Below, piece by piece: positions 1 to 64,000 of a stretch of DNA of 64,000 bases; within the stretch, counting starts at the first letter, position 1, and each line of letters begins with the position of its first letter. The stretch lies in IMG/VR virus record IMGVR_UViG_3300033074_000711, positions 64,001 through 128,000 of that record; one strand, written 5' to 3'. Both the position numbers and the translations under genes were made by a program. This stretch comes from a virus (taxonomy: Duplodnaviria; Caudoviricetes). Below the pieces are notes generated by a model. That model searched no databases and was not told where the DNA came from. It was given only the letters and a program-made list of their open reading frames with translations.

Positions 1-404
1 TGTGATTGATATTGTGTATACACAATTGTATTTTTACTATGCATGGATGGAACTAAAACCAAATCCATTTGATTTATATTTTCTAACCATTTAGCACTAA
101 CATGTGTTGTTTCTATTCCTGCTGTTATTCCTATATTATATTTTCCTATTCTTTTAAACTCATTTGGTATTGTTATTTGAACGCAAATATCTGGCTGATT
201 GGTTATACTATGTATAAGTAAATTATTTAACTCACTTTTTAAATCCTCTGGTATATAATTATTAGGTGTTATACCCCAATTTATTGGAATAATCTTAATA
301 TCATATTTATCAATCTTTAATAAAGACCTTAAAATATCTCTAGCATGGTCACCGTAACCACTTCTTGATAAAATTGGTGCTATCAATAATAAACTATTTT
401 TCAT
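1..404 (-). CDS. Glycosyltransferase (GT-B/GT4-like), N-terminal part, runs off the window
   Basis: Manual translation from ATG at 404: MKNSLLLIAPILSRSGYGDHARDILRSL...TIPNEF...GITAGIET...DLVLVPSMHSK; open to the window edge. Confidence 0.75.
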   Translation of the reverse strand, partial: MKNSLLLIAPILSRSGYGDHARDILRSLLKIDKYDIKIIPINWGITPNNYIPEDLKSELNNLLIHSITNQPDICVQITIPNEFKRIGKYNIGITAGIETTHVSAKWLENINQMDLVLVPSMHSKNTIVYTQYQS

Positions 405-405
405 A

Positions 406-1821
406 CTATACCTTTAAAATATTTATTTTATTTTTATCTATTATTTTATTTTCTAAACATAAATTAATACTTTTAACTATATTTTTACACATGCTATCAG
501 AATCCATATTATTTTCTATCAAATATTGTCTACCAACTTGATTATCAATGTTATCTTTATCATGAAATGCTTTTAATAATTGTTTTGTTACATCTTCTGT
601 ATTTACAATATCATCAAAAATATATGGTGTTTCTATAGAACCATTACATGTTGTTGATGCAGGAAAAACTGGATAACACCAATCTCCATGTAATTTTGTT
701 ATCTGACCTTTATTATTTGTATTTTTAATTTCATCAAAATCATCTACTGTAATATATTTATCATCGATTTTAAAACCACATTGGTCTTGTAAACCACCAG
801 TAACATTAACTAAAATTGGTGTACCAGCCATTAGACTTTCAGCAGTTGATAAACCAAAACCTTCTGCATTTGAGATGCTTATTGTTAAATTAGCCATATT
901 ATATAAATAATTCATATGTTTTTTTGAATATACTTGCTCATCAACTATTATATCATAGTTTGAAAACAAATCGCTTATAACAGCATCTAAATCTGTACCT
1001 GCTTGGTCGCTAACTGATGTGTGTAAATATAATAATAATTTTTTATCTTTTAGAATATCACATAAACCCTTATATGACATAATTACATCAGTTATTAATT
1101 TTCTTCTAATATTCCTACTATTAAAAAATATTATAAAATCATAATTCTCTTTATTTTCTGGTAACTTTGTTGATATAAACGTTTTAAATTCAACATCATT
1201 TTCATTTATTGGAAAATAATCTTTTGAATTTATACCATGTGGTACATAAGATAACATTAAATTTTTATCTTTTTTATTTTGAATATTATCTAACTTTAAT
1301 TCATTTACTTTATCTTTACCAACAACATATTTAACATTATTGTACGATAACTTACTAATAGCCATTATTAAATCACACGATTCAAAATATGGTTTATTAT
1401 AATAGCTAAATGGCACATTATCCCAAACATGATAATAAACTATTTTTATACCTCTTTGGTGTATTTCATATTCCATTTCGAATAACCACACCCAATAGCG
1501 TGGGTCTGTAAATATCATTATAATTTCTGGTTTTTCTATATCCATAATTTGTCTTAATAAAAATGGATTACCATAACCATTTGATGGATATATTAGTGTT
1601 TTTATATCATCATAACCTAAATGATTTTTTATATCTTCCGAAACATCAATAATTTTACCAACGTCTGGATTATTTATCATAGAACCTATCTGAACCCAAT
1701 TAAAAACATGTGCTGTATTTATTATTATTTCTTTAGAAATTGTGCCAACACCAGATGGTATTCTCATATCATCACTTAATAATAATATTTTTTTTCTTAA
1801 ATTATAAGGTACATATTCCAT
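406..1821 (-). CDS. Glycosyltransferase family 4 (GT-B)
   Basis: SGVG N-terminal motif, VPHGI, RNIRRK, EGFGLSTAESLMAGTPI (EX7E). Confidence 0.85.
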   Translation of the reverse strand: MEYVPYNLRKKILLLSDDMRIPSGVGTISKEIIINTAHVFNWVQIGSMINNPDVGKIIDVSEDIKNHLGYDDIKTLIYPSNGYGNPFLLRQIMDIEKPEIIMIFTDPRYWVWLFEMEYEIHQRGIKIVYYHVWDNVPFSYYNKPYFESCDLIMAISKLSYNNVKYVVGKDKVNELKLDNIQNKKDKNLMLSYVPHGINSKDYFPINENDVEFKTFISTKLPENKENYDFIIFFNSRNIRRKLITDVIMSYKGLCDILKDKKLLLYLHTSVSDQAGTDLDAVISDLFSNYDIIVDEQVYSKKHMNYLYNMANLTISISNAEGFGLSTAESLMAGTPILVNVTGGLQDQCGFKIDDKYITVDDFDEIKNTNNKGQITKLHGDWCYPVFPASTTCNGSIETPYIFDDIVNTEDVTKQLLKAFHDKDNIDNQVGRQYLIENNMDSDSMCKNIVKSINLCLENKIIDKNKINILKV

Positions 1822-1822
1822 A

Positions 1823-2251
1823 TTAATTCTCTATTAATTTACAAAATTCTTTATCTACTTTAGAAAAAAAGTATTTAAAATACTTATTATCATATTCTGT
1901 TAAATAATCTTTATTCATAAAAAAAATAAAATAATTACAATTTTCTATTATTTTTCTAATTGAAGTATTTATCCCAATATCATTATGTTTATATTTGTTT
2001 AAATACCAAAATTTAGGTAAAAATAAAGTACTTTGATGTTTTACATACTTCATATTAAATGGTGGTATTTCAAAATATTCTATAGAGTGTGATTCACACA
2101 ATTCTTCTATAAAATTGTCTAAACCATATTTATTACCCCGTGTTATAATTGTAACATCGTTTTTATACGAATCTTTAATGTTACTTATAACTTTTTTAAT
2201 TTTAAATTGATTTTCATAATTATCTGAAGTTGTAGCAAATATATAAACCAT
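1823..2251 (-). CDS. Hypothetical protein, possible SLOG/YspA-like fold
   Basis: IITRGNKYGLD...IEYFEIPP resembles the SLOG GGAxGAD segment. Confidence 0.45.
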   Translation of the reverse strand: MVYIFATTSDNYENQFKIKKVISNIKDSYKNDVTIITRGNKYGLDNFIEELCESHSIEYFEIPPFNMKYVKHQSTLFLPKFWYLNKYKHNDIGINTSIRKIIENCNYFIFFMNKDYLTEYDNKYFKYFFSKVDKEFCKLIEN

Positions 2252-2264
2252 TTTATTTTTTTCT

Positions 2265-2642
2265 TTATTTTTTTAAAAGATGATTGTTATTTAAAAACGC
2301 TTTAATAAATCCTATTGAGTTAACTAAACAAGTTAAAAACTCATTTTCACTTTCTTTTTTATATACAAATTTAAATTTACCAGAAAAACTTTCATCATGG
2401 TAAATTATTATATTGGCTTTACTATATCTAAATAAATTATCATGTATAAATTTTATATTATTACTCGAGTATTTATTTAACTCCAAATCTAAATTTTTAT
2501 CACTATTGTACATTATTAGTATATCATTATTAGTATTTATAGTTAAATTTTCTGCTAAATTTATAAACATTTCTAACATATTAAATTTTTTAAAATCATC
2601 AATATCAATTTTTATTCTAACACTAGCCATTTTTTCCGTCAC
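2265..2642 (-). CDS. Hypothetical protein
   Basis: ORF packed into the operon. Confidence 0.55.
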   Translation of the reverse strand: MTEKMASVRIKIDIDDFKKFNMLEMFINLAENLTINTNNDILIMYNSDKNLDLELNKYSSNNIKFIHDNLFRYSKANIIIYHDESFSGKFKFVYKKESENEFLTCLVNSIGFIKAFLNNNHLLKK

Positions 2643-3480
2643 AATGATTATTTAATAATGGGCAATATTTACAATTTTTATTGTTTTTATTAAAAGTTAA
2701 GTTTTGATTATACGAACCATCTTTATTAAAAATAATTTCAATATCATCATTAAAACTTTTAATAACGTTTTTAAGAGTTCTTTCACTACTGGGTGGGTAA
2801 ACGCGCTGTATGCGTTTAGGTGCGTATTGTAATGAATCATTTATAAAAATTTTTTGCTTAAAAATCATAAACTCAACATCAATATTTTCCAGCGGAACAT
2901 TAAATTGTTTACTATAATAATATTTATATAATTGTAATTGAAGTCTCTTATTATCTGATTTTGTTTGGTTTTCAGACCAACCTCTATAAGATTTTTTAAA
3001 ATCTATTATAGTATATTTATTGTTTATAATATCTTTTATAACTATATCAATGTAACCGTGAAAATTTAAATTTTCTGAAATTTTTGATAAAAGCTCAACT
3101 TCACAACCTACTAATTCATAATTCTTTTTTATAAAGTAATCTGCTCTATGTTTTTTAAACCACATTAAAATTTCTAAGCCATCATTATAATACTCAGACA
3201 TTTCGTCAACTGTAACATAATCTTTTATATTTTCACCACACTTTTTAAAATTGTTAATCATAGAATTTTGTAAAAATGTAGAAAAATCGAACCCATCAGA
3301 CTTTTTAATAGATTCATTATATAAAATTTCTAAATATTTTTGTAAAGTTTCATGTAATGCTGAACCAAAAATTAAATGTATATTTCCAGGTGCTGTTTTT
3401 ATTTTATCAATATATAATAATTTAAATTTATATTGACATTCCTTATATGTAACATATTGTGAATAACTTATATTAGACAT
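2623..3480 (-). CDS. PD-(D/E)XK nuclease, RecB/Cas4-like
   Basis: ISYSQ..Y..C, FGSALH, GYIDIV...IIDFK, QLQLY, C-terminal CKYCP...C. Confidence 0.85.
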   Translation of the reverse strand: MSNISYSQYVTYKECQYKFKLLYIDKIKTAPGNIHLIFGSALHETLQKYLEILYNESIKKSDGFDFSTFLQNSMINNFKKCGENIKDYVTVDEMSEYYNDGLEILMWFKKHRADYFIKKNYELVGCEVELLSKISENLNFHGYIDIVIKDIINNKYTIIDFKKSYRGWSENQTKSDNKRLQLQLYKYYYSKQFNVPLENIDVEFMIFKQKIFINDSLQYAPKRIQRVYPPSSERTLKNVIKSFNDDIEIIFNKDGSYNQNLTFNKNNKNCKYCPLLNNHCDGKNG

Positions 3481-3482
3481 AT

Positions 3483-4130
3483 TTATAAAATCCCATCAAC
3501 TAAACCATATTTAACACACTCATCTGGAGTTAAATATATATCACTATTTAATAGCTTATCTAATTCTTTAACTTTTAAATTTGATTCTTCCAAATATATT
3601 TTTTTCATCATATCTTTTATTTTTTTAACATTTTCAGTTTCTTCAATATGTTGTGTTAGCTTTCCATAAAATCCGTATGATACATCGTGTATTAACATCA
3701 ACGAATTTTTCTTCATAAATCGTTTTGTTCCGCTTATAGCTAATATAGAACCACCTGAAGCCGCTATACCACTAACTATTGTATTTATATCTATTACTTT
3801 TTTTAATAATCTTATCTCATCATAAACAGAAAATGCGGCAGTTGCTGAGCCACCGTATGAGTATATAAATAAATTAATACTATTAATCATAATTTGTTGA
3901 GTTTGCATATTAGCTTGTGGTGGTAGTGAATATACAACATTTCTTAAAACCGTTGTCAAATATAACATACTTTCTTCTGTTATATCACCTGTAAAATAAA
4001 TATTATTATCAATAACCTGAATAAGCTTTGAACTTTCTGTAGGTAATACTGTAACATTAACTTCTTCTTTGTTTAAAATTCTTGTTCTTGAGTATAAATC
4101 CACGCTTTTAGATACTACGGTATTTTTCAT
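3483..4130 (-). CDS. ClpP-like serine protease
   Basis: INLFIYSYGGS, AASGGS (Ser), MLIHD (His), YLTPDECVKYGLVD. Confidence 0.85.
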   Translation of the reverse strand: MKNTVVSKSVDLYSRTRILNKEEVNVTVLPTESSKLIQVIDNNIYFTGDITEESMLYLTTVLRNVVYSLPPQANMQTQQIMINSINLFIYSYGGSATAAFSVYDEIRLLKKVIDINTIVSGIAASGGSILAISGTKRFMKKNSLMLIHDVSYGFYGKLTQHIEETENVKKIKDMMKKIYLEESNLKVKELDKLLNSDIYLTPDECVKYGLVDGIL

Positions 4131-4195
4131 ATATATCCTTATTTTGTTTTAAGTAACTGTTATAAATAACCATTATATTATATAAATATAAAAAT

Positions 4196-4630
4196 TTATA
4201 TTTTATTTAATACTTTTTTTACATCTTTTGGTAAAAACCCATTATTTAACAATATTCTTTCTATCTCTATTTTTTTATCATCTTTTATTAATATTAAAAA
4301 ATATATATTGGCATCATATTCTGACACATCATAAAATTTTTGAATATTTTTTATTATAATTTTTTTATTATCATTTTCTTTATCTGATTTTATGTATTCA
4401 CTTCTATAATTATTTTTTGGTATTGTTTTTATATAAAATAAATTTAAAATATTATTAGGTATATTATATTTTTGAATAAAATTAACAACGTGTATAATAT
4501 TAGCATTCATTGATAAAAACTTATTAATCATATATGTTGACCAAATTTTTTCATCGGATTCAGTAACACTATTAAAAAAGTTTAAATCTTTAATTTTATT
4601 TATGTTTTCTATATAATCAAATATTTTCAT
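4196..4630 (-). CDS. Clamp loader small subunit (T4 gp62-like)
   Basis: IFDYIENI...YMINKFLSM pattern; adjacent to polymerase, clamp loader and clamp. Confidence 0.65.
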   Translation of the reverse strand: MKIFDYIENINKIKDLNFFNSVTESDEKIWSTYMINKFLSMNANIIHVVNFIQKYNIPNNILNLFYIKTIPKNNYRSEYIKSDKENDNKKIIIKNIQKFYDVSEYDANIYFLILIKDDKKIEIERILLNNGFLPKDVKKVLNKI

Positions 4631-7209
4631 TTTAATTTAAAAAATTTATTAACGAGTTTAGTTCTGTTATTTGGAAATTCCCAATTTAATGCTTCATAAA
4701 AAGTTTTTAATTTATTTTCTAATTTAGTTTCATACATTTTTTCTTTATCCACATATTTTTCTATTATTTCTAAAATTTGTGGTGGATTAGATTCATCTGT
4801 ATAAGCTAAAGAATCAATATTATATTGATTTTTATATAAATAAACCCACTTAACTTTCATACCGCTTTCAATAAAATTGAATTTTGATTCTAAATTAAAA
4901 TATTTTATCAAATGGTTGTAGTTAATAATACCTTTAATATGTGCTTGTGCACCTTTGGAATAATCAAATAATTTACCAGTTTCGTATTTTTTAATATCTT
5001 TTACACCAGTTGTTTCGGCTAAATAATTATAAGGTACATTTTTAATATTATTTTTATATTCTAAAATCTCATCATCTATATATAAATGTGAATTTTTTTT
5101 ATCATGTTTTATAATTTTATTTAATATTGACTCCATTAAAGTTTTAAAGGATTGTGGTGAACTTGATCTAACAACATCTAAACCTGCGTAAGATATTTTA
5201 TCAATTTGTTTACCTTCATCATCTACGACGTGTAGTGCATAATTCTTTTTGGCAACAAAAAACGCACACTTGCATATTTTTTCCCTTTTCATATCAAAAT
5301 ATGAATTTTTTGATTTAAATATAACAGTGCTTAATTTTTTTAATTCGTTATTAATATGTTTTTGTATTTGATATGATAATTCTTTCGTAAATTCTATTTC
5401 ATTTTCTTTACTTATACCCCATTCTTCTATAAAATCATTAGATGTGAAATAACCAGAATCAGTATCGGAGTAAAGCATTGTGTTATTTATATCTTTTTTA
5501 AGCTTTTTGGAATAATAATTATCAACAACAGCAGATGTGTATTTTATAACACTTTGCCCTGATAATGTCACAGATAAAGCATTGTCTAGATCATAAAACC
5601 TAAATGAATTTAATCCTAAAACACCGTACATTGAATTTAATAATGTTTTTATAGAAAGTTCTATCGTTTTATAAATGTTATAATTTTCTGTATCATTGTT
5701 ATTTCTAAACTCAAAAGATTTTGTTTTGTATTTAACCCTGTCATTAAACCATTTTGTTAAAATATCTGGAATGACACCTGTTTTACTAATGTCATAAACG
5801 ACGCCGTGTGAGGATATTGTCACGTCATTGTTTAATAAAAATGTTTTTAAATCAAAACCTTTTATTTTTTTATTATCATTGTTTTGTATTATTTCATAAA
5901 TTTCATCATCATTTAAAAAATTTAATTCTTCATAATCCTTATTTAATTTTTCAATATTATCCTTATTTATTATTTTACTAATGTTGGGCCACTTTACAAT
6001 TTTAAAAAGTTTAGTTTCTGGTGAAATGTTTAATGTTCTGATGGTTGATGGGTATAATGATGTTGCATCTAAACTAAAAACATTATAATATAAACCTGGT
6101 TTTGGTTCCATGACAAAAGCACCTTCAAAATCTTCTTTATCACTTTTATTAGGTCTATTTTTTGAAATCATGTTTTTATTATATAAAAACGTTATAATAG
6201 AACCTTCTAAATATTTTGACGAGTAATAAATATCTTCATAAATGACATGACCAATGTGACAAATTCTATAAACTAAATCCAATAACTTTAATTTTTCATT
6301 TAACTCAACAACTAATATAACGTCATTTATATTATATTCTATATATTTATTTTTATCTGAATTATATAAATCTTTAAGCGTTCCATCATATTTAATTTTT
6401 TCTTTATTTATTTCAATTTTACATATATTATTTAACGAATAACTAGATCGAGGTTTAAATGTAAATTTTTTGTAAATTTTCATATAATCTAATAATGATA
6501 CACCTTTTATTGACCAAATTTTATTATACTCATCTAAAATAACGGCACCGACTGGACTTAGTGTGTTAACGTATTTGTCGTTAAGTATATTTTTTATTCT
6601 GTTTATTAAATACGGTATATCAAAGTTATCGGTGTTCCAACCGGTTATAACTGTTGGTGAATATTCTGAATAATATTTTAAAAATTCTCTCAATAAAATT
6701 TTTTCATCATCAAATGATAATATTTCTGTATTATTTGTTGTTGAATTTTTAATTTGTTTGCCTTCATCTAAAATAAAAGCCATATATTTATCATCGCTTT
6801 TTAAATACATTGCTATAGCTGTTATTTTATTTTGTGCTAAATTAATGTCTGGTAAAGAATTAGTAATATCAACTTCAATATCAATATACAATTCCCTATT
6901 AATTGATATCTCATCTGAGTGACTGTATTCCTGCACTATTAATTTTAAAGCATTATTGACATCATGTTCTAATATTAAATTATTCTCTATATCATTTTGT
7001 GTCCATCTATAAATTTTATCATATCTATCTCCACTAATAGATATATATTTACCATTTTCATTTAATTTATACGCATATGGTTTAAATTTTTTTACTATCT
7101 TTCCGTTTTTATCGTCAAAAATAACCGCGTTATAATAGTAGTTATTTATATTTTCAGTATCATTATTTTTTTCATATATTTTATTACCTAAATAAACATT
7201 TTGATACAC
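4627..7209 (-). CDS. Family B DNA polymerase (T4 gp43-like)
   Basis: Exonuclease motifs DIEVD, GWNTDNFDIPY, YNINDV; polymerase motifs DATSLYPS, KTLLNSMYG, YSDTDS. Confidence 0.97.
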   Translation of the reverse strand: MYQNVYLGNKIYEKNNDTENINNYYYNAVIFDDKNGKIVKKFKPYAYKLNENGKYISISGDRYDKIYRWTQNDIENNLILEHDVNNALKLIVQEYSHSDEISINRELYIDIEVDITNSLPDINLAQNKITAIAMYLKSDDKYMAFILDEGKQIKNSTTNNTEILSFDDEKILLREFLKYYSEYSPTVITGWNTDNFDIPYLINRIKNILNDKYVNTLSPVGAVILDEYNKIWSIKGVSLLDYMKIYKKFTFKPRSSYSLNNICKIEINKEKIKYDGTLKDLYNSDKNKYIEYNINDVILVVELNEKLKLLDLVYRICHIGHVIYEDIYYSSKYLEGSIITFLYNKNMISKNRPNKSDKEDFEGAFVMEPKPGLYYNVFSLDATSLYPSTIRTLNISPETKLFKIVKWPNISKIINKDNIEKLNKDYEELNFLNDDEIYEIIQNNDNKKIKGFDLKTFLLNNDVTISSHGVVYDISKTGVIPDILTKWFNDRVKYKTKSFEFRNNNDTENYNIYKTIELSIKTLLNSMYGVLGLNSFRFYDLDNALSVTLSGQSVIKYTSAVVDNYYSKKLKKDINNTMLYSDTDSGYFTSNDFIEEWGISKENEIEFTKELSYQIQKHINNELKKLSTVIFKSKNSYFDMKREKICKCAFFVAKKNYALHVVDDEGKQIDKISYAGLDVVRSSSPQSFKTLMESILNKIIKHDKKNSHLYIDDEILEYKNNIKNVPYNYLAETTGVKDIKKYETGKLFDYSKGAQAHIKGIINYNHLIKYFNLESKFNFIESGMKVKWVYLYKNQYNIDSLAYTDESNPPQILEIIEKYVDKEKMYETKLENKLKTFYEALNWEFPNNRTKLVNKFFKLK

Positions 7210-8162
7210 TAATTAACCTCATCAAGTATTTTTAAAATCATTGCAATAACATTTATTTCTTTATCAACAACAAACGCGTCATAATATTGATATTCAGCTA
7301 TTATAACTATTAAATTTTCAATATTAAAATTAATTAAACTATCTATATTATTATATAAATATGTAAAAAAGTCTATAAAATTTTTAACATGATTGTTAGC
7401 TATAATTTTTCTTATATTTTTATATGTTGTTTGTTTATTTTTTTTATAGTTAATTAACTCTTTTAAAATCTCTTCTTTATAATCACTTAAATTTGATAGA
7501 TTTTTATCTAATAACAAAACACCATCTTTATTATACCACTGTATTAACTGTAATAATTTTCTAATATCTGGATAATATTGATTTATTAATATAACTAAAT
7601 CATCTAATGAAAATTTAATATTTTCCTTTTCTAATATAATACTTAAATGTGTTGCTACATCTGATTTATTAGGTGGTAAAATCTCAAGAACTGTACATCT
7701 TGATTTTATAGGGTCTATTATTTTTTCAAGATAATTACAAGTAAAAATAAATCTAACATTATTACTATATTCTTCAATAACTGAACGTAACGCAGCCATC
7801 GAAGATTGTGATAAATAATCAGCTTCATCTAATATTATAATTTTATAACCTGTTAACGAAACTGTTGATGCGTATGGTATTATTTTTTCTCTAACGACGT
7901 CAACACCATTATCATTCGATGCGTTTATATATAAACCATCACAATCGAAACTATTTATTAAAATTTTAGCTAAAGATGTTTTTCCCGTACCCGGTTTTCC
8001 GTGTAACAATAAATTGGGTATATCTTTATTTAAAATGTTATTTTTTAAAGTTTTCTTTAAGTTTTCAGAACCTATAAATGATTCTAAATTATCTGGTCTG
8101 TATTTTTCACAAAATAATGTACTATTTTTACTTGTTGGTTGACTTCTTTTTATTTTAAACAT
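7209..8162 (-). CDS. Clamp loader large subunit (RFC/gp44-like AAA+ ATPase)
   Basis: EKYRP, GKPGTGKT, ILDEAD, SRC motif. Confidence 0.95.
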   Translation of the reverse strand: MFKIKRSQPTSKNSTLFCEKYRPDNLESFIGSENLKKTLKNNILNKDIPNLLLHGKPGTGKTSLAKILINSFDCDGLYINASNDNGVDVVREKIIPYASTVSLTGYKIIILDEADYLSQSSMAALRSVIEEYSNNVRFIFTCNYLEKIIDPIKSRCTVLEILPPNKSDVATHLSIILEKENIKFSLDDLVILINQYYPDIRKLLQLIQWYNKDGVLLLDKNLSNLSDYKEEILKELINYKKNKQTTYKNIRKIIANNHVKNFIDFFTYLYNNIDSLINFNIENLIVIIAEYQYYDAFVVDKEINVIAMILKILDEVN

Positions 8163-8169
8163 GAAACTC

Positions 8170-8889
8170 CTAATTATATGAAACTAAAAAATAATCAGCA
8201 TTAAATACATCATTTTCTATCTTTAATTCAAACATACCATCTTCATAAATATTTATTAAAATGTTTTCATTTTTATATTTTGTTAATATTTTTGATAAAT
8301 ACTTGCAATTAAATTTTAAAGTATTTTCCATAATTTCCTTTTTTATATCACATTTATGTGAAATTCTAACTTTAGATGATGTTGTTTCATCACCGAAATT
8401 AAAATATAATTCATCATCAAATGCCGATAAACTAAACGTCTCATGGTTTATTGTCGATATTGATTTACAAATTTTATTATTTAAACTTTCATTTAATAAA
8501 AATGATACATTTGCTATAGGCATATCATTTATTTCTTCCAGCTGTTTATATAAACTAAGGTCTCTTAAACTATTTTCTATTTTAGAATTTTTATCAAATA
8601 AAATTAAAATACTACTAGTGTTATTATTATTTTGTATTAGCATTTCAATATCTTCATCTAAAATATCTAATAATTTGTTTATTTTAACTGAATCTAATAT
8701 ACCAATTTTAACATTTACCTTTAACTCATATTTATAATTAATATAACCAACTATAACTTGTTGTTCATCTATGAAATTACAATTTATAACATCATTATTA
8801 AAATTCCATATGACGCTATTAATTTTATCGGTTATTAAATATTTATCTATAAAATCTTGTAATACACTTTTTTTAATTTTTATATTCAT
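8170..8889 (-). CDS. Sliding clamp (gp45/PCNA-like), putative
   Basis: About 240 aa next to the clamp loader; FNCKYLSKIL and C-terminal DYFLV pattern. Confidence 0.65.
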   Translation of the reverse strand: MNIKIKKSVLQDFIDKYLITDKINSVIWNFNNDVINCNFIDEQQVIVGYINYKYELKVNVKIGILDSVKINKLLDILDEDIEMLIQNNNNTSSILILFDKNSKIENSLRDLSLYKQLEEINDMPIANVSFLLNESLNNKICKSISTINHETFSLSAFDDELYFNFGDETTSSKVRISHKCDIKKEIMENTLKFNCKYLSKILTKYKNENILINIYEDGMFELKIENDVFNADYFLVSYN

Positions 8890-9625
8890 TTATCCTCTGT
8901 AATGCTATTTGACAATATTTTTCTGAAATATCAAAACCAATGTATTTTCTATTTAATTTATGTGAAACTAATGTGGTTGTACCAGAACCATTAAATGGGT
9001 CACACACTAAATCATTAACATATGTAAACATTTTTATACATCTATATGGCAATTCTTCTGGAAACATTGCTGGATGATTAAAAACTTTTAATTTTTTTTC
9101 AGGTGCAAAATTCCACATACCTATAGCAAAATTAACAAATTCTTCTTTTGTTAAATCTATTTCACCTTTATGTTCTAATTTACATGATTTATTCTTACAA
9201 AAAACTAAAATATATTCAAATGTTGAAGGAAAACTAGGACTAGAAGGGCTCATAAATGAACCCCATGCGGTTCTACAATTAACATGATTTTTATTCCAAA
9301 TTATTGTAGTCATTTGTGTGTATCCTATTTCTTTCAATATTTGTATTAAATCTGAATGAACACTTGTTTTTCCATTATTTTTGTCACCAATATTAATAAT
9401 TATTCTACCATCATTTTTTAATTTATCATATGCGGTAATCCAAACATTTTTCATAAAATCAAGCCATTCTTGGTGAGTTATATTATCTTTATAAGAATCA
9501 TAAAAAATATCAACATTATATGGTGGTGAAGTTATTATTAAATTTATACTATCATTTTTTATTTTTTTAAATCCATTAATACAATCTATGTTATATATAT
9601 TATTTTCCAGTACTTCCGAAACCAT
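8873..9625 (-). CDS. DNA methyltransferase, N4C/N6A beta class
   Basis: TSPPYN, HPAMFP, DPFNGSGTT; start uncertain (overlaps dUTPase end). Confidence 0.92.
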   Translation of the reverse strand: MVSEVLENNIYNIDCINGFKKIKNDSINLIITSPPYNVDIFYDSYKDNITHQEWLDFMKNVWITAYDKLKNDGRIIINIGDKNNGKTSVHSDLIQILKEIGYTQMTTIIWNKNHVNCRTAWGSFMSPSSPSFPSTFEYILVFCKNKSCKLEHKGEIDLTKEEFVNFAIGMWNFAPEKKLKVFNHPAMFPEELPYRCIKMFTYVNDLVCDPFNGSGTTTLVSHKLNRKYIGFDISEKYCQIALQRINEYKN

Positions 9626-10100
9626 TAGAACCTCTATTACTTTTAGTTAATTTATCTGATAACATAATATTATTAAATGATTTTAAATCTTTCTGAACTA
9701 ATTGAAATAATCTACTACCTTCTTTAACAACATAATCTAAATCACTTGTATTATAAACTGGAGATATTAATTCACCTTTATATTCAGAGTCTATTAATCC
9801 AACAGAATTTGACATTATTAATGGTGTTTTTGAAATTGAACTTCTAGGCATTAATAAAAATGGCTCGCAGTAATATTCAATCTTATTTTTTAAATTTAAA
9901 AGTTTATATAATTTATACAATAGTTTGAATTTTTTATATTTCCTAATTTCACATGCTATTCCATATTTTATAAAAGTTGTTTGTTTAGCTTTACATATAA
10001 CATCTTCTTGAACATATAAATCAAAACCAGAATCAGTATTATAATTTTTTTTAACATTATATTTAAATTTTAATTTTTTTAATGGATTTATTACTAACAT
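9600..10100 (-). CDS. dut: Trimeric dUTPase
   Basis: DSGFDL, PRSSISK, GLIDSEYKGE, RLFQL, RGSNGFGSTG. Confidence 0.95.
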   Translation of the reverse strand: MLVINPLKKLKFKYNVKKNYNTDSGFDLYVQEDVICKAKQTTFIKYGIACEIRKYKKFKLLYKLYKLLNLKNKIEYYCEPFLLMPRSSISKTPLIMSNSVGLIDSEYKGELISPVYNTSDLDYVVKEGSRLFQLVQKDLKSFNNIMLSDKLTKSNRGSNGFGSTGK

Positions 10101-10114
10101 TATTTCTCCTATTT

Positions 10115-10300
10115 TTATTTTTTATTATACCCATCTTTGAACCAACCGTCACCTTTTAATTCAAAATATGAATTACTTATAATTAATAACATCTCTTCAT
10201 TACATTTTGGGCAAATTTCTTTTGAATTATCTTTAATTGATTTTTTTAAATCTTTAATTTCATAACCACATTTTTTACATTTATAATCATAAAATGGCAT
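10115..10300 (-). CDS. FmdB-family zinc-ribbon protein
   Basis: MPFYDYKCKKCG...CPKC...FELKGDGWF. Confidence 0.85.
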   Translation of the reverse strand: MPFYDYKCKKCGYEIKDLKKSIKDNSKEICPKCNEEMLLIISNSYFELKGDGWFKDGYNKK

Positions 10301-10530
10301 TACTCACCTAAAATTAAACTAGATTTAGTTTCATTAGTATTATTTTCATCTTCTGTTTGTAAAAATTCTTTATTAACATTTCCGCAGTCTGAACATTTAA
10401 ATACTTCTATTGGTGCTAAACCACCTTTACCATCTTTACTTTCTAACGGTGATACTTTATACAGCATAAATGTTGGTTCAAAATAAATAGAACCACACCT
10501 TTCACAAACTAAAAGTTTTTCTGATAACAT
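10300..10530 (-). CDS. Small zinc-ribbon protein
   Basis: CERCG...CSDCG. Confidence 0.7.
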   Translation of the reverse strand: MLSEKLLVCERCGSIYFEPTFMLYKVSPLESKDGKGGLAPIEVFKCSDCGNVNKEFLQTEDENNTNETKSSLILGE

Positions 10531-10531
10531 A

Positions 10532-10774
10532 TTATTTCTCCATTTCTATTTTTATTTTATTCAATCTTTTTTGTTCTTTATTTTTAATATTTAATGTATT
10601 ATATGATTTTAATTCAGCAATTTGTTTATATTTTTCACTTAAATATTCAATTAAAATTAACCTAATATCTGGTGTAACATAATTTAAATCAGATAAAATT
10701 ATATCACATTCTTTTGTAATATTATTTAATATTTCTGAAGTATTACCAAAATATATATTATTTATTTTTTTCAT
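10532..10774 (-). CDS. Hypothetical protein
   Basis: ORF packed into the operon. Confidence 0.55.
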   Translation of the reverse strand: MKKINNIYFGNTSEILNNITKECDIILSDLNYVTPDIRLILIEYLSEKYKQIAELKSYNTLNIKNKEQKRLNKIKIEMEK

Positions 10775-11355
10775 TATCTTATAAACTCACTAAAATCAAA
10801 AATTAAATCAAAATCAAAACTGTGAAACACTTCATTATATTTAAACTTATCTCTAATAATTGTAGCAAACGTATTTTTAACTGTAAAATGTGTTAAATAA
10901 GCTGCTAACTGATTCCAACTCCAGAATGTTTCAACACCGTAAAACTTCTTCCAATTATTAAAAGCCGTTCTATCAAATGAATAATCTGTTGCTCTAAATA
11001 TTTTATGCCATGTTAATGATTTACCAAATACAGCATCAGTTTGTGGTCTCCAATTATACCAATTTTCTAAAGGTTTTGGTAACCACTCTGAATGTTTATA
11101 ATTAAATAAATATGATTCGTAAGCACCCAGTGAAATTCCAGATAATGTTGAACTTGTAAAACCTTTATAAAAAATATTTATATCGTATTTTTCTTGTGTT
11201 ATATACATTTCATACACTTTTTCATATTCTAATTCGCACATACCAGTGTGTATATATTTACCATATAAATCTAATATTTCTTTAACATCATTTTTAGTTA
11301 CTTGTGCTGTAACCAAATTTGTTAAAAATAAAATAAAAAATATTATTTTTTTCAT
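10774..11355 (-). CDS. Hypothetical exported or membrane protein
   Basis: GAGGAG RBS before MKKIIFFILFLTNLVTAQ, a signal-peptide-like N-terminus. Confidence 0.65.
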   Translation of the reverse strand: MKKIIFFILFLTNLVTAQVTKNDVKEILDLYGKYIHTGMCELEYEKVYEMYITQEKYDINIFYKGFTSSTLSGISLGAYESYLFNYKHSEWLPKPLENWYNWRPQTDAVFGKSLTWHKIFRATDYSFDRTAFNNWKKFYGVETFWSWNQLAAYLTHFTVKNTFATIIRDKFKYNEVFHSFDFDLIFDFSEFIR

Positions 11356-11363
11356 ATATCTCC

Positions 11364-11633
11364 TCAAATTAATTTATTATTTTCTTCAAACGTATTATTC
11401 ATAAATGGTACAAATTCATATTTTTCTATCTCACTTCGTAAAAACCTAACTTCAGAATTTGGTTTTTCATAATAAGCATAATATGTTAAATCATAATTAT
11501 CTAAAAAACTTTCTCGCTCTGTTATTAAACTTATATCTGGTTTATTTAATAGATTTGCAACATCTTCTCTAGACCAACCTTGATTTCTATAAAACCTGTT
11601 AGTTAAATTAGCTCCTATTATTTTTTTTATCAT
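11364..11633 (-). CDS. Hypothetical protein
   Basis: ORF directly downstream of a sigma70-like promoter. Confidence 0.55.
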   Translation of the reverse strand: MIKKIIGANLTNRFYRNQGWSREDVANLLNKPDISLITERESFLDNYDLTYYAYYEKPNSEVRFLRSEIEKYEFVPFMNNTFEENNKLI

Positions 11634-11671
11634 AATAATTTATCACATTAGTAATTTAAAAATATTTTGTA

Positions 11672-11700
11672 AATATAATCATAATTAATTAAAAAGTAAA
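11672..11700 (-). promoter_or_regulatory. Sigma70-like early promoter TTTACT-N17-TATATT
   Basis: Same motif and 17-nt spacing found at six intergenic sites. Confidence 0.7.
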
Positions 11701-11703
11701 TAT

Positions 11704-12216
11704 TTAAATTACTTTTTTATTATTCATTATCTCTTTTATTTGCTCAAATGAATATAAATTATAATTATTAGTATCTATACCAACATCTAATCTTTTTTTA
11801 TTAGTAGTATCTATAAATTTTCCGTGACTATGACCATACAAATGCCATGAGCCTCTTTCTTGTTCATTCCAAATTTCCATGCAATAGTGATTCATTATAA
11901 TTCTTTGAAAATTTGTAAATATTTCTAATTGTTCATGTTTTTCAACATTTAAATTATACTTTATATATTTATCGTGATTTCCTAACAAAAATATTATTTT
12001 ACCATTCAATTGTAATAAAATTTGATTAATAAAATCAGGTTTACCAAAAGAAAAATCTCCAATATGATAAACAATACCATCTGATTTAACTGTTTTATTC
12101 CAAATATCTATTAAACCTTTATTCATATCTTCTAAATTTTCAAACGGTCTATTACAATATTTTATAATATTTTTGTGACCAAAATGAAAATCAGATGTAA
12201 AATAAATTTCACTCAA
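11704..12216 (-). CDS. Calcineurin-like metallophosphoesterase
   Basis: SDFHFGH, GDFS, GNHD, HLYGHSH. Confidence 0.92.
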   Translation of the reverse strand: MSEIYFTSDFHFGHKNIIKYCNRPFENLEDMNKGLIDIWNKTVKSDGIVYHIGDFSFGKPDFINQILLQLNGKIIFLLGNHDKYIKYNLNVEKHEQLEIFTNFQRIIMNHYCMEIWNEQERGSWHLYGHSHGKFIDTTNKKRLDVGIDTNNYNLYSFEQIKEIMNNKKVI

Positions 12217-12473
12217 TTTTTTATCCTTATATTAAAATATTTTTCTATTTTACCTGGTATTTTAATTTCATTTATTACATATTTATTATTTACAGATTTA
12301 AATCTACGCCATTCACGTGAAAAGGTATCTGGATTATGCATTACACCTTTATATTCCATTAACTTTTTCACATGAACTTGGAATATTCTTGAACATACTG
12401 TAATTTGACCTTCTAATTTAATTCTATTATCAAGGTACTCTTCTATAAATTTTCTTATGCTTTGTTTTTTCAT
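12213..12473 (-). CDS. Hypothetical protein
   Basis: ORF with GAGG RBS. Confidence 0.55.
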   Translation of the reverse strand: MKKQSIRKFIEEYLDNRIKLEGQITVCSRIFQVHVKKLMEYKGVMHNPDTFSREWRRFKSVNNKYVINEIKIPGKIEKYFNIRIKN

Positions 12474-12492
12474 TTTTGCAACCTCATTTATG

Positions 12493-12999
12493 TTAATTTT
12501 CTAATGAATTTAAATATTCATCTATTTTCCAATTTTCTACTAAATTTTTAGAATCTTTTGATTTTAAGTAATCACAATATAAAATATTCGGGCACCATGT
12601 TTCAGGTTGGCTTGATTCCACTTTAACTATTCTATCATAATTTTTATCAATGTGTGATATAATATCATACCAATCTGTTATATCATGCATTTTATATGAT
12701 AAAAATAATGCATCGTTAACAGCTTCATTAAATAACATCACTTTAAAATACATTTCTTTTAAAATGTTATCATTTCTTTCAAGTTTAACATATTCATTAT
12801 TATTTTTTATTCGTGTATTAATAAACTTACCAATGCTTTCTCCGTTTTCTTTAGCATTTAATAAATCATTAAAAGTTTCTGGTAAAACATTATTATATGT
12901 ATATAATGTATTACTCCCTTTAAATCGAACTGTTAATTTATCATCATCATAAATTATATGTTCAATATTGCTTGAATTTAAATTATCAATTATTATCAC
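12493..12999 (-). CDS. KTSC-domain protein with C-terminal extension
   Basis: SSNIEHIIYD..LTVRFK...YTYNNV...LLNA...SIGKFINTRIK. Confidence 0.8.
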   Translation of the reverse strand: MIIIDNLNSSNIEHIIYDDDKLTVRFKGSNTLYTYNNVLPETFNDLLNAKENGESIGKFINTRIKNNNEYVKLERNDNILKEMYFKVMLFNEAVNDALFLSYKMHDITDWYDIISHIDKNYDRIVKVESSQPETWCPNILYCDYLKSKDSKNLVENWKIDEYLNSLEN

Positions 13000-13196
13000 T
13001 TTTTCTCCATTTCTTCTAAATATTTAATTTGATTAACTAATTCTGATATTAAAAATTTAATATTTTTTATTTGTTTTAATATAGATAAATCCTCCTCACT
13101 TTTTAACTCTGAAGGATTACTTAAACAGCCGTCTATTAAATTATTTAAGTTTAATTCATTTTCTGTTAATTGTTGTTTCATCTGTTCATAATTCAT
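12996..13196 (-). CDS. Small coiled-coil hypothetical protein
   Basis: AGGAG RBS, heptad pattern. Confidence 0.6.
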   Translation of the reverse strand: MNYEQMKQQLTENELNLNNLIDGCLSNPSELKSEEDLSILKQIKNIKFLISELVNQIKYLEEMEKK

Positions 13197-13211
13197 ATAT
13201 TACTCTCCTGT

Positions 13212-13247
13212 AAATTAAAATAGCGGTAATATTTTATTATTACCGCT
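13212..13247 (-). terminator. Intrinsic terminator-like hairpin
   Basis: Stem AGCGGTAATA (13222-13231) / TATTACCGCT (13238-13247) with T-rich flanks. Confidence 0.7.
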
Positions 13248-13256
13248 TGTTTTTTA

Positions 13257-14159
13257 TTAAAAATTAAATGTTTTTGATAGTTGTTTTTGTAAAAATATCA
13301 TTCTTTGTTTTTCTGTTCTACTAACATAAAATGTTAAAATTTGATATAAATTCCAAACATCTATTGTTTGTGGGTCAACTTGCATTAGACTCATCGCTCT
13401 TATTGCAAATTCTGCTCCTCGTAAACCAACTATATTAATTGCTTTATTAAATAATTCTGTTGTTGCTTTTTTGATTTGCATTAATTCGACTTTTTGTTTA
13501 AATACCGGTACTTGTTCTGTGGCTACTTCAATCGCTTCTTTAATACTATTTATATCAAATTTGTTATTGTGTAAAAAATTAATACTACTTAATTCTTTAC
13601 TCCTAACAATCATTCCGTTTGTACAAACTGCTCTAATTAATCCAAATTCAACCTTAACTCTTGTTGAACCATCAAATGAATTTGTTATAAATGTACTAAC
13701 ATAATTTTCTGAATCACCGTCTTTAATTGATAATTCTGGAAAGCTTAAATGTAATGTTGACCGCTTTGGAGTAATTACTGTGTGTTTTTTATGTATTGTA
13801 TAACCGATTTCTTGCATGTTGTCTAAAATAGGCATTAAGATGTCTCTATTTTGAATTAAATTGTAGTGGTTACTCATAAATGATAAAAACTCACCGTTTG
13901 AATTATACAATGCATTTTTCTTAGGGTTTATATATTCACCAGTACTTAATAGTATTTTAGGTGATTTATCTACATAAACGTCAATACAAAACTCATTCAG
14001 CAATTTTGTTACTTCATCATCACCTTTATAAATATCTTTTGTTATTACGTTATTATTTGGTGATGTAATAATATTACCAAACTCATTAATCATTAATGAT
14101 GATTTTTCTGTTTGGTTTTTTGTTTCTAAATTTCTTTTTACTTCTTCGTATGTTAACAT
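13257..14159 (-). CDS. DUF932-family protein
   Basis: YNLIQN, ITNSFDGST, RAVCTNGM. Confidence 0.85.
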   Translation of the reverse strand: MLTYEEVKRNLETKNQTEKSSLMINEFGNIITSPNNNVITKDIYKGDDEVTKLLNEFCIDVYVDKSPKILLSTGEYINPKKNALYNSNGEFLSFMSNHYNLIQNRDILMPILDNMQEIGYTIHKKHTVITPKRSTLHLSFPELSIKDGDSENYVSTFITNSFDGSTRVKVEFGLIRAVCTNGMIVRSKELSSINFLHNNKFDINSIKEAIEVATEQVPVFKQKVELMQIKKATTELFNKAINIVGLRGAEFAIRAMSLMQVDPQTIDVWNLYQILTFYVSRTEKQRMIFLQKQLSKTFNF

Positions 14160-14199
14160 TGTAACCTCTTATGTTTAATTAATTTTAATTTCTAATACA

Positions 14200-14228
14200 A
14201 ATATAACAAATTAATTTGAAAAAGTAAA
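14200..14228 (-). promoter_or_regulatory. Sigma70-like early promoter TTTACT-N17-TATATT
   Basis: Recurrent motif with upstream TTAACTA. Confidence 0.75.
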
Positions 14229-14231
14229 TAG

Positions 14232-14444
14232 TTAATTAATTTTTTTTTCATAATTATTTTTAATTCTTTTTATTTCTCTAGCAAAAACAAAAATAAAACT
14301 AATTATAAATATTATTATAAAATCAACCCACAGTGGACTAAATATATACCACCAACTCCAATTAATATTATTTGTTAATTTTAACACTAAAAAAATTAAT
14401 GTCAAAATCATAGGTAAAGATAAACCATCACTCTTTGTTTGCAT
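14232..14444 (-). CDS. Small two-TM membrane protein
   Basis: LTLIFLVLKLTNNINWSWWYIFSPLW, a common phage membrane-protein pattern. Confidence 0.75.
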   Translation of the reverse strand: MQTKSDGLSLPMILTLIFLVLKLTNNINWSWWYIFSPLWVDFIIIFIISFIFVFAREIKRIKNNYEKKIN

Positions 14445-14446
14445 TA

Positions 14447-15268
14447 TTATAAATCCTTAATTTTATTTAATTTATTTTTAAACTCTATTATTTCATTATT
14501 ACTTAAATTTTGTAAATCAGTTGAATTTATTAGATTTATGTCTATTATATTTTTAATAATATTTAATTCATCCTTACTGAATTTTAAGCTATTTAATTCA
14601 TAATCTTCAAAAGCTTCCCATGTTAATGGAAATAAATCTTTAATTATTTCTACAATTGCATTAGCATACTGACGTATTTCAAATTGAGCATGATAGTCTA
14701 ATCTTAATTTAAGAAAATGTAGTAAATTATGTAAATCAATTTTCCAATATGCTTCGGTATAATTAGATAATAGTAAATCTTTACGTGCTTGCTCTCTTGC
14801 TAAACCTAATTCTAATCTTTGTTTATATATATTTTTTGTTAGTATGTGTAGTTGACGTTCTTTTTCTGTTAAAATTTCACCAATATTTTTTTCTAAAAAA
14901 CCATCACTTCCTTGTTTGTTATCTTTAGATTGTAATCTCCATTCGTCGCTATTTGTATATTCATTTTCATCTATTGCTATAGAATATCTAGTTGAATATT
15001 CATTTACTGACGCAGTTCTATGTCTAATCCATTGCCTCCAAACATCTATTGGCACTTTTATATGAAATTTAATCTCACACATTTCTAACGGGCTTGTATG
15101 TTTATGTCTAACTAAATATCTAATTAATGCTCTATCTTGACTAACTGTTTTAGTTCCTTTACCATATGAAACTCTTGCGGCTTCAACTATAGCACCATCA
15201 CTTCCCATATAATCAACTAATCTTACAAAACCGTGCTTTAAAACATTTATTTTTTTATAATTATCCAT
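14447..15268 (-). CDS. thyX: FAD-dependent thymidylate synthase
   Basis: AARVSY, HTSPLE, RHRTASVNEYSTRY (RHRx7SxR), HAQFEIR. Confidence 0.97.
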   Translation of the reverse strand: MDNYKKINVLKHGFVRLVDYMGSDGAIVEAARVSYGKGTKTVSQDRALIRYLVRHKHTSPLEMCEIKFHIKVPIDVWRQWIRHRTASVNEYSTRYSIAIDENEYTNSDEWRLQSKDNKQGSDGFLEKNIGEILTEKERQLHILTKNIYKQRLELGLAREQARKDLLLSNYTEAYWKIDLHNLLHFLKLRLDYHAQFEIRQYANAIVEIIKDLFPLTWEAFEDYELNSLKFSKDELNIIKNIIDINLINSTDLQNLSNNEIIEFKNKLNKIKDL

Positions 15269-15298
15269 TAATATCTCACTAAAATTATCAATTTACAC

Positions 15299-16291
15299 TT
15301 ATAACTCACATTGGCCACCAGCACATGCTAACTCACCTTGTAAATCTGTTTCATCATCATCTTCTATAATTTTAGTTATATCAACTTCTTTTAAATGTGA
15401 CATCAAATCGTTATATTTTTCTTCTGTAATAGATTCAAACGGTGCTTGAATATATGTACCACCATCATAAGGAAGAACCGAAATACCATTATAACCATTT
15501 CTATTTTCCCATAACCATTTTCCAACAGATTCCCACTCATCATCTTTTATTGATATTGTAACACTAACATTATTATAATTAGAACCTTTGTTATGACCTT
15601 TCATAACCCATTCGGTGTTAAATTTTTTAACACGGTCTAATAATTTAAAAACACTTTCGGTTCTTATTTTAGCTGTTTCGGGTGCTTTTAATGGTATTGA
15701 GATAACTGATTGTAAATGTGGTTTAAAATAATCGTCTTCTAATAACTCTTTGTGTTTTTTATTTAAATATTTATATATAGCTTCATTTTTACCAACTCTA
15801 ATTCTTCTAATATAATATTTATCGTGATATGCGTGTATACCACTTGAAGTACCAAGAACTAAAGCTGATGTGCCACTTGGTTTAACTGTTGTTGTTCTCG
15901 CTGATGTGTTTATATTTAATATCTTAGAAACTCTTTTATTTTCTTTCACTACAATTTTACTGGCTTCTTCTAAATTCAAATTATCTAATGCACCACTTGC
16001 GATACCAGTTATACCAACACCAATTAACGCATCTTTTTCTGTTGATTCTTTCCATACACTTCTTAAATAATGAAAATCTGTATAGCCAGCTTGTAATGTT
16101 GCTATAAACGATGCCACTCTGGCTCTGTTATTAAAATCTTCTTGATTTTCTATGTTGCTAGCATTTATTTCAACTAGATTACAAAATGAAAATGGTTTTA
16201 AGGAAATTTCTGAACAATCTACATTCAAAATACTGTTATCCAAGTGTGTTGAATTTTGTTTTGTGTGCTTTTTAATACTATTTATTTTCAT
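15299..16291 (-). CDS. nrdJ: Class II (B12-dependent, monomeric RTPR-like) ribonucleotide reductase, C-terminal fragment with a 25-aa N-terminal intein-C piece
   Basis: CSEISL..FCNLVE, TTVKPSGT, QAPFE, C-terminal CAGGQCEL. Confidence 0.92.
   Translation of the reverse strand: MKINSIKKHTKQNSTHLDNSILNVDCSEISLKPFSFCNLVEINASNIENQEDFNNRARVASFIATLQAGYTDFHYLRSVWKESTEKDALIGVGITGIASGALDNLNLEEASKIVVKENKRVSKILNINTSARTTTVKPSGTSALVLGTSSGIHAYHDKYYIRRIRVGKNEAIYKYLNKKHKELLEDDYFKPHLQSVISIPLKAPETAKIRTESVFKLLDRVKKFNTEWVMKGHNKGSNYNNVSVTISIKDDEWESVGKWLWENRNGYNGISVLPYDGGTYIQAPFESITEEKYNDLMSHLKEVDITKIIEDDDETDLQGELACAGGQCEL
16217..16291 (-). other. Split intein C-fragment (25 aa, MKINSIKK...SILNVD followed by Cys+1)
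   Basis: Precedes CSEISL, which continues the NrdJ motif TNP-C-SEISL. Confidence 0.65.
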
Positions 16292-17597
16292 AATTTTCCA
16301 TTAATATTTTTATTAAATTATCAACAGTATTATAATATTTTACTATTGATTTTATTCCTATTTTTGCATTTATTTTATTTATTTCACGCTTTCTTATCAA
16401 TAATATCTCATTTAAATTTTGTTTTTTTAACATACTAATAACATAATTTAAAGACGTATCTAATATCCATTTATCTAAAAATATAATTATTGATGTTTTT
16501 CCCATTTTAATATGTGTTGTTTTTTTCTTTTCTTTTCTAATACACACTTTACATAATTTTTCCGATTCTTTTTTTATTTTATTTATAATATTATCACAAT
16601 TTTTACATTTAATATTATAATCATATTTTAATAAACTTTTTTTAAAATTTGTTTTAGCTAGTGATTCTGCTCTCTTAATTTTACTTTCTTTTGATAAATT
16701 TTGTTCTCTTATTTTAGCTCGTTGTGAAGCCTTATCATATAAAGTTGGGTCATCTATATATCTTTGTTTTTGTGAATTTGATAATTTTTTTCTATATTCT
16801 GGATTTTTTCCTAATTCTTTTAACTTTTTACTAATTTTTTTACGTGTTTGTTCAGTAACTATTGCTCCATATCTTGGATTTAATTTACCAACATTAGTTC
16901 TATTAGTATTTGGTGAATTTTTCCAATTTTGTAATTTATTTTTTAATTCTATACTAACTTCTTCATCAAAGTTTGTTACAATTTCATATAAAATGTTATT
17001 TTTATTAAAATATTCTATAACTAGTTTATATTTATCGGTTATTATAAAGCTTTTATCTTTTACTTCTAATAATTTAACTAATATGTTATCTTTATAAATA
17101 AAAAAGTCAGGTTTATAGTTAAATTTATTATCTATATTAAACATATATTCTTCATATCGTATGTTGTTTATGCCATATTTATTTGACAATATATGATAAT
17201 ATAAAAATTCATTAGATGAGCGACAATAACATGAAACACCATCGATTTCAAACGAACCACTACAGCCACGACTGTTAAATTTTTTTAAATGTTTTTTAGC
17301 AACATCACTTCTATTTGTATTTTTATAACTAACAGACATAAATTCATTTGAATATTTTTTATAATTAACGTTAGCTTGTTCAAAATTCATATTCTTTCTT
17401 AAAATCCAATATGATAAACTACACTTTGAATTAGAACTATTAATAAATTTAACTATCTCAATAGCATCATTTTTATTTATATTAAAAATATTTATTTGTA
17501 AATAATTTATTGTATTAATTAAAAATTTAGAAAATCCTTTTCTTATTTTTTTATTTGCTAAAAATTCTATCTTATTTTGCAAAACATCATCATTCAT
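16278..17597 (-). mobile_element. Free-standing homing endonuclease (PD-(D/E)XK type with NUMOD3-like DNA-binding repeats) inside fractured nrdJ
   Basis: RSSNE, YE..., YKPDFF...LLEVK; GKLNPRYG...EQTRKKIS; lies between the two nrdJ halves. Confidence 0.8.
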
Positions 17598-17636
17598 AAC
17601 AATATCTCATTTTAATATATTAATAAATATATAAAA

Positions 17637-19112
17637 TTATAAAATATCATCACATATTTCTAAATCTTTAGCAAATTTTTTACCAAATTGTGTGTTGATG
17701 ATTTCATATGGATAAAAATATATTGATTCATTTATTTCAATTTTTTCTTCACCAAATGTTTCGTCACAACAATAATTAGCAAAAAAATTAAAGTTCGGTG
17801 TTGCAGTTAAATCATAAACTGGTTCATTATAATTTAATTTTTCGACTTTAATAATATTTACTATCCTATTATACCCTAATACATTAACAATTTCACCATT
17901 ATTTAAATTGTTGATTGTATTTTGTACAGAGATTTCTGAAAAATCTTCTTTATAAAACTTATGGGTAATATTAGTTAATTGAAAACAACCATTATTAAAA
18001 TAAATTTTATATATATTATCATCTTTATTTGTTATTCCACACCAATTTAATTCAGATTCAAATAACTCACCATATTTATCTTGTGTAATAATCTTAATAT
18101 TTTTATCACTATTATATATTTTTGATAGTTTTTGTATTTCTACAAATCCTTTATTAGTTAATACTTTTGTTGAACCAACAACGCAAGGATTTGTACCAAC
18201 TTCCTTATCATTAGAAAATAAAAATCCAGGTTCACCTGATTTAGATAATTCTATTTTTTTCCAAAGTTTGTTAAAATCTTCTTCTTTAATTCTATGTCTT
18301 AGTAAAACAACACTGTTATTAGCTCTTGCTCTCTGTGGATTTAACTCCCACCAATTACCGAATTTACACGATAACATATCTTCATCATCAAAACTAAATA
18401 ATGAAATTAATGCGGCTCTCCTTATTCCACCAGCTAATACAGCATCTGCTATATAACAAATTATATCATGTGCTTGTATTGATTTTAATTTTTCACCTTC
18501 ACCGACACTATCTAATATTTTTTGAATATTATGTAAACAATCTTTTAATGGTTGGGGGCCTGGTGCTTTACCACCACTTGTGATTAATTTAGCACCTTTT
18601 GGTCTAATATCACTAAAATCAAAATTTGGTAAATGACTTCCGTTAAAATATGCATTCATTAAAACTTTAACAGCATCAGCCCATCCTTCTATACTATCAC
18701 CTATCAAATATCTTTTTAATTTACCCGGTTTTTTTATAGATGGTAATTTTTTAATATGGTGTTTTTGAACGCTAACACCAACACCAGAACCACCTAATAA
18801 TAAAAACATTATTTCTTGAAATGATTCTACTGCATCTACTGGTAAAAAAGAACAATTGTAAATTCTATTTGGTGAAATTTCTATTGATTTACCAGCAAAT
18901 TGTAAACTTCGCATTGATGGTAAAACTTTTTTATCATAAACATATTTATATGCTTCTTCTATTTCATCTTTTAAATTTTGATGTTTTTTTAAATGCATTT
19001 CTTTATTTCTTGTAACTAATTCATACCAATTTTCTCTTCTTTTTTTATGTGGTATGTATTTAGCATATTTCATATGTACTATAATATCTGATAAAATTTT
19101 ATTAGCTATCAT
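17637..19112 (-). CDS. nrdJ: Class II ribonucleotide reductase, N-terminal fragment fused to intein-N
   Basis: KYAKY..RRENW, LPSMRSLQFAG, YNCSF, GGIRRAALI, GEPG...GTNP then intein. Confidence 0.92.
   Translation of the reverse strand: MIANKILSDIIVHMKYAKYIPHKKRRENWYELVTRNKEMHLKKHQNLKDEIEEAYKYVYDKKVLPSMRSLQFAGKSIEISPNRIYNCSFLPVDAVESFQEIMFLLLGGSGVGVSVQKHHIKKLPSIKKPGKLKRYLIGDSIEGWADAVKVLMNAYFNGSHLPNFDFSDIRPKGAKLITSGGKAPGPQPLKDCLHNIQKILDSVGEGEKLKSIQAHDIICYIADAVLAGGIRRAALISLFSFDDEDMLSCKFGNWWELNPQRARANNSVVLLRHRIKEEDFNKLWKKIELSKSGEPGFLFSNDKEVGTNPCVVGSTKVLTNKGFVEIQKLSKIYNSDKNIKIITQDKYGELFESELNWCGITNKDDNIYKIYFNNGCFQLTNITHKFYKEDFSEISVQNTINNLNNGEIVNVLGYNRIVNIIKVEKLNYNEPVYDLTATPNFNFFANYCCDETFGEEKIEINESIYFYPYEIINTQFGKKFAKDLEICDDIL
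17640..18185 (-). other. Split intein N-fragment (182 aa)
   Basis: Block A CVVGSTKVLTNKG, block B-like LTNITHKF, block F EPVYDLTATPNFNFFAN, then a 44-aa tail. Confidence 0.85.
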
Positions 19113-19124
19113 AAATTTCCTTTT

Positions 19125-19313
19125 TTAAAAAAATTTTAAAATTTCATTCTTTGAAAATCCTGCTTTTAATAACATTTTAACAATATCATCTTTTTTATAA
19201 TTATTTTTTAATAAAATTTTAACAGCTTCTTTGTGATTCATACCGCCTAAAGCTTCAGCTCCGAATTCACTTAATTTTAATGTTTCTAATGCTACTTTAA
19301 CTTGATTATTCAT
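19125..19313 (-). CDS. Hypothetical protein
   Basis: Short ORF in the operon. Confidence 0.55.
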   Translation of the reverse strand: MNNQVKVALETLKLSEFGAEALGGMNHKEAVKILLKNNYKKDDIVKMLLKAGFSKNEILKFF

Positions 19314-19328
19314 TTTATTACTCTTTTT

Positions 19329-19970
19329 TTATTTTTTATCCATATAAAAACTTCTTAATAATAATAACACAGCCCAGCAATCATAACTTGCATCATGTAA
19401 TTTACTTTCATCAAACTTAATATCAGCACGTCTAAGACATTCTTTTAAATCTGGAATACATTCATCATTAACAATATCTGTATATAATATAGCTGGATCT
19501 AAAATCCTATGTCTATAGCATAAATTATAATCATTATAAAATAAATTAAAATTATTTTGTATGATAGGAATATCAAAATTTGATATATTTTTTCCAGCTA
19601 AATTTAATAATACTTTTGGAAAAATATATTTTATTTTTTCTTCACCGTCAACTGTAAATTTATATTTTTCTATTTTTTCAAATGGAATTTCTAAACATTT
19701 ATAAACAAATTCTATAACATATTTGATAACATCTTTAGGTTTTACTAAAATATCTGGATTATTTTCTATAAACGTTAATAATTTACTATTAAATTTTAAT
19801 GTTTGTGGTGAACCTATCAGTGGTATATTTTCTATATATAGATTTAATTTTGGTAAATCTTCTAATGGTAATTGCTTATCAGTATCTTCAAATATCATTG
19901 TAAATTGTAAAACTTGTGCATCTTTTACTGATGTATCTGTAGTTTCGGTATCAATTATAAAATATTTCAT
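19329..19970 (-). CDS. DEDDh 3'-5' exonuclease (DnaQ-like)
   Basis: IDTETT, NISNFD, HDASYD. Confidence 0.88.
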   Translation of the reverse strand: MKYFIIDTETTDTSVKDAQVLQFTMIFEDTDKQLPLEDLPKLNLYIENIPLIGSPQTLKFNSKLLTFIENNPDILVKPKDVIKYVIEFVYKCLEIPFEKIEKYKFTVDGEEKIKYIFPKVLLNLAGKNISNFDIPIIQNNFNLFYNDYNLCYRHRILDPAILYTDIVNDECIPDLKECLRRADIKFDESKLHDASYDCWAVLLLLRSFYMDKK

Positions 19971-19980
19971 AAAAAACCTA

Positions 19981-20547
19981 TTATTTAGTTATTTGTTCGT
20001 TTATTCTTATTAACCATAAATCACTAGTGACTATTTTCATTTTATTATAGTATTTATCATTTTTAGCACCATAATAATATTTAATTAAATCATCTATAAT
20101 GAATTTATCATTTTGTTTTTCATTAATAATATTAATAAAATATCTTAAAATAAATGCTGTAGCATGGATATTGTTATCAATTTTTCTTAATTCATTTTTT
20201 GATTTAGCTATATTATTTTCAATTAATTTATTTTTCCAACATGACCATACTACACCACCTAAGCCTACAGCATAATCATTATTATGTTTAATCCAAAATT
20301 TATATTCAGTTTCTATTCTAAATATAGAATGCAATAATCCTATAGGTAAATTATATTTAATAGAATATATTTGCATATTAAATATTATTTTTTCTATATC
20401 TTTATTTTTTAAATAATTATATGTTTTTAAATCTTCTTTTATAAGTTCTGATTGAAAATTATCTAATTTTAAATAACAAGTTTTATTTTGATTAGCTGTA
20501 TTATATTGTAAATGTGTTATAAAAAACAATATTAGAAAATATCTCAT
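19981..20547 (-). CDS. Lytic transglycosylase (SLT-like) with hydrophobic N-terminus
   Basis: SIFRIET (catalytic E), AVGLGGV, NIHATAFIL, YYG. Confidence 0.7.
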   Translation of the reverse strand: MRYFLILFFITHLQYNTANQNKTCYLKLDNFQSELIKEDLKTYNYLKNKDIEKIIFNMQIYSIKYNLPIGLLHSIFRIETEYKFWIKHNNDYAVGLGGVVWSCWKNKLIENNIAKSKNELRKIDNNIHATAFILRYFINIINEKQNDKFIIDDLIKYYYGAKNDKYYNKMKIVTSDLWLIRINEQITK

Positions 20548-20627
20548 GTAACTTTATCCTTGTGTTAATGTATATTAAAAATAAATATAAAAAAATTTTA
20601 AATATTTTATACTTTTTTTTTATTTTT

Positions 20628-21290
20628 TTAATCTAAATCATACGAAAAAATTTCTAATAAGTCAAGATATGTTATCATTAATTTTTGATATATTTTTATC
20701 TGTGTTCCAACACCTAATCTTCTAGACCTTATTTTAAATAAATCTTTTCTCATTTGAAATGTATTAATGTTTTTAGCTGATATCTCTGAAAATAAATTCA
20801 TATTATAATCTTCAAATTTACTAATCATTGATAAAATTTGTTCTATTTTTTGAATTTTATTAACTATAGATTGTTGATTCATACTTGAATTTTTAAGAAC
20901 CATATATTCATATTTAGATTCTAAAAATATAGTTTCATTAAAAATTTTAACATAATTTAATAAAAAACCTAAAATATTAGGGTTTAATAAATTATTAGAT
21001 TTTAAACTTGAAACATTTACTCCATTTACATAAAATCCACTTTCATTAACACCTAATGTTAATACATGTGTTCCATAATCTTCAATATTTATTAATAAAT
21101 TTAATAAATTGTTCATATTAGTATGTTTAGATTCTAATATCTTTATATCATTTGATATGAAATTTATAAAATTATTAAAAAATTTAAAAAATAATTCATT
21201 ATAAAATTTTTTTAATTTTATATCATCAGAAGAAGTATTTTCTAATTTTTCTTTAAGTTTTTTTAATACAGCTAAAAGTTTAGCTTTCAT
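20628..21290 (-). CDS. Hypothetical protein with basic leader (KLLAVLKKLKEKLE)
   Basis: AGGTG RBS; late-type motif upstream at 21520-21529. Confidence 0.6.
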   Translation of the reverse strand: MKAKLLAVLKKLKEKLENTSSDDIKLKKFYNELFFKFFNNFINFISNDIKILESKHTNMNNLLNLLINIEDYGTHVLTLGVNESGFYVNGVNVSSLKSNNLLNPNILGFLLNYVKIFNETIFLESKYEYMVLKNSSMNQQSIVNKIQKIEQILSMISKFEDYNMNLFSEISAKNINTFQMRKDLFKIRSRRLGVGTQIKIYQKLMITYLDLLEIFSYDLD

Positions 21291-21453
21291 ATGTCACCTA
21301 TTTTCTTTTTTTTTTGTTAAAATGATGTTATCATTTTATAATTATATAATTTATTTATTTATATTTATATATTTTATACTTAGATATAATTTATATTTAT
21401 ATAATTTAATAATTATATAGTATTATAATTTTGATATAAGTACTATATAATTA

Positions 21454-21501
21454 TAATATTGTAATATTGTAATATTGTAATATTGTAATATTGTAATATT
21501 C
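21454..21501. repeat. Tandem repeat (TAATATTG)x5 + TAATATTC
   Basis: Read directly in the divergent intergenic gap. Confidence 0.95.
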
Positions 21502-21579
21502 TCATTAGGGTAACTATTATATAAATATAAGAAAGTTTTATTAAATTTTATACTTTTTTTCAAAAATTTTAATTTTTTT

Positions 21580-21617
21580 TATATTTATATAAAAATTTTA
21601 ACTTTTTTATATTTATA
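21580..21617 (+). promoter_or_regulatory. Putative late promoter motif TATATTTATA, two copies
   Basis: At 21580-21589 and 21608-21617; recurs before many structural genes. Confidence 0.6.
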
Positions 21618-21641
21618 ACTATAAAAAACGGAATACATTTC

Positions 21642-24110
21642 ATGGCAATACTACAATTTAGAAGAGGAAATACACCATCATCACCGTCAGAATTAGGCTC
21701 AGGTGAACTTTATTTAGACTTAACTCAAGATAAATTTTTATATAAAAATGTAGGTGGTGATAAATTATATTCAATTTCAAGGTCAAATGTTGTTAATAAT
21801 TTAACACAATTAAATAATATAAGTTCATTATTATTAGAAACTGGTGATATAGGTGTAACAACCGATGACCAAAGAGTTTATATGAGAAGTGGTTCTAATT
21901 GGTATCCATTAATGTATGAAAGATTATTAAATTCTGAAGATATTTCTAATAATGCTATAACTGGTGATAAAATATTAACAGGTTCAATAAGTTATGAAAA
22001 TTTAAATGATGATTTAAAATTTACAGTTGATAATATTAATAATAATTTAAAATATGGTTTAGATTTTGATGGTAATACAGAATATTTAACTAGACCTATT
22101 CAAATAATATCAAAAACCGATTGGAGAACATTATCAAATTTTAACAGTATTTTAAATGTTACTGGTAGTAACTCTAATATATCAAATGACTTATCTAGAC
22201 CATATGTAGTACCACTTAGTTCATCATTATTTAACTCTAATGGTTATATTGGAGTTACTGGTAGTGCTGGATTAATAGTTGGCAAAAGATATATGGGTAG
22301 AATAACTTATTATAACGATAATGCTACAGATTTTAGAATAGGGTCAACAAATAGTAGTAGTGCATATAAATTATTAGATAAAAAAAGTAAAAATTGGCAA
22401 GAATCAGAATTTAATTTTATAGCTACTAGTACAGATATTTATGTTAAATTAAATGGAACTGGCACAGGATATGTTCAAGAATTAAGAATAAAAGAAGATA
22501 CTGGGTTAGATTTAAATGATTCTGAAATGATTGATAATAGAATATCAAGAAAGTTTACAACATCTGGTGTGTTCAACTATCAATCAGATTTTAGTAGTGG
22601 ATTAAGTAACTTCACTGCTGTTAGAAGTGTAGCTACTGGTAACAACGATGGTGTTAGTGATGGTTCAATCTCATACGATAATGTATTAAAATATTATGCA
22701 AACAATGAAACAGACACTCATTATATTAATTTACCAAATGCTAACACTAATTTAAGATTAAATAAATCTTATAGGATTAAATTTTGGTATTTAATACCAT
22801 CAACTAATACTAATGTGAAACGTTTAATTTCGACAAATGGCATTTCAACTATATTTGGTTCTAGTGATGGTACCGTATTAGATATGTGGACTGAATACTC
22901 AGCAGATGTTGTGGTTACTATAGATTTAACAAATATAAGATTATATTTGGGCACGTCATTTTCATTAACTTTTACAGGTTCTAATTCACCAACTGACGAT
23001 TTAGTATATATATATGATTATAGAATTGAAGAAATACCACAAGAACAAAGTAACGGTAATCACGCTTTTTCTATTGACTCAATAACAGCATTTAATGCTA
23101 GTGGTGTGACTAATAAAAGTAAATGTGGTAAGATTATTTCAAGTGGTACCGGTGACAGTGATTCAAATAATATTAGTTTACCTGCAACAAGTTTTAATGT
23201 TTTGGGCTCAACTGATAGTAGAACAAAAGTATTAAGTGGTTTCAAATATTTAATTACTTTCCTTGCTAAAGCCGCAACTAACAACACAACAATAAATGTG
23301 AATATTGGTAGTAAAACGGGAACAGCATTAACGCTTGCTGACAATACAAAATGGTATTTATATACTTATCAATTTTTAGCAACAAGTTCGGAAGTTGATG
23401 CACAACTAAAAATATTCTTAAATCAAGCTGATACTGTTTATATTGACGAATTAAGTATATCAAAAGCATACGATATGCTAATTAATATCTGGGATAGGAA
23501 TGTAATGGGTTTATCAAATTTAAATATAATTTGTTTTGGGGCTCTGGGTTCTTTAAATTCAAATGGGTATAGAATATATAGACCTATGCCAAACGATTTA
23601 TTATATTTTAGAATACAAGGGTATGAATATACAACAGCGAATCCAACTTATTCAAATTCTTTAATAATATCGAATAATAAATCTATTATATTACAATTTT
23701 TATTACGCACAGGTAACATAAAAAGATATGAAAATGACACATCATTAAGTGATTATACTACTATATTTTCATATATAAATAATTATTCATCTAATTTATT
23801 TTTTGGTGCTTTATCAACTTTATCTGAAAAATATCTTGGTCTAATCGGTCAAATACAATTTGTAAGATTTAATAATGCTGATTCTTTTAATCCTCTTGAT
23901 ATTGATGGAGCAGGAACTTCAATTTATGAATATTCTCAAACACATAAAGGTTACCCTAACTCTTATACAGGCGGTGAAATAGTATTTTGGTTTGATTGGG
24001 TCGGTGATACAGATACAGAAATGCTCACTGATTTAAGTGGTAGAGGAAATAATTTGACAGGCGTAAATGTAACATTATTAGATGATAGACGAAGATATAT
24101 TTTAGAATAA
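21642..24110 (+). CDS. Fibre/receptor-binding protein with LamG-like and CBM-like domains
   Basis: ILQFRRG...LGSGELYLD N-terminal fibre module; GLDFDGNTEYL; jelly-roll repeats ending YVQELRIKE, YIYDYRIEE, YIDELSISK. Confidence 0.7.
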   Translation: MAILQFRRGNTPSSPSELGSGELYLDLTQDKFLYKNVGGDKLYSISRSNVVNNLTQLNNISSLLLETGDIGVTTDDQRVYMRSGSNWYPLMYERLLNSEDISNNAITGDKILTGSISYENLNDDLKFTVDNINNNLKYGLDFDGNTEYLTRPIQIISKTDWRTLSNFNSILNVTGSNSNISNDLSRPYVVPLSSSLFNSNGYIGVTGSAGLIVGKRYMGRITYYNDNATDFRIGSTNSSSAYKLLDKKSKNWQESEFNFIATSTDIYVKLNGTGTGYVQELRIKEDTGLDLNDSEMIDNRISRKFTTSGVFNYQSDFSSGLSNFTAVRSVATGNNDGVSDGSISYDNVLKYYANNETDTHYINLPNANTNLRLNKSYRIKFWYLIPSTNTNVKRLISTNGISTIFGSSDGTVLDMWTEYSADVVVTIDLTNIRLYLGTSFSLTFTGSNSPTDDLVYIYDYRIEEIPQEQSNGNHAFSIDSITAFNASGVTNKSKCGKIISSGTGDSDSNNISLPATSFNVLGSTDSRTKVLSGFKYLITFLAKAATNNTTINVNIGSKTGTALTLADNTKWYLYTYQFLATSSEVDAQLKIFLNQADTVYIDELSISKAYDMLINIWDRNVMGLSNLNIICFGALGSLNSNGYRIYRPMPNDLLYFRIQGYEYTTANPTYSNSLIISNNKSIILQFLLRTGNIKRYENDTSLSDYTTIFSYINNYSSNLFFGALSTLSEKYLGLIGQIQFVRFNNADSFNPLDIDGAGTSIYEYSQTHKGYPNSYTGGEIVFWFDWVGDTDTEMLTDLSGRGNNLTGVNVTLLDDRRRYILE

Positions 24111-24139
24111 ATTTTTAAAAATAAAAAATAAGAAAAATT

Positions 24140-25633
24140 ATGTCAATATTAAGAATAAAACGTGGTACATCATATACAACATCATCTCTATTATATGGTG
24201 AATTATATTTAGATGAAAATAAAGATAAAATAACATACTTAAATAATAGTGGTTCTGGGTTTAACACTATACAAATATTAGAATCACAAATTATAAATAC
24301 TACTTATTCTCAATTATCAAGTAGCTTATCAAATGGATTATTAATTCCGGGTCAAAAATATAAAATTACTGATTATCAGACAACTTATAATATGCCAGAA
24401 GTTACACCAACTTTATTAGCAAGTGGTTCTATCGAGCCATTAATAGTAACAGCAATGACTAGTTCTAGTTTAGAATCGATTGCATTTAGTGAGCAATACC
24501 CGCAAGATTTAATTTATTATGATATAATAAATAATCAAACAATAATACCAGGATGTAATAAAGGATATATATATAGAAGAATAGATACAAAACAAAATAA
24601 TGATATATGTTTTGATTTTAGACAAGTTAAATTTAGAAGATGGAAAATAAATATAACTGAAGAACATGCAGATGGTAATGCAGCTTATACAAAAAGAACA
24701 GTTATAAAAAAAACAAATTCAAATGATATTTATGTAAAATTAACAAATGCTACTGGTAGTTTTGATTCATATATATACCCGAATATTGAAAATCCGTCTA
24801 CTAATAGTTCAACCTACTGGGATAAAATTTCTAAAAATTATATAACACACCCGAATCATTTAAATGGCGTATATTGTTCATGGTCATCATCAAATCTTTC
24901 AGTTGGTAATTTAACATTTTCAGTTGATTCTGCTGATTATATAGATATGTATATGTTTTCAAAATTTTCGGATTATAGTTTACATTACACACAAGATATA
25001 ATAAATAATACATTTAATACACCGTCTACAGATATAATAAAAAATTCTAATGTTGTTTTTATACACGATTATAGTAATATTAGTAACAATGTATTTTATT
25101 TTAGAAGTAAGAATTTTATTAATAATAATAATACTATAATAACACCAGTATCATATGGTGGCTCAAACGGTTTTGTATCAGATTTTTATAATAATATATG
25201 TAAAATAAAATCATGTTTAATTTTATATACTAACTATGATAATAAAATAATTTCATCAGCTTCTATAATATCAAATTGTTCATTTAATGATATAAATATA
25301 AATTATTCTACATTAAAAAATGTTTCATTATCTAATATTACAGGAAGTACATTAGCATATGTATTAAATGGATATTTAGTTAATGGAAAAGTTTATGGTA
25401 TTCATTTTTATTTAAATGCATTAAAAGATATAATTTTAACTTCCGATAGTTACATAAAATTAAATAATATAAATTTTAATAACATTAACACATCATCTAT
25501 TGCTGAACTGTATAATGAAGATTTATATAAATCTTTTTTAAAATTTGTAATTTTAACTAAATCTGGTACACTTAAATATTATTATCATGACGATACAACA
25601 TTTGCACCAGTATATAAGGATATTACTGAATGA
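24140..25633 (+). CDS. Fibre protein
   Basis: Paralogous N-terminus ILRIKRG...LLYGELYLD; LIPGQKYKITDY; Asn-rich beta-helix-like C-terminus. Confidence 0.7.
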   Translation: MSILRIKRGTSYTTSSLLYGELYLDENKDKITYLNNSGSGFNTIQILESQIINTTYSQLSSSLSNGLLIPGQKYKITDYQTTYNMPEVTPTLLASGSIEPLIVTAMTSSSLESIAFSEQYPQDLIYYDIINNQTIIPGCNKGYIYRRIDTKQNNDICFDFRQVKFRRWKINITEEHADGNAAYTKRTVIKKTNSNDIYVKLTNATGSFDSYIYPNIENPSTNSSTYWDKISKNYITHPNHLNGVYCSWSSSNLSVGNLTFSVDSADYIDMYMFSKFSDYSLHYTQDIINNTFNTPSTDIIKNSNVVFIHDYSNISNNVFYFRSKNFINNNNTIITPVSYGGSNGFVSDFYNNICKIKSCLILYTNYDNKIISSASIISNCSFNDININYSTLKNVSLSNITGSTLAYVLNGYLVNGKVYGIHFYLNALKDIILTSDSYIKLNNINFNNINTSSIAELYNEDLYKSFLKFVILTKSGTLKYYYHDDTTFAPVYKDITE

Positions 25634-28206
25634 TTAGAATATTAATATGGGATACATTATTACCGCATGCAAATAATATTATAACAGCAATTTCAACTGG
25701 ATATGGTTCAGATATATCAAACCAATGTTTAATAGTTTCATCAGACCCTTTTGTAAGTGCATCTTTAGATAATAATATAATAGCTATAGTTAGAAGTTAT
25801 AGTGGCTGGGAAAGTAATGTTTCTCAATCATTAGGTGTATATCCAAATACTTTAACTTTTTTTCCAGCAGGTAGTAATACATTTTCATTAGTAGCTATAA
25901 CACAAGAATCGGAGATTCCTAATTTAGTATTAACTGGTGCTGGTGATGTTGGTTATGAAGATAAAAATAATACTGGTTATGGAATAGAATTTTGGGATTC
26001 TGATTTAAATTTAAGTAGTACTTCAGATGAAAGTAGTTATTCAACAGGAATAATTTTAGGTAAATTATTAAAAATAAAAGATACATTAAACTGCTCTTGG
26101 TGGGAAGCAAGATATAGAGCAAGAAAAACGACAGATAGAAATGAAAGTAATAGATTAACTTCTGAATGGGATTTATATAATGGTTATGGTATTATTAATG
26201 TTAATAATGCTATAAATTATTCTGGTGAAATAATTTCAGACCCATTTTTACCATTACCATCACCATTAATATATTATAATACATCACAAACTTATACAGC
26301 ATATTGCTCCACTGGGTATAGTGGTAGTAATACAGTAACTATAGAAAATAATATTTTTTCTAGTAGTATATCTCAAGCTGATGCTAATAATTTAGCATAT
26401 AACTTTGCAAGTAGCAGTGCTATTAATAATTTAACATGTTATTTATTATATTACAATAATGAACAAAGTTATACAGCTATATACCCAAATGGTTATAGTG
26501 GTAGTTATACTTCAACTATACCAGCAAATACATTTTCTAGTAGTATGTCACAAGAATATGTTAATAATTTAGCATATAATTTAGCAAGTAGCAGTGCAAA
26601 TTTAAATTTAGTTTGTACTTTAATAACAACAGGGTATAGTGAACCTATACCTTTAGGAGGATTTGAAATGAGTACAAATAGAAGTACTTTAGTTAATGCG
26701 ATACCGTTAACAAAAACACAAATGAATTCATTAATGAATAATGGTTCAATAATAGTTGGACAAAAATATATAATAACTGATTCTGTAAGTGGTAGTATTA
26801 TGGTTGAAGGTTATAATAGTAGTTCATTATCAAGATATGTAATAAATAATAGTGGAAGTAATATATACTATATTTTAAGTGGTAGTGTAGAAACTATTAA
26901 CAGTTTAGTTAATATATCTGGTTCAAATTCGTTAGTTTTAGGTGGATATGATATTAATAAAACATATTTAACAGGGAGTGTTTATTTAAATAATAATTTA
27001 TTTTATGATTATAGTAATAATATATTTGATGTTAAATTACAAAAAACAAATATGCGCACAAGTATATTAATAGGAAATAGAAATAAAAATTTATCAGGAA
27101 CTGATAATATAATATTTGGTAACTTAATATGGGACGCTATGAGTAGCGGGTCACATAATATTTTAATAGGTGACCAAGTTGGTGGTTCAGTATATGGTTA
27201 TAATGTTAATAATTGCATAATGATAGGTTCACTCACATATTTCACTAGTTCTGGTGTTTATAGTGAAGGTGATAATAACGTTATATGTATAGGGTATAAT
27301 GCTATAGGCAATGGTAATAATACTGTTACCTTAGGTAATGATAATATTATTAAAACATTTTTAAAAGGTAGTGTTTATTTAAATAATAATTTATTTTATA
27401 TTAGTTCAAGTAATAAAATATCAAGTAGTTTCATATCAGAATTAAATACAAATAATTTTAATACTGATATGAAAGAAAAGTTGGATAAAGCATTTAATAA
27501 TAATAGTGAAAATCTAATTATAGGAAATAATTCTGGCATTTTGACGAACTGTTATGGTGATATAATAATTGGTGTGAATGCTAGTCCATCAGTAATTCAG
27601 TCTAGTCAGAATGTAATAATAGGTAATAATACAGCAACAACTGGTTATAATAATCGTAATGTTGCTATTGGTAATTATTCATTACAAATTGGAGGTAGTT
27701 TAAATAATAATATTGCTATAGGATATGAAAGCGGATATAATTTATTATACTCAGAAGATATTGCTAATATTTTTATAGGTTATAGAGCTGGCAAATATAT
27801 ATATGGTGATAACGGAGAAGGAAATGTTATTTTAGGTAATTATTCTGGTATTGAATTTGTAGATTCAGAGTTTTATGTTGATAATTTAGATACAAATGTA
27901 TTGATAGGTAGTTATATTAGACCAAAATATGAATTGAATGGTAATGAAAAGATAACTAGTAATCAAATCATAATAGGTTTTTTAACTAATGGTAATGGGC
28001 CAAACACTGTAACTTTAGGCAATGATGATATTACTAAAACATTTTTAAAAGGTAATGTCGGTATAAAAACTAATCCAGTTTCACACTCATTAGAGGTAAG
28101 CGGTAGCATATATGCCAGTGAATATTTTATTTTAAAATCACCAAACGGTAATAAATGGAAAATTTCAGTTGATGATAGTGGTAATTTAAATTCATCATTA
28201 TTGTAA
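25630..28206 (+). CDS. Multidomain fibre: subtilase-like N-domain, two DUF5977-like repeats, adhesin-like NxxIG repeats
   Basis: Two YYN..QxYTA...GYSGS...FSSSxSQ repeats; NVAIG/NIAIG repeats; C-terminal LKSPNGNKWKISVDDSG. Confidence 0.7.
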   Translation: MIRILIWDTLLPHANNIITAISTGYGSDISNQCLIVSSDPFVSASLDNNIIAIVRSYSGWESNVSQSLGVYPNTLTFFPAGSNTFSLVAITQESEIPNLVLTGAGDVGYEDKNNTGYGIEFWDSDLNLSSTSDESSYSTGIILGKLLKIKDTLNCSWWEARYRARKTTDRNESNRLTSEWDLYNGYGIINVNNAINYSGEIISDPFLPLPSPLIYYNTSQTYTAYCSTGYSGSNTVTIENNIFSSSISQADANNLAYNFASSSAINNLTCYLLYYNNEQSYTAIYPNGYSGSYTSTIPANTFSSSMSQEYVNNLAYNLASSSANLNLVCTLITTGYSEPIPLGGFEMSTNRSTLVNAIPLTKTQMNSLMNNGSIIVGQKYIITDSVSGSIMVEGYNSSSLSRYVINNSGSNIYYILSGSVETINSLVNISGSNSLVLGGYDINKTYLTGSVYLNNNLFYDYSNNIFDVKLQKTNMRTSILIGNRNKNLSGTDNIIFGNLIWDAMSSGSHNILIGDQVGGSVYGYNVNNCIMIGSLTYFTSSGVYSEGDNNVICIGYNAIGNGNNTVTLGNDNIIKTFLKGSVYLNNNLFYISSSNKISSSFISELNTNNFNTDMKEKLDKAFNNNSENLIIGNNSGILTNCYGDIIIGVNASPSVIQSSQNVIIGNNTATTGYNNRNVAIGNYSLQIGGSLNNNIAIGYESGYNLLYSEDIANIFIGYRAGKYIYGDNGEGNVILGNYSGIEFVDSEFYVDNLDTNVLIGSYIRPKYELNGNEKITSNQIIIGFLTNGNGPNTVTLGNDDITKTFLKGNVGIKTNPVSHSLEVSGSIYASEYFILKSPNGNKWKISVDDSGNLNSSLL

Positions 28207-28223
28207 TAAAAAATTAAAAATTT

Positions 28224-28233
28224 TATATTTATA
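28224..28233 (+). promoter_or_regulatory. Putative late promoter TATATTTATA
   Basis: Recurrent motif, upstream of the spike-base gene. Confidence 0.6.
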
Positions 28234-28276
28234 AATAAATATGAAAGAAAACAAATAAAACAATTAGGAATAAATT

Positions 28277-28570
28277 ATGCCAATAGATAATTTCGAAACA
28301 ATATTAACAGGCAGTGATAATATAAAAGCATTAAAATTATTAGCGGGTGCTAGAAAAGCTTTTGTATTAACAGCTTCAGACACAGTTGATGAAACATTAT
28401 TATGTAGAGCAATACATAGTAATTCAGATGGTACAATACGAGTATTATTAGCAGATGATAGTACGCCAATTGATTTTAAAGTAATAGCTGGTGCTGTTTA
28501 TAATCTTCGTGTAAAAAGATTATTTGTTACAGGAACTGATGCTGGAATGAATATAATAGGATTGGAATAA
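28277..28570 (+). CDS. Head spike base protein (RcGTA Rcc01079-like)
   Basis: ARKAFVLTASDT...RAIH...GTIRV...AGAVYNLRVKRLFVTGT matches the family pattern; about 97 aa. Confidence 0.7.
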   Translation: MPIDNFETILTGSDNIKALKLLAGARKAFVLTASDTVDETLLCRAIHSNSDGTIRVLLADDSTPIDFKVIAGAVYNLRVKRLFVTGTDAGMNIIGLE

Positions 28571-28572
28571 CA

Positions 28573-28797
28573 ATGGGTGGTTTAGGTTTTGGTTTAAGAT
28601 TTATATTTAATCTTTTTAGAGGGCGAAGTAGTTATAGTGCATATGTTAAAACTCGTTCGAATGATTATATATTAACTAGAGATAATAGAAAATTACTAAT
28701 ACCATCTTCAATAGATTTAGTATCTATAAAAATTTATACCAAAGATGAAAATCAAATATTAACTAAATCTGGTATAGAGTTAAATTTAAAATTGTAA
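28573..28797 (+). CDS. Short head-fibre adaptor, putative
   Basis: N-terminus MGGLGFGL (Rcc01080-like) and two T-x5-ILT-x2-[NG]-x2-L repeats. Confidence 0.55.
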   Translation: MGGLGFGLRFIFNLFRGRSSYSAYVKTRSNDYILTRDNRKLLIPSSIDLVSIKIYTKDENQILTKSGIELNLKL

Positions 28798-28816
28798 TAA
28801 TAAGGAATTGTAAATT

Positions 28817-30727
28817 ATGCCACAAATATATGGACTCAATGACCCACAATTAAATACCATTACTCCACAATTAACAGATGTTATATTAATAGAAAATGCA
28901 TCAGAAACTGGTAAGTGTACGTTAGAATCGGTTAAACAAATTTTATTAAATGAAGATATTTATTATGATATAGGTGTAATGGGTACTGAAGGTGCTGGCG
29001 TTGGCGTAATACCAACTAGATATTTACCCTGGTACATTAGACCTATGGAAGGCACTGAAATAAAAGGTAGTGTTAATTATGGTAATTATAAATGTGTTAT
29101 TGATAATTCTATAATGGTGTGTATTACAGCGTTTGTGTATAAATTAGAACATAATGGTACTACATTAATAAATAAAATTACAATTAAAAATTTTAAAGAT
29201 TATAATTTTGATGAAAATTTAGCTATAGCAGATGGATTTGTATTACCAAGAGCATTTATAGATGGTGGTGAATTTAAAACTGCAATTTTAGTTGATAAAT
29301 ATAAATGGTCACTTACAAATGCAGTTGAAGGTGTAAGCGGAATAGCAAGTTCGATTAAAAACAGTAATCCAATATCAAGTTCGAGTGCTATGAAACGCTG
29401 GCGAACAGCTAATATTAGCAATGCAGTTGCTGGTAGTGGTATAGTCACTATCACAAGTACATCGCACGGATTCAAATCAAATAATACCGTCACTATTAGC
29501 GGTGTTGTTGGGATGACAGATATTAATGGTACTTTCGTAATTACGGTAATTGACACAAGTAGTTATTCAATCCCCGTTAGCACAGTACAAACATACATAA
29601 GTGGAGGAGTTGCAAAAGTTGCGAATTATCCCGGCTCGTTTTCTAATTGTATTTCCAACGGACAAACGCCTGCTGATATTTATGGCGGTGCTTATTCGGT
29701 AGCAAAATCAAGAGGAAATGACTTTTTTGTTACTCCTATATATGTTTGGCAAGCAATACAAATATTACAACAAGCACATGCTCAAGCTTCTACAAGTAGT
29801 ACTTATTGTGCTTGGTATGACGGAACGGGAGCTAAAAATTATCCAAAAGGGAATAACAACTATGGTGCTGATATAGATGACGGTACAATAACATTTTCTA
29901 ATTGTACTGATGATTATTGGAAGGCATTACCCGGAAATGAAGCCAAACAAAATGGGGGAGCAAGTAATTTAGCAAAGACTACGCATAATGGACAGGAATG
30001 CGGAATTAGTGGTGTGAATGGGAATCAATTTGATGTAGTAAGCGGGCTGACTTGTAAAACGACAACTTACACGATTGATTTGCTAACAGGTGATGGTTCA
30101 AAAGTAACAATTCATACAACAGCAAGCCACAATAGAAGCGTCAACGATTGGATTATGCTAACTAATCTTGGTGCAGAAATTACCGATAAGTTGTTTAAAG
30201 TTACGGATATAGTTGATAGTCAAACGCTAAAAGTAGCAAGTGCAGTAACAAGTTTCACAGATACAAGTGGAACGATGACGGCTGGGACATTTTATTTGTT
30301 AAAAGATACGTTCCAAGTCAAAAATCTTACAGGCGGGAATAGTTTAACAACAACAGATATGTTTAACTCTACATTTCTAAGTACTTATTGTGACATAGTT
30401 ACTCCCGATTTCGTAAATGAAGGTGCTTTTGCTCAAAAGCATGGAAATGGAGCAAACCAAGTGCTTGAATTTAGCACGAATAAAACGTCAAATGCTTACA
30501 AAAAAGCGAGTGCCTTAATGCCAAAAGCAAATGGTGTAAGTTCTTTGGGTACGAATCAATTTGGAATAGATTATTTTTATCAATATTTGCGTGACGAACT
30601 CGTCCCGATTGTTGCCGGTAGTTGGAATAACGGTTCCTATGCGGGCGTGTTCTATTTGACCTTGTCTTACAACCGTACAAACTCGATCAGTACTGTTTCG
30701 GGTCGCTCTTGCCTGTATGTAAATTAA
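28817..30727 (+). CDS. Fibre/adhesin with C-type-lectin (FGE-like/Mtd-like) fold; DGR-target-like
   Basis: VDKYKWS, TTHNG..CGISGVNGN, C-terminal VAGSWNNGSYAGVF...SGRSC. Confidence 0.8.
   Translation: MPQIYGLNDPQLNTITPQLTDVILIENASETGKCTLESVKQILLNEDIYYDIGVMGTEGAGVGVIPTRYLPWYIRPMEGTEIKGSVNYGNYKCVIDNSIMVCITAFVYKLEHNGTTLINKITIKNFKDYNFDENLAIADGFVLPRAFIDGGEFKTAILVDKYKWSLTNAVEGVSGIASSIKNSNPISSSSAMKRWRTANISNAVAGSGIVTITSTSHGFKSNNTVTISGVVGMTDINGTFVITVIDTSSYSIPVSTVQTYISGGVAKVANYPGSFSNCISNGQTPADIYGGAYSVAKSRGNDFFVTPIYVWQAIQILQQAHAQASTSSTYCAWYDGTGAKNYPKGNNNYGADIDDGTITFSNCTDDYWKALPGNEAKQNGGASNLAKTTHNGQECGISGVNGNQFDVVSGLTCKTTTYTIDLLTGDGSKVTIHTTASHNRSVNDWIMLTNLGAEITDKLFKVTDIVDSQTLKVASAVTSFTDTSGTMTAGTFYLLKDTFQVKNLTGGNSLTTTDMFNSTFLSTYCDIVTPDFVNEGAFAQKHGNGANQVLEFSTNKTSNAYKKASALMPKANGVSSLGTNQFGIDYFYQYLRDELVPIVAGSWNNGSYAGVFYLTLSYNRTNSISTVSGRSCLYVN
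30587..30720 (+). repeat. DGR variable-repeat-like segment (no template repeat in the window)
   Basis: About 49% GC over 30601-30720 (59/120); A-free framework codons; NNY codons at positions where Asn (AAY) would be expected. Confidence 0.7.
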
Positions 30728-30745
30728 TTAAATTAAAGGTGAAAA

Positions 30746-31138
30746 ATGTATTATTATAATATTAATGAAATAGTAAAAGATTTTACAACTTATTCAATAG
30801 TTGTAGACGAAGGAAATAGATTAATAAAATATTCTGATGGATATTATGGAACAGAAAAACCTATTAATATGGATAAACAATATTCAGAATGTCAAATAAT
30901 TGAAATACAATTTAATGATATTAAATCAATGCTCGATAATTGTAATCATATGAAAATGATTAATAATCAAATTGTTTTTGAGATTAGATTAAAATATTCT
31001 ATTGATGATGAAATGAAGTTAATTAAAAAAGCATTAATAAATCCATTAGACAAGGAATATTTGGAAATGCAAAAGTATATTGAAAATATTAAAAATATTT
31101 ATAATATAACAAAAAAAGATATGGGATTAATATTATAA
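30746..31138 (+). CDS. Fibre accessory/chaperone-like protein
   Basis: IRLKYSIDDEMKL motif, directly after the fibre gene. Confidence 0.55.
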   Translation: MYYYNINEIVKDFTTYSIVVDEGNRLIKYSDGYYGTEKPINMDKQYSECQIIEIQFNDIKSMLDNCNHMKMINNQIVFEIRLKYSIDDEMKLIKKALINPLDKEYLEMQKYIENIKNIYNITKKDMGLIL

Positions 31139-31155
31139 TAATGGAAAAATAAATT

Positions 31156-32934
31156 ATGGCAGATGTATTATTTCAAAATTTACCTTCACAATCAGTAGTA
31201 GCACCATCACATGAAGTATTGTTAGATAATGGTTCAGTAACAGGTAGAGCAACAGTTAGTAAATTAATAGATTTATTTAATAACTCTGGTAGCATTAATA
31301 CGTTAACATCATCTGGAAGTATTAATATTAAATCAAATTCAGATTCTTCTGGTGGTGGTGATATTAATTTTTTAGTTGGTAATAACGTATTAAATAATAA
31401 AATTAAAAGTAATGCTGGTGGTACACAAGGATTATTTGAAGTAATTGAAACTCATATAAGTAGTTCGTTTTTATCAGCATCAGCTAATTCTGTTGGAATT
31501 GGTGCAAAAGAAAATCAGCTATATCGTATTGATGACGCTGGTAAAACAGGACAATTAATTTGTGCCGATGATTGGGGCGAGCCAAAAGGGGGATACATGT
31601 TTGATGGAGTGAATGATTATATTAGTGTACCAAATAATTCTAACCTTAATTTTGGAATAGGTGATTTTAGTCTATCTTGGTGTGGGATCGTGAATAATCC
31701 TACTTCGGGATCCCAACACTTGGCTGGGAAAAGAGGTATTGGGTCTAATTGGTATAGAATAGTATTATATTCTACTTCGGGTAAACCAACATTAGAAGTA
31801 AACACAACTACAAGATTACAAGCAAATACAGTTTTGCAAGCTAATACTCTATATCATATAGTAGTTACAAGAATCAATGGAATTGCATACATATATATCA
31901 ATGGGAAACTTGATATTTCTGGTAGTCTGACATCTGATGTTAGCAATACTGATACATTTACGATCGGAGCTTATAGTTCATCAAATTATTTTAATGGAAA
32001 AACATTCTTTGCAAGAGTTTATAATAGAGGCTTATCCACTTCCGAAATTCTTAGTTTGTACAACAATGGATTGACAGGTCAAAATGTCTTACCGATTGCG
32101 GATGTAGGGGCGAATAATGATAACATGATAGGTAGTACATGGTTAGCTGTAGGGAATGTAAGCGAATTAGGGAGTGTTATAACATATTCACCCGATGGTA
32201 TTACGTTCACTTATATACGGAATTCATTCGCTATTAGTGGGAAAAACAAAAAAAAATATAAATTAACATATAGTATTGTTTCTAACACGCTTATCGGTAA
32301 TGGTGTCTTTTCATTAATGGGTAAAGCTTTAAGTGCTGGGAATAGTTTATATAACGGAAATAATTTACCACTTAATACTTCAATCGGATTTCATGCTATC
32401 GAATTTACGAGTGGAGACCAAAATACTTTAACTCAAGAAGGTTTTCAATTATCTGCAGGATATACATCAGGGAATCTTGTTGTAGATAGCATATCAATTA
32501 CCCAAATCGGTTGTGTAGCCGAATATCTTCCCGAAAATGCGGGTCGTATTGGTTGGATAGAAACTATGAATGGATTACATGGTAGTACAAGTGGTTCACC
32601 TATTTGTTTAACAGCAGAACAGAGTTCGCAAGTATATAAAGATTATAAATCAACTGTAACTGGAAATACAACATTAACATCTATTATTCCAAAAAGATAT
32701 ATATTAAAACAAATAATAATAGAAAATACAACTGCTAATACTTTTACATTAAATATAGGTAGTAGTACTTCAGGTGGAACTGACATTGTTAATGGAGCAT
32801 CAATTGTAAGCGGATTAACTACTATTACAATTAATAAAACATTTTCACTAACAGCAGACCAAACATTATATCTACAAAGTAGTAATTGGAACTCTAGTTC
32901 AAATAATTTTTATTTTATAATGGAAAAAATATAA
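31156..32934 (+). CDS. LamG/concanavalin-like domain fibre protein
   Basis: FDGVNDYISVP..LNFG..DFSL..W, HIVVTR, YINGKL, RVYNRGLS..EI. Confidence 0.85.
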   Translation: MADVLFQNLPSQSVVAPSHEVLLDNGSVTGRATVSKLIDLFNNSGSINTLTSSGSINIKSNSDSSGGGDINFLVGNNVLNNKIKSNAGGTQGLFEVIETHISSSFLSASANSVGIGAKENQLYRIDDAGKTGQLICADDWGEPKGGYMFDGVNDYISVPNNSNLNFGIGDFSLSWCGIVNNPTSGSQHLAGKRGIGSNWYRIVLYSTSGKPTLEVNTTTRLQANTVLQANTLYHIVVTRINGIAYIYINGKLDISGSLTSDVSNTDTFTIGAYSSSNYFNGKTFFARVYNRGLSTSEILSLYNNGLTGQNVLPIADVGANNDNMIGSTWLAVGNVSELGSVITYSPDGITFTYIRNSFAISGKNKKKYKLTYSIVSNTLIGNGVFSLMGKALSAGNSLYNGNNLPLNTSIGFHAIEFTSGDQNTLTQEGFQLSAGYTSGNLVVDSISITQIGCVAEYLPENAGRIGWIETMNGLHGSTSGSPICLTAEQSSQVYKDYKSTVTGNTTLTSIIPKRYILKQIIIENTTANTFTLNIGSSTSGGTDIVNGASIVSGLTTITINKTFSLTADQTLYLQSSNWNSSSNNFYFIMEKI

Positions 32935-32990
32935 TGGCAATTAGATACAATTGGTAGTAGAGATGAATATGTTAAATAAGGAGTATAAAA

Positions 32991-33254
32991 ATGCCAGCTA
33001 AAACAAAATCTCAAAGAAGATTAATGGGTATGGCTCTCGCTTATAAGAGAGGAGAATTAAAATCTGCTAGTGATGAAGTTAAAAAATTAGCAAGTAGTAT
33101 GAGTGAAAAAGATTTAGAAGATTTTGCAAGTACATCAGAAGATAATTTACCAGAAGAAGAACTTAAAGAATATTATAAAAAATTATTGAATAAAACAAAA
33201 AAGATTATAAATTTATTAGAGAGAAAAATAAATGGAAATTTCAAAAATTTGTAA
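32991..33254 (+). CDS. DUF3008-like small protein
   Basis: MPAKTKSQ..MGMALAYKRGE...SMSEKDLEDFAST. Confidence 0.75.
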   Translation: MPAKTKSQRRLMGMALAYKRGELKSASDEVKKLASSMSEKDLEDFASTSEDNLPEEELKEYYKKLLNKTKKIINLLERKINGNFKNL

Positions 33255-33462
33255 AGTAAAAGTGTTAGATAAAACTTCAACACACGTATTAGTAAAAGAA
33301 TTACGAAAAGACCCAGATGATATTTACATCTTCGATATAGTAATAAAAGATTCTAATGGAGATATAATCGAAACCTTAGCTACTGATAGATATGAATTAA
33401 CAACAAGTTCACCATTTAAATTAACAAAAACTGAATTAGGTAAATTAATTGGCAACGAATAG
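33232..33462 (+). CDS. Hypothetical protein
   Basis: ORF overlapping both neighbours. Confidence 0.55.
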   Translation: MEISKICKVKVLDKTSTHVLVKELRKDPDDIYIFDIVIKDSNGDIIETLATDRYELTTSSPFKLTKTELGKLIGNE

Positions 33463-33937
33463 TATTTTAGCAAATGATGATATTAATTCTAATGGGTATA
33501 TAACAGGTAAAAAATCTGGTGTATATGCTTACTTAAGTGCAAGTGCTGATACTGTAATTATTTCAGCAGGAACTTATTATCCAATAAGTGGTTCTTTTAT
33601 AAACACACCTATAAATAATTTTAGTTTAGTTGCAGACCCTGCTATAAAATATGATGGTGCTTTAACTCAATATTTTGAAATTGATTGACATGCTAGTTTA
33701 AGTGCTAATGTTAATGGCGCTACAGCAAGAGTAGGAATAAAAAAGAATGGTAATATTGTACCATCACCTATGAGTGCTTATTTAAAAACTGCAGGTGAAA
33801 TATATGCATTAAGTGGTACATGTATTACTGAATTAGCAATTAATGATAAAATTCAGTTGGTCGTTACTTCAGATGGTGATGGTGATATAATAAATTTTTT
33901 AAATTACACAGCAACAATAACGGAATTTTTTGATTAG
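33449..33937 (+). pseudogene. Beta-sandwich (C1q/BclA-like) virion protein interrupted by one in-frame TGA at 33686-33688
   Basis: Frame stays open 82 codons past the TGA: YFEID*HASLSANV...NDKIQLVV...TEFFD-TAG. Confidence 0.7.
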
Positions 33938-33941
33938 ATTT

Positions 33942-33951
33942 TATATTTATA
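33942..33951 (+). promoter_or_regulatory. Putative late promoter TATATTTATA
   Basis: Recurrent motif. Confidence 0.55.
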
Positions 33952-33982
33952 AAAAGTATAAAACTTATAATGGATTGATGAT

Positions 33983-34492
33983 ATGGCTAATGAATGTATA
34001 TTTCATAACGATTTTATGAAAACTGTTAACTCGGATATTAATATGTTAAAAGAAAATATAGAAGATATAAATAATAATTTTGATAAATTATTTAATCAAG
34101 TATCATCACTTGATAAAAAAATAGATAAATTTGGTAGTATAGATATAATAAACGGTGGTGGATTGAAAGTAAAAGTATCATTTAATGAAATAATACCAAA
34201 TTTATATAATGTCACAAAAGATTTAAGATTAATAGTTGAAAATAATCAAAATAAAATGTATAAATTATTTGATGATTATAAAATGACGCCAGATAAGTTA
34301 ATGGAAATGGCTGAAGAAAAGCTACCAGAGTTAATAATAAAAGCGGACGAAATTAGAAGTGAAAAAATAGATAAAAAAATAAACAAAAGTAATAAATTTT
34401 TTGAGTTTGTTTTAAATGGTGGTAAAATATTATTTTATGTTGTTGTTGGTTTTTATTTTATTTTACAAATTTTACAAAAAAAAGTTATCTAA
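33983..34492 (+). CDS. Coiled-coil protein with C-terminal TM helix (holin-like?)
   Basis: ILFYVVVGFYFILQIL at the C-terminus. Confidence 0.5.
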   Translation: MANECIFHNDFMKTVNSDINMLKENIEDINNNFDKLFNQVSSLDKKIDKFGSIDIINGGGLKVKVSFNEIIPNLYNVTKDLRLIVENNQNKMYKLFDDYKMTPDKLMEMAEEKLPELIIKADEIRSEKIDKKINKSNKFFEFVLNGGKILFYVVVGFYFILQILQKKVI

Positions 34493-34495
34493 CTA

Positions 34496-34524
34496 TTTAC
34501 TTTTAGAAAATTTTTTATTATATT
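34496..34524 (+). promoter_or_regulatory. Sigma70-like early promoter TTTACT-N17-TATATT
   Basis: Recurrent motif. Confidence 0.75.
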
Positions 34525-34565
34525 TACAAGTATAATTAAAAATTTTTAACAAGGAGTTATGAAAA

Positions 34566-35009
34566 ATGAAAGAGTTATATGAAAGTGACGAATTAAAAGA
34601 AATCGGTGAAAAAATTATTGCCAAAGAAAATTTAGATTTTGGTAATACAAGAATAGGTTATGTAATGGTTGAACCATATATTTCGAAAACAGTGTGCGGT
34701 AAATGCATTAGAAGTAATAATGAATTAAAATTATTTTCTAATAAAGATTATATCATAGAAATTTCTTTTGATATATGGAATAAATTAGAACCAGAACAAC
34801 AAGAATTATTAATGCTACACGAATTAATGCATATTTTAGTTGTTCAAGACAAAGAAGGTAATAATCTATATAAGATTAGACCCCATGATATAGAAGATTT
34901 TGAAAAAATAATTAAAAAATATGGCACTGACTGGATTAAAAAAATAAAACTATCTGTATCTAGTTTGTATGATTTAGACCCAAGTCAAGAAGATTTAATA
35001 AAAATTTAA
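34566..35009 (+). CDS. Putative phage metallopeptidase
   Basis: HELMH (HExxH), PHDIEDF..II.KYG. Confidence 0.85.
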   Translation: MKELYESDELKEIGEKIIAKENLDFGNTRIGYVMVEPYISKTVCGKCIRSNNELKLFSNKDYIIEISFDIWNKLEPEQQELLMLHELMHILVVQDKEGNNLYKIRPHDIEDFEKIIKKYGTDWIKKIKLSVSSLYDLDPSQEDLIKI

Positions 35010-35027
35010 AAATTTTTTAATTAACTA

Positions 35028-35056
35028 TTTACTTTTAGAAAAAAATGTATTATATT
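35028..35056 (+). promoter_or_regulatory. Sigma70-like early promoter TTTACT-N17-TATATT
   Basis: Recurrent motif. Confidence 0.75.
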
Positions 35057-35091
35057 TACAAAATCAATTTAATTAATTAATGGAGTTACAC

Positions 35092-35340
35092 ATGGCTACA
35101 AAAAAAGAAGTAAAAAAACAAGTTAAAGTTACAACAAAAAAATCTTCAAAAAAACCGCTAACACTTTCCGAGAGAGTTAGACGGGTTTACAAAAAGTATG
35201 GAGAAAAATGTAAATCAAATGATTTTCTAATCTCCAAAATGAAAGAAGATTTTGAAAGATTAGGGTCGGATAAAACTAGATTTAATGGCTCTGTAAAGAG
35301 AATATTAAATCGAATGTTAAAAAATGGTGACCTAAATTAA
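35092..35340 (+). CDS. Small basic protein, possibly DNA-binding
   Basis: GGAG RBS before MATKK; Lys-rich. Confidence 0.6.
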   Translation: MATKKEVKKQVKVTTKKSSKKPLTLSERVRRVYKKYGEKCKSNDFLISKMKEDFERLGSDKTRFNGSVKRILNRMLKNGDLN

Positions 35341-35362
35341 AATTGATAACTAAAATTAACGT

Positions 35363-35397
35363 GAGTGCCCAATTATTTGGGTACTCTATACTCTTTT
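35363..35397 (+). terminator. Hairpin/terminator
   Basis: Stem GAGTGCCCAA / TTGGGTACTC downstream of the stop at 35340. Confidence 0.55.
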
Positions 35398-35769
35398 ATG
35401 GAAAACAAAAATAAAACATTATACTGCAGTTGTGGGAATGAAGTAATTGTTCCAAATATGGATAAAATAATTGACGTTAAATGTTGGAGATGCACATGTA
35501 TTATGTCATTTCCAAAAGAAGATGAAATTCAATCAGTTGATAATAAAGATAAAAGATATAAAAAACCAAAAGATTGGATTTATTTAGATGAATTTATAGA
35601 TATGTTTGGTAATATTTATAAATTTGGAAAAAAAGTAGGAGAAAATGGTACACCCACAGACTTAACAAATATTAAAAAAAGAATAAAGCAAGCTAAAGAA
35701 GCTTCTTTAGTTAAAAAAGGAAAAGAAATAATTAAAATAAAAAAAGGAATAAAAAAACATGCGGAGTAG
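35398..35769 (+). CDS. Zinc-finger hypothetical protein
   Basis: CSCG...CWRC; KPKDW...EFIDMFGNIY..G. Confidence 0.65.
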   Translation: MENKNKTLYCSCGNEVIVPNMDKIIDVKCWRCTCIMSFPKEDEIQSVDNKDKRYKKPKDWIYLDEFIDMFGNIYKFGKKVGENGTPTDLTNIKKRIKQAKEASLVKKGKEIIKIKKGIKKHAE

Positions 35770-36082
35770 AACTATTTTGATAATGGTAGTTGATGAAGGT
35801 GTTGAAAGATTAATACCAATGAATTCTGCAGACCCTGCTGAAAAAATTAAAAATTGGTTAGACAAAAATTTTGGTTCTGATGATGAATTAAAAAGAACAT
35901 CATGGGCTAAAATAAAATGTATTAAAGAATTATTAAATGGCAGGATGATGATAGAAACTCTTAAAAATTTCTATATGATTCATGGTGTTGATGTTTTATT
36001 TTATTGGGATGAATCACATCAATTATGGCATATTAAAAGTTTAAAAAATGTTTTAGTTGATGCTGGTGTAAAGTTTGATTAA
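35759..36082 (+). CDS. Hypothetical protein
   Basis: ORF with AGGA RBS. Confidence 0.6.
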   Translation: MRSRTILIMVVDEGVERLIPMNSADPAEKIKNWLDKNFGSDDELKRTSWAKIKCIKELLNGRMMIETLKNFYMIHGVDVLFYWDESHQLWHIKSLKNVLVDAGVKFD

Positions 36083-36488
36083 TATTTTATATTTATGTGA
36101 TTCACATGAATCTAGAAAAAATGGTTTAAAGTTAATTAAAATTTTAGATGAAAATTCTGGAATTTTATTTACATTTCCAAGTGAATTAAAATATACCTTT
36201 ACTAATAAAGATATACCATATGGTATATGTGCAATATTTTTTGATAAAAATTATAATATTGTTAATAAACAATTAGTAAAACCATTTCAATTAAAATTTA
36301 ATTCACCATCAAATTTTAAATATGTTATTGAGTGTCATGAAAATTTATATAATAATATAAATAATGATGACACTTTATTTAATATTATTGATAACAAATA
36401 TAAAAACATATTAGAACACAAAATTTATACAAAAAAAGATAAAACAGAAACAAAATTAACAAATCTTTTATCAGGTATGAAATGGTAA
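36075..36488 (+). CDS. DUF192-like protein
   Basis: SRKNGL...GILFTF...FTNKD...IFFD...KYVIE. Confidence 0.65.
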   Translation: MINILYLCDSHESRKNGLKLIKILDENSGILFTFPSELKYTFTNKDIPYGICAIFFDKNYNIVNKQLVKPFQLKFNSPSNFKYVIECHENLYNNINNDDTLFNIIDNKYKNILEHKIYTKKDKTETKLTNLLSGMKW

Positions 36489-36778
36489 CATTTATATTAG
36501 TAATATTAATTTTAATTCTTGTATATATTGTAATTATACAAGAATTAAAGATAAAAAAATTATTAAGTGTGTATGAAGATAGTATAGAATTTAAAGAAAG
36601 AATGGTGATAAAATTAAACACAGTTTTACAAAATATTAGAAGTGTTGATTTTAAAGGTTCTTTTGAAACAGATGATGAAATAAGTTTTATATGGATTTTT
36701 ATAAAAGAATCTATTAATGAAATTAAAAAATCTTTGGAAATTATTGAGAGACAAAATGCCAAGAAAAAAGACAACTAA
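36482..36778 (+). CDS. Membrane-anchored hypothetical protein
   Basis: N-terminal TM; D.KGSFETDDE. Confidence 0.65.
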   Translation: MVTFILVILILILVYIVIIQELKIKKLLSVYEDSIEFKERMVIKLNTVLQNIRSVDFKGSFETDDEISFIWIFIKESINEIKKSLEIIERQNAKKKDN

Positions 36779-37514
36779 TGTTTACTTTGATGAAAATACA
36801 GAAGCGGCTATAGATTTATATAACACTGCAACAAGTTACGAAGAAAAGCAGTATATTTATGAAAGTGAAATAAAAGTGCCGCTTGAAAAATTAGCAAAAA
36901 ATATAATAATGTCTTTTAGTTTTATGTATGTACCAGAAAATTATCAAACACAAAAAGATGATTTAATAAGTTATTTAATAAGTGAAGTTATACAAAATTG
37001 TAATTCTAGTAAAGGTAAATCGTTTTCATATCTTTCGGTAAGTGCTAAAAATTATATGATAAATGAAAATAATTATAATTATAATAAACGTAAAGTTGAA
37101 TTTAGCATTGATTGTAATAATGATAATGATAATGACGATAAAAATATAAATGTTTTTGAAATACCAGATACATCTAAAAACTTAGAATATAGAGAAGATT
37201 TAAATTTATTTATTGATTTGTTGGTAAAATGGTTGAAAAAAAATATAAATTTTATATTTAAAAGAAAAAGAAGTATTCAAGTTGCATATGCAATAATAAA
37301 TATTATAGAAAATAGAAATATTTCAATGGATACTTCCAATAAAAAAGAATTATATATTTTAATAAAAGAACAAGTTAAATGTTCATCTGTTGATATTAGT
37401 TTAGTTTTAAATATTTTTAGAAAAATTTATACTAAATTAGCAAAAGATTATGAACAATATGGTACATTAGATTTTAATAAGGTTTATTATAGGTATGGTC
37501 AATGGAAGGATTAA
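36756..37514 (+). CDS. Phage sigma factor for late transcription (gp55-like), putative
   Basis: MPRKK..YF.E.TE.AI..YN, KLAKNII, KGKSFSYLSVSAKNY (sigma region 2-like). Confidence 0.65.
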   Translation: MPRKKTTNVYFDENTEAAIDLYNTATSYEEKQYIYESEIKVPLEKLAKNIIMSFSFMYVPENYQTQKDDLISYLISEVIQNCNSSKGKSFSYLSVSAKNYMINENNYNYNKRKVEFSIDCNNDNDNDDKNINVFEIPDTSKNLEYREDLNLFIDLLVKWLKKNINFIFKRKRSIQVAYAIINIIENRNISMDTSNKKELYILIKEQVKCSSVDISLVLNIFRKIYTKLAKDYEQYGTLDFNKVYYRYGQWKD

Positions 37515-37867
37515 ATTCTAATAAAATTTTAATTAATGATGAAACTTTAGCTGAAATTTTATCAAAAAGCTACAATAGTGCTTTATCAAAAGATGAGCAG
37601 TTAAAAAGAATAATAGAATTATTAACAGAAAAATTAAATAATGATGCTGAAAACTCTATAGCATTAGCACCATTATTAAGAGAGTTTATGGAATTATCGA
37701 TAAAAAACGATGACCAATTAGTTAAAGTAGCATCAGTTTTACAAAGAACGTTAAATAGAACTTCTATTAAATCATTAAGTCAACCAACTAATAATATAGT
37801 TGCGTTATTTGGCGAAGAGGATAAAAAGAAAATTTTAGATAAAATAGGTAATAATTCTAATGTATAA
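37502..37867 (+). CDS. Conserved-looking hypothetical protein
   Basis: PLLREFMELSIKNDDQLVKVA. Confidence 0.6.
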   Translation: MEGLNSNKILINDETLAEILSKSYNSALSKDEQLKRIIELLTEKLNNDAENSIALAPLLREFMELSIKNDDQLVKVASVLQRTLNRTSIKSLSQPTNNIVALFGEEDKKKILDKIGNNSNV

Positions 37868-38885
37868 TTTTAACGATGGTAATATTCCAAATTTAAATTC
37901 AAATTTTGAAAGTAATTTATCAAATTTAGACCAACAAAATGGATTAAAATTATTTTTAGGTGAAGTTATTGATATCATAAATGATTCAGACCATCCAGAT
38001 TATACTAATACAACCGATATTGGTAAAGTTAAATTTAGATTATTAACAGATTCTGGCAAAGGTTCTGATAATTTAAGTTTTGCTTTACCAATAAATAATT
38101 CTAATATAAATACACCAATTATTGGTGAATTATTAGTTTTATTTCAAATATTTGATATTTATTATTTTATAGCAACATTAAATATTGATAACACACTAAA
38201 TTCACAAGAATTAAAGGGAATTTCGGATAGTAAAACTGTTAAAAATAAAATAAAAAAAGAAAATATTAATAAAAATACAATTATTAAACAAAATCCTGGT
38301 GATAGCATATTAAGGGGTAGATATGGTAATACTATATTATTATCAGACTTAAATAAATCACCATATATTTTATTAGCATCTGATGATAATTTTGATTTAA
38401 GTAATCTAGATAATATTAACAATTGTATTTTAATAACAAAATCAGGTTTAATTTCTCAATTTAATAGTAGAATGAGAAATTCGCAATTGTATAACAAAGA
38501 TGGTGCAATAAATTCTGATAAAAATATTATATTAATAAAAAATGATACATTAATAACAGAATCAACAAATTTTTTAAATAATTCAACAAATTATACACAA
38601 AATTCTGAAAAAACTATTATAAATACACCATCTTATATTTTAAATTCTAATGAAACTAATATTAAATCTAAAAAAATCACACTCGGTAATTCCGCAAGTA
38701 ATAGTGTTGTTCTTGGTGAAGAATTAAACCAAGTTTTAAATGATTTAATAGATGCTATTACAAAAATAACAGTCATGGTGCCGTCTGCACCAGGTAAAAG
38801 TTTACCACCAGTTAACATACCTGATTTCATACGCATAAAAGGTAGATTACAAAGAATATTGAGTAAAAGTGTTAAAACCGAATAA
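37860..38885 (+). CDS. Baseplate hub/spike protein (gp5/gpV-like)
   Basis: OB-fold-like GEVIDI..GKVKF..PIIGE, GDSILRGRYGN, beta-helix, VLGEEL. Confidence 0.7.
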   Translation: MYNFNDGNIPNLNSNFESNLSNLDQQNGLKLFLGEVIDIINDSDHPDYTNTTDIGKVKFRLLTDSGKGSDNLSFALPINNSNINTPIIGELLVLFQIFDIYYFIATLNIDNTLNSQELKGISDSKTVKNKIKKENINKNTIIKQNPGDSILRGRYGNTILLSDLNKSPYILLASDDNFDLSNLDNINNCILITKSGLISQFNSRMRNSQLYNKDGAINSDKNIILIKNDTLITESTNFLNNSTNYTQNSEKTIINTPSYILNSNETNIKSKKITLGNSASNSVVLGEELNQVLNDLIDAITKITVMVPSAPGKSLPPVNIPDFIRIKGRLQRILSKSVKTE

Positions 38886-38900
38886 TTTTTTTTCTAAATT

Positions 38901-38910
38901 TATATTTATA
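38901..38910 (+). promoter_or_regulatory. Putative late promoter TATATTTATA
   Basis: Recurrent motif. Confidence 0.55.
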
Positions 38911-38932
38911 AATATTATAGGATATAGTAAAA

Positions 38933-39283
38933 ATGGATGTTAAAAATTTTATAAAAACATTAACGAAATTAATTGACCAAAGAGTTGAAGCTAAAGTTAA
39001 AGTTTTAGTTGAATCTCAGGTTAAGCAAATTTTAGAGCAATTTAAAAAAAGCAGTAATGGTAAAAATAATATTAACTTTGATGAGATTATATCAGAAGCT
39101 AAAAAAGTTTTACCTGATGTTAGACAAGAAGAGGTTAAACAAAAAGTTAAGCAATATAATTTGCAAACAACACAAACTAGCATTGAAGATTTTGATACAA
39201 CACAATCTGTTAGAGATTTAAAAAATGTACCAGATAGAATTAAGCAAGCATTTAATAGAGATTATAGTAATGAACAATTTTAA
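38933..39283 (+). CDS. Hypothetical virion-associated protein
   Basis: AGGA RBS; C-terminal AFNRDYS. Confidence 0.6.
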   Translation: MDVKNFIKTLTKLIDQRVEAKVKVLVESQVKQILEQFKKSSNGKNNINFDEIISEAKKVLPDVRQEEVKQKVKQYNLQTTQTSIEDFDTTQSVRDLKNVPDRIKQAFNRDYSNEQF

Positions 39284-39285
39284 CA

Positions 39286-39657
39286 ATGATATCAATTAGC
39301 ACAAAATATCCATTACAACAAGATAGTACTAATATTTTTGCAATGAATTATACTAATTTTGATGCGATTGAATCAAGAATTCGTTTATTATTTGATACAT
39401 TTGAGGGTGAAAGACCATTTAATGTTTCATATGGAATTAATTTAAAACAATATTTATTTGAACCAAATAATAAACAATTATATAATAAAATAGAATCAGA
39501 GATTTATGATAAATTTAAAATATTCACTGATATTTCGTTAACAAATGTGTTAATAGAACCAATAAATGATAATGAAATAAATATAAAAATATCTTATATT
39601 ATAAACAAATCTAAGGATATAAAAACAATTAATATACAAAAAACTCTGGGATTATAA
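39286..39657 (+). CDS. Baseplate wedge subunit (gp25-like)
   Basis: LLFDTFEGERPFNVSYG..L..YLFEP. Confidence 0.88.
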   Translation: MISISTKYPLQQDSTNIFAMNYTNFDAIESRIRLLFDTFEGERPFNVSYGINLKQYLFEPNNKQLYNKIESEIYDKFKIFTDISLTNVLIEPINDNEINIKISYIINKSKDIKTINIQKTLGL

Positions 39658-41501
39658 TGGGTGAAATAAAATCTATAAATTATACTAATAAAGATTTTTC
39701 TCAAATAAAAGAATCTTTAAAAACATTAATAAAATCATATTACCCAGACAAATATAATGATTTTAATGATTCTTCTGTTGAAATGATGTATATTGATACT
39801 TTGGCTTATATCGGTAATATTTTATCATTTTATCAAGATAAAACATTAAATGAGAGTATTTTAACATTTGCAACAAATCCGATAAACATATTAAATATAG
39901 CACAAAGTAATTATGGTTATAAACCAATTTTAGCTTCTTCTGCTATAGTTGATGTTGATATTTATCAATTATTACCAGCAGTTCAAGAAACACCTGGTGG
40001 TGAATATATACCTAATTATAAATATGCATTAAAAATGAGTGATGTTCAAGTTAAAGCTGAATCTAATAATACCATTTTTAATATTAATGATGTTGTTGAT
40101 TTTTCAGAATCTGGTTCTATACAAAATACAATTGATATATACGAAACTGATAATTCTGGGTTACCGACATATTTTTTAGCAAAGAAAACATATAAAGCAT
40201 ATTCAGGAGAAACTAAAGAATATTCTTACACAGTTTCTGAATTAATAAAATATTTAAATATAACAGTGCCAGATGATAATATAATAAAAATATTAGATAT
40301 AACAGATAGTGATGGTAATATTTGGTATGAAGTTAATAATTTAGCAAATGATTTAGTTGAAACTAAAATACCAACATCAACATATCAAGAATTTTCAGGT
40401 TTACAACATAATACACCTTTTATTTTAGAATATTCTAAAGTATCTAAGAGATTTATAACTAAAATAAATTCAAATGGTAATATAATAATACAGTTTGGCG
40501 CTGGAATTTCAGATTATTCAGATGAGTTAATAATACCGAATCAAAATACATTATATTATGATTATTTTAATGAACCTGTTGACCCTAAAAATTTTGTTAC
40601 AACAAGAACATATGGTGAAGTTCCACAACCAGGTGTGACATTAACTATTAGGTACTTAAAATCAAATGGTGTTGTTAGTAATGTAAAATCAAACGATATT
40701 AATAAAATTTCAAATTATAACTTAATAAATGATATTAGAACATTTAGTGAGAGTGAAGTAAATTTATTTAATTTTATTACTACAACATTAGCTTGCAATA
40801 ATGAATTACCAGCAGTTGGAGCCAAAGATATTGAAACATATGAACAAATAAAAATAAATGCACCAGCATATTTTAGTTCTCAAGATAGATGTGTAACTAT
40901 ACCTGATTATAATATTAGGGTTTTGACAATGAATCCTATATATGGTTCTGTTGCAAAATCTTTTACTACAAATAGTAATTTGGTAAATAATGAATTTAAT
41001 AATCAAAGTCTAGATATTTATTGTCTTGGATATGATTATGCTAAACACTTAATAAAGCTAAATGAAGCTGTTAAGTATAATATAAAAAATTACTTATCTA
41101 ATTATAAAATGGCTAATGATGTAATCTATATTAAAGATGCGTATATTATAAATATTATTGTAGAATTTGATATAATATGTTATGATACGGTTCAAAATAA
41201 AAATGAAGTTATTTTAAATTGTGTAAAACAGTTAAAAGATTATTTTAATATAGATAACTGGCAAATAGGTCAACCAATAATTTTAAATGAAATTAAACAA
41301 ATGTTAGATAAAGTTAGTGGAGTTAGAACTGTTGAAAATGTTATCGTAAAAAATATTTTTGATAACTCCAATGAAACTTATTCTGATATTTATTATGATA
41401 TTGAAGCCGCAACAAAAAATGGAGTTATTTATACAGCAGTAGACCTAAGTATTTTTGAGGTTAAATATCCAGATGTAAATATATACGGGAGAGCAAAATA
41501 A
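39657..41501 (+). CDS. Baseplate wedge protein (T4 gp6/baseplate J-like)
   Basis: NKDFSQIK, YNDF..SS..MM, IQFGAG, QDRCVT..DY. Confidence 0.88.
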   Translation: MGEIKSINYTNKDFSQIKESLKTLIKSYYPDKYNDFNDSSVEMMYIDTLAYIGNILSFYQDKTLNESILTFATNPINILNIAQSNYGYKPILASSAIVDVDIYQLLPAVQETPGGEYIPNYKYALKMSDVQVKAESNNTIFNINDVVDFSESGSIQNTIDIYETDNSGLPTYFLAKKTYKAYSGETKEYSYTVSELIKYLNITVPDDNIIKILDITDSDGNIWYEVNNLANDLVETKIPTSTYQEFSGLQHNTPFILEYSKVSKRFITKINSNGNIIIQFGAGISDYSDELIIPNQNTLYYDYFNEPVDPKNFVTTRTYGEVPQPGVTLTIRYLKSNGVVSNVKSNDINKISNYNLINDIRTFSESEVNLFNFITTTLACNNELPAVGAKDIETYEQIKINAPAYFSSQDRCVTIPDYNIRVLTMNPIYGSVAKSFTTNSNLVNNEFNNQSLDIYCLGYDYAKHLIKLNEAVKYNIKNYLSNYKMANDVIYIKDAYIINIIVEFDIICYDTVQNKNEVILNCVKQLKDYFNIDNWQIGQPIILNEIKQMLDKVSGVRTVENVIVKNIFDNSNETYSDIYYDIEAATKNGVIYTAVDLSIFEVKYPDVNIYGRAK

Positions 41502-42670
41502 TGCACGTATTTATAAAACCGAGTTTAGATTCAGCAATATATAGCGATAATAAATATCAAAATACCAGTAATGACCAAATTTTAGAATTAGTTAAAACCA
41601 AAAATACATATTATACATCATCTAATGATTTATTTGTTTCTAGAATATTAACATATTTTGACTTAAATCAAATATCGAATGTAATTAGTACATATAATAT
41701 ACCAGTACCATCTACATCTAGTATAATAAATTCTACCGAATCTAACTTTATTTTTAAAATGTATGTTGCAAATTCTGATAACTTAATAAGAAATAAAAAT
41801 ATATTAGCATTATATCCAATTAGCTCTAGCTGGAGTCAGAGTTTTGGTACACGTTCTGATTTGGAAATTGTGTCTGATGGTGTTAGTTGGTATAGTTCGT
41901 CAAATTCATCTTGGAATTTGGCTGGTGGTGATTATATAAATGACCCATTATTTGAATGCAATTCCATATTAGATACTAACACAGATGAAATAACAGATTT
42001 ATCAGCAAATGTTAATAAAATTATTTACGGTTGGTATTATGATATTTTAGATTTGCAAAATCATCCATATTCATTTTTGTATGATTTAAATTTTGGTAGT
42101 AATTATTATGATTTAAATAGCGAGTCACTGAAAATAAATAATTATGGGTTTATAATAAAAAGAACCGAAACTCAAGAAAATGATGATATTGACTATGGTT
42201 ATGTAAATTTTTATAGCATAAAAACTAATACAATTTATTCACCAATATTAGATATAAGCTGGGATGATTCAGTTTATAATTTCAATAGCTCTTCAGTGCA
42301 ATTATATACTGGCTGGTATCCATATGCATATATTAGAAGAGTTAAAAATAAATATAAATTAAATGAAACCGCTGAATTTATTTGTAAAATTAGAGATGAA
42401 GTTTATGATGGTTCATTACCAACAACAGGTTCAAAAGAATATGTGTTAGATGAAGAAAGTTATTATTCTATTATAGATTTAGACACTGGCGATGAAGTTA
42501 TACCGTTTAATAATCATAGTAAAATAAGTTTAAGCGGTAGTTTAAATTATTTTAAAATAAATTTTGAAAACTTTAATACTAATAGATTATATAAAATTTT
42601 ATTAAAAACAAAAGTAAAAAATTCTTATGTAATTTTTGATAACGAACACAAATTTATTGTAGAAGAATAA
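41501..42670 (+). CDS. Virion structural protein (DNRLRE-like domain)
   Basis: DSAIYS, SRIL.YFD, W...GGDY, NYGFIIK, TIYSP.L...WDD. Confidence 0.6.
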   Translation: MHVFIKPSLDSAIYSDNKYQNTSNDQILELVKTKNTYYTSSNDLFVSRILTYFDLNQISNVISTYNIPVPSTSSIINSTESNFIFKMYVANSDNLIRNKNILALYPISSSWSQSFGTRSDLEIVSDGVSWYSSSNSSWNLAGGDYINDPLFECNSILDTNTDEITDLSANVNKIIYGWYYDILDLQNHPYSFLYDLNFGSNYYDLNSESLKINNYGFIIKRTETQENDDIDYGYVNFYSIKTNTIYSPILDISWDDSVYNFNSSSVQLYTGWYPYAYIRRVKNKYKLNETAEFICKIRDEVYDGSLPTTGSKEYVLDEESYYSIIDLDTGDEVIPFNNHSKISLSGSLNYFKINFENFNTNRLYKILLKTKVKNSYVIFDNEHKFIVEE

Positions 42671-43797
42671 TGAATTTACCAATTAGCAGGTCTTTTAGTA
42701 ATGATATTTTGTCAGTGCAGTATAGTGATATAACTTCTAGTAATTTTGCATTAATTCAAAATATTGTAACAAAATATGATGATAGTAATGTAGATGATAT
42801 TATTGATAGAAATTTTACTGAAATTATATCAGAAGATATAACAAATAAAATTTTAGTTGATAGTGATGCATATGATAAATTATTATCAGACATGTTAAAT
42901 TATTCTTCTAGTTTAGCTTATTATAGTGCCGCATTTTCTGCTGAATTATATTTCAAAGAATTAGAAAGAACTAATTTTTATAATATAGTAACATCAAGCT
43001 TTAATGCATCATTAACTGCAGTAAACGAATTAGTTAATGTTAAATATTTTAATCCGAATAATAATCCAGATGCAACAGTACCGATAGAAGTTATAAAATC
43101 AGATTTAAATACAATAAAAGATTTAATATCAATACCTGTTATAGCACCATTTGATTTATATTCTGGTTCAACTGCATTTGAAAATGAACCAATACAATTA
43201 TACAAATATGATGTTGACAAAGGTCTTATAAGTGGTAGTTTATATAAGGAGTTAGTATATAGAAAAATAGATGAATATGAATATACACAAGAAACAATAA
43301 AAAATATTTATGAAGATTATAACACACAAATATTAAATTTAAATTCTCTAATAACACAATCTATAAACTTACAAGATGAAAATAACTCATTAAAATTAAG
43401 AATTTATCAGTTAGAAAATGTTATTGGACCCCCTATAAAAACAGTTGAAGATTTAATTGATAAAATTTATGAATTAAATAATATAACTGGTTCATTAAAT
43501 TCAGAAATATCAGCTAGTAAGAAATATCAAGATGAATTATTTAATTATTTAAAAGGATATATAGAAGAAAATCAAAATTTAAAAAATGAATTAGTTTTTT
43601 ATAAAAATGAATATGTGGATATATGGGGATTAAATAATACTGGATATGGTGGTTTTATGTACTCGTATTATGTTAATACAAAACCTATAAATTATTATTA
43701 TAAGTTATATAAAATGGGTCAAAGTGGTAGTAATGTTAATCCACCTAATAGTGTTATCAATAATTTTTTAGCGAGTCAAAATAATGCTCAAATATGA
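42670..43797 (+). CDS. Virion structural protein, coiled-coil
   Basis: Within the baseplate operon. Confidence 0.55.
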   Translation: MNLPISRSFSNDILSVQYSDITSSNFALIQNIVTKYDDSNVDDIIDRNFTEIISEDITNKILVDSDAYDKLLSDMLNYSSSLAYYSAAFSAELYFKELERTNFYNIVTSSFNASLTAVNELVNVKYFNPNNNPDATVPIEVIKSDLNTIKDLISIPVIAPFDLYSGSTAFENEPIQLYKYDVDKGLISGSLYKELVYRKIDEYEYTQETIKNIYEDYNTQILNLNSLITQSINLQDENNSLKLRIYQLENVIGPPIKTVEDLIDKIYELNNITGSLNSEISASKKYQDELFNYLKGYIEENQNLKNELVFYKNEYVDIWGLNNTGYGGFMYSYYVNTKPINYYYKLYKMGQSGSNVNPPNSVINNFLASQNNAQI

Positions 43798-45247
43798 TGA
43801 TGAAAAATTATTAACTTTAGTAAAAACTAACACACAAATAACACACCAAGATTTTATTGGTACTGCAAGTGGTGGTATTTTTTTAAAAATAAAAATAACA
43901 GATTTTGAAAATAACACTATTTCTATATTATATGAAAATGTTAAACAATTAACTCTTGATAGTAAAATTGTTTTTGAATCACAAAACATTTATGTTGATT
44001 TTGGCTATATTTTTAGAAAAAATGGATTTTTTGAAGGTAGATATAACTTTATAAGTGAATTTATAGTTTTAATTTATGGTTCACCATTATATAATGACTT
44101 ATATATAAATAAAATATTTCAATCAAAAAAAGAAATAATAATAGCTACAAAAGATATTAATAATGATTTAATACATACTAGAGATGTTTCTGGAAATTTA
44201 GTAAATTTTTTAAATAGTTCTGTTATACAATTAATGAAAAGTTTAGTTGTTTATTTAAATTTTGGTTATGATAAAGTAACATTAGCCGTTAATGCTATAG
44301 AGATTGAAAATAATTTACATAAACTTGGTTTGAAATTATATGAAGAAATAGATGCTAAGGAAAAAGATTTTGTTTTTATGTATTACACATTGTTTACACC
44401 TTATTTAGATTCTATATACATTTATACAGAAAATCCAGAAGAAAGTATTAATCAATTAAAAACAGGTATTACACCTGATATACCAAAAGAAATTAAAACA
44501 CAAAAGTATAATTTTATACAGTTGTTACAATATAGTAGTGATAACGAAAAATTTAAAATACGCTCTTATTATAATAATTTACAAAATAATGATTTATCAA
44601 TAGATTATTCTGATTATAGTAATTTTATAAAATTTAGCAGTGCCAGTGATAGAATAAACATTTTTAAAAATAAAGTACAAACATTAGAATCATATTTTAA
44701 TGCTATTAATGTGTTAAATTCATCATCATTTAAAAGTTTATATTATTCACAATCATTATCTAAATATAATGATAAAATAAACGAAATTTTTGATAATTTT
44801 GATGGATATGAATATTTTTTATATTTTGATACAGATGTAACTCAATATTTATCTGGTAGTTTATATCCAAGCACAACTGCTCCAAAAAATTCTAATGTTA
44901 TATATCCAACAACATCATCTCAGTTTATAAATTGGTTTCAATCACAATCAAATGTTGCTACATTATATGATAGTAATAATTTTGATAGACTGACAAACAT
45001 AATTCCATCAGATGCATATGATAACTCATATAATTCTGATTATGTAAAAATTATAAAATTAGTTGGTCATTATACAGATAATTTATATTTATATATAAAT
45101 GGTTCTGAAAAACTATTCGATTTAAATAATGATGTTGATAAAGGATTACCAAAAATATTAATACCACATATATTAAATAGCAAAGGACTTAACTTTAAAA
45201 GTGAATATACTATAACAAATTTACCAGAGTATTTTTCTAATGAATAA
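43784..45247 (+). CDS. Virion/baseplate structural protein
   Basis: IDYSDYSNFIKFSSA..RI..F..K, FDGYEYFLY. Confidence 0.6.
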   Translation: MLKYDDEKLLTLVKTNTQITHQDFIGTASGGIFLKIKITDFENNTISILYENVKQLTLDSKIVFESQNIYVDFGYIFRKNGFFEGRYNFISEFIVLIYGSPLYNDLYINKIFQSKKEIIIATKDINNDLIHTRDVSGNLVNFLNSSVIQLMKSLVVYLNFGYDKVTLAVNAIEIENNLHKLGLKLYEEIDAKEKDFVFMYYTLFTPYLDSIYIYTENPEESINQLKTGITPDIPKEIKTQKYNFIQLLQYSSDNEKFKIRSYYNNLQNNDLSIDYSDYSNFIKFSSASDRINIFKNKVQTLESYFNAINVLNSSSFKSLYYSQSLSKYNDKINEIFDNFDGYEYFLYFDTDVTQYLSGSLYPSTTAPKNSNVIYPTTSSQFINWFQSQSNVATLYDSNNFDRLTNIIPSDAYDNSYNSDYVKIIKLVGHYTDNLYLYINGSEKLFDLNNDVDKGLPKILIPHILNSKGLNFKSEYTITNLPEYFSNE

Positions 45248-47087
45248 TCTAAAAAATCTAAATTTAGAAATAAATAAAAGAATAATAAATAATTTAATTT
45301 ATTTATATAAATCTAAGGGAACTGAAAAATGTATTAGGCAGTTTTTTAATTGTTATGGCATACCACAAAGTTTAATGCAGTTTTATAATTATGGTGAATT
45401 TTCGTATAAAAATGATTCATATTCGGAAGTAAATACACCATATATTAAAAAGGAAAATTTCAATTATGTTTTAAATTTTAATGGTTCTGAAAATATTAGA
45501 ATACCTAAATTAAACTGCAAAACTATAGAGATAAGTTTTAAAATAACTGAAAATATTAATACATATTTAGCAACTAAAAAATTATTTCAAACAGAATTAG
45601 GTACATATGTATCATTAACTCACACATATAATGAATTTGGCACTGTAACATTTTTTTTAGATACAGATGATACTTATACTACAGATGAAATTCCAATTTT
45701 TAACGGAAATTTAACAACAATTTCACTACAGTATGTTGATAATTCTAATTATTTAGCGTCAGTTACACAACATATAAACAATAGAAAGGTTATAGATATT
45801 TATCACACTATAACAGATGCTGGCTCCTATTCAGATTGGTTTGATTCTTACTTAGATTTAGGTTATAGCAATTTTTATGGCATGATTAATGAATTTAGAT
45901 TATGGGATATTAATTTAAGTAGGTCTATTTTATATATACATTCAAAATATCCTGAATCTTTAATTGGTGATAATTACTTATCATTTTATGATAATCTATT
46001 ATTTTTATTAACTTTTTCTATACCAAAAAATTTATCTATAAATACAACATTATATAACGAATCAAATAATGCTTTGTACTCATCAGAGTATGCTGTTGCC
46101 AGTGGCTTTAGTTCTGTGGTTAACTTTCCTTATAATTTTTCATATTTAAATTATTATTCATATATTGAAAATATAAATGATAAATTAAATATAAATAATA
46201 ATAAAATATTTATACCAACACAGACTCTTAAAACCATTAATAATCAAAAAGTTTTAAAGCACAATGAAACTATGGAAAACATAGATATAATGTATAATAG
46301 TAGTAATATATATTATATGTTAATTTCACCTATTCAATTAATGAATGATATTATTATAAAAAGAATCCCAACGGATAATTTTATTGAATTATATGGTGAC
46401 CCAAGAGATACTTATAAAGAAACATTTGAAACATTAAATAGTCTCAGAGTAAATTTTTATAAATATTATCAAAATATTATAAAATTTAACGATTTTATTA
46501 GAAATTTAAAATATTTTAACTTTTCAATTTTTGAAAATATTAAACAATTTTTACCATCAACTATTGATTTGAAAACTGGATTTTTAATTGAAAATACAAT
46601 GTTAGAATCAAATAAAGTAAAACATATTAAACCAACATTAATAAATAAATCTAAAAATGAAGTTATTATTCATACTAAACCGTTTGTTAAAAATTTATCA
46701 AAATTTGAAAAAAATGAAAAAAATATAAAAATTTTAGAAAAATTTAATATTTATACATATATGGAAAATATTAAAGGTTCACTAAAAAGCTTAACTAAAA
46801 ATTCAGTTTATGGTAAAACATTTAGCATAATAAAACCAAGAATAGATTTTTATACTAATAGTTATTTACAAAATAACATAAATATTGCACCAAATCAAGA
46901 AATTGAAGATAATCTAGATAAAAAATATAAAATATATAGAACAGCAGAAAAAAGAATAAAATACTTAGGTTGTAAAAATACTATAGATACAACTATTGAT
47001 AAAAAACAACCTGTGTCAATATTCATAAATGATTCGAACATAATTGTATCTTATAAAGATGAAAAAAGTCAATTACAAGTAAAATAG
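45240..47087 (+). CDS. Baseplate/tail structural protein with LamG-like region
   Basis: LYKSKGT...YGIP, GMINEFRLW, TGFLIE...LE. Confidence 0.6.
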   Translation: MNNLKNLNLEINKRIINNLIYLYKSKGTEKCIRQFFNCYGIPQSLMQFYNYGEFSYKNDSYSEVNTPYIKKENFNYVLNFNGSENIRIPKLNCKTIEISFKITENINTYLATKKLFQTELGTYVSLTHTYNEFGTVTFFLDTDDTYTTDEIPIFNGNLTTISLQYVDNSNYLASVTQHINNRKVIDIYHTITDAGSYSDWFDSYLDLGYSNFYGMINEFRLWDINLSRSILYIHSKYPESLIGDNYLSFYDNLLFLLTFSIPKNLSINTTLYNESNNALYSSEYAVASGFSSVVNFPYNFSYLNYYSYIENINDKLNINNNKIFIPTQTLKTINNQKVLKHNETMENIDIMYNSSNIYYMLISPIQLMNDIIIKRIPTDNFIELYGDPRDTYKETFETLNSLRVNFYKYYQNIIKFNDFIRNLKYFNFSIFENIKQFLPSTIDLKTGFLIENTMLESNKVKHIKPTLINKSKNEVIIHTKPFVKNLSKFEKNEKNIKILEKFNIYTYMENIKGSLKSLTKNSVYGKTFSIIKPRIDFYTNSYLQNNINIAPNQEIEDNLDKKYKIYRTAEKRIKYLGCKNTIDTTIDKKQPVSIFINDSNIIVSYKDEKSQLQVK

Positions 47088-47098
47088 GAAAATAAAAA

Positions 47099-47731
47099 AT
47101 GAGTTTTTTAGACAATACAAACATAACAGTTGACGCTGTTTTAACTTCTGCTGGTAGAGAAGCTTTAGCTAAAGGTCAACTAAATATTACAAAATTTGCA
47201 TTAGGTGATGATGAAGTTGATTATAGATTATATAATTTTGCACACCCAAGTGGTAGTGATTATTATGGTGAAGCAATAGAACATATGCCAGTATTAGAAG
47301 CATTGCCAGATGGTGTTAGAATGTTAAAAAGTAAATTAGTAACTTTTCCAAAAGGAACTACAAAATTACCCTTATTAACAGTTGGTGGTTATCCAAATAA
47401 TCAAGTAAATTTAATAACAGGTGAAACCGTAACATTAACACCGCAATTATTTAATTCATCTGACGATAGTTTGGGTTATACAGCTACACTACAAAATACT
47501 CAATATTTTTCAATAGAGGGTATTAATGCAGTTAATACGAATACAAGAGCACCTGAGTCTTCTGTTGGTTTAACTGGTACGGTAACAATAGGTTCATTTA
47601 AACAAATTAAATTAAATGCTTTAATCTTACCGCAAACTATAGCATCAACAGAAGGTACATTAACAATTACCAGCAACAACACAGGTAATTCGGTAACATT
47701 AAAAATAACAAATACAAATAATGCATTATAA
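47099..47731 (+). CDS. Virion structural protein
   Basis: VDAVLTSAGRE.LA...ITKFALGDDEVDY. Confidence 0.7.
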   Translation: MSFLDNTNITVDAVLTSAGREALAKGQLNITKFALGDDEVDYRLYNFAHPSGSDYYGEAIEHMPVLEALPDGVRMLKSKLVTFPKGTTKLPLLTVGGYPNNQVNLITGETVTLTPQLFNSSDDSLGYTATLQNTQYFSIEGINAVNTNTRAPESSVGLTGTVTIGSFKQIKLNALILPQTIASTEGTLTITSNNTGNSVTLKITNTNNAL

Positions 47732-47742
47732 GAGGAATAAAA

Positions 47743-48726
47743 ATGGCAGATTCAATTTACACACTATTTGAAAATGATGATATAGTAACAGATGTTCCAA
47801 CAAGAGTAACACAGCCATTATGGTATAATGATACATTATTTTTAACTGGTTCAGCAATGTTAACATCATCAGCTCAATCAGCATCTAACGGTAAATATTA
47901 TTATGATGTTTATAATGCATCAACTGGAAGTCAAGTTGAATTTTCAATTTGTTATGGTCATGTTGCTAATAGTGGAACATTAAATACTGATTTAGATAAA
48001 CCATCACAAGCTATGTATAATTTATATAGAAATTTATTGCTAGATACAAACACTTCTAAGTTTTTAGTCGGTAGTAACTATGTTGATGATGTTGTTGTGA
48101 TATCAGTTAATAGAGCAAACTTAAAACAACGTATTGACCCTGGCAATTGGCAATTAACACTAACCAGTGGCAGTGTTGTTAGAACATTAATAGATGATTC
48201 ATTTGATTCAACAGATTTAGATGCTCAACCAAATAAAGTATATAATATTATTAGCGGTAGTATTGGTGATACAACAAATGCATTTAGCAAATATTTTGGA
48301 TTATTTTATCCAGATGCTGGTATTTTTGTTATTAGTGGTAATGCATTACGTTCTGGGAGTGCTGATACATCACTAAATATAGAATTTGGTTATAATACTG
48401 GTTCAGTTGCTTATTATAATAATCATGGTAATTTTTTAAAATATGTAACTAAATTTCAAGGTAGAAGTGAAGAAGTAATTAGTTCTGTTCATTATTATGT
48501 TAGAGTAAAAAATAAAAATTATAATTATTCAACTAATAGTACTTTTATAACTGGTTCTTCTGGTGATTTAAGATATACACAATTTGTAAATGACCCCAAA
48601 ACTTATATAACCACTGTTGGTTTGTATGATGATACAAATACATTATTAGCTATAGCAAAATTATCACAACCAACTAAAAAAGCTTTTAATAGTGAAGCTA
48701 ATATTGAGGTTAGACTTGATTACTAA
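47743..48726 (+). CDS. Virion structural protein (baseplate/tail)
   Basis: C-terminal YITTVGLYDD..LLAIAKLSQP..K...RLDY. Confidence 0.7.
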   Translation: MADSIYTLFENDDIVTDVPTRVTQPLWYNDTLFLTGSAMLTSSAQSASNGKYYYDVYNASTGSQVEFSICYGHVANSGTLNTDLDKPSQAMYNLYRNLLLDTNTSKFLVGSNYVDDVVVISVNRANLKQRIDPGNWQLTLTSGSVVRTLIDDSFDSTDLDAQPNKVYNIISGSIGDTTNAFSKYFGLFYPDAGIFVISGNALRSGSADTSLNIEFGYNTGSVAYYNNHGNFLKYVTKFQGRSEEVISSVHYYVRVKNKNYNYSTNSTFITGSSGDLRYTQFVNDPKTYITTVGLYDDTNTLLAIAKLSQPTKKAFNSEANIEVRLDY

Positions 48727-49495
48727 TATTTATAAAAATATTGGAAAATCTGATATAAATTTATACAAATTTAACGCAAAGAAAAATTGGCAGATAACTT
48801 CTGCTAGTTTTTCTGATTATAATGTTAAGCTAAATATTGGTATAAAATCACCGTATTATGAAACATTTGATTTAGGTGATGATATTAATGATGATGGTTC
48901 TTATAAAAGATTAATATATGATTCAATTAATAAGTTATATTATGATGAAAATTATTATGTAGATGCTGATAAATTTTTATATATTACAAGAAGTTTATCA
49001 TCAAGATTATTATTATTAGAAATTCCTAATAATTTATATGATTTAAAAGTTAACTCATTTAAATTAGTAAGCGGTAGTGTTGAATATGTTGATGATACTT
49101 TTTACAATTTAAAAATAAGCGGTTCTAATACATGTGTTGGTAATATTTTTTATAACACAGGACATATTGTAATAACAGATGAAACCATTCAAGGTGAAAT
49201 TTTATCTGGTTTTGATTATATTCAATTTGAATCTGATGTTAGGTTAAATCAATTAAGTATAAATATAAATATAGAACCAACTGAATTTAATATAAGTAAT
49301 GGTGAAAATTATAAAACAGTTTATCAATTATATTCTGGTAGTTTATTAAATAGTTTAGATGATTTACCACCATATTTTACAACAATAGGTTTTTATGATG
49401 ATAATAATACATTATTAGCTGTTACTAAATTAGCACAACCGCTAAAGAGACATGATTATTTTTCTACGATGATTAATACTAAATTAATTTTATAA
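48692..49495 (+). CDS. Virion structural protein, C-terminus paralogous to the upstream gene
   Basis: PYFTTIGFYDD..LLAVTKLAQP; start possibly TTG at 48716. Confidence 0.65.
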   Translation: MKLILRLDLITNIYKNIGKSDINLYKFNAKKNWQITSASFSDYNVKLNIGIKSPYYETFDLGDDINDDGSYKRLIYDSINKLYYDENYYVDADKFLYITRSLSSRLLLLEIPNNLYDLKVNSFKLVSGSVEYVDDTFYNLKISGSNTCVGNIFYNTGHIVITDETIQGEILSGFDYIQFESDVRLNQLSININIEPTEFNISNGENYKTVYQLYSGSLLNSLDDLPPYFTTIGFYDDNNTLLAVTKLAQPLKRHDYFSTMINTKLIL

Positions 49496-49496
49496 T

Positions 49497-49988
49497 ATGT
49501 CAACTATAAGGTCTAGAAAAAATAAAGGAAGAATGTTACAAAATAAAGTGCGTGATATTTTACGAGAATCTTATATTAATAAATTAGAAGACGGCGATAT
49601 AGAATCTAGACCAATGGGATGTAGTGGAACTGATATAATTTTATCACCATTAGCTATGAAAATGATTCCATTTGATATTGAATGTAAAAATCAAGAAAAG
49701 TTAAACTTATTATCAGCTATAGAACAAGCAGAAACAAACGCTAAAAGAGATAGAATTTCTATAGTAATATTTAAAAAAAATCGTTCTAAAATATTTTGCT
49801 GTTTAAAATTAAATGATTTGGTAAAAATTGATTATACATATCAATATATAGATAAAAGTTTAATACGTGAAGTGAAAACATTAGATATATGGAAAAAGTT
49901 AGATACTAAAGATTGGTTCGCATTTAAATATAATAATTATATGTATATGTGTTTATTGTTTGAACATATTATTAAAAATTTTAAATAA
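49497..49988 (+). CDS. Holliday junction resolvase-like PD-(D/E)XK nuclease
   Basis: SRKNKGR.LQ, G.DIIL...DIECKNQE. Confidence 0.75.
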   Translation: MSTIRSRKNKGRMLQNKVRDILRESYINKLEDGDIESRPMGCSGTDIILSPLAMKMIPFDIECKNQEKLNLLSAIEQAETNAKRDRISIVIFKKNRSKIFCCLKLNDLVKIDYTYQYIDKSLIREVKTLDIWKKLDTKDWFAFKYNNYMYMCLLFEHIIKNFK

Positions 49989-49991
49989 CTA

Positions 49992-50030
49992 TTTATTTTT
50001 GCTAATTTTTTTATTATATTTATATTTATA
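49992..50030 (+). promoter_or_regulatory. Overlapping early-like (TTTATT-N17-TATATT) and late-like (TATATTTATA) motifs
   Basis: Read directly. Confidence 0.55.
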
Positions 50031-50065
50031 AAATATAACAACAAATTTAAATAACGAGGAAAAAA

Positions 50066-50425
50066 ATGCAAAAAAATAAAAAAGAATTAGAAGCTTTATT
50101 AGTTAAAACTAAAAAAGTTAAAAAAATTTTAGAAAATCAATTGAATGAAAAATATAATCCTGATGTACTTTCAAAATTAGAATCTAATTATAATCAACTT
50201 ATAAAGTTAAATCAACAATATAAAAACACATTAGATATATTTAATGAATTTGTTAATAACAGCAAAAAGTATGAAAATCAAATTAAAGATGATATAAAAA
50301 AATATAAAAGCGGTGGTTTAGAAGATGAGATTATAGATATATCAACAAAATTAAAAGATAATGTAAATTTTATGTTATATTATTTAAAAGGAATTAAAAA
50401 AATAGCAGAAGACCTTGATTGGTAA
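50066..50425 (+). CDS. Leader-bearing small protein (putative internal head protein)
   Basis: MQKNKKELEALLVKTKKVKKILENQLNE. Confidence 0.65.
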   Translation: MQKNKKELEALLVKTKKVKKILENQLNEKYNPDVLSKLESNYNQLIKLNQQYKNTLDIFNEFVNNSKKYENQIKDDIKKYKSGGLEDEIIDISTKLKDNVNFMLYYLKGIKKIAEDLDW

Positions 50426-50486
50426 AAAAATTAATTTAAATATTATTTTTTTTTGTTAATTTATAAAAATAATTAAATATAAGAGC

Positions 50487-50855
50487 ATGTATATGAAATT
50501 AAAGAATTTATTAGAATCTGAGGATAAGTATAATAAAAATCAAGTCAGAACAGATATAATAAATGCTTTAATAAAAAAATTTAAAACAGAATATGGTATA
50601 ATTTTATCAAAATATGATATTAATGAGTGGACTGATACAGTTTATTTTAAAAATGTAAAAAATGTTTTTAATAATAAAATTTCAGAACCAAGCATTGAAT
50701 TTGTTTTTGAGTTACATATAGATTTAAGCACATGGTATGGTGATTGTTATGTTTCTAGCTTTTATATGAATTTTGAAAAATTTAATTTACCTGGAAAAAT
50801 AATAATAAACGATGAAATTTTAGAGTATGATGTTAAAAAGAAAAAATTTAAATAA
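50487..50855 (+). CDS. Hypothetical protein with MKLKNLLE leader
   Basis: ORF lying between the two repeats. Confidence 0.6.
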   Translation: MYMKLKNLLESEDKYNKNQVRTDIINALIKKFKTEYGIILSKYDINEWTDTVYFKNVKNVFNNKISEPSIEFVFELHIDLSTWYGDCYVSSFYMNFEKFNLPGKIIINDEILEYDVKKKKFK

Positions 50856-50865
50856 CGAGGAAAAA

Positions 50866-51294
50866 ATGGAAAAGAACAAAAAACAATTAGAAGCTTTATT
50901 AGTTAAAACTAAAAAAGTTCAAAAGATTTTAGAGAGTCAGTTGAATGAAGAAGATTTTAACAAAGATAATGAGTTATTAGCAATTAAACTATTAAATAAA
51001 GAACTAAAACAATTAGGTTTCCCAACGGTGAAGGAAAATCATGATTTTTATGATGATTTTAAAGTAAGTTATTTAAAAGATATTTTAAAAATTGGTAATA
51101 TTTTTAAATATGCTTTTGATGAGTTTGGTTTTGTTGTGACTAAATCTGTGATGTCTGGGTATAACGGTGTTTATGAGTTTAGCATCGGTACAGAATATAA
51201 AAAACCACATTCAGCATTTAGTAATAATGATTTTTTCTATAAAATTACAATTTCACTACCAGAAAATAAAGCTACAGTAAAAAAATTAAGATAA
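50866..51294 (+). CDS. Leader-bearing small protein (putative internal head protein)
   Basis: GAGG RBS; MEKNKKQLEALLVKTKKVQKILESQLNE. Confidence 0.65.
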   Translation: MEKNKKQLEALLVKTKKVQKILESQLNEEDFNKDNELLAIKLLNKELKQLGFPTVKENHDFYDDFKVSYLKDILKIGNIFKYAFDEFGFVVTKSVMSGYNGVYEFSIGTEYKKPHSAFSNNDFFYKITISLPENKATVKKLR

Positions 51295-51304
51295 AATAAT
51301 TTTA

Positions 51305-51331
51305 GGCAGTTGAAATACACTGCCAATTTTT
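51305..51331 (+). terminator. Intrinsic terminator-like hairpin
   Basis: Stem GGCAGT / ACTGCC followed by AATTTTT. Confidence 0.6.
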
Positions 51332-51368
51332 ATAAAATTGTTACATAAAAAGTTATAACGAGAAAAAA

Positions 51369-52340
51369 ATGCATAAAGAAAGATTAAAATTATTAATCTC
51401 ACTTGCAATAAATCAATCTGATATTAAAATCAAAAACGATGAAATATTAATCTGGTGCCCTATCTGTAATAAATCCAGAAGTAATAAAAAAATTTCATTA
51501 AATATTAACCATAACTCAAAAACATTTGGTAAGTGGCATTGTTGGGTTTGTGAAAATACAAATAATGCTAAAGGCAATACAATACAATCTTTATTTAAAT
51601 TTTTTAATTCTACTGAAAATTATTATATTCAATTAAAAATATTATTAGAAGAATTAAATATAACACAAGATTTTAAAACTGAAGAAAATATAGAAGAAGA
51701 AAAAGTAATATTTCCAACAAATGAAATAATACCTATAAATAAACCAAATAGTAAATATTTATTTGAAATAACAAATGCTGTAAATTATTTAAATAATAGG
51801 GGAATAGATAAAACATTAATAAATGTTTATAATATGCATGTTGGTGTTTTAGGTGATTATCAAAATAGAGTTATAATACCATCTTATGATAATAACTATA
51901 AAGTTAATTACTTTACAGCAAGAAGTATGTATAATACTAAATTAAAATACTTAAATCCAAATGTATCTAAAAATAAAATAATCTTTGAAAATATTTTAAA
52001 TTTTAATTATCCTATATTATTAGTTGAGGGAATGTTTGATGCTATAACAGCCAGAAGAAATAGTACGGCTTTAATGGGTAAAACTGTTAATGATAAATTA
52101 TTTCAAAAAATTAATAATAATAGCACTCCAGTTATAGTGTGTTTAGATAAAGATGCAAAAAATAATGCTATAAAAATTATTGAAACTTTTTTAGAACATA
52201 ATATTGAAACATATTATATACAAATGGATAAAAAAGACCCTAATGAAATTGGGTTTGAAAAATTTATAAAAAATTATTATAATAATAAAGTTAAAGTTAA
52301 TTTTGATACATTGATTAAAATAAGATTAAACTTTTTATAA
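51369..52340 (+). CDS. DNA primase (zinc finger plus Toprim)
   Basis: CPIC...HCWVC, YLNNRGI, RVIIP, KYLNP, VEGMFDA, LDKDA, KDPNE. Confidence 0.92.
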   Translation: MHKERLKLLISLAINQSDIKIKNDEILIWCPICNKSRSNKKISLNINHNSKTFGKWHCWVCENTNNAKGNTIQSLFKFFNSTENYYIQLKILLEELNITQDFKTEENIEEEKVIFPTNEIIPINKPNSKYLFEITNAVNYLNNRGIDKTLINVYNMHVGVLGDYQNRVIIPSYDNNYKVNYFTARSMYNTKLKYLNPNVSKNKIIFENILNFNYPILLVEGMFDAITARRNSTALMGKTVNDKLFQKINNNSTPVIVCLDKDAKNNAIKIIETFLEHNIETYYIQMDKKDPNEIGFEKFIKNYYNNKVKVNFDTLIKIRLNFL

Positions 52341-52345
52341 ATTTT

Positions 52346-52355
52346 TATATTTATA
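52346..52355 (+). promoter_or_regulatory. Putative late promoter TATATTTATA
   Basis: Context nearly identical to 50021-50060. Confidence 0.6.
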
Positions 52356-52392
52356 AAATATAACAATAAATTTAAATAGAGGATATCAAAAA

Positions 52393-52740
52393 ATGCAACA
52401 GGAAAAAGCACAAAAATTATTAACAAAAGTTAAAAAGTTAAAAAAACTTTTAGAAAGTAAATTGAAAGAATATTATACTTCACCAATGAGCACAAAAGAA
52501 TTAATGAAAACTGTATTAAATGATAAAGAACTATTAAATAAAGTTATAAAAAATTCTAAACAAATTATTCCAGGTAAAACATATTTATGTATCACAACTG
52601 CTGAAGGTAGTGATGAAATAATTGCAACAACTATGAGAATCGGGCAAACAGTTAGAAAAGCATATATAGGCTTACATGAACCAGTTACTAAAAATAATGT
52701 TGTTAAGGCTATAAAAGGTGATATGCCAGAAGATTATTAA
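52393..52740 (+). CDS. Leader-bearing small protein (putative internal head protein)
   Basis: MQQEKAQKLLTKVKKLKKLLESKLKE. Confidence 0.65.
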   Translation: MQQEKAQKLLTKVKKLKKLLESKLKEYYTSPMSTKELMKTVLNDKELLNKVIKNSKQIIPGKTYLCITTAEGSDEIIATTMRIGQTVRKAYIGLHEPVTKNNVVKAIKGDMPEDY

Positions 52741-52763
52741 TAAAATTTAATAAAAATTTTTAT

Positions 52764-52803
52764 ATTTATAATAGATACTATATTTTTAGTATCTATTATA
52801 AAT
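52764..52803. repeat. Perfect 17-bp inverted repeat with 6-nt loop
   Basis: ATTTATAATAGATACTA / TAGTATCTATTATAAAT. Confidence 0.85.
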
Positions 52804-52826
52804 TAGTTAAAATAGGAGACGTTCCG

Positions 52827-53261
52827 ATGTTATCAGAAATATTACAAAAATTAATTGATGAAATGTTTTATAATTTATCTAAACCAGAAGTACAAAATTA
52901 TAAAAGCAAATACACAAAGATATCATTTATTAAAGAATTTTGCACAATTAAATTAGGCACACATAGAAGAGCAGGTCATACAACAGCCGCTTGGTCATTA
53001 AATTTAAGGCAAAAGTATAATATTTTATATGTGATTAAAAATAAAAAAGCATATAAAGATTATATTACAACAAATTCAAATGTTATTGAATTTGTAGATA
53101 ATTTCGATTTTTATACTAATTTTGAAAATTTAATAATTTCTAAAAAAATAAATGTTATTATAATAGACCCATCATTTTATTTATCTGATTCAATAACTAA
53201 ACAAATTATAAATAATTTACCGATAGAACACGGAAATATTATTTTAGTTTTATTACAATAA
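52827..53261 (+). CDS. Small degenerate P-loop-like protein
   Basis: RRAGHTT (Walker A-like), VIIID (Walker B-like). Confidence 0.5.
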   Translation: MLSEILQKLIDEMFYNLSKPEVQNYKSKYTKISFIKEFCTIKLGTHRRAGHTTAAWSLNLRQKYNILYVIKNKKAYKDYITTNSNVIEFVDNFDFYTNFENLIISKKINVIIIDPSFYLSDSITKQIINNLPIEHGNIILVLLQ

Positions 53262-53277
53262 AATAGGAAAAAGTTAT

Positions 53278-56200
53278 ATGGTTAAAAAAATAGTTCACAT
53301 ATCAGATATTCATATTAGATTAGTTTCAAGATTAAAAGAGTATGAATATGTTTTTAACTCGTTATATAATAAACTTCAAGAAATTAAAGATGAATTTATA
53401 ATAGTTTTAACTGGTGATATATTTCATTCAAAAACTGAATTATCACCAGAATCAGTCACATTAGCTAAAAATTTATTTATTAGTTTATCTAATATTGCTC
53501 CAACATTTATAATACCAGGTAATCATGACGCTAACTTATTCAATGATAATAGAATGGATTCTATAACACCAATTATAGATACCATAAAATTTTCTAACAA
53601 TATTTTACCATTAACTTATTATAAAAATTCTGGTGTATATAATTATAAAAATTTAGATTTTGTTCATTTATCTGTTTTTGATGATGTTGATAAATATTCA
53701 GAAATAATTTCAAATTATGAAAAAAATGAAAATGTTAGCATAATTTTATATCATGGTGTTGTTCAAAATTGCAAATTACCAAATAACATGTTATTAGCCG
53801 ATGGTTTATCTAATAACATATTAGAACAAGCTGATTTAGCATTACTTGGTGATATACACTTATTTCAATATATGAATGATAATAAAACTATTGCTTATCC
53901 TGGTTCTTTAATATGTCAAAATTACGGTGAAAAATTAGAACATGGTTTTTTAATATGGGATGTTGAAAATAAAGATAGTGAATTTATAGAAATTTATAAT
54001 AAATATTCTTATTGTAATGTTTTTGAAAATAATTATGATAAAATAAATATTCCAGAAGAAGGTAAAATAAAATTAAACGTTAATAATGATATTGATGATA
54101 GTAAACTAAATTCTATTGTTTTTAATATAAAACAAAAATATCCAAATTTAACTGATTTTACTATAAACAAAATAAATTCAAAAGAGAATACCCAAGTTTT
54201 AACTAAAAATGAAATTTTAGATTTGATTGATATTAAAGATACTTTTCAAATAATTTTAAAATATATACAAAAAAATAATAAACTTACACAAGATGATATT
54301 GATATTTTGAGAAAAATGCACTCAATTTATGAAAATTCAATAGTTATTGATGAAAAATATAATCACAAATGGCATCCTATAAAATTTGAATGGAGTAATA
54401 CATTTTCATATGGTGAAAATAATTGCTTAGATTTTAGTAACATTGATAATAACATTATAGGAATTTTTGCACCGAATAGAACTGGTAAAACGTCATTTAT
54501 TGAATCATTAACATATACGCTTTTTGATAAAATTAATAAAGATTCTAATTTATCTGGTATTTTAAATGTTGATTCTGATATGTTTAAATGCAGATTAACA
54601 TTAAATTTAAACGATGAAATTTATTTAATAGAAAAAATAGTTAAAAGAACTAAAACAGGTGCATCATTAAGTAACTTTAAATTTGAAAAACAAATTGATG
54701 GTGTTTTTGAATCATTAAATGATGTTGATAAAAATGCTACTATAAAATTAATGCGAGAATTAATCGGCACATATGAAAACTTTATTTTAACAGCTTATAA
54801 CTCACAATTTAAAAATAAAAGTATTATAGATATTGGTGATTCTGATAGAAAAACTTTAATAAGTCAATTTATAGGTTTGGATGTTTTTGATAAATATCAC
54901 GAACTTTGTAAAAATGTTATAAAGGAATTAAATGCTGTTATAAAATTTAAAAATATAGATAAATTGAACTCAGAATTACAAACAAATGAATTAGATATAG
55001 AGCATACTAACAAATGTATTGAAGATATACATAAAAAACTAACAGACTTTGAAGAGAGTATAGAAGAACAACAAAAGCTAATAAATGAATTAGAGTTACA
55101 AAAAAATTTAATACAAATAGAAAACATAGATATTGATAAAATTAATTCCGAATATTATAGTATTAATAATAAAATAAAAGAATTAAATGATAACAATATA
55201 AAATCAAATGAAAAATTAAACTTTTTAGAAAAATCTATAGAAGATATAAAAATAAATGAAGAAGAAATAGGTATTATAGAAAAGAATTATTTTGAAATAT
55301 TAAAGTTATCTGATGAAGAAAAAAAACTATCAAATGATTTTAATTTATATGAAATTAAAATTAAACAAAAGATTGATAAATCTGACAAACTGTTGGTTTT
55401 AGAATATGATGAAAATTGTACATATTGTATGAATAATGTTTTTGTTAAAGACGCAATAAATGCCAAATCTGAGATACAAAGAGATTTAGATGAAGCTACT
55501 AATTTAAAAAATAAATTAGATGAAATTAAAAAACTAACTATAAATAAGAATGATATTGAAACTAAATATTTTAGTTTAAATAATAAATTAAAAGAATTAA
55601 ATAATCTAAAGCAACTAAAAATAAATGTTAATAATGAAATTTCTAATAATAATATTAAATTAAATGAATTAAATAATAAATTATTAGAAATCACTAAAAA
55701 ACAAGAGCAATATGAAAAGAATAAAATTTTAATACAGGATAAATTTTTATTAGAGCAAGAAATCTACCAAAAAAATAATAAATTAAATATTGATAAATCA
55801 TCTTACAAAACTTTAAATTCAGATTTACAGCGTGAAATAGCTAATAAGAGTTATAAAGAAAATCAAATGGATAATTTATTAAAAGAAATAGAAGAATATA
55901 ATAATACAAAAAAATTAGTAGATTTATATAATATTTACTTACAAGCCACACATAGAGATGGTGTTCAATTAGATATTATTTCAAATATTTTACCATATTT
56001 GCAAGCCACTATAAATAATATGTTAAAAAATGTAGATGAATCACAAGTAATATTAGAATTAGATAAAAATAAAGATATTTCTATATTTATTAATTATGGA
56101 GATAAGGTTTGGAGTACTGGATTAATAAGCGGTATGGAAAAGTTTATGCTTTCATTAGTAACTAGAACAGCACTAATGAAAATTTGTAATATACCACATC

Positions 56201-56400
56201 CAGATTTTTTAATAATTGATGAAGGCTTTGGTGTTTTAGATGCTGATAACTTTGGTAATATTAAAACATTGATGGAATATTTAAAAACTGAATTTAAGTT
56301 TATTATGTTGGTTTCTCACATTGCACAAGTTAAAGAAATGGCTGATGTTGTAATTAATATTGATAAAATAGATAATAGAAGTAAATTATATTATGCTTGA
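53278..56400 (+). CDS. Mre11/SbcD nuclease fused to Rad50/SbcC ATPase
   Basis: SDIH, GDIFH, GNHD, LGDIH, YPGS; APNRTGKT, coiled coil with CTYC hook, ISGMEK, IIDEGFG, VSH. Confidence 0.93.
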   Translation: MVKKIVHISDIHIRLVSRLKEYEYVFNSLYNKLQEIKDEFIIVLTGDIFHSKTELSPESVTLAKNLFISLSNIAPTFIIPGNHDANLFNDNRMDSITPIIDTIKFSNNILPLTYYKNSGVYNYKNLDFVHLSVFDDVDKYSEIISNYEKNENVSIILYHGVVQNCKLPNNMLLADGLSNNILEQADLALLGDIHLFQYMNDNKTIAYPGSLICQNYGEKLEHGFLIWDVENKDSEFIEIYNKYSYCNVFENNYDKINIPEEGKIKLNVNNDIDDSKLNSIVFNIKQKYPNLTDFTINKINSKENTQVLTKNEILDLIDIKDTFQIILKYIQKNNKLTQDDIDILRKMHSIYENSIVIDEKYNHKWHPIKFEWSNTFSYGENNCLDFSNIDNNIIGIFAPNRTGKTSFIESLTYTLFDKINKDSNLSGILNVDSDMFKCRLTLNLNDEIYLIEKIVKRTKTGASLSNFKFEKQIDGVFESLNDVDKNATIKLMRELIGTYENFILTAYNSQFKNKSIIDIGDSDRKTLISQFIGLDVFDKYHELCKNVIKELNAVIKFKNIDKLNSELQTNELDIEHTNKCIEDIHKKLTDFEESIEEQQKLINELELQKNLIQIENIDIDKINSEYYSINNKIKELNDNNIKSNEKLNFLEKSIEDIKINEEEIGIIEKNYFEILKLSDEEKKLSNDFNLYEIKIKQKIDKSDKLLVLEYDENCTYCMNNVFVKDAINAKSEIQRDLDEATNLKNKLDEIKKLTINKNDIETKYFSLNNKLKELNNLKQLKINVNNEISNNNIKLNELNNKLLEITKKQEQYEKNKILIQDKFLLEQEIYQKNNKLNIDKSSYKTLNSDLQREIANKSYKENQMDNLLKEIEEYNNTKKLVDLYNIYLQATHRDGVQLDIISNILPYLQATINNMLKNVDESQVILELDKNKDISIFINYGDKVWSTGLISGMEKFMLSLVTRTALMKICNIPHPDFLIIDEGFGVLDADNFGNIKTLMEYLKTEFKFIMLVSHIAQVKEMADVVINIDKIDNRSKLYYA

Positions 56401-59400
56401 GAAAAAAAGTAACAGACAATATTTAGAAAAAGTTAATGTCTTATTAGAGGATGTTGATAATACTATTTTTAATATTACCAACATTCCTCAAATATTATAC
56501 AGTGGTAATAATCATTTTTTAATTTATGGCTCAGATAAATTAAAACAAAATTCTGAAATAGCTATAGAAATTTTAGATAGTAATAATAATACAATTTATT
56601 ACGAAATTTCAAAGGACTATAATTTTGGCGGTAATAGATTAGTGTCAATAAAAATATTTGATTATGTTGAAAATGGTTTAGCAACATTGACAATATTAGG
56701 TATATTAAACACAAATGATGTTGAATGGAAAAATAAATATAATGTTAAAACAACAAGAAAAATAATAGTTGATAAAACATTAAATAATAACAGTGATATT
56801 ATTTTTAAAAATTTTCCAACAGCTAGTATTAATGAAGTTTTTAGAACAGATTTAAATACAGAAAATTCAACAATTTATTCAAATTACAACTCAGGTTCGA
56901 TTAGCACATATATTGCAACTAATGTTAAAAATACCAATTTAAATTATAGTACAATGAAATTGGTAAGTGGTTCGCTTAATGAAAAAATGTTAAATTCTAA
57001 AATTGAAATATATAGTGGTAGCATAACACATAGTGCAATTATAGATAGGATAGTTAATGAAACTTATTGTTATATAAAACCAAATTATTTAGAAAATGAT
57101 ATTGTAAAAACTTTTGACAATTGTAATTATAATATACAATACATTAATAGTACATATCAAGAAACATTTTTATCATCATCTTATGCTGAAATTGTATTAA
57201 ACAATTTAGAAACATTATCAGGTAAAATAGATAAAATTAAAGTCTTTTCAAAAAATATAAATAGAAATGAAGATTATAAGTTATTAGGAGATTATCCACT
57301 ATTATCATGGAATAATTATTATGCGTGGAGTGGTTCATTATTAATAGATACTGGTGTATTAAAAAAATATTGGAGTTCATATTATGATAATGGTGGTTTA
57401 ATCTCCACAAATTACATTATAACAGAAAATGATAATGTCTTATTAAATTCTATACAAATTAATACAGAACCACATGAAAGTACCGCATATGCTTATATAG
57501 TTAATAATACACCTTTTACTGTTATAAAGGGCAATAAATATGTTTTAGAATTTGATAGAGCAGTTTTATTAAAAGATTTATATAACACTGATTGTAATTT
57601 TAAAATAAGTGCATATGGCACAAGCTTATATAATTCAGATGAAACATTATTATACGAAGAATATAATATAGATAATACTGTTATATCACCAACATATTTG
57701 GGTAAAAAATTCATAGTGTTTGAACCAAATAAAACAGGTACATTATTTATTAAATTTATTTTTGGTGCTGGCACATGGTATTTATCTAATTTAAAATTAT
57801 ATGATTATTTTGATGTTGGTATAAATCCGAATAATACAAAATTATATATTCCTATTAATAATTTTAAAAGAAATGAACAATACGTTTTTAAAATAGAATA
57901 TAAAAATATAAATAATTTATCATCACAAAATTATTCTGAAATAAATTTACCATTAAATTTTATAGGTAATCCTAAATACATACAGTTAGATGATAATGTT
58001 TTAGACGGTAAATTAAAAATAGGTAATAATATAAATTCAAATGGTATAGAAATATCAGGAAAAGAAACAAACGGTTCTTATATATCATCAGTTGGTTACA
58101 AAGGATATTATAGTGCTAGTAATAATATAGGTGATTCTGGATTTTTAATTTATAGTGGGTCTGTTTTAAATACATTAACAAATGAGTATGAAAATGGTGT
58201 TGGTTTAGAATTACACGGTGGTTATAAATCAGGTAGTATGAGATTTAAAGCAGATGGTCTAAATAGTTTTTTAGAAATAACTGGTTCAATATTTGCTGAA
58301 AATGGTTATTTTTCTGGTTTGTTAAGCGCAAGTACGGGACACATTGCTAGTTTTTATATAAATGAGACAAGCATAACTTCTAATAATAATACTAATACAT
58401 CAAGATTTATTTTAAGTCAATCTGCTAATATTAGAGATATTGGTTTGCATTTAAATGATGGTAATAATGTTAATAGATTACAAATAGGATTAGTAAATAC
58501 AACAGGTAGCAAAATATCGGATTATGGTAATATAGCATTAACAAGTAGTGCAACTAATTCAGATAATATGGCGACATTATCAAAATGGTCGATTTTAGAT
58601 GATACTACACCTGGTATTGCTAGATTAGATATGAGTTCTTATACATTAACGAGTGCCAGTATTTCTATAAATTCAATACTAATTAATGAATTAGATTTTA
58701 TACCTGCTGGTGGTTATTTATATACAAACAATACTAATAATAATTTTAATTCTGTACCATCTGGTCAATATATATTAAGTGTTAAATCATATCAATCTTC
58801 TGGAAAAGATAGAGCAATTTTTAAAATAATAATAAAAGATGATAGTGATAATGTGTTATTTAATAGCAATAATTATGTAACCAATAGTGATGAATATAAT
58901 TTACATCAGTTTGCTTTTACAATAAGTGAAACAAAAAATTTAAGAATATATTATTATTGTTCTTTATTAAGTTATAATTCTCAATTTTATTTATTTGATA
59001 CAAAAATACAACCATATGTTAGTAGAATGAGTATAACAGAACGTGGTTTACTTTTATCAACATCTCCGAATAAATATATATTATTATCAGATTTTTTTAA
59101 TTTAATCGGAATTAATGAAATTCAAACTGATATTATATATGCAAATAAAATTATTTCTGATGATTTAGTTAAAATTTCTATAAATACTGATAATACAATT
59201 TTAAATTATTTTAATATTACTGGCAGTTTTGTTGATAATAATAATAATGATATTTCAAACATAAGTGCTAAGTGTTTTGATTTTTGGATATCAAAAAAAC
59301 CATATGGTCAAATAAGCACAATAGGCACATCTAATATAGAATTAAAAAATTTATATAATTGTGGGTTAATAACAAATTATACAACCAGTTCGGTCGAAGA

Positions 59401-59560
59401 TTATATTTATAAATTTAGTAATGTTAGTCAATCTGGCTTAATCAGTTCTAGTATAAATAATATATTTTCATTTTCAATTTATTCTAGTTTACCAGTAGGT
59501 GGTTATATAAACATTTCATATAATAATAAAATTTATACAGAATATTTAGATATTGCTTAA
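56393..59560 (+). CDS. Large virion structural/tail protein
   Basis: LKQNSEI.IEILD, LETLSGKI..IKVF, many SGS/TGS motifs. Confidence 0.6.
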   Translation: MLEKKSNRQYLEKVNVLLEDVDNTIFNITNIPQILYSGNNHFLIYGSDKLKQNSEIAIEILDSNNNTIYYEISKDYNFGGNRLVSIKIFDYVENGLATLTILGILNTNDVEWKNKYNVKTTRKIIVDKTLNNNSDIIFKNFPTASINEVFRTDLNTENSTIYSNYNSGSISTYIATNVKNTNLNYSTMKLVSGSLNEKMLNSKIEIYSGSITHSAIIDRIVNETYCYIKPNYLENDIVKTFDNCNYNIQYINSTYQETFLSSSYAEIVLNNLETLSGKIDKIKVFSKNINRNEDYKLLGDYPLLSWNNYYAWSGSLLIDTGVLKKYWSSYYDNGGLISTNYIITENDNVLLNSIQINTEPHESTAYAYIVNNTPFTVIKGNKYVLEFDRAVLLKDLYNTDCNFKISAYGTSLYNSDETLLYEEYNIDNTVISPTYLGKKFIVFEPNKTGTLFIKFIFGAGTWYLSNLKLYDYFDVGINPNNTKLYIPINNFKRNEQYVFKIEYKNINNLSSQNYSEINLPLNFIGNPKYIQLDDNVLDGKLKIGNNINSNGIEISGKETNGSYISSVGYKGYYSASNNIGDSGFLIYSGSVLNTLTNEYENGVGLELHGGYKSGSMRFKADGLNSFLEITGSIFAENGYFSGLLSASTGHIASFYINETSITSNNNTNTSRFILSQSANIRDIGLHLNDGNNVNRLQIGLVNTTGSKISDYGNIALTSSATNSDNMATLSKWSILDDTTPGIARLDMSSYTLTSASISINSILINELDFIPAGGYLYTNNTNNNFNSVPSGQYILSVKSYQSSGKDRAIFKIIIKDDSDNVLFNSNNYVTNSDEYNLHQFAFTISETKNLRIYYYCSLLSYNSQFYLFDTKIQPYVSRMSITERGLLLSTSPNKYILLSDFFNLIGINEIQTDIIYANKIISDDLVKISINTDNTILNYFNITGSFVDNNNNDISNISAKCFDFWISKKPYGQISTIGTSNIELKNLYNCGLITNYTTSSVEDYIYKFSNVSQSGLISSSINNIFSFSIYSSLPVGGYINISYNNKIYTEYLDIA

Positions 59561-59568
59561 GGAGTTCT

Positions 59569-60213
59569 ATGAAAAAAGACGAATTTACATATGATATTAA
59601 AAAAGTTCACGCAATTTTAAGGGGTGAAGAACCAACATTAAATATTTATCAAAATAATTTTGTAAAGAGTTTCGATAAATTAGAAGATAAAATTAATATA
59701 GATGGTGTTGAATATGAAGTTTTTACAGATAGTGAAAAAAAATATATAAAAAGAAATGGTGTAAATGTAGATATTAAATTTTTTGAAAATTCTGGTGTTT
59801 CAAAACTAACATGTCCAAAGTGTAAAAAAATATTTTCACATAAATTTGATAAATTTTATTACTCAAAAACAAATATGTGTTACTCATGTTTTATAAAATT
59901 TCAAACAGAGATGTTGATAGAAGATAAATGGTACGAATATGAAGAGGAACAAATTTTAAAAAGTAAATTATCATTTGCAAAAGAAACGCTACAAACGGTT
60001 AATGATATTTTAAATGGTGGTATAAAAAAACAATATTCATATGTTAAAAATGAATCTGGTGAAGTTGAATATTGGGAAAATGAAAAATATTCAGAGGAAT
60101 TAGAATTTTTTGATAAAGAAAAAAAATATTTAGAAAATATAATTGAATTAATTCAAAAATATTTAAATAAAGAAATAACAGCAGAAGAATATGATGAAAA
60201 AATAAAAAAATAA
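59569..60213 (+). CDS. Zinc-binding hypothetical protein
   Basis: CPKC...MCYSC. Confidence 0.65.
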   Translation: MKKDEFTYDIKKVHAILRGEEPTLNIYQNNFVKSFDKLEDKINIDGVEYEVFTDSEKKYIKRNGVNVDIKFFENSGVSKLTCPKCKKIFSHKFDKFYYSKTNMCYSCFIKFQTEMLIEDKWYEYEEEQILKSKLSFAKETLQTVNDILNGGIKKQYSYVKNESGEVEYWENEKYSEELEFFDKEKKYLENIIELIQKYLNKEITAEEYDEKIKK

Positions 60214-60226
60214 TTTTCATTAACTA

Positions 60227-60255
60227 TTTACTTTTTATAAAAAATGTGTTATATT
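60227..60255 (+). promoter_or_regulatory. Sigma70-like early promoter TTTACT-N17-TATATT
   Basis: Recurrent motif. Confidence 0.75.
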
Positions 60256-60291
60256 ATATATGTAAATTAAATTAATTATTGAGGTTACAAA

Positions 60292-60477
60292 ATGGAAGAC
60301 GCAAACAAAGAAAACAAAGCAAAACAACAAAATTGGTATGAAGTTTTCTCATATTTAGGAAAGCATCTCGGTTATGTAGTAGCTCAAAATAAAAAAGATG
60401 CTGGAAATATTGCTGTAGAGAAGTTCGGCAATGGAGTTTTCACCAAAAGGTGTTATAATGGTGGAGTTAGAGGTTAA
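60292..60477 (+). CDS. Small early hypothetical protein
   Basis: GAGG RBS, downstream of promoter. Confidence 0.65.
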   Translation: MEDANKENKAKQQNWYEVFSYLGKHLGYVVAQNKKDAGNIAVEKFGNGVFTKRCYNGGVRG

Positions 60478-60490
60478 TATCCTCTAACTT
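60465..60490 (+). other. RNA hairpin at gene end
   Basis: Stem AGTTAGAGG / CCTCTAACT, no U-tract. Confidence 0.5.
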
Positions 60491-60516
60491 GGGAAAATAA
60501 TAAAAAAGAGGTTACT

Positions 60517-60756
60517 ATGTTAGAAATTCAAATATTAAAAGAAGAAATAAACAAAGTTGATTTATACAAAAAAGTTCAAAAAGCATTTGTTGGAGCTTTC
60601 ATAAATGGCTTTGATTATGTTGGTATAAAAGAAAACGAACAAACGTTTCACTTTTGTTTTAATGAAACATATTGTAAAAACTTCAACTATAAAATATTTC
60701 AAGATTTAGGTGAAGCAGTTACATACGTGTTTAAAAAACATAATAATATGTTATGA
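60517..60756 (+). CDS. Small hypothetical protein
   Basis: GAGG RBS. Confidence 0.6.
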   Translation: MLEIQILKEEINKVDLYKKVQKAFVGAFINGFDYVGIKENEQTFHFCFNETYCKNFNYKIFQDLGEAVTYVFKKHNNML

Positions 60757-60817
60757 CTATATTATTAATAATTTTAACAGCTTTTTCCGCTTATAATTAA
60801 TTTTTTAAAGGATATAA

Positions 60818-61915
60818 GTGAAATTAACAAGAGAGCAAATAAAGACGCTAAATAGTTATGTTGAAAATGGTTATATAAATAAAAGAAAACACCCAGAGTG
60901 TAATTTGTATTTATATAAATATTCGGTTAAACAATCTTTTGCACCATATAATGAATGGTGTGAAATAATTAAAATGTGTAGAGGTTTGATATTAACTGAA
61001 GATTATAATATTGTTGCAAAACCATTTGAAAAATTTTTTAATTTACATGAAGAAAATATAAAAGTTGATGAAAGTATATTAAATTATGAATTAATAGAAA
61101 AATTAGATGGTTCGTTAATAATAACATATTTTAATCCAATACTAAATAAATTTGAATGCACAACAACAGGTTCATTTGAATCTGAACAAGCTAAAATGGC
61201 GAATGATATTTTAATTAATAATAATATTTATGAAAAGTTATATATGTCATATACATATTGTTTTGAGTTAATACATCCAGAAAATAGAATAGTTGTAGAT
61301 TATGGTGATATAAAAGATGTGATTTTGTTAGGTGTATTTGATATAAATACTGGCAAAAAGGTTATAGAAAAATTAGATGGTGTAAAAAATCCTAAAAAAT
61401 ATAAATTTAATAATTTAAATGAATTAAATAATTTTTTACAAAATTCTAAAAACTTTGAAGGATTTGTAATAGAAACAGACGATAAAAAGTTACATAAATT
61501 AAAAACGCAGGAGTACATTAAATTACACTATTTAAAAAATCAATTAAATAAAAAATCAGCATTTGATTTATACTATGATAGTTTAGGTTCATTAGAAAGT
61601 GTCAAAAATTATGATATACAAGAAATAAATGATTATTATTCTAAAGAATTTAAAAACATAAAAAATATTTTAGATAATGAATTAAATATAATAAATGATT
61701 TATATAATAAATACATAGAACAAAATTTTAAAATTATACAAAACTTAACAGAAGTAGAAAAAAATAAACATTTTGCATTATATGTTATAGGAAAAACACC
61801 TAAGCAATATCATAGTTTATTATTCGAGTTTAAAAATAAAAAATCATTTGATAAATTTGCACAAAAAGTATTAAAGTTGTTAATAAAAAATATTTATTTA
61901 CAGGAGATGAATTAA
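60818..61915 (+). CDS. RNA ligase (T4 Rnl1-like)
   Basis: CRGLI, KPFEKFFN, EKLDGS, FELI, EGFVI, KLK..EY. Confidence 0.92.
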   Translation: MKLTREQIKTLNSYVENGYINKRKHPECNLYLYKYSVKQSFAPYNEWCEIIKMCRGLILTEDYNIVAKPFEKFFNLHEENIKVDESILNYELIEKLDGSLIITYFNPILNKFECTTTGSFESEQAKMANDILINNNIYEKLYMSYTYCFELIHPENRIVVDYGDIKDVILLGVFDINTGKKVIEKLDGVKNPKKYKFNNLNELNNFLQNSKNFEGFVIETDDKKLHKLKTQEYIKLHYLKNQLNKKSAFDLYYDSLGSLESVKNYDIQEINDYYSKEFKNIKNILDNELNIINDLYNKYIEQNFKIIQNLTEVEKNKHFALYVIGKTPKQYHSLLFEFKNKKSFDKFAQKVLKLLIKNIYLQEMN

Positions 61916-62802
61916 TGCAATTTATAGAGTTATTATATGGGTTACCTGGTTCTGGAAAATCTAAATATGCTAAAGAAAAGGTTAGAGAAGATAGTACATA
62001 TAAAAGAGTTAATAAAGATGATATTAGAGAATTGCTGTTTAGTTCAGTTTTTAATAAAGAGAATGAAAAATTAACAATAAACATTAGAGATACATTAATT
62101 TATGAATTATTAAATAAAGGTTACAATGTTATAGTTGATGATACTAACTTTCCATTTGGTGGTGAACATTATCAAACTATTTGTAATATTGCCAAAAATC
62201 ATGGTAATGTAATGGTTATTGAAAAATATATTGATATTGATTTAGAAACAGCAATAAAAAATAATAAAGGAGAGTTTAGAAAAGAAATACCAGAAAATGT
62301 TATTATAAATATGTATAATAAATATATTAAAAATAAAAATTACCAAACTAGTTCTGTATTTTTCGAAAAAAGTAAAAAGGTTGAAAATAATAGTAACTTA
62401 CAAAATTGTGTTATTGTAGATATTGATGGTACATTAGCTTATAACACTAATAGAAATATTTATGATTATGATAATGTTATAACTGATGATGTTAATAAAA
62501 ATTTAGTATATTTATTAAATTCTTTACAAAATGTTCAAATATTATTATTAACAGGTAGACCAGAAGATTGTAGAAAACAAACCAAAGAATGGTTATATAA
62601 AAATAATATCAATTATCATGTTTTATTTATGAGAGATATTAATAATAATGAATCAGATTTTATCATAAAGCAAAAAATTTACAATCAATGTATTAAACCA
62701 TTGTTTAACTGCTTATGTATTTTTGAAGATAGGAAAAGAAACATAGATATGTGGCGTGGTATCGGCTTAGAAGCTTATCAAGTTAAATATGGTAATTATT
62801 AA
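61915..62802 (+). CDS. pseT: Polynucleotide 5'-kinase/3'-phosphatase (T4 PseT-like)
   Basis: GLPGSGKS, DDIR, DDTN; HAD motifs DIDGT, TGR, FEDR. Confidence 0.92.
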   Translation: MQFIELLYGLPGSGKSKYAKEKVREDSTYKRVNKDDIRELLFSSVFNKENEKLTINIRDTLIYELLNKGYNVIVDDTNFPFGGEHYQTICNIAKNHGNVMVIEKYIDIDLETAIKNNKGEFRKEIPENVIINMYNKYIKNKNYQTSSVFFEKSKKVENNSNLQNCVIVDIDGTLAYNTNRNIYDYDNVITDDVNKNLVYLLNSLQNVQILLLTGRPEDCRKQTKEWLYKNNINYHVLFMRDINNNESDFIIKQKIYNQCIKPLFNCLCIFEDRKRNIDMWRGIGLEAYQVKYGNY

Positions 62803-62803
62803 T

Positions 62804-63946
62804 ATGGATTTAAATTATGAATTAAAAAAATGGTTTGGTTATGATGAATTTAAAGAATATCAAAAAGAAATAATAAATGATATTTTAAATAAGAAAAATG
62901 TTTTAGCCGTATTACCAACGGGTTATGGAAAATCTCTATGTTATCAATTACCTTCAGTTTTAATAGATGGATTAACATTAGTTATTAGCCCATTATTAAG
63001 TTTAATGCAAGACCAAATAGATAAACTAAATGAAAGAAATATACCATGTGCAACCTTAAATTCATTTACAGATATAGAAGATAAAAGTATAATAAAGCAA
63101 AATTTGAAAGAAAATAAAATAAAAATTTTATATATTTCACCTGAATTCTGTCAAAATTTAAGAGTAATAAATTATTTAAAATCATTAAATATTTCACTAT
63201 TAGTAATAGATGAAGCACATTGTATAACAGAGTGGGGTTATGATTTTAGACCTTCATATACAAAAACGTTATCACTATTAACAAAAGTATTATCATGTAA
63301 TTGTTTGGCTGTTACAGCAACAGCAACTAAAAAAACTAGAGATGATATTAAAAAAATTTTAAGATTTGAAAACTTTTCTGAATATATTGGTAATTTCGAT
63401 AGACCTAATTTAAATATAAGTGTTATAAAAAATTTAGATAAGGATGCATTTTTATTAGATTTAATTTCTAATTACAAAAACAAAACAGGTATAATTTATT
63501 GCTTATCACAAAAAGATACACATTATTTAAGCGGTATGTTAAATTCAAATAATATTAAATCTTTACCATATAACGCTGGCATGACAAGAGAAGATAGAAT
63601 TGATGCTCAAGAAAAGTTTATTAATGATGATATTAATGTTATTTGTGCAACAACAGCATTTGGTATGGGTATAGATAAACCTGATATAAGATTTATAATA
63701 CATCATACATTACCGTTATCAACAGAGAGTTATTATCAACAAATAGGTAGAGCAGGTAGAGATGGTAAAAAATCAGATTGTATTTTAATATACTCATATA
63801 ATGATATTAAAAAGGTTATTTGGTTATTGAACAGAGGTGCTAATATAAATGATGTTGAATATAAATTATTATTATTTAATAAATTTAAAAATATTGTTGA
63901 AAGAGGATTGAAGAGAGAAGATTTATTAAACTATTTTAATAATTAA
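62804..63946 (+). CDS. recQ: RecQ-family helicase (helicase core only)
   Basis: LPTGYGKSLCYQLP, DEAHC...WGYDFRP, TAT, AFGMGIDKPDIR, QQIGRAGRDG. Confidence 0.93.
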   Translation: MDLNYELKKWFGYDEFKEYQKEIINDILNKKNVLAVLPTGYGKSLCYQLPSVLIDGLTLVISPLLSLMQDQIDKLNERNIPCATLNSFTDIEDKSIIKQNLKENKIKILYISPEFCQNLRVINYLKSLNISLLVIDEAHCITEWGYDFRPSYTKTLSLLTKVLSCNCLAVTATATKKTRDDIKKILRFENFSEYIGNFDRPNLNISVIKNLDKDAFLLDLISNYKNKTGIIYCLSQKDTHYLSGMLNSNNIKSLPYNAGMTREDRIDAQEKFINDDINVICATTAFGMGIDKPDIRFIIHHTLPLSTESYYQQIGRAGRDGKKSDCILIYSYNDIKKVIWLLNRGANINDVEYKLLLFNKFKNIVERGLKREDLLNYFNN

Positions 63947-63965
63947 TAAATATTTTAATTAACTA

Positions 63966-63994
63966 TTTACTTTTTAATTAAATTTTATTATATT
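63966..63994 (+). promoter_or_regulatory. Sigma70-like early promoter TTTACT-N17-TATATT
   Basis: Recurrent motif; downstream gene is outside the window. Confidence 0.7.
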
Positions 63995-64000
63995 ATATAT

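Follow-up and report, generated by a model that had tools for sequence, protein, structure and literature searches.

Fractured phage genes have been described for NrdJ-1, NrdA-2, gp41-1 and IMPDH-1, and the general arrangement of a gene in two parts, a split intein and a free-standing nuclease is already known from them (Dassa 2009, PMC2677866). The insertion just N-terminal to the thiyl-radical Cys has been reported for NrdA and for most contiguous inteins of ribonucleotide reductases (RNRs) (PMC2677866). [quoted passage not shown] The natural atypical split inteins, such as AceL-TerL, GOS-TerL, VidaL and PolB16 (PMC11766414, PMC13014065), are broken near the intein N-terminus only in the literature searched, and in the literature to 2026, reviews and primary reports alike, the natural inteins with a short fragment have a short N piece only, the breaks before S11 and the short C pieces being met as engineered, often failing variants. 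Inteins that end in Asp or Gln, or that are devoid of the penultimate His, can splice (PMC4031507).

The fractured nrdJ locus

In the window (the whole stretch of 64,000 nt analysed, from an AT-rich uncultured phage), the RNR locus occupies the minus strand at 15299-19112 and consists of an N half ORF, a nuclease ORF and a C half ORF, the three ORFs of the original prediction, which were confirmed at their coordinates (Table 1). The N ORF is closed off from the nuclease ORF by a TAA and an in-frame TGA. The C ORF overlaps the nuclease stop and is read in another frame, in which many stops lie upstream. The breaks in nrdJ are genuine at the DNA level. A fusion of the ORFs by an alternative genetic code or by readthrough is excluded by the TAA plus TGA and by the different frame of the C ORF. 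Promoter and terminator scans gave results indistinguishable from those on shuffled sequences. It is highly improbable that an error of assembly or gene calling has broken up what is in truth one contiguous intein-containing gene: the DNA is AT-rich and homopolymer-rich and hence error-prone, but the artefact would require two false in-frame stops and a false change of frame, the nuclease, which has a start of its own, is whole and folds well, and the three-ORF layout recurs on independent contigs from other samples. The equal layout on the contigs L003/L004, L005 and L012 also disfavours the misassembly that the original prediction had named as its own possible undoing.

Table 1. Features of the fractured nrdJ locus, with positions in the window
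Feature	Position (nt)	Strand	Remarks
N half ORF, 491 aa	17637-19112	minus	RTPR-type class II RNR
N-extein of RTPR-type NrdJ, 309 aa	18186-19112	minus	ends ...EVGTNP; TIGR02505 2.4e-41, PF21995
Intein core, 137 aa, blocks A, B, F	17775-18185	minus	aligned to 8ubs and canonical IntC sequences
Acidic tail after block F, 45 aa	17640-17774	minus	net charge -7; stop TAA at 17637-17639
Nuclease ORF, free-standing gene, 439 aa	16278-17597	minus	helical domain, PD-(D/E)xK core, NUMOD3-like helices, Cys-rich segment, helical domain
PD-(D/E)xK core of nuclease	16902-17276	minus	residues about 108-232
C half ORF, 330 aa	15299-16291	minus	
Basic leader of C ORF, 19 aa	16235-16291	minus	MKINSIKKHTKQNSTHLDN; net charge +3; ATG overlaps nuclease ORF end by 14 nt
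Block G strand SILNVD	16217-16234	minus	replaces G-ILVHN of canonical IntC
C-extein of NrdJ, 305 aa	15302-16216	minus	CSEISL...FCNL... to CAGGQC pair; TIGR02505 1.2e-40
C-extein stop codon	15299-15301	minus	

The extein coordinates of the original prediction (19112-18186 and 16216-15302) proved exact, and the exteins join seamlessly, a failure of which it had named as a refutation: together (309 + 305 = 614 aa) they meet at GTNP/CSEISL with no gap against two uninterrupted NrdJ proteins, that of Microcystis phage Mel-JY01 (63% identity) and that of Vibrio phage VPs20 (58%), the N-extein being 68% identical to the N part of the Mel-JY01 protein. The TIGR02505 scores of the two halves (141.7 and 139.4 bits) are each under the whole-protein cut-off of 340 because each is half a protein. 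In the alignment with the RTPR of L. leichmannii (PDB 1L1L), the YNC motif of the N-extein sits opposite the NNC motif, and C26, E28 and C37 of the C ORF correspond to Cys408, Glu410 and Cys419, with the C-terminal Cys pair aligned too; the match of C26 to Cys408 bears out the predicted fracture of a class II RNR at the thiyl-radical Cys. Cys119, Cys408, Glu410, Cys419 and the C-terminal Cys pair, the established catalytic residues of that enzyme, all have aligned counterparts in the split NrdJ. Judged by sequence, the exteins are not degraded: every catalytic Cys or Glu position is kept, and the divergence from uninterrupted homologues (51-68%) is not above that among those homologues (50-75%). 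No other RNR was detected in the 156-kb virus record, which is ~67% complete, and therefore a second RNR may lie elsewhere in the genome.

Intein parts at the break

The N ORF runs ...EVGTNP and then CVVGSTKVL..., an intein start; the description of the N ORF as GTNP plus intein was understated, nearly the whole intein and a 45-aa tail being present. Block A is CVVGST, and its Cys1 is Cys310 of the N ORF, directly after GTNP; block B is NITH, with the His B:10 kept and Thr B:7 replaced by Asn; block F is VYDLTATPNFNFF, with the Asp F:4 (in VYD) kept and His F:13 replaced by Phe. In the C ORF, 25 residues precede CSEISL, and block G has a terminal Asp where Asn is canonical and Val at the position of the penultimate His. 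Position +1 is occupied by Cys and position -1 by Pro. The intein core matches the fused NrdJ-1 intein of PDB 8ubs (residues 4-143 of 151), with the alignment ending 5 residues short of the intein end, and when the intein is set against 16 canonical IntC sequences the break falls after ...NFFAN. Of the Hint (intein) fold, the N ORF encodes blocks A, B and F, and the C ORF SILNVD alone. By these alignments, the intein split lies before the last beta-strand, as in the S11 type, and not at the endonuclease-insertion site. The predicted split intein thus stands as far as intein parts on both sides are concerned, but it is not split in the ordinary way, the break being between blocks F and G.

The AF2 model of the intein with its tail was poor (pLDDT 56, with the tail below 50). 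That the tail is a remnant of a canonical IntN end was unsupported (z 1.1, 42 of 300 shuffles). The tail gave no signal against the intein core or the strand-F segment of the same protein, nor did the leader against canonical IntC (z 0.7). The tail resembles canonical IntC weakly (z 2.8, 18 of 2000 shuffles, uncorrected for five comparisons), and hhalign placed it in the expected register without significance. This likeness, to the strand-F-G unit of canonical IntC, would fit a tail and leader that form a second, nested Hint-like mini-intein, whose own splicing or assembly would be a precondition for the outer intein to act. Such nesting is very improbable, however, as ~64 residues are far short of a Hint fold, a block-B-like T-x-x-H is absent, the residues at the inner junctions vary (Y/Y/I/V/I after FFA-x, N/E/K/N/K before SILNVD), and the likeness is not significant once corrected for the five comparisons. 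The tail and leader are of complementary charge, and their probable role is in docking or in the solubility of the N fragment.

The nuclease and the intein family

The relatives of the nuclease fall into 105 representative clusters, and its invariant residues are E130, E149, P163-D164 and E178-x-K180. The best structural match of its AF2 model (mean pLDDT 87.5) is TnsA (PDB 1f1z; Z 8.3, 121 residues, rmsd 3.1); NUMOD3 was found in 19 of 40 relatives, and PF08722 was weakly matched in 3 of the 40 and not in the window nuclease. The nuclease is a TnsA-like PD-(D/E)xK and NUMOD3 protein. It is not of the GIY-YIG class, and it lacks the EDxHD (Vsr-like) signature: the 40 relatives share the E, E, PD and ExK columns with no invariant His, and the nuclease domain stands ahead of the NUMOD3 part, in the reverse of the EDxHD/Vsr-like order. 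The fold is common to the EDxHD/Vsr-like enzymes at Z 6.3, and they and the nuclease may have a superfamily ancestor in common. The window nuclease was unmatched in the phage GenBank records and, by single-sequence patterns, in IMG/VR, had no family in Pfam, NCBIfam or PHROGs and gave no sequence-level match to any PDB chain. At least 10 other loci have a relative of it flanked by intein halves; this, with the occurrence of the intein type in two RNR families, supports a homing role indirectly. The family also occupies canonical fractured loci of the NrdJ-1 type. The same phage genome contains a TerL intein of the N-terminal atypical type (IntN 30 aa), and no sequence-level relation was detected between the nuclease of the terL locus and the 439-aa nuclease.

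The layout of this locus was found in four further loci or proteins, which gives five members in all, derived from four contigs (viral and metagenome scans) and two database proteins, P0002 and P0005, that may belong to one locus; an IMG/VR DNA pattern scan for SIL[NS]VDC-x-E returned the already known contigs and chance matches only. It occurs in RTPR (the window and P0002/P0005) and in NrdJ_Z (L003 and, by resemblance, L005 and L012); in L005 it is present without any nuclease gene, and that RNR has two canonical split inteins next to it. Among the four members aligned, the identity of the intein cores is 43-61%. Cys1, the block-B His, the block-F Asp and Cys+1 are invariant in all five, whose block B reads NITH, NLKH, NSKH, NKQH or NAKH, with Asn for Thr B:7 throughout; the Asp of VYD in block F is kept in 5/5, and F:13 is Phe or Tyr and never His. 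SIL[NS]VD followed by Cys is likewise invariant (5/5), ending in Val-Asp in place of the absent His-Asn of block G, and the leader ahead of it is variable in sequence (19-23 aa, net +1 to +4 in four members; 19 aa in the fifth, L012). The tail is 44-46 aa long with an identical stop column in every member and 26-49% identity among the four aligned, the chance of a frame staying open for at least 44 codons in this base composition being ~0.008-0.02.

Such conservation favours a working gene and does not choose between trans-splicing and non-covalent assembly, the two mechanisms put forward in the original prediction. We consider it improbable that nrdJ is defunct or on the way to it, with splicing abolished by a nuclease cassette that entered a then contiguous intein close to the 3' end, and with the RNR of the host or of the missing third of the genome in use. 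The non-canonical terminal residues of the intein, the record being just 67% complete and the small family (four contigs and two database proteins) would agree with it; however, five members keep both halves open together with the tail stop column, the last strand and the catalytic residues, and there is no excess divergence in the exteins, while unconstrained frames in DNA of this composition close after ~10 codons.

Proposed rejoining of the halves and relation to known systems

On balance, we lean to a natural S11-like split intein that trans-splices in nrdJ. A mobile element of intein and nuclease at the TNP/C site of the RTPR-type nrdJ would split the gene in two; the intein is broken after block F, and therefore the N protein carries the N-extein, a nearly complete Hint domain and the 45-aa acidic tail. 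The N and C proteins would associate, with the short strand SILNVD completing the Hint fold, and would undergo class-1 protein trans-splicing, in which a thioester, made by Cys1 together with the His of block B and the Asp of block F, is attacked by Cys+1, the future thiyl-radical Cys. The terminal Asp would then cyclise, standing in for Asn, the splicing would yield the 614-aa NrdJ, and the TnsA-like nuclease with NUMOD3 would be the homing endonuclease that spreads the element. Counted for trans-splicing are the invariance of the residues of steps 1 and 2, the last strand SIL[NS]VD that stays constant behind a variable leader, the presence of the layout in two RNR families, kept in L005 without the nuclease, the undegraded exteins of the sole RNR found in the record, the engineered S11 splits with a 6-aa IntC that do trans-splice, and the place of the nuclease family in canonical NrdJ-1-type loci. 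Counted against it are the alteration of three residues that usually assist the last step (block-F His, penultimate His, terminal Asn), the Asn for block-B Thr, the failure rate of engineered S11 splits, the Pro at -1, the poor AF2 model of intein and tail, the incomplete virus record and the number of members, only five. Since Asp-ended inteins and inteins without His G:6 splice (PMC4031507), the Val-Asp ending does not preclude activity.

The two proteins might also form an active RNR non-covalently, without splicing, with the Hint remnant, tail and leader as interaction modules only. The NrdA of Aeromonas phage Aeh1, split by mobE, is fully active, its insertion-derived tails being essential (PMC3045599), and the complementary charge of the conserved tail and leader, as well as the non-canonical residues of the last splicing step, point the same way; another locus (L035) is fractured at the same loop by a GIY-YIG gene with no intein, and therefore rejoining may not be strictly needed at this site. 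However, a docking module alone would not require the invariant Cys1, block-B His and block-F Asp. By the established structure of RNR, the barrel encloses the finger loop that bears the thiyl-radical Cys at its tip; with the break at this very Cys, some 180 additional residues attached to Pro-1 would be expected to clash, while the Aeh1 split lies between adjacent barrel strands, with the thiyl Cys away from the break. The RNR of L005 also holds two canonical split inteins, and therefore that phage relies on splicing. Non-covalent assembly is hence unlikely, though it weighs more than the other alternatives.

Split inteins are widely used in protein engineering, where a very short fragment is valued and can be made synthetically. 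Whether this is the first natural S11-like split-intein family, active in trans-splicing, with a terminal Asp and an essential C fragment of maybe six residues, is to our mind evenly balanced, going by the sequences. A natural family with a short C piece would fill a gap, with an unusual last step (Asp and no helper histidines) and a conserved tail and leader; it would reveal a second way for a nuclease gene to break an intein. One and the same TnsA-like nuclease family serves phage RNR genes with a canonical fracture and those with an atypical one. If the trans-splicing reading is true, the conserved pair of acidic tail and basic leader would amount to a novel means of docking or of preventing aggregation, and the intein a natural starting point for joining synthetic peptides to protein C-termini.

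Among the known systems, the nuclease has in common with TnsA (1f1z), I-Ssp6803I and I-Bth0305I the restriction-endonuclease-like core with E...PD...ExK, and with phage homing endonucleases the NUMOD3 DNA-binding motif; unlike I-Bth0305I (EDxHD), it is missing the invariant EDxHD His and has the nuclease domain before NUMOD3, not after. The contiguous Asp- or Gln-ended inteins (PMC4031507) share a non-Asn terminus able to cyclise and the loss of His G:6, whereas the phage NrdJ intein, a split one, combines Asp with Val at G:6 and an aromatic F:13. Aeh1 NrdA-a/mobE/NrdA-b (PMC3045599) is likewise a case in which a free-standing homing endonuclease has broken up the catalytic subunit of an RNR, with tails at the break and an overlap of the nuclease with the downstream gene, but it has no intein, no splicing, a split between barrel strands and another kind of nuclease; in the phage nrdJ, intein catalytic residues flank the break, which sits at the thiyl Cys. 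With the fractured genes of Dassa 2009 (PMC2677866) the locus shares the division of a phage gene for DNA metabolism into two ORFs, the intein parts on either side of a free-standing nuclease gene and the overlap of the nuclease ORF with the downstream one; it differs in an IntN of 137 aa with the 45-aa tail and an IntC giving SILNVD only, in an RTPR-type NrdJ host with the NrdA-type insertion point, and in a TnsA-like PD-(D/E)xK nuclease where those are GIY-YIG or Vsr-like. The engineered S11 inteins (PMC3620165) have the same break between the last two strands, with the final strand (6 aa) as the C fragment, but they were built by design out of contiguous or canonical inteins, with a terminal Asn and no tail or leader, whereas the phage intein is natural, Asp-ended and preceded by a 19-aa leader. 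AceL-TerL, GOS-TerL, VidaL and PolB16 are, like it, natural, found in phage and metagenome DNA and broken off the endonuclease-insertion site; their break, however, is near the N-terminus (S1/S2, IntN 15-37 aa), and that of the phage NrdJ intein is near the C-terminus.

Gene layout and the joined reductase

The N ORF carries RNR sequence to ...EVGTNP, followed by the intein start CVVGSTKVLTNKGF..., and the C ORF encodes 25 residues before CSEISLKPFSFCNL... The N and nuclease ORFs share one frame, parted by two in-frame stops, TAA and TGA, and the C ORF lies in a different frame, overlaps the nuclease ORF end by 14 nt and is preceded by many stops of its own frame; because of these stops, the frame change and the overlap, the locus is three genes and not a single misread gene. 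Residues 1-309 of the N ORF and 26-330 of the C ORF join into 614 aa, so that the original prediction of the extein coordinates and of a 614-aa product proved exact when the ORFs were read and joined. The exteins also meet as seamlessly as had been foreseen, with 0 gaps at the junction against NrdJ of Microcystis phage Mel-JY01 (63% identity) and Vibrio phage VPs20 (58%), both uninterrupted.

Coordinates of the features (window positions unless another record is named)
Feature	Record	Position	Strand	Description
N ORF	window	17637-19112	-	491 aa
Nuclease ORF	window	16278-17597	-	439 aa
C ORF	window	15299-16291	-	330 aa
12-base word AAATGAGATATT, first copy	window	16400-16415	-	in nuclease ORF, 3' part
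12-base word, second copy	window	17603-17618	-	just upstream of nuclease start
DUF932 protein	window	13257-14159	-	PF06067, 7.8e-16
L005	contig Ga0256842_1000303	4098-8366	+	four consecutive RNR ORFs linked by three split inteins, without nuclease gene
L035	IMGVR_UViG_3300002036_000001	2743-5481	+	fractured RTPR-type nrdJ
L010	same phage, just upstream of window (genome ~56950-60079)	1451-4580	-	fractured terminase large-subunit gene

Both halves match TIGR02505, the RTPR equivalog (2.4e-41 and 1.2e-40), and the L. leichmannii RTPR structure 1L1L. A break at the catalytic cysteine had been proposed, and the alignment of the exteins to 1L1L agrees with it, placing C26, E28 and C37 of the C ORF on Cys408, Glu410 and Cys419; the CAGGQC end corresponds to the C-terminal Cys pair, and YNC of the N half stands opposite the NNC motif that holds Cys119. 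Cys408 of this RTPR is the established thiyl-radical residue, and the break therefore lies immediately before the radical cysteine, which is also the intein +1 nucleophile. The IMG/VR record of the window, in which it occupies bases 64001-128000, has 155,930 bp and is estimated as 67% complete; the fractured nrdJ is the sole RNR found there, and the nuclease gene is present in a single copy. Directly downstream of the nrdJ locus, on the same strand, lies thyX (PF02511, 2.8e-51), and two ORFs farther in the same gene string the DUF932 gene.

The position of the break and its family

In an alignment with the fused NrdJ-1 intein (PDB 8ubs, 151 residues), the N ORF spans chain residues 4-143 and leaves just the last strand unmatched. 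Other fractured nrdJ genes from metagenomes supplied 16 canonical IntC sequences for comparison, of the form M..KI....EDVYDITVEDNHNFFA[ND]GILVHN/C (the slash marks the junction). The window N ORF already holds the equivalent of the whole canonical IntC segment, up to ...VYDLTATPNFNFFAN (block F), and the C ORF contributes only SILNVD, replacing G-ILVHN; the break thus falls between blocks F and G, which corresponds to the site between the last two strands in the engineered S11 inteins (PMC3620165). Two extra pieces lie beside it: the N ORF continues past block F with a 45-aa tail, and in the C ORF SILNVD is preceded by a leader of 19 aa.

Members sharing the break between blocks F and G
Member	Host RNR	Nuclease	Junction
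Window	RTPR type (TIGR02505)	439 aa	...DNSILNVD/CSEISL
P0002 (N half, 492 aa) and P0005 (C half, 335 aa), known from proteins alone, perhaps of one locus	RTPR-like		...NESILNVD/CVEATL
L003 = L004, 286-kb phage contig	NrdJ_Z type (TIGR02504)	419 aa	...NKSILNVD/CGEI
L012	typed by resemblance to that of L003	353 aa	...DKSILSVD/CSEIAM
L005	typed by resemblance to that of L003, four ORFs	gene at no break	...YYQNSILNVD/CGEQ

All five members share an unvarying Cys1, block-B His, block-F Asp, SIL[NS]VD and Cys+1; their intein core measures 135-137 aa, and their tail, of 44-46 aa, stops in the same alignment column. P0002 is 71% identical to the window in the N-extein and 58% over the intein plus tail, and P0005 is 56% identical in the C-extein; among the four members aligned, pairwise identity is only 43-61% for the core and 26-49% for the tail. 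Since the tail is kept open to equal length five times, despite a chance of ~0.008-0.02 for a frame open over at least 44 codons in DNA of this composition, it is under constraint. The four members computed have acidic tails (net charge -2 to -7) and basic leaders (+1 to +4). Judged by these sequences, the atypical layout is that of a conserved family and not a one-genome accident, and its recurrence on independent contigs makes a misassembly barely credible. An IMG/VR DNA pattern scan for SIL[NS]VDC-x-E returned no further members, and the family is therefore rare.

At the first break of L005, the atypical one between blocks F and G, the ORFs lie 91 nt apart; the other two are canonical split inteins (...TVSHN/STSM and ...GIPTHN/TVNL). 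Eight metagenomic nrdJ C halves (P0011, P0042, P0060, P0031, P0044, P0067, P0111, P0120) begin just 3-22 residues ahead of the C/x-E-I motif, and their leaders are of neither canonical IntC nor SILNVD type, for example MNIT/CCEIAL and ...STVVHG/CEISL.

Proposed trans-splicing and its alternatives

The short strand of the C protein would probably supply what the near-whole Hint domain of the N protein lacks, after which class-1 trans-splicing would give the 614-aa RNR. The members compared conserve the residues that act in splicing steps 1 and 2, and three last-step helpers change in a coordinated manner (F:13 His to Phe/Tyr, G:6 His to Val, G:7 Asn to Asp). Splicing is known for inteins that lack the penultimate His and for those ending in Asp or Gln, which then cyclises instead of Asn (PMC4031507); of 14 engineered S11 splits whose C fragment is 6 aa long, 4 trans-splice, in some cases at ~90-100% (PMC3620165).

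That the halves assemble non-covalently, without splicing, is unlikely. Its precedent is Aeh1 NrdA-a/NrdA-b, where insertion-derived tails are essential (PMC3045599), and in L035 an RTPR-type nrdJ is fractured in the same loop by a GIY-YIG gene without any intein; however, the intein catalytic residues are invariant here, and ~180 extra residues at the buried finger-loop tip should, on our reading of RNR architecture, preclude catalysis. The L035 N ORF ends in GTNP plus 9 aa before the GIY-YIG ORF (PF01541), and its C ORF opens with a conserved 19-aa leader, then CEIAL, the thiyl Cys position being apparently aligned with Gly unless the loop is re-registered; in nine close relatives (L036-L044) nrdJ is uninterrupted.

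A dead or decaying gene is still less probable: the exteins of the fractured members retain all catalytic positions and are 51-68% identical to uninterrupted homologues, a divergence no greater than that among the latter (50-75%), and this, together with the conservation across members, argues against decay.

The tail and leader might serve in docking via charge complementarity or shield the incomplete Hint domain. That they form a nested mini-intein is very improbable, as the residues at the would-be inner junctions vary. That the tail is a remnant of the end of a canonical IntN found no support (z 1.1); it resembles an IntC-like strand-F-G unit weakly (z 2.8; 18 of 2000 shuffles, uncorrected) and not significantly by hhalign, and AF2 gave no usable model of the intein with its tail.

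The nuclease and comparison with known systems

All 105 representative relatives of the nuclease (50% clustering) are free-standing in size; E130, E149, P163-D164 and E178-x-K180 are invariant among 40 of them, 19 of which carry NUMOD3, and a few have weak TnsA-like or HSDR_N matches. The window protein matched no Pfam family beyond a sub-threshold NUMOD3, no NCBIfam or PHROG family and no PDB sequence. In its confident AF2 model (pLDDT 87.5), the core (residues 108-232) best matches the TnsA catalytic domain (Z 8.3, 121 residues, rmsd 3.1), with I-Bth0305I at Z 6.3. It is not GIY-YIG, lacks the invariant His of EDxHD and has its domain order reversed relative to the Vsr-like family of Dassa 2009 / Taylor 2011. 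Shorter relatives (L013-L024, 263-362 aa), without the N-terminal helical domain of ~100 aa, lie between canonical intein halves of fractured RNR loci, NrdJ-1-type TNPC/C sites and 'GGNP/C' hosts among them; in L021, L023 and L024 a simple ORF listing did not pick up the expected IntC ORF. The family is thus genuinely intein-associated, and we infer homing activity for the nuclease. The repeated 12-base word may be chance in AT-rich DNA.

In the fractured terminase gene of the same phage (L010), the N ORF ends in LLIIDE/C plus a 30-aa IntN, short as in the known AceL/GOS-TerL type; next comes a 364-aa nuclease (PF08722, TnsA-like N, 2.4e-6), and the C ORF holds the remaining intein, ending SHN/CAFIP. 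This one phage therefore has the Hint fold atypically split at its start in one gene and at its end in another.

According to Dassa et al. 2009, the commonest RNR intein insertion point is directly N-terminal to the thiyl Cys. A 2025 review and primary papers of 2025-2026 place natural atypical splits only near the N-terminus (S1/S2, IntN of 15-37 aa) and regard the C-terminal-end sites (S3/S11) as artificial; a search of the openly available literature turned up no natural intein split ahead of the last strand. The general arrangement of the locus is already known from the fractured genes of Dassa et al., but its break, before the last strand of the intein, differs in position from theirs and from the N-terminal breaks of the natural atypical split inteins in the later papers.

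Follow-up and report, generated by a model that had tools for sequence, protein, structure and literature searches.

Gene organization of the locus

The analysed window is a 64,000-nucleotide stretch of a virus record of the Caudoviricetes. Its minus strand carries three genes: the N-terminal half of a class II ribonucleotide reductase (NrdJ) fused to an intein N-fragment (IntN), a free-standing endonuclease gene, and an intein C-fragment (IntC) fused to the C-terminal half of NrdJ (Table 1). No other reductase large subunit was found in the 155.9-kb record.

Table 1. Features of the split reductase locus, in window coordinates
Feature	Position	Strand	Remarks
nrdJ-N + IntN gene	19112-17637	-	
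N-extein, N-terminal half of class II ribonucleotide reductase (NrdJ)	18186..19112	-	309 aa; last residues VGTNP
IntN	17640..18185	-	182 aa; Cys1 at 18185; stop codon 17639-17637
IntN block A	18185-18147	-	
IntN block B	17981-17952	-	QLTNITHKFY (Asn-x-x-His)
IntN block F	17825-17775	-	
IntN acidic tail	17774-17640	-	45 aa; directly after block F
Homing-endonuclease-like gene	16278..17597	-	439 aa; NUMOD3 motif and probable TnsA-like PD-(D/E)xK nuclease core
IntC + nrdJ-C gene	16291-15299	-	
IntC	16217..16291	-	25 aa; predicted docking segment (about residues 1-17) and block G strand SILNVD
C-extein, C-terminal half of NrdJ	15299..16216	-	305 aa and stop; first residue Cys+1; Pfam Ribonuc_red_lgC, phrog_367

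Pfam analysis of the N-extein revealed RNR-II_ins_dom (E 6.6e-09) and also RNR_Alpha, and uninterrupted phage NrdJ proteins were 70-73% identical to it. The Cys+1 codon (16216-16214) encodes the thiyl-radical cysteine of NrdJ, within the motif TNP-C-x-E. When the two exteins are joined (...GTNP + CSEISL...), the ...NPC[C/A/V/H]EI... motif read in uninterrupted homologues is restored.

The endonuclease matched Pfam NUMOD3 and Tn7_TnsA-like_N, both weakly, and the Atlas clusters nearest to it carry the same two domains. Searching PDB sequences with the profile of the endonuclease returned nothing meaningful, and the PHROGs search gave no family for the endonuclease or for IntN. The final 14 nt of the endonuclease gene overlap the start of IntC, and the overlap is about 14-41 nt in other loci. 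The window holds two same-strand ORFs, each with one half of the host gene and part of an intein, and between them an endonuclease gene whose end overlaps the IntC ORF, an arrangement for which Dassa et al. 2009 used the term 'fractured gene'. We consider it quite probable that the locus is such a gene, with a class 1-type intein at the catalytic TNP/C site that is itself broken by the free-standing endonuclease gene and is predicted to splice.

Sequence features of IntN

As the original prediction had it, blocks A, B and F all lie within the 182-aa IntN, and block B reads NITH where TxxH is usual. Residues 109-137 of IntN matched positions 121-149 of the 155 in the Pfam Intein_splicing model, corresponding to block F with the last six positions absent; taken alone this match is weak (E 0.0012, below the gathering score). 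The IntN profile search recovered 95 proteins at E<=0.001, including 13 at E<=1e-30. The tail after block F was kept at the protein level in further split members and in contiguous members.

Cys1 and Cys+1 were present in the window and in every family member seen, and His75 (B:10) and Asp125 (F:4) were invariant in the family alignments. The usual helper residues were replaced in the window by Asn72 (B:7 Thr), Phe (F:13 His), Val (G:6 His) and Asp (G:7 Asn). The same replacements were found family-wide, with Tyr at F:13 in most members. The splicing chemistry of the lineage is putative, because Thr B:7, His F:13, His G:6 and Asn G:7, the usual helpers of steps 1 and 3, are all replaced.

Distribution of the intein lineage

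An exhaustive profile search revealed about 24 sequence clusters (50% identity level) that match the full IntN profile, all of them at TNP/C. About 16 of these stop exactly after the tail and are split, and 8, with locus L085 in addition, are contiguous mini-inteins (159-202 aa) that end in Val-Asp/Cys. A viral-contig scan with a two-sequence profile gave no relatives, and one with a four-sequence profile gave 8 loci. IntC partners were identified through the loci; a word-based search with the first 40 C-precursor residues recovered the query alone. Seven split loci showed the order N-half plus IntN, endonuclease, IntC plus C-half, with an IntC of 25-29 aa. Homologues of the endonuclease occupy the same position in L081, L084, L089, L092 and L094, and in one split locus the break is occupied by an endonuclease of the GIY-YIG type.

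The members share an Asn-x-x-His block B, the lack of His in blocks F and G, an insert between blocks F and G, and an invariant Val(Phe)-Asp/Cys junction. A pattern scan for the block F motif in 185,579 prokaryote genomes found no lineage member, and the lineage is apparently distinct and confined to phages and metagenomes. In the tree, split and contiguous forms were interspersed in one clade, and canonical reductase inteins stood apart with support of 100/98. This interspersion is consistent with the viability of both forms. On this poorly resolved tree, whose starred branches force at least two changes, the split may have arisen once or more than once.

The window comes from a single metagenomic record, which would suit a sequencing or assembly artefact behind the terminal Asp or the split; however, independent assemblies from JGI, Logan and IMG/VR contain this junction and this break as well, and such an artefact is scarcely credible. 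Judging from these sequence comparisons, the junction and split in the window appear to be neither error nor decay.

The intein might instead be catalytically dead, with the reductase a pseudogene, or with the intein fragments keeping its halves together non-covalently and no more. This would agree with the missing canonical helper residues and terminal Asn, and with a 5-nt frame break just past the junction in one related locus family (L086-88), because of which some lineage copies may be decaying. The halves of Aeh1 NrdA are likewise held together, by other means than intein fragments. PMC3045599 documents a phage reductase that is fragmented and functions without splicing, which also speaks for a dead intein. 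On the other hand, about 24 clusters at <=50% identity retain Cys1, His B:10, Asp F:4, the terminal Asp and Cys+1, and this conserved set includes contiguous forms, which are unable to work without excision. Furthermore, the break falls in the loop of the thiyl-radical cysteine, where the enzyme would hardly tolerate about 200 additional residues, and Asp-terminated splicing has already been shown. We therefore regard a dead intein as unlikely.

Position of the split and the F-G insert

An insert of about 30-70 aa, specific to the lineage, separates blocks F and G, and in split members the break lies near its end. The split had been predicted between blocks F and G; that position holds, but there is no bare F-G hairpin, and the break falls inside the insert. 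For the same reason IntC, predicted as a block-G-like strand only, does contain the strand SILNVD but is better described as a catalytic strand of 6-7 residues preceded by a docking segment, the docking role being predicted from the models. In the model of the contiguous L085 intein, the break maps between the strands 172-175 and 196-198.

Block F is part of IntN, so the split does not use the canonical endonuclease-domain site, which separates blocks B and F. The short IntN of S1/S2-type splits (15-37 aa) is not matched by an IntN of 182 aa and an IntC of 25 aa. The position fits S11, between the last two Hint strands, but the break lies in an insert absent from the minimal fold, and IntC here adds a 17-residue segment. 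The natural split sites listed by a split-intein laboratory in a 2026 paper are just S0 and the N-terminal S1/S2 (PMC13014065), and S11-type splits are described as engineered (PMC13014065; also PMC3620165, PMC11766414). In the literature searched, which comprised papers readable without subscription, we found no natural F/G split and no report of this lineage; within it, natural atypical splits lie near the N-terminus only, and splits at the C-terminal end are engineered.

The interruption could also be repaired at the RNA level, if the endonuclease ORF belonged to a group I or II intron inside the intein coding sequence. Phage reductase genes commonly contain introns, and the relative L089 has a true group I intron two codons downstream of its junction. 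However, an Rfam search of positions 15000-19500 detected no group I or II intron even at E<=10, and on this result an intron inside the intein was rejected. In addition, other members conserve the post-block-F tail at the protein level, and IntC has its own ATG, overlapping the endonuclease stop, in six loci. RNA-level repair is thus extremely improbable.

Another reading takes the insert and the head of IntC as a miniature intein nested within the intein. Asn precedes SILNVD in the window, with Ser next, and SILN is echoed after block F in many members. The residue before the strand varies, though (N, K, H or S), no conserved nucleophile occurs at the insert start, and the insert, at about 65 aa, is too small for a Hint fold; AF2 models it as a four-strand meander plus helix. 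The two SILN copies are also unlike at the DNA level. We rejected the nested intein, which is very improbable.

Structure models

To describe the fold of the lineage, we used an AF2 model of the contiguous L085 intein built from 22 alignment rows (pLDDT 90.3, pTM 0.86). The terminal strand 196-198 had a block pLDDT of 90, and the insert formed a small beta meander of four strands plus a helix. The best match in VIA-align was NrdJ-1 (8ubs; Z 17.8, rmsd 1.7 A, 140 residues), and more than 80 intein or Hedgehog chains matched at Z>=8. Residues 6..200 of the model (Cys1..Asp) aligned with 1..440 of the Mtu RecA intein (Cys1..Asn), the terminal Asp being modelled at the place of the canonical Asn. 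These models indicate that the lineage has the Hint fold. In a first AF2 run with a shallow alignment, since superseded by the 22-row model, the C-terminal strand was undocked (pLDDT <50) because only 2-3 alignment rows covered it.

The complex model of window IntN and IntC reached a score of 0.90, compared with 0.18 for the best of 3 controls, although this score may reflect likeness rather than binding because solved structures are well stocked with split-intein complexes. Of 80 solved complexes, 58 attained that mark, as did 2 of 110 mismatched pairs; these counts are rough here because we used our own alignments. At least 74% of contacts were shared between the runs, with a partner pLDDT of at least 61. 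IntC was docked with its strand in the block G position: residues 20-24 lay against the end of block F (intein residues 133-137) and the region around the block B His (75-78), and residues 1-10 lay against the IntN tail. Charge complementarity between tail and IntC was rejected as a general capture rule, since it held in only 5 of 7 pairs.

The terminal Asp

IntC ends with Asp, preceded by Val and followed by Cys+1. His-Asn was absent from this junction in the homologues: [V/F]-Asp preceded Cys in 7/7 split loci and 9/9 contiguous relatives (Val-Asp/Cys in all 9), which are all 16 members whose C-terminus was seen. Amitai, Dassa and Pietrokovski reportedly found in 2004 that an Asp-to-Asn change in the Chy RIR1 intein abolished splicing. 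According to PMC4031507, Asp-terminated splicing was shown for Chy RIR1 (Amitai 2004, as cited there), and splicing is documented for exceptional inteins that have Asp or Gln at G:7 and lack His at G:6. Chy RIR1 is the one characterised Asp-terminated intein in the literature searched. Like the present intein it interrupts a reductase and ends in Asp, and it does splice (as cited in PMC4031507); it is presumably distant and differs in being contiguous and 345 aa long, with an endonuclease domain and a cellular host (Carboxydothermus hydrogenoformans). The original prediction of a possibly new topology and chemistry therefore stands in its first part, the split site being unreported among natural inteins in the literature searched, and not in its second: Asp-terminated splicing has been demonstrated in Chy RIR1, so the Asp-terminal chemistry predicted here would be unusual and not new.

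Comparison with known split inteins and proposed mechanism

The fractured genes of Dassa et al. 2009 (PMC2677866), NrdJ-1 and NrdJ-2 among them, combine split inteins with a homing endonuclease gene that stands free. They resemble the window locus in gene order, in the class II reductase host and in the overlap of the endonuclease 3' end with the IntC start. They have, however, the canonical endonuclease-domain split, with an IntN of 88-105 aa and an IntC of 33-54 aa that contains blocks F and G and ends in His-Asn, whereas the window has block F in IntN, an IntC of 25 aa and a Val-Asp end. The engineered S11 inteins (Ssp GyrB, Ssp DnaX, Ter DnaE3; PMC3620165, PMC11766414) likewise combine a near-complete IntN with a short C-terminal peptide, but their 6-aa IntC is artificial, slow and of low affinity; the split described here is natural and recurrent, and its IntC adds a segment of 17-23 residues, for which docking on a dedicated insert is predicted. 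AceL-TerL, GOS-TerL, VidaL and PolB16 OarG share with it a natural non-canonical split, phage or metagenome genes and one short fragment. In those inteins, however, the short fragment is IntN (15-37 aa; S1/S2; PMC13014065), and here it is IntC.

We propose that the two precursors would be translated separately, the C-precursor being coupled translationally to the endonuclease gene. The first 10-17 residues of IntC may bind the acidic insert of IntN. The SILNVD strand would then slot beside blocks F and B, completing the Hint fold and bringing Asp25 and Cys+1 to Cys1. In splicing, Cys1 would undergo an N-S acyl shift, followed by trans-thioesterification to Cys+1, cyclization of the Asp and an S-N shift, and this would yield a continuous ...GTNP-CSEISL... 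active-site loop. On balance, we lean towards a reading that makes this the first lineage of natural inteins with a C-terminal, S11-like split, in which a purpose-built docking insert lets an IntC of 25-29 residues capture a near-complete IntN, and which splices via an obligatory terminal Asp without either usual catalytic His. In the same reading, two unrelated endonuclease types entered, and perhaps left, the same point, with split and contiguous forms interconverting in phage populations.

Protein chemists seek naturally evolved split inteins in which one of the fragments is so short that it can be made by peptide synthesis. To our knowledge, the short piece of natural split inteins has so far always been N-terminal, serving N-terminal labelling, and short C-fragments are known only from the slow engineered S11 inteins. 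If our reading is correct, a natural 25-residue IntC, of which 6-7 residues are catalytic, would open C-terminal semisynthesis, and it would show nature's answer to the affinity problem, apparently an added docking module. The lineage is also a second, widespread candidate for Asp-dependent splicing without helper histidines, which bears on the catalysis of step 3. In terms of phage biology, a homing endonuclease gene would have colonised an intein away from the canonical site, with the essential enzyme predicted to stay functional. The endonucleases of the fractured genes of Dassa 2009 are Vsr-like or GIY-YIG, whereas that of the window is NUMOD3/TnsA-like.

Organization of the fractured reductase gene

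The first and third of three consecutive genes encode the two halves of a class II ribonucleotide reductase (nrdJ-N and nrdJ-C), fused to an N-terminal (IntN) and a C-terminal (IntC) intein piece, respectively. All genes around the split intein lie on the minus strand. The ATG of ORF 3 and the stop codon of ORF 2 overlap by 14 nt. IntC comprises residues 1-25 of ORF 3, terminating in SILNVD, and is followed by Cys-Ser-Glu-Ile... of the reductase C-terminal half, which matched phrog_367 (E 2e-58). Because uninterrupted homologues read ...NPC[C/A/V/H]EI... across the split point, the exteins rejoin exactly at the thiyl-radical cysteine. IntN residues 109-137 aligned to positions 121-149 of 155 in the Pfam intein model, placing block F in IntN and leaving only the last six model positions missing. 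The original prediction had described a 182-aa IntN with blocks A, B and F, a block B reading NITH rather than TxxH, and a 25-aa IntC with SILNVD before Cys and Val-Asp at the usual His-Asn. ORF reading and the Pfam alignment, the latter a check it had proposed, confirmed the first, and the other two also held.

Coordinates of the split locus and of associated features (window positions unless a locus is named)
Feature	Position	Strand	Description
ORF 1: nrdJ-N + IntN	19112-17637	-	491 aa
ORF 1, residues 1-309			N-terminal half of B12-dependent (class II) ribonucleotide reductase, ending VGTNP; Pfam RNR-II_ins_dom, E 6.6e-09
ORF 1, residues 310-491			182-aa IntN, first residue Cys; block A, block B (Asn-Ile-Thr-His), block F, then 45 residues to stop
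ORF 2	17597-16278	-	439 aa; NUMOD3 motif and weak TnsA-like nuclease signal
ORF 3: IntC + nrdJ-C	16291-15299	-	330 aa
ThyX-type thymidylate synthase	14447-15268	-	directly downstream of nrdJ-C
Possible second intein, in one 492-aa open frame	G000:C1:58087-58347		two weak Pfam Intein_splicing matches (E 0.017, 0.7)
SILN copies	L084:4897-4917 and 6392-6415		
Group I intron	L089:7187-7414		Rfam RF00028, 99.7 bits, E 1e-26
Fractured reductase gene	L086:3511-8942		also L087, L088

The virus record spans 155,930 bp (the window being bases 64001-128000), with an estimated completeness of ~67% (CheckV) and a G+C content of ~22%. The thymidylate synthase gene and nrdJ make up a nucleotide-metabolism cluster. 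From its sequence matches, the 492-aa frame upstream of the window start may represent a second intein of the same phage.

A recurrent intein family

Among 1.84 billion representative proteins, a profile built from two IntN sequences matched 95 with E<=0.001; of these, 28 reached E<=1e-10 and 13 reached E<=1e-30. The top 24 clusters matched the whole profile. Two were IntN-only fragments, and every cluster that reached its extein junction was inserted between TNP and C. Approximately 16 stopped exactly after the segment that follows block F (the tail; IntN 172-191 aa), and eight were contiguous mini-inteins of 159-202 aa, in which the tail, or a shortened tail, continued into ...[S/V][I/L][L/N][N/S]-Val-Asp before Cys. 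Weaker matches were ordinary inteins with a His-Asn end, some at the same reductase site. No member of the lineage was found in 185,579 prokaryote species, scanned with one genome each.

IMG/VR, JGI, and Logan assemblies yielded seven independent split loci with both halves (the window and relatives L081/82, L084, L089, L086-88, L092/93, and L094/95) and one more contiguous member, L085. IntC was 25-29 aa, and whether homologues carry VD-C or HN-C, a test set beforehand, was answered by [V/F]-Asp before Cys in 7/7. The gene between the halves was homologous to the 439-aa ORF in six of the seven; in L086-88, whose phage translates TGA as Trp, a GIY-YIG gene fills the same break. In a tree of the A-to-F region, the lineage grouped as a single clade, separated from canonical reductase inteins with support of 100/98; split and contiguous forms were interspersed within it at poor resolution. 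The split feature is real and recurrent.

We also considered sequencing error, decay, or an intron as explanations. Among the best 120 homologues of the C-half, most of the split forms had a canonical IntC of 35-40 aa with a His-Asn end. One of these 120, P0100, carried a 29-aa leader ending Phe-Asp before Cys, and its contigs (L081, L082) showed the three-gene layout of the window. Their IntN of 180 aa was 50% identical to that of the window, tail included, which identifies the tail as a conserved, translated part of the protein rather than read-through. Rfam detected no group I or group II intron in 15000-19500, even at E<=10. Neither the conservation pattern nor the structure model supported a mini-intein nested at this point. 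Three other reductase C-halves (P0019, P0065, P0113) start no more than a few residues from the CEI motif and lack a recognisable IntC; an intron, or an endonuclease gene on its own, may split their genes.

Position of the break

Block F continues directly into block G in canonical inteins, whereas 28-70 residues separate the two blocks in the lineage. All split members had the long version of this insert, with the break near its end; contiguous P0131 and L085 ran uninterrupted through the corresponding point. The predicted split between blocks F and G was thus correctly positioned, but it falls within a lineage-specific insert, so that IntC is more than the G strand alone: it comprises a 17-23 residue head and a 6-7 residue G strand. 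In many members (e.g., L084, L089, and L085), the SILN peptide occurred twice: one copy immediately followed block F, and the other lay within the terminal strand. Their coding DNA was unlike, so the repeat is not a recent duplication.

Structure models

From a 9-row alignment, AlphaFold2 modeled contiguous L085 as a Hint fold whose C-terminus was undocked. With 22 rows (pLDDT 90.3, pTM 0.86), the insert formed four short strands plus helices, and the final strand (196-198) lay in a block with a mean pLDDT of 90. VIA-align superposed this model on NrdJ-1 (8ubs) with Z 17.8 and rmsd 1.7 A over 140 residues. For the Mtu RecA intein, it aligned model residues 6..200 (Cys1 to terminal Asp) with intein residues 1..440 (Cys1 to Asn440), which puts the terminal Asp at the canonical Asn position.

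The predicted complex of window IntN and IntC scored 0.90, against 0.18 for the best of three controls; this mark was reached by 58/80 solved complexes and 2/110 mismatched pairs, counts that are rough here since our own alignments were used. At least 74% of contacts agreed between runs, and partner pLDDT was at least 61. The tightest contacts joined IntC 20-24 to intein 133-137 (block F end), 75-78 (block B His region), and 102-104, and IntC residues 1-10 contacted the tail. The modeling proposed in the original prediction thus docked the last strand at blocks F and B. Because split-intein complexes have been solved, the score would indicate likeness to them and is not proof of binding.

Proposed mechanism and activity

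We propose that the system would act by protein trans-splicing. The IntC head would first dock on the acidic insert; the net charge of the insert was -2 to -9 in 7/7 pairs, and the head was basic in 5/7. The last strand would then complete the fold, and class 1 steps would follow, with Asp cyclization replacing Asn cyclization. Splicing of Asp- and Gln-terminated inteins is documented in a passage of PMC4031507 citing Amitai et al. 2004. Thr B:7, His F:13, and His G:6, among the residues that usually assist steps 1 and 3 of class 1 splicing, are also absent from the lineage. Two observations argue for an active intein: NrdJ is the sole reductase large subunit encoded in the record, and contiguous members would be nonfunctional without excision.

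Comparison with known systems

The three-gene layout was described in 2009 (PMC2677866). Those fractured genes share with the window the layout, the overlap of endonuclease end and IntC start, and the host enzyme. However, NrdJ-1 and NrdJ-2 have an IntN of 88-105 aa, an IntC of 33-54 aa, and the usual catalytic residues. Writing in 2026, a leading split-intein laboratory gives only S0 and the N-terminal S1/S2 as natural split sites, with S10/S11 as artificial positions (PMC13014065). S11 inteins with a 6-aa IntC are engineered according to a 2025 review (PMC11766414), whereas the longer IntC of the window is natural. Open-access literature and bioRxiv yielded no description of a natural split between F and G, nor any of this lineage. 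Against this literature, the split position is new; the layout was already known, and a terminal Asp is rare but known in principle.

Further interruptions in relatives

In L089, a group I intron lies two codons past the intein junction (...VD-CG, intron, EIGM...), placing intron and intein side by side in a reductase gene that, besides the split intein and the endonuclease gene, contains an additional ORF of 260 aa. The reductase gene of L086-88 is fractured at least three times. Reading TGA as Trp (code 4) restored GW-IKIKNL. One break holds the F/G-split intein with its GIY-YIG endonuclease, and further downstream lies a canonical split intein accompanied by a second endonuclease. Immediately past ...VD-CG, the frame is disrupted by a 5-nt insertion.

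Follow-up and report, generated by a model that had tools for sequence, protein, structure and literature searches.

Our analysis of a 64,000-nt stretch of Caudoviricetes DNA (the window; IMG/VR record IMGVR_UViG_3300033074_000711, positions 64,001–128,000) reveals a ribonucleotide reductase (RNR) gene that is broken inside an intein. The break falls after the block F strands but before the block G strand and leaves an unusually short C-terminal intein fragment (IntC, 25 residues), which makes the split S11-like, a term that here means working like the engineered examples and not descent from them. The element is probably a one-step trans-splicing intein that is split inside a family-specific insert between blocks F and G (the F–G insert) and is held together by that insert as a clasp. 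We give roughly even chances to the more specific proposal that this is a natural split-intein family in which the F–G mini-domain is a self-contained two-strand clasp and an IntC of 24–29 residues finds and completes an N-terminal intein fragment (IntN) of 180 residues. The relevant features of the window are as follows:

17637–19112, minus strand: N-fragment gene (491 aa in the ORF list), comprising a class II RNR N-extein (residues 1–309) and IntN (residues 310–491)
17781–18185, minus strand: intein Hint core, with Cys1 (18183–18185), block B His384, and block F Asp434 (partial TIGR01445 and PF14890 matches)
17640–17780, minus strand: N-side of the F–G insert, 47 aa including the 44-aa tail C448–L491, with an acidic strand at the natural break (from alignments)
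16278–17597, minus strand: free-standing ORF of 439 aa in the gap, encoding a putative homing endonuclease (homologues at the same position; NUMOD3)
16253–16291, minus strand: IntC head, residues 1–13, a basic strand M-K-I-N-S-I-K-K... forming the C-side of the F–G insert (conserved start)
16217–16252, minus strand: rest of IntC, residues 14–25, a short linker or helix and then the block G strand S-I-L-N-V-D (conserved G strand)
15299–16216, minus strand: RNR C-extein, starting at Cys26, which is the active-site Cys conserved in the NPC(G/S)E loop (PHROG 367)

The two outer ORFs each encode an extein and part of the intein and have a free-standing nuclease gene between them, as fractured genes often do. 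The N-fragment product matches PHROG 367 ribonucleotide reductase (E 4e-67) and Pfam RNR-II_ins_dom, and the C-extein matches PHROG 367 (E 2e-58), with TIGR02505 RTPR aligned to residues 24–49. The intein starts at Cys310, directly after TNP. Along the minus strand, the N-fragment then carries blocks A, B, and F, with the block B His (H384) in N-x-x-H and Asp434 within block F (residues 432–447; window 17772–17819), followed by the 44-aa tail (C448–L491; 17640–17771) and a TAA stop codon. The Pfam Intein_splicing model (PF14890) aligns intein residues 109–137 with profile positions 121–149 of 155, which correspond to block F and lie within the N-fragment. The C-fragment ORF spans 15299–16291; its first 25 residues (16217–16291) are IntC, which ends in ..SILNVD with a terminal Asp, immediately followed by the catalytic Cys26 of the extein. 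IntN thus comprises 182 aa and IntC 25 aa, and the break sits 44 aa past block F. An Rfam scan of window positions 15000–19400 gave no match.

The tail and the IntC head together make a piece of 44 + 13 = 57 aa that opens with Cys448 and closes with Asn13, Ser14 being the next residue (16253–17771). An earlier note on this DNA had singled out this piece, describing it as a segment of ~57 aa after block F that starts with Cys and ends with Asn followed by Ser; the layout was confirmed on the minus strand. It had also noticed one motif in the tail and one in IntC; both proved to be real conserved features of the family rather than chance resemblances, namely G-x-K-F-A..L..D-E-I, which closes the tail, and M-x-I-x-K-I-K, which opens IntC.

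A HMMER search of 1.84 billion representatives gave 70 matches, 27 of them with the block F and insert of this family. About 17 whole N-fragments, and a further 2–3 short ORF fragments, stop at the same point as the N-fragment in the window, and 8 relatives are contiguous, with an uninterrupted F–G insert of 25–68 aa. The tail end and the head are conserved among split members that fall in different 50%-identity clusters and share one common break point. IntC is 24–29 aa long at 8 loci and contains the head, a linker, and the G strand only; its M-x-I-x-K-I-K start is kept in all 8, with a head net charge of +1 to +5, and the G strand is conserved in the 8 IntC sequences and in the 8 contiguous relatives. 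The F–G insert was seen in no inteins other than those of RNRs at the TNP|C site. A profile search of 5.8 billion proteins with the longer insert lengths, the reach of which is limited by its word index, gave 11 matches: all 9 that carry a Pfam domain are RNRs, and the other 2 are short fragments of this intein family. The recurrence of the piece at other fractured genes, which the earlier note had proposed to look for by profile search, was thus not seen. No close relative of the intein was found by tblastn and blastn against annotated phages, and an initial IMG/VR scan with a single protein gave no match.

The intein as a whole appears to be class 1-like, with Cys1, the block B His, the block F Asp, and the +1 nucleophile in place and a Hint fold in the models described below. 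In particular, every one of 24 family members has C1, His B:10, and Asp F:4, and Cys+1 and the terminal Asp are each present in 16 of 16 C-termini. The family is atypical in having Asn at B:7 (no block B Thr), Val at G:6 (no penultimate His), and Asp at G:7: the intein ends in Val-Asp across the family and in Glu-Asp in one member (L166), and the canonical His-Asn of block G was not encountered. Since cyclisation can also proceed from a terminal Asp or Gln instead of Asn (PMC4031507), the terminal Asp marks a variant class 1 intein and does not exclude the assignment.

AlphaFold2 models of two contiguous relatives, L095 (pLDDT 86) and P0015/L163 (pLDDT 89.8), show a normal Hint fold with a small, beta-rich insert. 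IntC rows were left out of the folding alignment, MAFFT having placed the heads on the N-terminal strand of the intein. Both models superimpose on solved mini-inteins with Z 15–17 and an rmsd of about 2 Å over 134–140 residues. VIA-align to the NrdJ-1 intein (8ubs) gave Z 16.7 with only 140 of ~205 residues aligned, which places the insert outside the canonical Hint fold, and an Atlas shape search with the whole model matched the Hint core alone (137–151 residues). In the models, the N-side of the insert forms short beta strands, the G strand closes the Hint fold, and the insert is predicted at pLDDT 80–90, not as disorder. L163 carries the tail and the head joined by 3 residues, with a short modelled strand on each side of that turn, and the natural break maps to this three-residue turn. 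L095 is contiguous yet has no head strand, which indicates that folding in cis does not require the head.

The charge pattern is consistent with pairing of the two ends of the insert. Specifically, in 8 of 8 IntN/IntC pairs, the net charge is 0 to −4 over the last 10 residues of the tail and +1 to +5 over the first 10 of the head. The magnitudes of the two charges are not significantly correlated over the 8 pairs (r = −0.64, p = 0.08), a relation that had looked strong with 7 pairs, and Lys-rich heads are to be expected at 23% genomic GC. Complex prediction with IntN residues 305–491 and the first 45 C-fragment residues gave ipSAE values of 0.23, 0.35, and 0.18 (mark, 0.34), which weigh neither way on binding; pairing of tail and head was judged from secondary-structure strings and sequence. 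The earlier note had offered, as one reading, a reduced Hint relic reused as a heterodimerisation clasp. The clasp half of that reading gains from the conserved ends, the opposite charges, and the adjacent strands in the model of the fused relative, and we infer from these that the tail and head touch in the split protein and that the insert serves as a heterodimerisation clasp, one presumably needed for fragment association. The relic half is unsupported: an insert profile aligned with the profile of the family's own Hint core had an hhalign probability of 0.24%, and a PDB profile search with the insert alignment (A6) gave chance-level matches only (E 0.11 or higher), with no intein among them. 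Smith-Waterman comparison with the window's own Hint core (2000 shuffles) likewise gave no sign of internal duplication (tail, p = 0.19; head, p = 0.97; tail plus head, p = 0.42), and an ESM Atlas feature search with the insert returned unnamed clusters only.

The other reading in the earlier note was a nested intein, in which the 57-aa piece splices first, from Cys448/449 to Asn13|Ser14, to give a contiguous outer intein that then splices itself. Its appeal is that the piece begins Cys-Cys and ends in Asn followed by Ser, and that the tail-end and head motifs superficially resemble canonical IntN ends and IntC starts. The junction residues, however, are found together in the window alone, and neither is conserved among the 27 representatives, the 8 IntC sequences, or the 8 contiguous relatives on which conservation was checked. 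Cys448 occurs in 1 of 27 and Cys449 in 2 of 27 cluster representatives, the inner N-terminal positions being occupied elsewhere by Asp, Gly, Asn, Ile, Tyr, His, Arg, or Lys; Asn13-Ser14 occurs in 1 of 8 IntC sequences, that of the window, and at the aligned position in 0 of 8 contiguous relatives, and the closest relative (L001) has Gln-Asn-Ile there. The contiguous relatives carry the same insert without the inner junction residues. The piece has no His in a block B-like position, matches no Pfam or NCBIfam intein model at E up to 10, and at 57 aa is far below the minimum Hint domain of ~130–135 aa (PMC2664965). Its removal, said to leave a contiguous F–G region, does not restore a canonical F–G junction, because the insert begins ~3 residues earlier and extends to just before SILNVD; even the shortest contiguous relative keeps 25 aa between F and G. 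We regard nested splicing as extremely improbable, and conclude that the 57-aa piece belongs to an additional, conserved mini-domain that separates the final two strands of the intein, and is not an intein inside an intein. An Asn followed by Ser, Thr, or Cys is not improbable by chance within an Asn-rich 25-aa peptide.

Two further explanations accept a single intein and dispute what it does. The insert could be a neutral relic of an older in-frame domain or of the flanks of the invading nuclease gene, the fragments associating by G-strand docking alone, as in engineered S11 splits. Engineered IntC fragments of 6–16 aa can indeed splice clasp-free (PMC2664965, PMC11766414), the contiguous insert varies from 25 to 68 aa, with most of it missing in some relatives, and L095 lacks the head strand; but the retention of tail end and head at a common break point across 50%-identity clusters, the opposite charges in every pair, and the ordered prediction of the insert make neutrality unlikely. 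Less probable still is a degenerate intein that no longer splices, with the RNR halves held as a non-covalent complex by the intein pieces. Such an arrangement would fit the atypical residues at B:7, G:6, and G:7, and it has a precedent in the NrdA of Aeromonas phage Aeh1 (Crona et al. 2011, PMC3045599), a split RNR that is reported to be assembled without splicing, through interaction domains that come from a mobile element. Against it, the reductase is broken immediately ahead of its active-site Cys in the NPC loop, where a bulky Hint domain of ~200 aa would stay at the catalytic centre; the catalytic residues from C1 to Cys+1 are invariant, and the terminal Asp among them is compatible with splicing; and the contiguous relatives must excise their intein to make a normal enzyme. 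These points lead us to infer that the intein splices.

Under the one-step trans-splicing reading, the piece represents both halves of a small, beta-rich, family-specific insert of ~50–70 aa in the F–G loop of a class 1-like intein, which occupies the TNP|C site of the RNR; the intein gene is broken inside this insert, in the window by the free-standing nuclease gene. IntN thus holds nearly the whole Hint fold, and IntC contributes just three elements: the basic strand of the head, a short linker, and the closing G strand. The acidic tail end (..D-D-I-L) and the basic IntC head would pair as neighbouring strands to form the clasp, and the clasp would dock the G strand into the Hint core, bringing Asp25 and Cys+1 to the active site. 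One ordinary round of trans-splicing would then proceed: Cys310 would undergo an N–S shift, trans-thioesterification to Cys26 would follow, the terminal Asp would cyclise where other inteins use Asn, and an S–N shift would finish the reaction. The product would be an intact ..TNP-CSE.. reductase.

Like the fractured genes NrdJ-1, NrdA-2, and gp41-1 (Dassa et al. 2009, PMC2677866), the window has a phage-type RNR gene in two ORFs, each with extein and intein parts, a free-standing nuclease gene between them, insertion directly before the thiyl-radical Cys, which is the commonest site for RNR inteins (PMC2677866), and opposite charges on the interface strands. Those inteins, however, are split between blocks B and F, have an IntC of ~35–40 aa, end in His-Asn, and are accompanied by GIY-YIG or Vsr-like nucleases, whereas the window intein is split after block F in an extra insert, has an IntC of 25 aa, ends in Val-Asp, and is accompanied by a PD-(D/E)xK-like nuclease with NUMOD3 that belongs to another, unassigned family. 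The position of the break is like that of the engineered Ssp GyrB S11, Ssp DnaB S11, and Npu DnaE C15 splits (PMC2664965, PMC11766414), in which IntN likewise holds almost the whole Hint fold and a short peptide brings the last strand and the terminal cyclising residue. The S11 and C15/C16 splits are artificial, placed in a tight loop that holds no extra domain; the window split is natural, recurs in many phage contigs, and lies in a ~50–70-aa insert that apparently adds one pairing strand to each fragment. AceL-TerL, GOS-TerL, and VidaL are also natural, strongly asymmetric splits in genes from phages or metagenomes, and a nuclease gene often fills the gap, but the asymmetry is reversed: their short piece is N-terminal, their split falls between blocks A and B, and they have no added clasp domain. 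Aeh1 NrdA is likewise an RNR large subunit interrupted by a mobile endonuclease gene, and the extra sequence where it is broken is thought to act as protein interaction domains, as proposed here; it has no intein and no ligation, however, and is broken elsewhere in the enzyme (PMC3045599). A 2025 review lists splits near the C-terminus as synthetic only (PMC11766414), and neither a natural split at an S11-like position nor such a clasp was found in the searchable literature.

Short C-terminal split-intein fragments that can be made by peptide synthesis have long been wanted by protein chemists. Engineered splits near the C-terminus are functional, and it is by engineering that short-IntC splits have been obtained so far, often with losses in solubility or rate (PMC2664965, PMC11766414). 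A recurrent natural family that combines an IntC of 24–29 aa, short enough to synthesise, with an apparent docking module of its own would offer a ready-made, evolution-tested scaffold; the clasp might be transferable to other inteins, and its addition in the F–G loop would follow as a design idea. The analysis also removes the claim of an intein within an intein, for which there is no evidence here.

The split would be a second natural position for intein fracture by nuclease genes, beyond the classical B/F site. A Hint-core tree rooted on two canonical RNR inteins is star-like and gives no order for insert gain, split, and re-fusion. The break point is identical whether the gap contains a nuclease ORF or just 1–91 nt. 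In the window, the 439-aa gap ORF is a putative homing endonuclease with a PD-(D/E)xK-like core (Y-K-P-D-F..E-x-K), a NUMOD3 motif, and two CxxC pairs. Homologues occupy the same position in L092, L096, and L017 (BLASTP E 1e-55 to 6e-39) and also in L165, L166, and L170, and NUMOD3 was matched in 4 of 4 members of the ORF family (best E 6.6e-07).

The ribonucleotide reductase (RNR) locus of the window carries an intein that is split in nature, at a late site, and that has an extra insert between its blocks F and G, for which a docking role is plausible. In particular, one adenosylcobalamin-type (class II) RNR is encoded in two pieces by 15299-19112 (minus strand), on an IMG/VR viral contig of 155,930 bp with a G+C content of 23%:

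17637-19112, minus strand: N-fragment, 491 aa; RNR N-terminal and insertion domains up to ..G-T-N-P, then the intein from Cys310
N-fragment residues 432-447, minus strand: block F
17640-17771, minus strand: tail (C448-L491), 44 residues past block F, then a stop
16278-17597, minus strand: gap ORF, 439 aa, between the N- and C-fragments
15299-16291, minus strand: C-fragment; opens with 25 residues ending S-I-L-N-V-D, then Cys26 and the remaining reductase

Intein residues 1-79 are matched by NCBIfam intein_Nterm; Pfam Intein_splicing positions 121-149 of 155 correspond to intein residues 109-137, which are block F; and the reductase part of the C-fragment, from Cys26 on, is matched by TIGR02505 and PHROG 367. 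The tail and the first 13 residues of the C-side intein part, IntC (the head), make up the 57-residue piece that the earlier note had singled out, and its coordinates, sequences and residue count all proved right on the window sequence. Directly downstream of the C-fragment lies what we take, from its ORF translation, to be a ThyX-type thymidylate synthase gene (14447-15268, minus strand); such an assignment, if right, would agree with a block of nucleotide-metabolism genes in this phage.

A profile of the window intein and one close relative (A1) gave 70 matches among 1.84 billion database representatives. In 27 of these, a near-invariant block F (V-Y-D-L-T-A-x-P-N-Y-N-F-F) is followed by extra sequence: about 17 are RNR N-fragments terminating at the window's alignment position, after G-x-K-F-A-x-x-L-x-E-x-D-E-I-(I/L); 2-3 are short ORF fragments with the same block F and tail; and 8 are uninterrupted RNRs, with 25-68 residues separating block F from S-I-L-(N/S)-V-D and the Cys after the junction. 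Judged by these alignments, the F-G insert is a derived feature of a single intein lineage, since remoter A1 matches, inserted in the RNR at this site too, show the usual junction (..H-N-F-F-A-N-G-(I/V)-L-V-H-N, then C). A search with an insert-only profile returned 11 proteins, and every one with a Pfam domain is an RNR.

Without exception, 24/24 members share Cys1, the His of block B and the Asp of block F, and 16/16 C-termini have the terminal Asp and Cys+1, the latter being the NPC-loop Cys of the RNR active site. Other catalytic-site residues are atypical (window 17640-18185, minus strand, and alignments A3/A5), with Asn for Thr at B:7 (21/24), no His in block F, and a Val-Asp end instead of His-Asn. 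A terminal Asp or Gln can cyclise in place of Asn (PMC4031507). Splicing would be the likeliest outcome for this family, because contiguous relatives would otherwise keep an insertion of 180-200 aa at the catalytic centre.

AlphaFold2 models of two contiguous relatives, L095 (pLDDT 86) and L163 (protein P0015; pLDDT 89.8, pTM 0.88), were built from small alignments. The L095 model aligns with solved mini-inteins from the first strand to the G strand (Z 15-16.7; best match 8ubs, an NrdJ-1 split-intein fusion, 140 residues at 2.2 Å), leaving ~60 residues between F and G unaligned, and ESM Atlas shape matches to the L163 model cover just 137-151 of 211 residues. The insert is confidently predicted in both models (block pLDDT mostly 80-91), as several strands of 2-4 residues, a single hairpin (..V-V-K-T / G-Q-K-F..) and, preceding the G strand, a short helix. 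P0015 amounts to the split form fused by nature: three residues separate its tail end (..D-E-I-F) from a strand resembling the head (T-K-I-T-K-I-I-K). Since short modelled strands (178-179 and 183-184) flank this three-residue turn, the point at which every split member is naturally broken is predicted to fall in a turn between two neighbouring strands. MAFFT alignment A4 (columns 20-29) sets five of five IntC heads (M-x-I-x-K-I..) on the intein's second strand (G-W-I-K-I-K-N-L), not on the fused head of P0015, probably through low-complexity likeness.

The earlier note had read the 57-residue piece either as an intein nested within the intein, spliced in two steps, or as a reduced relic of the Hint splicing-domain fold reused as a heterodimerisation clasp. 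At the aligned positions, Cys448 is present in 1/27 and Cys449 in 2/27 family sequences. The Asn-Ser end is confined to the window among eight IntC sequences from loci with both halves (window, L001, L015, L092, L096, L166, L167 and L169) and is absent from the eight contiguous relatives; L001, the window's closest relative, has Gln-Asn-Ile there. We reject nested two-step splicing, since neither the inner Cys nor Asn-Ser, on whose conservation the earlier note had itself staked the idea, is conserved. Neither a miniature Hint domain nor a Hint origin finds support, because the piece lacks a block B-type His, goes unmatched by the Pfam/NCBIfam intein models (E up to 10), does not resemble the Hint core of its own family in shuffled Smith-Waterman (p = 0.19 to 0.97) or profile-profile comparison (probability 0.24%), and brings up no intein when the PDB is searched by profile, though the PDB holds many split inteins. 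The tail of the window contains three Cys (Cys448, Cys449 and Cys486; 17640-17771, minus strand), none conserved across the family; isolated single Cys occur in other tails, e.g. ..F-A-C-D-L...

What stands of the proposal is the clasp, a plausible role for tail and head and the best available reading. Specifically, all eight pairs have a head starting M-x-I-x-K-I-K, in an IntC of 24-29 aa, and opposite net charges (0 to -4 over the ten residues that end the tail, +1 to +5 over the ten that open the head); the charge magnitudes track each other in seven pairs, and with eight the relation is not significant (r = -0.64, p = 0.08). In natural split inteins, interface strands are known to be oppositely charged (PMC2677866). 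The break point stays the same in loci with a nuclease gene in the gap (window, L092, L096, L017, L165, L166, L170) and in those where the gap is a mere 1-91 nt (L001, L015, L167, L169).

For natural split inteins, the described split site lies in the interval from block B to block F (PMC4031507, PMC2677866) or, rarely, in AceL-TerL and relatives, near the N-terminus, whereas the window family is split after block F. In the literature searched, of incomplete coverage, near-C-terminal splits (S11, C15/C16) are engineered constructs only (PMC2664965, PMC11766414), and we found no description of an F-G insert or of an intein that nature has split beyond block F.

The gap holds one family of free-standing ORFs of 350-440 aa at at least seven loci (window 16278-17597, minus strand; L092:6072-7331; L096:5648-6709; L017:6844-8121; L166:4984-6219; ORF starts in L165 and L170). 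They share S-R-G-x-S-G, R-S-x-x-E and Y-K-P-D-x-F-x-Y ... E-x-K (PD-(D/E)xK-like) motifs, a NUMOD3 motif and two CxxC pairs; no Pfam family matches them above threshold, and by sequence they have no relative in the PDB. L017 (contig Ga0209416_1000028, 183,716 bp) also carries a group I intron (8152-8379; Rfam RF00028, 99.7 bits, E 9e-27) immediately after the ..S-I-L-S-V-D-C-G codons, a few bases beyond the C-terminal splice junction; a single RNR hot spot therefore houses a split intein, two gap ORFs and an intron. L032:5124-7200 looks like a degenerate copy, with an N-fragment ORF lacking the NPC start, a GIY-YIG-like ORF in place of the usual nuclease family, and an S-T-L-N-V-D-C-G end out of frame with the C-extein after it. 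Four RNRs (P0008, P0018, P0021 and P0022) contain this intein plus a second, LAGLIDADG-containing intein at another, upstream site, and a single RNR gene is thus interrupted by both a classical large intein and a late-split or insert-bearing one.
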